The notes under the pieces were generated by a model. The model ran no database searches. It was not told the origin of the DNA and saw only the letters and a program-made list of their open reading frames with translations. A stretch of 14,589 nucleotides of DNA from Nitrososphaeraceae archaeon (GTDB lineage: Archaea > Thermoproteota > Nitrososphaeria > Nitrososphaerales > Nitrososphaeraceae): positions 1-14,589 of the forward strand of contig DATFEP010000057.1 of the NCBI GenBank assembly GCA_035250975.1, read 5' to 3'. Every line of letters begins with the position of its first letter. Position 1 is the stretch's first letter. Made by a program: the position numbers and the translations under genes. Below are positions 1-14,589 of this stretch, in pieces.

Positions 1-312
1 AAAATTCATATTCCTAATTTGGATGATGGAGAATTTGCTTTTGTGGAATGGTTAAATTCAGAAAATAAAAACTCTCCTGTTAATCATATGATACTTAAAA
101 GATATGAAAAAGATAAAGAATCTATTATAAATGATAATACTCTACATTCTGACGTGATAATAACCATCAATGATGGTGTTCCATTTTGTACATATTGTAA
201 AGATGATAGTTGTGCACATGTAGGATTTACAATATGTGTAATGCAATTGTCTGAAAGAAAAGGAATTCTGATAGGTGAAGATGAAAGTATTCTAGATTTA
301 CTGAAGGACTAA
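1..312 (+). CDS. Hypothetical protein with C-terminal CxxC-x4-CxH putative Zn-binding motif; possibly 5'-truncated by the window edge
   Basis: Frame is open from base 1 (KIHIPNL...), so the TTG at 19 may not be the true start. Contains CTYCKDDSCAHVGF. Stop TAA at 310-312, convergent with the antiporter. Confidence 0.7.
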   Translation, partial: KIHIPNLDDGEFAFVEWLNSENKNSPVNHMILKRYEKDKESIINDNTLHSDVIITINDGVPFCTYCKDDSCAHVGFTICVMQLSERKGILIGEDESILDLLKD

Positions 313-349
313 GATAATTAATACTGACATATGATTTACTATTAATTTT

Positions 350-1568
350 TTATTTATCATTTTCTTTTTCTTCATTTTTAGATGATAATATCTTGTCTGG
401 TAGTTTCCAACCTAGTTTAATCATATAAGGAGAGATAAATGTTGTAATTATGGTCATTGCTCCTATCATTGGAAGAAGAAATGTGCTTGTAAGACCTGTA
501 TCTGCTCCACCTTTTGCAACAACAAGTGCTAGTTCTCCTCCTGATGAAGATAAACCAAAAGCTGCCTTCATAGAAGTTGCTGAACTAAATCGTTGCGATT
601 TTGATGAGAAATACCGTTAGAAATTTAGCAGAAATTGAAACTATTACCAAGATTGAAGCTGGAATAACAAATACCACTAATAACGACATATCCATTAGTG
701 CACCAACAGATACAAAAAATATTGCCCCAAACATATCTCTAATTGGAGTTGCTAAAATTCTTGTAACTGCATGAACTTTTGATTCTGCTATCAGTACACC
801 AGCAAAGAATACACCCGTTGCTACTGAGATTCCTATTTGGTAAGATATAAAAGCTAACCCAAATGCCACCCCTAGAATCACTAGTATTAGAACCTCATGT
901 TGATTGAATTTTCCAATAAAATTGATAAATCTTGGTATAGTTTTTGATCCTAAAAACAAGACTCCAAAAATAAATGCAATTGTTATACTAATAGATATTA
1001 AAATATCAACAACCGATAAGTCCCCTGATGACGAACTAATAGATTGTAATACTGCCAACATTGAGATAATTAGGATATCTTCCATTACTGCTACTCCCAG
1101 AACTATATAAGACGCCTCTTCCTTGATTATATCAAGCTCTTCTAATACCTTCATAATAATAATGGTACTAGTAACTGAAATTGCAAGTGCAACAAATGCT
1201 GAATCGAAAAGTGAAAAATTTAGAAGAAAGAAACTTACAGAAAAACCTATCGCAAATGTTCCAAATGCTTCTGATGTTGCTATTGTTAATGCTTTCTTTC
1301 CAATCTTGCGTAGTTTGTCTATAGGAAATTCCATACCAACAACAAATAACAAAAGAATTATACCCATTTCTGCAAATAAATTCAAAATATCTAGATTTAA
1401 TATTAAACTAAATGGTGGAGTATGTGGACCGATGATCATTCCTGCAAGGATATAACCAATAACTAGCGGTTGTTTAAATTTAAATGAGATGAATGCCATG
1501 ACAGACGCGATAATCATAATAACTGAAAAATCTTGAATGAACTGTCCGACCTCAATACCAACAACCAT
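350..1568 (-). pseudogene. CPA2-family (Kef-like) cation:proton antiporter, frameshifted near 605-611 (pseudogene, sequencing error or recoding)
   Basis: The 330-aa ORF has CPA2 motifs (QPLVIGYILAGMIIGP, LLFVVGME, S.TST.I..K.L.E, MEDI, FFVSVG, AKF). The 73-aa ORF supplies the C-terminal helices (GGELALVVA ... TTFISPY). The downstream frame is open back to the junction (SSKSQRFSSATSMKAAF). Joined length is about 405-406 aa from ATG 1568; TTG 1577 is an alternative start. Confidence 0.85.
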
Positions 1569-1776
1569 TATAAACAAACTACAAAATAAAGAGTATAAGA
1601 ACTAAAGGAATTCGAAATTAAATATATTTATGGATAAATACTACAAGAATACTCCAAAAACCAATATATGTTATATTGTTTACTAGAACGGATCTTGATA
1701 ATACTCTTTCCAGTTTATGTTCTTTTAGCAGTCTACAATAAAATCCAAAAATATCTGTAATCCAGAGTACCTTTAT

Positions 1777-1810
1777 ACAGGAAAGCATCAAATAATAGAT
1801 GCTTTCTTGT
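1777..1810. other. Inverted repeat / hairpin in intergenic DNA
   Basis: ACAGGAAAGCATC-aaataata-GATGCTTTCTTGT: perfect 9-bp core (1781-1789 with 1798-1806), 13 bp with one G:T. Confidence 0.5.
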
Positions 1811-2326
1811 CAGTTTTGTACCAATCAACGTAAATAAATCTACTTTGCCATACAATAAAGTGTTGTATCAATTTAGTTACAGATTTATATAATATTCATT
1901 ATAAAACTTTGAAACATTATATTTTTATCAATTAAGTCAAGTCAACGGAGTCATTTATGTTTTTATTCTTTGTTTATCTATAGGACTTACAGATTATTTT
2001 TATATTTCTTCTATCGGTATAATTTCATAGTAAATTATCCATTTTTTTCATAAGAAATCTCTTGATATTGTAAATAAGAACCTTATAATATCTTATTTGA
2101 ACATAATTAAAAAGATAAAAAATATAAAATCAGAATTTATAGAAAGTCGATTTGTAATAAATATTACATTACATCTTTTTTAATACAATTGCAAAAAATA
2201 TATGTATACATCTCATGTATTATTATAATTGAACAGTCACGTATAAACGATATACTTCAACAAAATTTTAATTTGGTGTGACTAATATTTTTTGTATATT
2301 ACTGCGCTTTCTCAGCTGCCAATACA

Positions 2327-2335
2327 TTTTTAAAT
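2327..2335 (+). promoter_or_regulatory. Candidate archaeal TATA box for aIF-1A
   Basis: TTTTTAAAT about 27-35 nt upstream of the ATG at 2362. The AT-rich background limits specificity. Confidence 0.35.
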
Positions 2336-2371
2336 TACTCTATATCTAAATTAATTAAGGAATGATCAGAT

Positions 2372-2683
2372 TTAGGTAAAAGAAAAGTTTTGAATGAGGC
2401 TGAGCTTAAGGAGCTTGTGATGCCGCATGAAGGAGAAATGTTTGGAAGAGTTATCAAACTAGTAGGAGGAGATAACGTTATTGTAAAATGTACTGATGGA
2501 AAAATTCGTACATGTCGTATTCGTGGAAAAATTAAAAGACGAATGTGGATCAGAGAAAATGATCTAGTTCTTCTTGCTCCATGGGATTTTCAATCAGAAA
2601 AAGCTGATATTATCTGGAGGTATATTGCCGCTCACGCCGACAAATTAGAACAAGATGGTCATCTACAAGGATTAAATAAATAG
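2372..2683 (+). CDS. eif1a: Archaeal translation initiation factor aIF-1A (eIF1A); start uncertain (TTA 2372 or TTG 2390)
   Basis: OB-fold signature GRVIKLVGGD..VKCTDGKIRTCRIRGKIKRRMWIRENDLVLLAPWDFQ..KADIIWRY. The in-frame upstream extension reads TTA-GGT-AAA-AGA-AAA-GTT-TTG (L-G-K-R-K-V-L), bounded by TGA at 2363-2365. Confidence 0.93.
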   Translation, partial: LGKRKVLNEAELKELVMPHEGEMFGRVIKLVGGDNVIVKCTDGKIRTCRIRGKIKRRMWIRENDLVLLAPWDFQSEKADIIWRYIAAHADKLEQDGHLQGLNK

Positions 2684-2709
2684 ATATTATTATAACTATT
2701 TTATCCATT

Positions 2710-2734
2710 GCTTCAAATTTATTGCAATTTGAGC
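2710..2734. terminator. Possible hairpin between convergent aIF-1A and hisF
   Basis: GC(T)TCAAATT-tattgc-AATTTGAGC: 9-bp stem with a 1-nt bulge in the 74-bp convergent spacer. Confidence 0.25.
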
Positions 2735-2757
2735 TTTAACCAATAATGCTTTGTCTT

Positions 2758-3585
2758 TTATATTCTGACATGAATATTATTTCTTTTTAAGAATCTTTTT
2801 ACCTTATTTATTGTTGATTTTTCATAATGGAATATCGAGGCAGCTAATGCTGCATCTACATTCGTTTTTTTAAAGACTTCTAACATATGCATAGCTTTAC
2901 CACAGCCACCAGAAGCTATGACCGGAATACTTACTGTCTTACAAATAACATCATTCAATTTCAAATCATACCCTTCTTCTGTTCCATCTGCATCAATGCT
3001 TGTCAAAAGAATTTCACCCGCACCTAATTTTTCTACTTCTCGCGCCCATTCTATAGCATCTATACCAGTACCCTCTTTTCCACCGTAAATTCTTACCTCA
3101 AACCAGTATTTTTTAATCATATTATTATTCTTGTCATATTCTTTTATTATATTCTTTTTTTTGGTATCTAAATCATTATATTTTTTTTTAACGTCGATCG
3201 CAACAACTATACATTGTCTTCCAAAAATAGACATCAGCTCTGTGATTAATTCAGGATTCTTCACTGCACCTGTATTGATAGAGACTTTATCTGCTCCGCT
3301 TAATAGCATATCTCTCGCATCCTCAAGTCTCTTGATTCCGCCACCTACTGTAAATGGAATATCTATTACCCTTGCTACATTTCGTACTACTTTCTTTATT
3401 ATCTCGCGTCTCTGTTGTGAGGCTGTAATATCCAAGAAGACAAGTTCATCTGCTCCTTGTTGTGTATATCTATTAGCAAATTCTACCGGGTCGCCAGCAT
3501 CCTTTACTTCTTTAAACTTTATTCCCTTAACTACTCTTCCATTATCTACATCTAAACAAGGTATGATTCTCTTTGCTAATGTCAT
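2758..3585 (-). CDS. hisF: Imidazole glycerol phosphate synthase, cyclase subunit HisF
   Basis: [79 protein letters not shown]. Confidence 0.98.
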
Positions 3586-3588
3586 AAT

Positions 3589-4311
3589 TCAGACAACCGT
3601 TCTTGCTTTTTTTACATCTATTTTTCCATCATAAATGGACTTTCCAAGTATAACTGCAGAACAACCAATATTTTTTACTCTTATAATATCTTCAACACTT
3701 GAAATTCCCCCACTAGCAATTATTTTTGAACCGAAAATATTTGATGCGTAAGATAACATGTTTATATCAGGTCCATTTAAAGTACCATCCCTTTCTACTG
3801 TTGTTAACAAAAATTCTTTGATTCCTTTTGCCATAAAGAGCTTTACTGCTTCACTTACTTTAAATCCAGAGGGCCGTCTCCATCCATCAATCATTACTAT
3901 TCCCTTATTTTGATCTATTGAAACAATTATCTTCTCCAATTTTTCTTTTGGAACTTGTTGAAAGACATTTGGCTGTTTATATGCCAATGTTCCAATCACA
4001 ATTTTTTCTGCATTTCCATACAACATCTCGTTAATAGCTTCAATTGATCTTATTCCTCCTGCCACTTGAACAGGAATTTTTACTGATTCTATAATTTTCA
4101 ATACTATATCTTTGTTGTTTTTGTTGTCATTCCATCCTGTTCTTAATGTAGCATCGAGATCTACAACATGTATTCTGTCAACTTCATAACTTTCAAAATT
4201 TTTTGCAATTTCAATAGGATCATTACTATAAACAATTTTGTTTTGCGGATCTCCCTTAATCAATCTTACAACTTTTCCCTCAAGAATATCAATAGCAGGT
4301 ATTATTTTCAT
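3589..4311 (-). CDS. hisA: ProFAR isomerase HisA
   Basis: MKIIPAIDILEGKVVRL..G, HVVDLD, VQVAGGIRS, VSID, ERDGTLNG, IIASGG. ATGA overlap with the hisH stop. Confidence 0.96.
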   Translation of the reverse strand: MKIIPAIDILEGKVVRLIKGDPQNKIVYSNDPIEIAKNFESYEVDRIHVVDLDATLRTGWNDNKNNKDIVLKIIESVKIPVQVAGGIRSIEAINEMLYGNAEKIVIGTLAYKQPNVFQQVPKEKLEKIIVSIDQNKGIVMIDGWRRPSGFKVSEAVKLFMAKGIKEFLLTTVERDGTLNGPDINMLSYASNIFGSKIIASGGISSVEDIIRVKNIGCSAVILGKSIYDGKIDVKKARTVV

Positions 4312-4928
4312 TTTTTATTATCACACACATTTAAAAAATTTTTGATTATTTTTTCTCCATTATTACCAGATTTTTCAGGATGAAATTGTGTTCCGAATAT
4401 ATTGTCTTTTTCGATAACAACGGGTATATCTTTTCCATAAATAGATTTGGCAACTATTATATCTTTATTCACAGGAACGATGTAATATGAATGAACAAAA
4501 TATGCCCATGCCTCATTTTCTATTCCAGATAAAATTTTACTATCTTTATTAGTTATATCAAGATTGTTCCAACCCATATGCGGAATTTTAACTTTCTTTT
4601 TAGGTAGCATAATTACGTTACCATCAAAAATTCTCAATCCTTCTAATTCTCCTTCTTCACTTTTTTTAAATAACATTTCCATTCCTAAGCAAATTCCAAG
4701 TACGGGAATCTTCCTATCTATGAGATCACAAAAATTTTCTCTATATGGTTCAATTGATCTTATTGCAGGATCAAAATTTCCAACTCCTGGAAGAATCAAT
4801 CCATTATATCTATTAACATTTTTTAAGGTTTTAATAATTGAAACATGTTTAGCTCCATTTCTTTCTAACGCACATTTCAGACTATATAAATTGCCAGCAC
4901 CATAATCAAAAATTGCTATATCACTCAC
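4308..4928 (-). CDS. hisH: Imidazole glycerol phosphate synthase, glutamine amidotransferase subunit HisH
   Basis: DYGAGN, LPGVG, GICLGM (nucleophile Cys), PHMGWN, YFVHSY, QFHPEKS. GTG start 3 nt after the hisB stop. Confidence 0.97.
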   Translation of the reverse strand: MSDIAIFDYGAGNLYSLKCALERNGAKHVSIIKTLKNVNRYNGLILPGVGNFDPAIRSIEPYRENFCDLIDRKIPVLGICLGMEMLFKKSEEGELEGLRIFDGNVIMLPKKKVKIPHMGWNNLDITNKDSKILSGIENEAWAYFVHSYYIVPVNKDIIVAKSIYGKDIPVVIEKDNIFGTQFHPEKSGNNGEKIIKNFLNVCDNKK

Positions 4929-4931
4929 TAT

Positions 4932-5549
4932 CTACATTACACCTTTTGTACTTGGGATGTCATTTTGTTTGGGATCTATCTTAACAGCCATTCGAAATGC
5001 TACTGCAAAAGCCTTCATCGCCGCTTCAATCTTGTGGTGATCGTTGTCTCCATATTGAACATAAACGTGAATACATCCATTTATATTTTGTAACAAACTC
5101 TCAACGAAATGTTCTAAATCTTCCTTGGGTATTCCTTCAACTTCTTTTCTTGCAAGTCCTAAACTCGATTTAGAATATTGTCTTTTAACAAGATCAATCG
5201 ATGAAACAGCCACTGATTCGTCCATAGGAATAGTTGCATATCCAAATCTACTAATTTTTGTCCTATCTGATAGGGCATTATTTATTGCTTGACCAATAGT
5301 TATTGCTACATCTTCTATTAGGTGATGAGATATTTTGTCGTTTGATTTTGCTTCCAAGTTGATATCTGTCATACTGTGTTTACCAAATGTTGATACGAGA
5401 TGATCAATAAACGGATATCCTGTTCTAATGTTAACTAATCCTGTTCCATCGATATTAACTTCTACTTTAATGCTCGTCTCTTTGGTATTCCTTTCTTTCT
5501 TCATATGCCTCATGTAAGATACATTGGTATCAGGAGAATCAGAATTCAA
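4932..5549 (-). CDS. hisB: Monofunctional imidazoleglycerol-phosphate dehydratase
   Basis: RNTKET, FIDHL, HHLIED, PMDES, NDHHKIEA..KA, PSTKG. No N-terminal phosphatase domain. ATG at 5513 is an alternative start. Confidence 0.96.
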   Translation of the reverse strand: MNSDSPDTNVSYMRHMKKERNTKETSIKVEVNIDGTGLVNIRTGYPFIDHLVSTFGKHSMTDINLEAKSNDKISHHLIEDVAITIGQAINNALSDRTKISRFGYATIPMDESVAVSSIDLVKRQYSKSSLGLARKEVEGIPKEDLEHFVESLLQNINGCIHVYVQYGDNDHHKIEAAMKAFAVAFRMAVKIDPKQNDIPSTKGVM

Positions 5550-5564
5550 CTAAGTATATTTTTA

Positions 5565-6614
5565 TCATACTTTATTTAATACATTTGGTAAATTGTTAAT
5601 ACTTTTAATAATAAAATCTGCATTTTTATCTTTAAATTTGTTAATTAATTCTTGTTGATTAGTGCTACAGCCATACACTCCACAAAAAAATACTTTTCTT
5701 CTTTCACCTTTTTTCCTCTTTGTTAGATTTACCTCTCTTTCGGCTCTTTTAGCCATTATTGAATCCTCAATCGAATCTCCACAATATATAATGTCATCAT
5801 TAAAACCCATACATTTCATTACTGTTATCAAACCATGTGGATTTGGTTTGGCATATCTTCTTTTTTCATCTTCAAGAAATATGCTCTTATTGCCATTTAA
5901 CAATATGAATTTTCTTCCTAACGAAAACTTAGCAGCGATCTTACTCCTTCCAGAAACCATTGCAATCTTGCCATCGAATTTATTCGACAAAGCTCTAATA
6001 GTATTGTTAGTAATTATTATCTTGTCATTTTCTATTAATGGTTTACCAAAATAATAGGTTGTGTCAAATCCATATTTCATTCTAAATAATTTTTGTCCAT
6101 AAAAAAATTCATCAAATACCGTAGAAACTATACTTTTTCCAACTGGTCCAGGATAATTCAAATATTTTTTGATTTTATCAAAATCTAAATCATTTTTCTC
6201 TGACAATTTTTTACTAGAGTAATTTAATGATTTTTTCAAAAATTTTTCGACGGATATTATTCCACAATCATCCGAATTCTCTGCTGTTCTAAAAAGAAAT
6301 CTTTTCAAATCATCATTTTGCAAATTAGAATTTAATAACAAAGTAAGAGTAATAGCATAGCTTGTATCTGTATCGTTGTTAAATCCTCCTGATTGTCTAA
6401 ATCTCGAAATTATATTGTCTGAAACAATATTTTTGGAACCATATGTTTTCAAATGATTTGTTATAAATCGTGTTGTTTTTTTTATCGCTTCGTTATAAGA
6501 TTTTCTGACATCTATCAATACTCCATCAATATCAACAATAATAGAAGTGACTCTAATGTTATTATATTTTGTATTCGAGGAAATGAAATCTGTCTCTGTT
6601 ATTTTGTTATACAT
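5565..6614 (-). CDS. HAD-superfamily hydrolase in the his operon; candidate histidinol-phosphate phosphatase
   Basis: Motif I DIDGVLIDV, cap GGFNND, motif II VSGR, motif III KPNP, motif IV GDSIED. Overlaps the hisC stop by 8 nt and is followed by hisB. Confidence 0.85.
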   Translation of the reverse strand: MYNKITETDFISSNTKYNNIRVTSIIVDIDGVLIDVRKSYNEAIKKTTRFITNHLKTYGSKNIVSDNIISRFRQSGGFNNDTDTSYAITLTLLLNSNLQNDDLKRFLFRTAENSDDCGIISVEKFLKKSLNYSSKKLSEKNDLDFDKIKKYLNYPGPVGKSIVSTVFDEFFYGQKLFRMKYGFDTTYYFGKPLIENDKIIITNNTIRALSNKFDGKIAMVSGRSKIAAKFSLGRKFILLNGNKSIFLEDEKRRYAKPNPHGLITVMKCMGFNDDIIYCGDSIEDSIMAKRAEREVNLTKRKKGERRKVFFCGVYGCSTNQQELINKFKDKNADFIIKSINNLPNVLNKV

Positions 6615-7689
6615 TATATACCTTGTGTAATACTTTCAGAAACCTATCATTCATTTCTTTCGTTCCAATTGTTACTCTAATATATCTTCCTTCTCTACCT
6701 TCAATTTTTCCTAATGCTTTTACCCTGATTTTTTCCTTTTCTAATGTTTCTAGAATTGTAATATATTTATCAATATCTATGATCTGGATGAAGATAAAAT
6801 TAGTATCGCTTTTAAAAACTCGTATTCGATTTTTTGTAGATTTTAAATGGTTATATATACATTCTCTTTCCTTTTTAATTACTTTTACAACATCTTTAAT
6901 ATAGTCAGAATTTTTCAAAATTTCAGTGCCTATACATAGTGATAAGGTATTGATAGGATAGGGAGATTGTATAACCGATTTGAAAATATTTGTGAATTTC
7001 TCATTGGAAATACAATAACCCAATCTTGCCCCTGCCAAACCAACTGCTTTCGATAATGTTCTCAAAACTATAACATTGTCTTTTTTTATTATATTCGCAG
7101 CAATCGAATAATTAGCAAATTCTACATATGCCTCATCTATTATTATCAGTTTATCATCTAACTGATTAATAATTTCTAATAATTGTCCTTTTTCTATCTG
7201 ATTTCCTGTAGGATTATTTGGTGAACAAATATATATTATTTGAGATTTTTTTGCACTCTTGATGAATTCTGGTTTATCCAGAGAGTTATCTTCCTTTTGA
7301 AGGGGTACTTTATCTACTGTAACAGAATAAAGCTTACACCTATCTACAAAGTATGTAAATGTAGGAGTAAAAGTAGTTACTCGATTCTTTTTTCCAAAAA
7401 TTGATAATACCAGATCTATTATCTGATCAGAACCATTGCCTATCGATAAATACTTTTTACTTATTTTTGTATATTGTGATAGTGCCATGTAGAAGTCTTC
7501 AACCTGTTGTAATGGGTATTCTCTTAGATCAACTTCTTTTGATACTTTTAATGCAATATCTCTAATGAAGTCACTTTTTAAAACAAGATTTTCATTAGAG
7601 TCTAATTTTATTCCATCATTTTTTTTAGGTTTGATATATGCTTCAATTTTGACTAATTCATTAAATCTTTTTTCAAGCCAATTTTGCAT
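6607..7689 (-). CDS. hisC: Histidinol-phosphate aminotransferase
   Basis: KLDSNEN, GNGSDQII, CSPNNPTG, IDEAY, RTLSKAVGLAGARLGY (PLP Lys), IRVTIG; operon context. Confidence 0.95.
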   Translation of the reverse strand: MQNWLEKRFNELVKIEAYIKPKKNDGIKLDSNENLVLKSDFIRDIALKVSKEVDLREYPLQQVEDFYMALSQYTKISKKYLSIGNGSDQIIDLVLSIFGKKNRVTTFTPTFTYFVDRCKLYSVTVDKVPLQKEDNSLDKPEFIKSAKKSQIIYICSPNNPTGNQIEKGQLLEIINQLDDKLIIIDEAYVEFANYSIAANIIKKDNVIVLRTLSKAVGLAGARLGYCISNEKFTNIFKSVIQSPYPINTLSLCIGTEILKNSDYIKDVVKVIKKERECIYNHLKSTKNRIRVFKSDTNFIFIQIIDIDKYITILETLEKEKIRVKALGKIEGREGRYIRVTIGTKEMNDRFLKVLHKVYNV

Positions 7690-7703
7690 AACTAATTTTC
7701 ATC

Positions 7704-9023
7704 TCATTTTTTCTTTCTTGTTTGTGAAATATCTATGAGTCTTTCCTTGACTGCTTCATAATGATTGACAAGTCCTTCTTCTTGTGTTATTGTTTTGATA
7801 AAAGGTTCTATTTTTTTTAGGTCATTTTTGTTAGATTTTATAATAGTTGAAAACCTAATAAAGTCCAATACAGAAAGTGATGCACGTGATTTCCCAAAAC
7901 CCATGGTAGGAAGAACGTGATTGGAACCTAAACAATAATCACTTGCAGAAGAAGGTGTATTTTCGCCTATTAGTATTAGACCTGCAGAGTTAATTTTTCT
8001 TGATATATTTAACTCTTTTATAGACATAATTTGTAAATGTTCTGGAGCTATCTCATTAACAAAATCTATTGCTAAATCATCATTTTCAGCTATTGCAATA
8101 AATCCATTTTTATTTAAACTTTCTGAAACAAATTCTTTACGTGATATATTTTTTTTCAGAATTTTATTGACCTCATTTTGTACTTTATCAGCAAATTCCA
8201 ATGAATTTGTAACTACTCCACATAGGGTGTCTTTGCTGTGTTCTGCCTGAGAAACTAAATCTAATGCAACATACCTAGGATTCGTTTCTGAACTCGCATA
8301 AATAACCAATTCTGTTGGACCAGCCATCATATCTATCGATACTTTGTTTGAAACCAATAACTTTGCCATTGTAACGAAAATTCCTCCTGGTCCAACTATT
8401 TTGTCAACACTCTTAATACTATGTGTACCAAAAGCTAATGCCGCTATACCTTGTGCTCCTCCTACCTTGTAAAATTCATTTATGCCACAAATATCTGCTG
8501 CAACTAATGTTAAAGGATCTACATTTCCATTCTTTTGTGGAGGAGAAATAGCCACAAGTCTTTTTACACCAGCCAGTTTTGCTGGTGTTGCACACATAAC
8601 CAATGTACTTGGATATCTTGCAAGACCTCCTGGAATATAACAACCAACACTTGAAATTGGTTGAACAAATCGTTTAATCCTTCTATTATTTGAATATAAA
8701 GAGGATATTTTTTTAATATGTTCTAGAAAAATAATATCGTTTTCAATTAATGTCTCTCTTATTTTGTATATGGTTTTAACTTGTTTATCTGTGACTTTTT
8801 TGTAAGCGTCTTTTATTTCATCTTTATTTACTCTTATTGAATCAACCATAACTCTGTCATATTCATATGTGTATTTTTTAAGAGCATGATCTCCATCCTT
8901 CCTTACATTACCTATTATTTCTCCTACCTTTTTGATAATGTCTTCAGAAAAATTATCGATTGTATTATACCTTATATTCTCTACATCGTCTTTAGGATTC
9001 TTGATAACTATTTTTTTAATCAA
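7704..9023 (-). CDS. hisD: Histidinol dehydrogenase
   Basis: GCYIPGG..YPST, GGAQGIAALAFGT, KIVGPG, AGPTE, QAEH, APEHL, DY..GSNHVLPT. TTG start directly after the hisG TAG. Confidence 0.97.
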   Translation of the reverse strand: MIKKIVIKNPKDDVENIRYNTIDNFSEDIIKKVGEIIGNVRKDGDHALKKYTYEYDRVMVDSIRVNKDEIKDAYKKVTDKQVKTIYKIRETLIENDIIFLEHIKKISSLYSNNRRIKRFVQPISSVGCYIPGGLARYPSTLVMCATPAKLAGVKRLVAISPPQKNGNVDPLTLVAADICGINEFYKVGGAQGIAALAFGTHSIKSVDKIVGPGGIFVTMAKLLVSNKVSIDMMAGPTELVIYASSETNPRYVALDLVSQAEHSKDTLCGVVTNSLEFADKVQNEVNKILKKNISRKEFVSESLNKNGFIAIAENDDLAIDFVNEIAPEHLQIMSIKELNISRKINSAGLILIGENTPSSASDYCLGSNHVLPTMGFGKSRASLSVLDFIRFSTIIKSNKNDLKKIEPFIKTITQEEGLVNHYEAVKERLIDISQTRKKK

Positions 9024-10007
9024 CTAACCATCTTCTTTATCTATCTTTATTTCTTCAAAAGGCAATATCTGCGTTGGTTGCAGTACTACCAATCCTTGAG
9101 CAATCTTTCTCATAACTGGAACGATTTTTATGAATTCATTCTTGTCGATTATTGTATTAACTCCATACCACCCTTCCTCACTCAAAGCGCTGATTGTTGG
9201 ACGTTTCAATGCCGGCAGTCTACCAAGTAGCTCATCTAAATTCTCCTTCTTTACATTTACAAAAATATGAAGTTTTTTCCTTGCTTCGACAACTCCTCTC
9301 AACAAAGCGATCATATCTATAATTTTTTCTCTTTTTTTATCGTCTTGTATAGACTGTTTGTTTGCTATAACAACAGAACTTGATTCCATTATAGTATCTA
9401 TTATTTTTAGATTATTTTGGACCAAAGTTGTTCCAGTTTCTGTAATATCGCATATTGCATCAACATCCTCGGGCGGTTTAGCCTCCGTTGCGCCAAAAGA
9501 AAGGAAAATTTCTACATTCTTATTTTCTCCAATTCTTATCCAAGGTGTAATTATCATTGGATCATTATCTCCAAAATATTTTTTATAGGCTGAATTGGAT
9601 TTTATATGATCTGCTATCGTTGTAAGGTATTCAGAAGATATTCTTAACGGTTTTTTGTTTTTTGCATATTCAGCGATCATATCATCCAAATTGTTAAACT
9701 GAAAATTTTCAGGAATTGCAATTACCTGTTTAACTTTACCATACTCTAAATCTAGCAATATTTTTACATCGGCTCTTGCTTCCTTTATCCAGTCCTTTCC
9801 AGTGATACCTATATCATATAGTCCTTCTTGTACATAAGTGGGAATTTCCTGTGGTCTTAAAAGTTTAACCTCTATTTCAGGATCACTCAGTTTTATTCTA
9901 TATGTTCTTGATTTTCCACTGACTTTTTGCCAAGCCTCTTCTAATATCTTAAAAGTTGCCTCTTCGATAGTTCCCTTTGGTACAGCGAATTTAACTACAG
10001 CAGGCAT
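9024..10007 (-). CDS. hisG: ATP phosphoribosyltransferase, long form with C-terminal regulatory domain
   Basis: FAVPKG, RPQEIPTYV..G.YDIGITGKD, GATEAK, DAICDITETGTTLVQNNL, C-terminal LPALKRPTISAL domain. Confidence 0.97.
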   Translation of the reverse strand: MPAVVKFAVPKGTIEEATFKILEEAWQKVSGKSRTYRIKLSDPEIEVKLLRPQEIPTYVQEGLYDIGITGKDWIKEARADVKILLDLEYGKVKQVIAIPENFQFNNLDDMIAEYAKNKKPLRISSEYLTTIADHIKSNSAYKKYFGDNDPMIITPWIRIGENKNVEIFLSFGATEAKPPEDVDAICDITETGTTLVQNNLKIIDTIMESSSVVIANKQSIQDDKKREKIIDMIALLRGVVEARKKLHIFVNVKKENLDELLGRLPALKRPTISALSEEGWYGVNTIIDKNEFIKIVPVMRKIAQGLVVLQPTQILPFEEIKIDKEDG

Positions 10008-10034
10008 AAATGTACAAGAAAAAATTGTTCATCC

Positions 10035-10044
10035 GATATATATC
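10035..10044 (-). promoter_or_regulatory. Candidate TATA box for hisG (palindrome GATATATATC)
   Basis: Lies 28-37 nt upstream of the hisG ATG in the 51-bp hmgA-hisG gap, which fits a leaderless or short-leader transcript. Confidence 0.35.
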
Positions 10045-10058
10045 TAATTGTTAAGAGA

Positions 10059-11384
10059 CTAAATTCTATTTGAATTCAATAATTCAATTATCTCTTTAGC
10101 CTTGCTTACACTAACATTTTTTTCTTTTATTAGTCTTTCAGCTATAATATTCACTTGATTTTCTTCTGCTCCAGCTGTAAGAGCTATATTTCTCGCATGT
10201 AATTTCATATGACCCTTCTGAATTCCTTCATTAGTCAATGCCCTGATAGCGGCAAAATTTTGAGCCAAACCTATTGCAGCAAAAATCGATGCAAGTTCCT
10301 TGACATTTTTTATATCTAAAATCTTTAATACAACTTTTACTATGGGATGTACCGATATTATTCCTCCAATAATTCCAATAGCCATAGGTATCTCTATTTC
10401 TCCAATCAAGTCTCCATCTTTAGATTTATACCATTTTGTTAATGATCTATACTTTCCATCTCTTGCAGCATACGCATGTATAGATGCTTCAAGAGCTCGA
10501 AAATCTTGTCCAGTTGCTATTGCTAAAGCATCAATACCATTCATTATACCCTTATTATGAGTAACTGCTCGAAACGTATCAGAATATGCGAAAGCATAAG
10601 CTAAGAGAATTCTATTTACTCCTTCAGATCCACCTATCATCTCTTTGGGAAAAGTTGCTTTACATCTTGCCAATCGATTTACAGAATAATTTGATAATAT
10701 CTTGAGAACTACTTCTCCAATGGATAATTTTTCAATCTTCGAAGCAATCGATTCACACATAGTATTGATAACATTAGCCCCCATCGCATCTTTTGTATCA
10801 ACTATTAATTCTATTATTATCATATAACCCATATTGTTAATACTCTCATCTAATATCTCTCGAACCTGAATATCTTTAGCTACTACAGTTCTACTCTTCA
10901 AATTTGCGATCTTTAAAAGTTCCTCTTTATTATCTGTAATTATTTTTCTTAACCGTTCTCTCTCCTTCTTACTTGCAAATAGATCTTTGTGATTCCTCTT
11001 TCTTGCTACTAGCAGAATTTGTCCTATCATTATTGATTCATCAGCTTCAGCTATGAAACCTCCTGCCATCTTGGCGATCTTAGCCGCCTTACTTGCAGCT
11101 GCAATAACTGAAGGTTCCTCTGTCGAAACTGGTATCAAATATTTTTTTCCATTAATTACAAAATTCGTAGCAATTCCTAATGGAATCGGAATTATTCCTA
11201 TTGCATTTTCTACCATGTTGTTAATTTTGTTAAAGGAAAAATTTTTGGGCATATCTTTTAATAATTGTAAATCCTTTTTTGTTATTTTAGTTTCATTTTG
11301 AATAAAATCTAGTCTCTCATCCAGATCTAATTCATAAAATTTTTTAAATGAATTGTCATTTCGCTGCATTTTACCATTTTTCAC
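10059..11384 (-). CDS. hmgA: HMG-CoA reductase, class II (bacterial/'degradative' type)
   Basis: ENAIG, TEEPSVIAAAS, DAMGAN, ILSN, THNKGIMNG, TGQDFRA, GIQKGHMKLHARN plus C-terminal flap. GTG 11384 or ATG 11369 start. Confidence 0.95.
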   Translation of the reverse strand: MKNGKMQRNDNSFKKFYELDLDERLDFIQNETKITKKDLQLLKDMPKNFSFNKINNMVENAIGIIPIPLGIATNFVINGKKYLIPVSTEEPSVIAAASKAAKIAKMAGGFIAEADESIMIGQILLVARKRNHKDLFASKKERERLRKIITDNKEELLKIANLKSRTVVAKDIQVREILDESINNMGYMIIIELIVDTKDAMGANVINTMCESIASKIEKLSIGEVVLKILSNYSVNRLARCKATFPKEMIGGSEGVNRILLAYAFAYSDTFRAVTHNKGIMNGIDALAIATGQDFRALEASIHAYAARDGKYRSLTKWYKSKDGDLIGEIEIPMAIGIIGGIISVHPIVKVVLKILDIKNVKELASIFAAIGLAQNFAAIRALTNEGIQKGHMKLHARNIALTAGAEENQVNIIAERLIKEKNVSVSKAKEIIELLNSNRI

Positions 11385-11391
11385 AAATTAA

Positions 11392-12501
11392 CTAAGGTTT
11401 GAGTATTTTTAAAATCTTATCGTCGTTGTCTTGAGGGATACCTCTTCCATCTGTGTTACTTGTCAAAATGTATAAAGAACCATCATTTCCCTCAACTACG
11501 TCTCTTAGCCTTCCATAACCTACCAATACGTTATTCTGTTCATGTGAATCGATGTCTATTTGTCTTAAATGAGATCCCTTTAAGCTAGTGACGATAAGAT
11601 CATTTTTATATCCTAATTTATTGGATGATGCAAAAGTTATTCCACTAGGTGCTATGGCCGGATTAAAGCAGAAAATAGCCTTTTCAAAATCCTTTGTTCC
11701 TTCACATTTCACGTTAGGCCATCCGTAATTTTTTCCTGCTATTATTAAATTTATTTCATCAAAACCAGATGGACCATGTTCGGATACATACATACTTTTG
11801 TTTTCTAGATGCCATGAAATTCCTTGAATGTTTCTATGTCCCAATGAATATACAGGTGAATTCTTGAATGGATTGTCTTCTGGAATTGTTCCATCTAAAT
11901 TAACACGTAATATCTTGCCTGCAAGTGAAGAAAGATTTTGTGCAAGGTGTGGCTTCGAAGCATCTCCTGTTGGGATATATAATTTATTATCTGGTCCAAT
12001 CTTTATTCTCCCTCCGTTATTGTATAAAGATCCTGGTATAGAATCAATTATTATTTTTGAATCTATAATTTTATTATCTTTTTCTTTTAAAAGAAGTACT
12101 TTGTTAAAGAGCTCGTTTCCATTGGTATAAGTATGATAAATATACATTAGATGATTCTCAGTAAAATTAGGATGTAACACAATTCCTAATAGCCCCGAAC
12201 CACCCTTTTGTTCTACTCTTATGAATGCAACTGGTTCGTCAAGAATATTTCCATTAGTATCTATCGTTCTTATTTTTCCATCTCTTTCGGTAAAAAAAAT
12301 CCTATTATCTTTAGATGTTTCAATGGCCCAAGGAGAGTCTAGATTCTCTGCAATGATCTCTATCCCCTTATTGGAGCCTGTTTTATTTAGTAATGATTCT
12401 GGTTCTGGCAGAGGAATATTGGTGTCAGATGGAGTCATAAGAATTGTTACAATACCAACCATTGCCACAAATATCGCTATAATAAATAATCTCTTATCCA
12501 T
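11392..12501 (-). CDS. GSDH / soluble-aldose-dehydrogenase-family PQQ-type beta-propeller with N-terminal membrane anchor
   Basis: Hydrophobic N-terminus; L.SPWA, GLLGIVLHPNF, GGRIKIGPD..LY..TGD, GKILR, GHRN.QG, EHGP..DEIN, NYGWP, APSG, GRLRDV. Confidence 0.92.
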   Translation of the reverse strand: MDKRLFIIAIFVAMVGIVTILMTPSDTNIPLPEPESLLNKTGSNKGIEIIAENLDSPWAIETSKDNRIFFTERDGKIRTIDTNGNILDEPVAFIRVEQKGGSGLLGIVLHPNFTENHLMYIYHTYTNGNELFNKVLLLKEKDNKIIDSKIIIDSIPGSLYNNGGRIKIGPDNKLYIPTGDASKPHLAQNLSSLAGKILRVNLDGTIPEDNPFKNSPVYSLGHRNIQGISWHLENKSMYVSEHGPSGFDEINLIIAGKNYGWPNVKCEGTKDFEKAIFCFNPAIAPSGITFASSNKLGYKNDLIVTSLKGSHLRQIDIDSHEQNNVLVGYGRLRDVVEGNDGSLYILTSNTDGRGIPQDNDDKILKILKP

Positions 12502-12591
12502 TTTTTAAACTGATTAATATGCAAGTTATCTGAAGCATAATAAATTTCATTTTCAAAAATCATAATTCGTCTATCCACAAAATTATTTTTT

Positions 12592-12599
12592 AAAAAAAA
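12592..12599 (-). terminator. Oligo-T terminator after tRNA-Ser
   Basis: T8 on the minus strand, starting one base (12600) after the discriminator. Confidence 0.6.
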
Positions 12600-12600
12600 G

Positions 12601-12724
12601 CGCAGATGAGGAGATTTGAACTCCTGCTCGCCCGAAGGCGAATCGGCTGGCTCTTAACCTTGAAGATTACTCAAGGCCGACGCATTATTGTGTTCCTAAT
12701 GGAAGACCACTCTGCCACATCTGC
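12601..12724 (-). tRNA. tRNA-Ser(TGA) with two introns (D-loop 20/21 at 12687-12705; canonical 37/38 at 12649-12669)
   Basis: Acceptor stem GCAGATG/CATCTGC with discriminator G; T-arm AGGAG-TTCAAAT-CTCCT; long variable arm TCGCC-TTCG-GGCGA; anticodon stem TCGGC/GCCGA with CT-TGA-G|A. Removing 19 and 21 nt gives an 84-nt class II tRNA with D-arm GCAG-AGTGGTA-ATGC. CCA is not encoded. Confidence 0.88.
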
Positions 12725-13037
12725 ACAACAAATAAGCTAAATTACTTATTATTATATTTTAATAATATACTTTATCAAAGCCGATTGATATTTATCTTTT
12801 TTCAAATATATTGAAAAACTGTGAATATTAAAAAAGTAGAATAATACTATTGATAACTACTGTTCCATTTTCACTTAAAATGTTGAAAATCAAAATAAAT
12901 GTATATTGTTGTCTCTAAATTAAAAAATATAAGATAGTAATTCACAGGATTATCAAATTTTGGTCTATCATTGATAATTTTAATTTATAATCATTAACTA
13001 ATATCTACTAATGTGTATATCAACTCGAAACAAAGTA

Positions 13038-13061
13038 AATAAACATATGTTGATGTTTATT
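13038..13061. promoter_or_regulatory. 9-6-9 inverted repeat upstream of the DegT gene; possible operator
   Basis: AATAAACAT-atgttg-ATGTTTATT, 42-65 nt upstream of ATG 13103. Confidence 0.3.
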
Positions 13062-13102
13062 ACAAAAACTTAATTACTTTAAATAATCAGCTAAAATATA
13101 AA

Positions 13103-14236
13103 ATGATTCCAATTAATAGACCATGGATTGATGATGAAGAGAAACAAGAAGTTATGCGAGTTCTTGATGAAAATATTCTTACAAGTGCATCTAGAGATGG
13201 TGGCAAGAGAGTACAAGAATTTGAATCATCTTTGAAAGGTTTTTTGAACGTAAAGCATGTGATTTCGGTAAATTCTGGTACAGCTGCTTTGCATGCTTCT
13301 TTACTTGCTATAGGTATTACCTCTGGAGATGAAGTGTTACTTCCATCATTTACATTTGTAGCTACCGCAAATTCTGTTATTGCGGCAGGTGCAAAACCAG
13401 TTTTTGTGGATATTAATAAAAAAGATTATACAATTGATATTCCAGACTTAAAGAAAAAAATTACAAAGAAGACAAAGGCCATGATTCCTGTTCATTTATA
13501 TGGTCATCCAGCTGATTTAGATGAACTGGCAGAAATTTCAAAACAAAATTCTTTCGATATTATAGAAGATGCTTGTCAATCTTTAGGTTCTACTTATAAA
13601 AATAAACAAACTGGAACCTTTGGTAAATTAGGATGTTTCAGTTTTTATGCTAGTAAGGTTTTAACAGCCGGAGAAGGAGGAGCAATTGTAACAAACGATG
13701 ATAAAATTGCAGACACATTAAAAATGATAAGAAATCATGGAATGGTCGAAGGGTATGATACACGTATTCCTGGATTTAATTATCGACTTCCAGAACTAAG
13801 TGCTGCTCTCGCAAAGATACAAATGAGGAAAATAAACCAAATATTAGAAATTCGAAGAAGAAATTCTCAATTATTGTCCAATTTTATTGAAAGATCAATT
13901 TCAAATTTTCAAGTATTAAATATTCCAGAAGAAAATCATATCAAAAAATTTAATTGGTATCTTTATACATTGGATTTCATTGGAAAAAAAGGTTCTGAAT
14001 TAAGGGAACGTATCAAGAAAAAGATGATTGAGGGTGGAATAGGCGTTTCAGTATACTACGACCCTCCAGTTCATCTTACTCCATATTATAAACAATTTAG
14101 TTTTGAAGGAAGTCTGACCAATACTGAATCGGCCAGTAAAACAGTATTATCATTTCCTGTACATCCATATGTCACAGAAACTGATGTTGAAAAGATGGTA
14201 AATATATTAAAGGAAGAATTATCAATTTTTGTTTGA
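13103..14236 (+). CDS. DegT/DnrJ/EryC1/StrS-family PLP-dependent (nucleotide-sugar) aminotransferase
   Basis: NSGTAALH, GDEV..PSFTFVATA, PVHLYG, IEDACQ, FSFYASK (PLP Lys), GEGGAI, GFNYR, LSFPVHP. Confidence 0.95.
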   Translation: MIPINRPWIDDEEKQEVMRVLDENILTSASRDGGKRVQEFESSLKGFLNVKHVISVNSGTAALHASLLAIGITSGDEVLLPSFTFVATANSVIAAGAKPVFVDINKKDYTIDIPDLKKKITKKTKAMIPVHLYGHPADLDELAEISKQNSFDIIEDACQSLGSTYKNKQTGTFGKLGCFSFYASKVLTAGEGGAIVTNDDKIADTLKMIRNHGMVEGYDTRIPGFNYRLPELSAALAKIQMRKINQILEIRRRNSQLLSNFIERSISNFQVLNIPEENHIKKFNWYLYTLDFIGKKGSELRERIKKKMIEGGIGVSVYYDPPVHLTPYYKQFSFEGSLTNTESASKTVLSFPVHPYVTETDVEKMVNILKEELSIFV

Positions 14237-14245
14237 TTTTTTTTT
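14237..14245 (+). terminator. Oligo-T terminator after the DegT gene
   Basis: T9 immediately after the TGA stop. Confidence 0.55.
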
Positions 14246-14308
14246 ATAATTTATAATTATTATTTGATATAGAACCAAAAATTATTTTTTATTTTGAAAG
14301 AACAAACT

Positions 14309-14318
14309 TTTTTATAAT
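14309..14318 (+). promoter_or_regulatory. TATA box for amt
   Basis: TTTTTATAAT at -33 to -24 from ATG 14342, preceded by A-rich sequence (AAAGAACAAAC); fits a leaderless transcript. Confidence 0.5.
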
Positions 14319-14341
14319 ACTATGTGGATTATGCAACAGGA

Positions 14342-14589
14342 ATGGCATTAGATACTGGTGATACTGCATGGATGATTGTTGCAACAGGTCTTGTAATGTT
14401 GATGACACCCGGGCTCGGATTCTTTGAAGCTGGTTTAATAAGATTCAAAAACGGTCTTTCGGCAATTATGCACACGTTTTCTGGATTAGCAATTGTTTCC
14501 ACTCTCTGGTTTATCGTTGGATTCACGCTAACTTTTGGACCCGATCAAGGAGGCATAATAGGAGGTCTAGATCATGTCTTCTATAATGG
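14342..14589 (+). CDS. amt: Ammonium transporter (Amt), 5' part, truncated by the window end
   Basis: Translated by hand: MALDTGDTAWMIVATGLVMLMTPGLGFFEAGLIRFKNGLSAIMHTFSGLAIVSTLWFIVGFTLTFGPDQGGIIGGLDHVFYN, the classic Amt N-terminus (DTAW...LMTPGL.FF..G..R.KN ... W...G..L.FG). In-frame GTG at 14324 is an alternative start. Confidence 0.96.
   Translation, partial: MALDTGDTAWMIVATGLVMLMTPGLGFFEAGLIRFKNGLSAIMHTFSGLAIVSTLWFIVGFTLTFGPDQGGIIGGLDHVFYN

Follow-up and report, generated by a model that had tools for sequence, protein, structure and literature searches.

The aIF1A gene of a Nitrososphaeraceae archaeon probably starts at a conserved non-canonical codon, UUA

Where does translation of the initiation factor aIF1A begin in a gene that has no canonical start codon at the beginning of its conserved N-terminus? 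The question is raised by the window analyzed here, a stretch of 14,589 nucleotides of contig DATFEP010000057.1 from a Nitrososphaeraceae archaeon (assembly GCA_035250975.1), in which aIF1A forms a single-gene unit with its own TATA box. The gene is present in a single copy in the genome (2.49-Mb assembly, 91 contigs, 30.6% G+C), and its product matches the eIF-1a profile PF01176 over profile positions 1-64 of 64 (78 bits, with a cut-off of 30.2; E 3e-22). The frame reads TGA (2363-2365) TCA GAT TTA (2372-2374) GGT AAA AGA AAA GTT TTG (2390-2392), and translation across the 5' end of the gene gives ...KE*SDLGKRKVLNEAELK. As the initial annotation had stated, this conserved N-terminus has no canonical start, the earliest ATG, GTG or TTG within the open frame being TTG 2390. 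Upstream of the residues GKRKV, the TGA leaves TCA, GAT and TTA as the sole in-frame start candidates. The features of the locus are the following.

2327..2334, + strand: TATA-like box TTTTTAAA of the aIF1A promoter; block acaTTTTTAAAttac is kept in the loci of the genus
2355..2365, + strand: predicted transcript 5' end, from archaeal promoter geometry
2357..2371, + strand: short leader AAGGAATGATCAGAT, with Shine-Dalgarno-like AAGGA plus TGATC; predicted pairing with the 16S 3' end
2362..2379, + strand: five-codon ORF ATG ATC AGA TTT AGG TAA (MIRFR), clade-specific and out of frame with aIF1A
2363..2365, + strand: in-frame TGA stop, three codons before TTA
2372..2374, + strand: TTA, proposed non-canonical initiation codon of aIF1A, aligned with the ATG, GTG or TTG of other families
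2372..2683, + strand: proposed aIF1A coding sequence, 103 codons and a TAG stop (PF01176), with the N-terminal boundary taken from family comparison
2375..2389, + strand: GKRKV codons, basic N-terminal tail; amino acids invariant or nearly so in 121 sequences
2390..2392, + strand: TTG (Leu 6), first canonical in-frame start; possible secondary start in the window's genus only
2432..2620, + strand: eIF-1a OB-fold domain (PF01176), residues 23-85 of the translation of 2366-2680

The 5' regions of aIF1A genes were compared among relatives. Of 41 related genomes examined, 38 contained the gene, and an order-wide search detected it in 283 of 301 genomes, a tally that includes two unpublished genomes whose sequences were left out. 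Beyond the first relatives, a further 80 regions and 80 named records were sampled, and a strict motif placed the site in all 162 loci of the family as well as in 28 of 28 loci of other families. Removal of identical sequences left 122 distinct family sequences, 121 of them with the full upstream region; most of the compared genomes are metagenome bins. The codon directly before GGN-AAA-AGA-AAA was TTA in all 22 loci of the window's genus, in a conserved block that reads aaggaaggattaga(t/a)-TTA-GGN. Across Nitrososphaeraceae, the codon preceding the Gly was TTA in 84, ATA in 36 and TTG in 1 of the 121 distinct sequences, and never ATG or GTG, counts that overstate the number of independent events because the sequences are related. 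The named records alone (80, from Nitrososphaeraceae, Nitrososphaera and Nitrosopolaris) gave TTA 67, ATA 12 and TTG 1. The sole TTG variant (locus L143) lies exactly at the TTA/ATA position, and Nitrososphaera genomes with two or three copies of aIF1A have TTA or ATA in every copy. The genes of the sister family (f13) share PF01176, the GKRKV tail and 57-72% identity with those of Nitrososphaeraceae, and their aligned codon was canonical in 30 of 30 loci (ATG 15, GTG 11, TTG 4). In the other families of the order it was ATG in 12, TTG in 7, GTG in 3, ATA in 4, TTA in 1 and ATC in 1 (n = 28). The initiator codon of these relatives aligns exactly with TTA 2372, which bears out the earlier placement of the Met at this codon.

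The pattern of conservation changes abruptly at this codon. From the Gly onward the amino acids were 95-100% conserved in the 121 family sequences, with synonymous codons free to change: the GKRKV positions were encoded by 4 Gly, 2 Lys, 7 Arg/Lys, 3 Lys/Arg and 4 Val codons. On the upstream side, in-frame positions -2 and beyond held 7-20 different amino acids each, and in-frame stops were often found 0-3 codons upstream of TTA or ATA across the family. In several named loci the upstream stop is found just one codon ahead of the start codon, and the interval contains no canonical codon; in locus L064 an in-frame TAA immediately precedes ATA, and several lineages have no canonical codon at all before Met 16. 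Protein-level constraint begins exactly after the TTA/ATA codon. As the amino acids of GKRKV, which the initial annotation had correctly taken to be conserved, are invariant or nearly so and their synonymous codons vary, we conclude that the tail is translated; the basic N-terminal tail ahead of the OB fold is thus present, directly after the proposed start.

The codon itself behaves differently from a Leu codon of the coding region. An ordinary Leu codon would be expected to vary as do the codon at +5, where Leu is written with six codons, and that at +10 (seven codons, six for Leu and one other), but only TTA or ATA is found at -1 apart from the TTG variant, and no CTN Leu codon was present there in the family set. 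The third base of the codon was A in 120 of the 121 family sequences, and nearby synonymous A/G sites were saturated (Lys, AAA 80 and AAG 41; Glu, GAA 85 and GAG 36), which shows active selection against a canonical start. Taken together, these observations show that [T/A]TA is constrained at the nucleotide level where the initiator codon of relatives is found, and selection clearly keeps the start of aIF1A non-canonical.

We then considered the signals upstream of the codon. In archaea, the centre of the TATA box lies about 26-27 nt upstream of the transcription start site, and in leaderless mRNAs the box is found about 22-27 nt before the start codon. A TATA-like element had been described upstream of aIF1A in the initial annotation; it is the box TTTTTAAA at 2327-2334, which is conserved in the genus and ends 37 nt before TTA, a spacing that departs from leaderless geometry. 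With a consensus set ad hoc, 109 of 118 scored family sequences have a TATA-like 8-mer whose end lies 30-38 nt ahead of the start codon; the corresponding distance for the main group of such boxes in the sister family is 20-22 nt (16 of 28, also by an ad hoc consensus). Nitrososphaeraceae genes thus differ from those of the sister family, with its canonical start and nearer box, in box distance, in the non-canonical codon and in a conserved leader. By the usual archaeal spacing, this suggests that the mRNAs of the sister family are leaderless and those of Nitrososphaeraceae carry a predicted leader of roughly 8-15 nt. Assembled RNA contigs from four metatranscriptome studies start at 2368, 2373, 2384 and 2387 and end at 2686-2750, one of them with an adapter and three bases before 2368. 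No contig from these four studies covers the region upstream of about 2365. Since the ends of assembled contigs are no measure of where a transcript begins, the missing coverage hints only weakly at a transcript 5' end near 2355-2365.

The leader is conserved. In the TTA class, G is found at -9 in 86% of sequences and T at -6/-5 in 92-95%; a purine occupies -3 in all of the TTA class and in 89% of the ATA class, and A occupies -2 in 93-97%. Pairing was predicted against the 16S 3' end of four relatives (...GGATCACCTCCTT), the genome's own 16S holding the 5' half only. The predicted duplex had an energy of -10.0 kcal/mol for the leader of the window versus -8.0 kcal/mol for the usual leader of the genus, AAGGAAGGATTAGAT. 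The family mean was -6.7 kcal/mol versus -4.25 kcal/mol for shuffles, and 84% of the leaders beat their own shuffle mean. Shine-Dalgarno-like leaders at a fitting distance are exemplified by GGGAGGTTTTTAAA-TTA in genus g22, where GGGAGGT, 7 nt before TTA, gave strong predicted pairing (-11.9 kcal/mol), and by TGATCCAAA-ATA in genus g18. Leaders from Nitrososphaera pair weakly, with -3 to -4.7 kcal/mol.

The comparative data favor non-canonical initiation at TTA among the routes that had been proposed for this gene, and translation of aIF1A very probably starts at the UUA codon at 2372. In the mechanism that we propose, the leader with its Shine-Dalgarno-like sequence would position the small subunit at UUA 2372, where a normal initiator tRNA with the CAU anticodon would read the poor UUA or AUA codon inefficiently. 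The product would be Met-Gly-Lys-Arg-Lys-Val..., presumably with Met as the first residue and with the basic N-terminal tail intact, and the weak codon would limit the synthesis of aIF1A. As the third-position A is held by selection, the weak start would be wanted. It might act as a plain throttle of synthesis or, alternatively, couple synthesis to the current stringency of start-codon selection, which would be a negative feedback of the kind known for infC (AUU) or eIF1 (poor context). Taken as a whole, with a UUA start, positioning by the leader, a weak codon that is wanted and either dosage throttling or feedback as its role, this explanation seems to us a likely one.

Opposite the CAU anticodon, UUA forms two mismatches, which should make it a very poor start. 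Such a start is odd for an essential factor, and this counts against UUA initiation. A motif search of the genome found an anticodon arm of initiator type with CAU; ARAGORN detected 19-22 tRNAs on the genome, and no complete initiator tRNA among them.

The closest known systems are those in which an initiation factor limits its own synthesis. The bacterial gene infC, which encodes IF3, starts with AUU and is autoregulated, IF3 discriminating against non-canonical starts; in eukaryotes, initiation stringency is autoregulated through the poor AUG context of eIF1 and the uORFs of eIF5. The aIF1A gene is like infC in that an initiation factor gene has its own start conserved as non-canonical across a wide group (TTA or ATA in 120 of 121 sequences), in that the factor takes part in start-codon selection, and in having what may be a Shine-Dalgarno-type leader before the weak start. 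It is unlike infC in being archaeal, in encoding a homologue of IF1 and not of IF3, and in using UUA or AUA and not AUU. As with eIF1 and eIF5, a start-selection factor is placed behind a sub-optimal initiation signal; in contrast with their poor-context AUG or conserved uORFs and scanned leaders, the aIF1A codon itself is non-canonical, the predicted leader measures about 7-15 nt and conservation of the uORF is lacking. According to the review PMC6412873, aIF1A is part of the same structural core of the initiation complex; aIF1, aIF1A and aIF2 are described there as acting directly in start-codon selection, and the short basic N-tail of aIF1A as one that might stabilize codon-anticodon pairing (PMC6412873). 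Because aIF1A belongs to this start-codon-selecting core, its synthesis may respond to initiation stringency. By analogy with the bacterial and eukaryotic systems, a role of the weak start as a feedback sensor is a tentative possibility that we hold to be somewhat doubtful.

A stronger claim would be that UUA and AUA are genuine, selected starts family-wide that also serve as a stringency sensor, an archaeal counterpart of infC and eIF1 and the first conserved UUA start in cellular, non-organelle genomes; in this complete form we consider it rather unlikely. Decoding specific to the family might then help, for example through a modified C34 in the initiator tRNA or through the conserved GG-T-rich leader with its purine at -3 and A at -2. 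In the literature searched, mostly non-subscription and without supplements, UUA/TTA starts were reported for mitochondrial genomes only, and no description of Nitrososphaera aIF1A start codons or of non-canonical aIF1A starts was found in the searchable literature. By term search, the review PMC7531240 makes no mention of autoregulation, AUA or UUA. A start-selection factor made from a barely workable start would be a natural experiment on archaeal start choice. Feedback, if real, would bring archaea and the universal IF1/aIF1A family under the self-limiting logic of fidelity factors such as infC and eIF1. With two of its three positions different from AUG, a UUA that is indeed used would mean that the start rules of soil ammonia oxidizers, an ecologically important group, are looser than assumed.

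The interpretation that competes best with the proposed mechanism is that the weak UUA or AUA start does no more than hold translation at a constitutively low rate, or is simply tolerated, with no stringency feedback, which is plausible although not quite probable. Within the window's genus, aIF1 (SUI1) begins with an ordinary ATG at 23 of 23 loci, which means that factor genes there do not in general share the odd start. A screen then compared stop-to-stop ORFs of the genome that contains the window with 2.4 Mb of G041, a complete genome from genus g18; its thresholds and shadow-ORF filter were our own, and its sensitivity was limited to N-termini conserved over at least 4 codons. In 913 of the 1,053 ortholog pairs obtained, no column aligned ahead of the first canonical start; in 49 pairs, four or more did. 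Inspection left two credible cases without a canonical start in either genome, aIF1A and a P-loop kinase. At 22 loci of the genus, the start position of the kinase is occupied by ATT, ATC or ATA, 7 nt after a strong Shine-Dalgarno sequence (AGGTGA); other families have ATG or TTG at that position. In a stricter test, in which the first canonical start of one genome coincided with the onset of conservation, the aligned codon of the other genome was canonical in 198 of 240 and 196 of 246 aligned N-termini, and no canonical codon was available in 7 of 240 and 6 of 246, some of which are probably artefacts. Near-cognate starts, found in a few per cent of aligned N-termini and in the kinase, occur at a low rate in these genomes and favor a reading without feedback; their presence in other genes weakens the case for a specific fidelity sensor. 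On the other hand, aIF1A stands out by family-wide retention and by its UUA. A start that was merely tolerated is at odds with the near-absolute third-position A across genera amid saturated A/G sites, and also with the paralogous copies of Nitrososphaera, all of which keep TTA or ATA.

Neither the retention of the third-position A nor that in the paralogues distinguishes dosage limiting from feedback. With respect to the screen, most of the high-ranking pairs that appeared to lack a start were antisense shadow ORFs, conserved leaders or genes with a canonical start a few codons off. A citrate-lyase-like gene and carA were dismissed on inspection, and a supposed ATA start of carB was really a canonical GTG.

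The second in-frame candidate, TTG 2390, had been suggested as a site of reinitiation. The nucleotides TTG-AAT-GAG (2390-2398) were invariant in 23 of 23 distinct sequences of the genus, a small sample of related members, and nearby Leu and Glu codons vary. Since this canonical codon and the two that follow it are invariant, a second, tail-less product could be made from TTG in the genus, so that UUA 2372 would yield the full protein and UUG 2390 an isoform of 97 aa. We judge such dual initiation unlikely: no well-spaced Shine-Dalgarno-like motif is found before 2390 except the leader itself, and in other genera the equivalent codon is TTA or CTN, which speaks against it as a mechanism of the family. 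The same Leu codons, together with the protein-level selection on GKRKV, exclude reinitiation at TTG 2390 as a general route.

The small upstream ORF fares less well. The initial annotation had described a five-codon ORF out of frame with aIF1A, and this ORF does exist at 2362-2379, but it is not conserved: the ATG is present in 3 of 22 genus loci, confined to the window and genomes G016 and G019 (loci L001-L003). Other members of the genus read GGATTAGAT where the window's clade reads TGATCAGAT, a change that also gives rise to the in-frame TGA. The ATG is made by two substitutions, G to T and T to C, that turn GGATT into TGATC; TGATC matches the anti-Shine-Dalgarno sequence, with the fall in predicted duplex energy from the usual genus leader to that of the window given above. 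Judged from this predicted pairing, the ATG and its uORF arose as a side effect when two substitutions strengthened the match to the 16S 3' end, and they form no part of the conserved mechanism. Within the 18 nt upstream of the start, ATG was found in 15 of 122 distinct family sequences, and 71 of the 122 contained neither ATG nor GTG nor TTG there. A conserved upstream ORF with its own start, of the eIF5 type, was not found in the family. It could still be envisaged that in the window's clade the uORF is translated from ATG 2362 to TAA 2377-2379, with reinitiation at UUA 2372 or UUG 2390. Genera g18 and g25 and the window's clade repeatedly show a canonical codon (ATG, GTG or TTG) at a distance of 10 nt ahead of the start (19 of 122), a near-identical mini-ORF, ATG ATC AGA AAT AGG TAA, is found in locus L033, and such ORFs stop within a few bases of the start, as in TTG ATT TAA A ATA; at the level of the clade, the uORF may thus have a role in feeding ribosomes to the weak start. 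Coupling through the uORF is, however, improbable in view of the many sequences without a canonical codon, of the match of (T)GAT(C) to the anti-Shine-Dalgarno, which explains its conservation without a uORF, and of an ATG that may fall at or before the transcript 5' end.

Initiation at the UUA codon has also to be weighed against readings in which this codon is not used as such. If translation started only at TTG 2390 or Met 16, GKRKV would be an untranslated leader conserved at the RNA level; gene callers do pick the TTG, with a product of 97 aa, but invariant amino acids encoded by many synonymous codons are a signature of protein coding and not of RNA, and the lineages without a canonical codon before Met 16 argue further against this reading, which is very improbable. 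A-to-I editing of the mRNA, turning UUA or AUA into codons like UUG or AUG, would account for the constant third-base A. RNA contigs read A at 2374, although assembled contigs can miss rare edited forms, and the genome has a tRNA-Arg(GCG) according to ARAGORN; to our knowledge, archaea generally lack adenosine-34 editing. An assembly error or a pseudogene was also discarded. Two other genomes of the genus (G016 and G019) carry the identical stretch, more than 120 independent assemblies agree, with TTA or ATA in 120 of the 121 distinct sequences, and purifying selection acts on an ORF that is intact. Contigs of public metatranscriptomes match the letters over 2368-2403 with no indel. Together, editing, assembly error and pseudogene formation are hardly credible. 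Least credible of all is a programmed shift into the +1 frame at TTT-AGG-T of the uORF, which would produce MIRF-GKRKV...: the site is present in the window's genome and bears what we take to be a superficial resemblance to that of Ty1, but the start of ORF0 is found in 3 of 22 genus loci, TTTAGG consists of the letters of GAT-TTA-GGT and becomes ATAGG in genera of the ATA type, the combination of a conserved ORF0 and a shift site seen in Ty1, prfB or antizyme is absent from the family and, as the uORF is not conserved, a +1 shift cannot be the family's way of making aIF1A.

With regard to public annotation, NCBI table 11 allows ATA as a start, and TTA is not a start in any standard table for cellular genomes. 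At least one NCBI protein, P0044 (MGKKKV...), maps onto locus L180, whose start codon is ATA, so that the ATA form is already implicitly annotated as a start, and the TTA form is mis-annotated in all the records examined. Genes of the TTA type were called inconsistently, the chosen start being a downstream TTG (P0013, 97 aa), the GTG that encodes Val (P0052) or an ATG that happens to lie upstream (P0029 and P0010); the miscalled proteins lose the basic tail or gain spurious residues, and database aIF1A proteins of Nitrososphaeraceae range from 89 to 162 aa in length.

Upstream of the proposed aIF1A start, TTA 2372-2374, the leader (window 2362-2371, aligned across L031-L090) is conserved beyond what any Shine-Dalgarno match would account for, and follows the pattern GG-(T/G)-(T/A)-TT-N-R-A. 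Counting from the start position, -3 is a purine in 100% of the TTA class and 89% of the ATA class, the two classes being defined by the codon before GKRKV in Nitrososphaeraceae, and -2 is A in 93-97%. The same GAGGTTTTCAAN leader accompanies ATA or ATC starts in three loci of another family (L092, L093 and L095); in the ATG-start members of that family it is mostly absent, with a partial form, GTTTTCAAA, in L023. In the large sister family f13 of the same order (L196-L225), a TATA-like box, cacaATTATATA, ends 20-22 nt 5' of the canonical aIF1A start in 16 of the 28 scored loci, so the aIF1A mRNAs of this family are probably leaderless. On these alignments, gain of the leader would accompany the non-canonical start.

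Where a Nitrososphaera genome has two or three paralogues of aIF1A, of GKRK and GKKK types, the start position is TTA or ATA in every copy. The sets are as follows.

Nitrososphaera aIF1A paralogue sets
L054 and L089
L056 and L088
L057, L061 and L065
L063 and L064

Further into the gene, TTG-AAT-GAG at window 2390-2398, which opens with the first canonical in-frame codon, shows no nucleotide change in 23/23 distinct sequences of the window's genus; Leu and Glu codons elsewhere nearby do vary in these same sequences. The triplets may serve as a secondary start; alternatively, they may be an element that acts at the RNA level.

Judging from sequence, a P-loop kinase would be a second gene with a near-cognate start, in addition to aIF1A.

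Own-genome contig C89, 12332-12904, minus strand: P-loop kinase gene (..FIICLTGMPGAGK..), L296; relatives L297-L317

Its start position is ATT, ATC or ATA in 22 genus loci, with a Shine-Dalgarno-like AGGTGA 7 nt 5' of it and in-frame stops 3-6 codons 5' of it, and is ATG or TTG in other families. Pairing the own genome with G041, a complete genome of genus g18, yielded a few further candidate genes lacking a canonical codon where the other genome's start aligns, some of which may be artefacts.

Examples among the candidates from the own genome/G041 pairs
HemC-like gene, G041: GTT aligned to ATG
754-aa protein: ATA aligned to ATG
Three own-genome genes: ATT at the position of the other genome's start

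An initiator-type anticodon arm was located in the own genome.

Contig C43, near 4520 of the reverse strand, minus strand: GCGGG-CTCATAA-CCCGC

ARAGORN called no tRNA in the C43 sequence holding this arm, which hints at an initiator tRNA gene whose introns are non-canonical.

A short insert also splits carB, the gene for the carbamoyl-phosphate synthase large subunit, between ...IKIGEAGE and FDYSGSQ....

Own-genome contig C80, 46673-46695 (L406, 1478-1500): carB insert, 23 nt; same site in L407-L434

Of the 28 loci of the order that could be resolved, 26 have the insert, with a length of 21-52 nt, and two lack it (two further, unresolved loci were left out of the count). A literature search found no description of it. 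Its ends are conserved, GGCGAA/AGT...ACCGCTAA/TTT (slashes, insert borders), it contains in-frame stops, and its length is often not a multiple of 3. Its central hairpin shows compensatory changes. The insert resembles a bulge-helix-bulge mini-intron within an mRNA.
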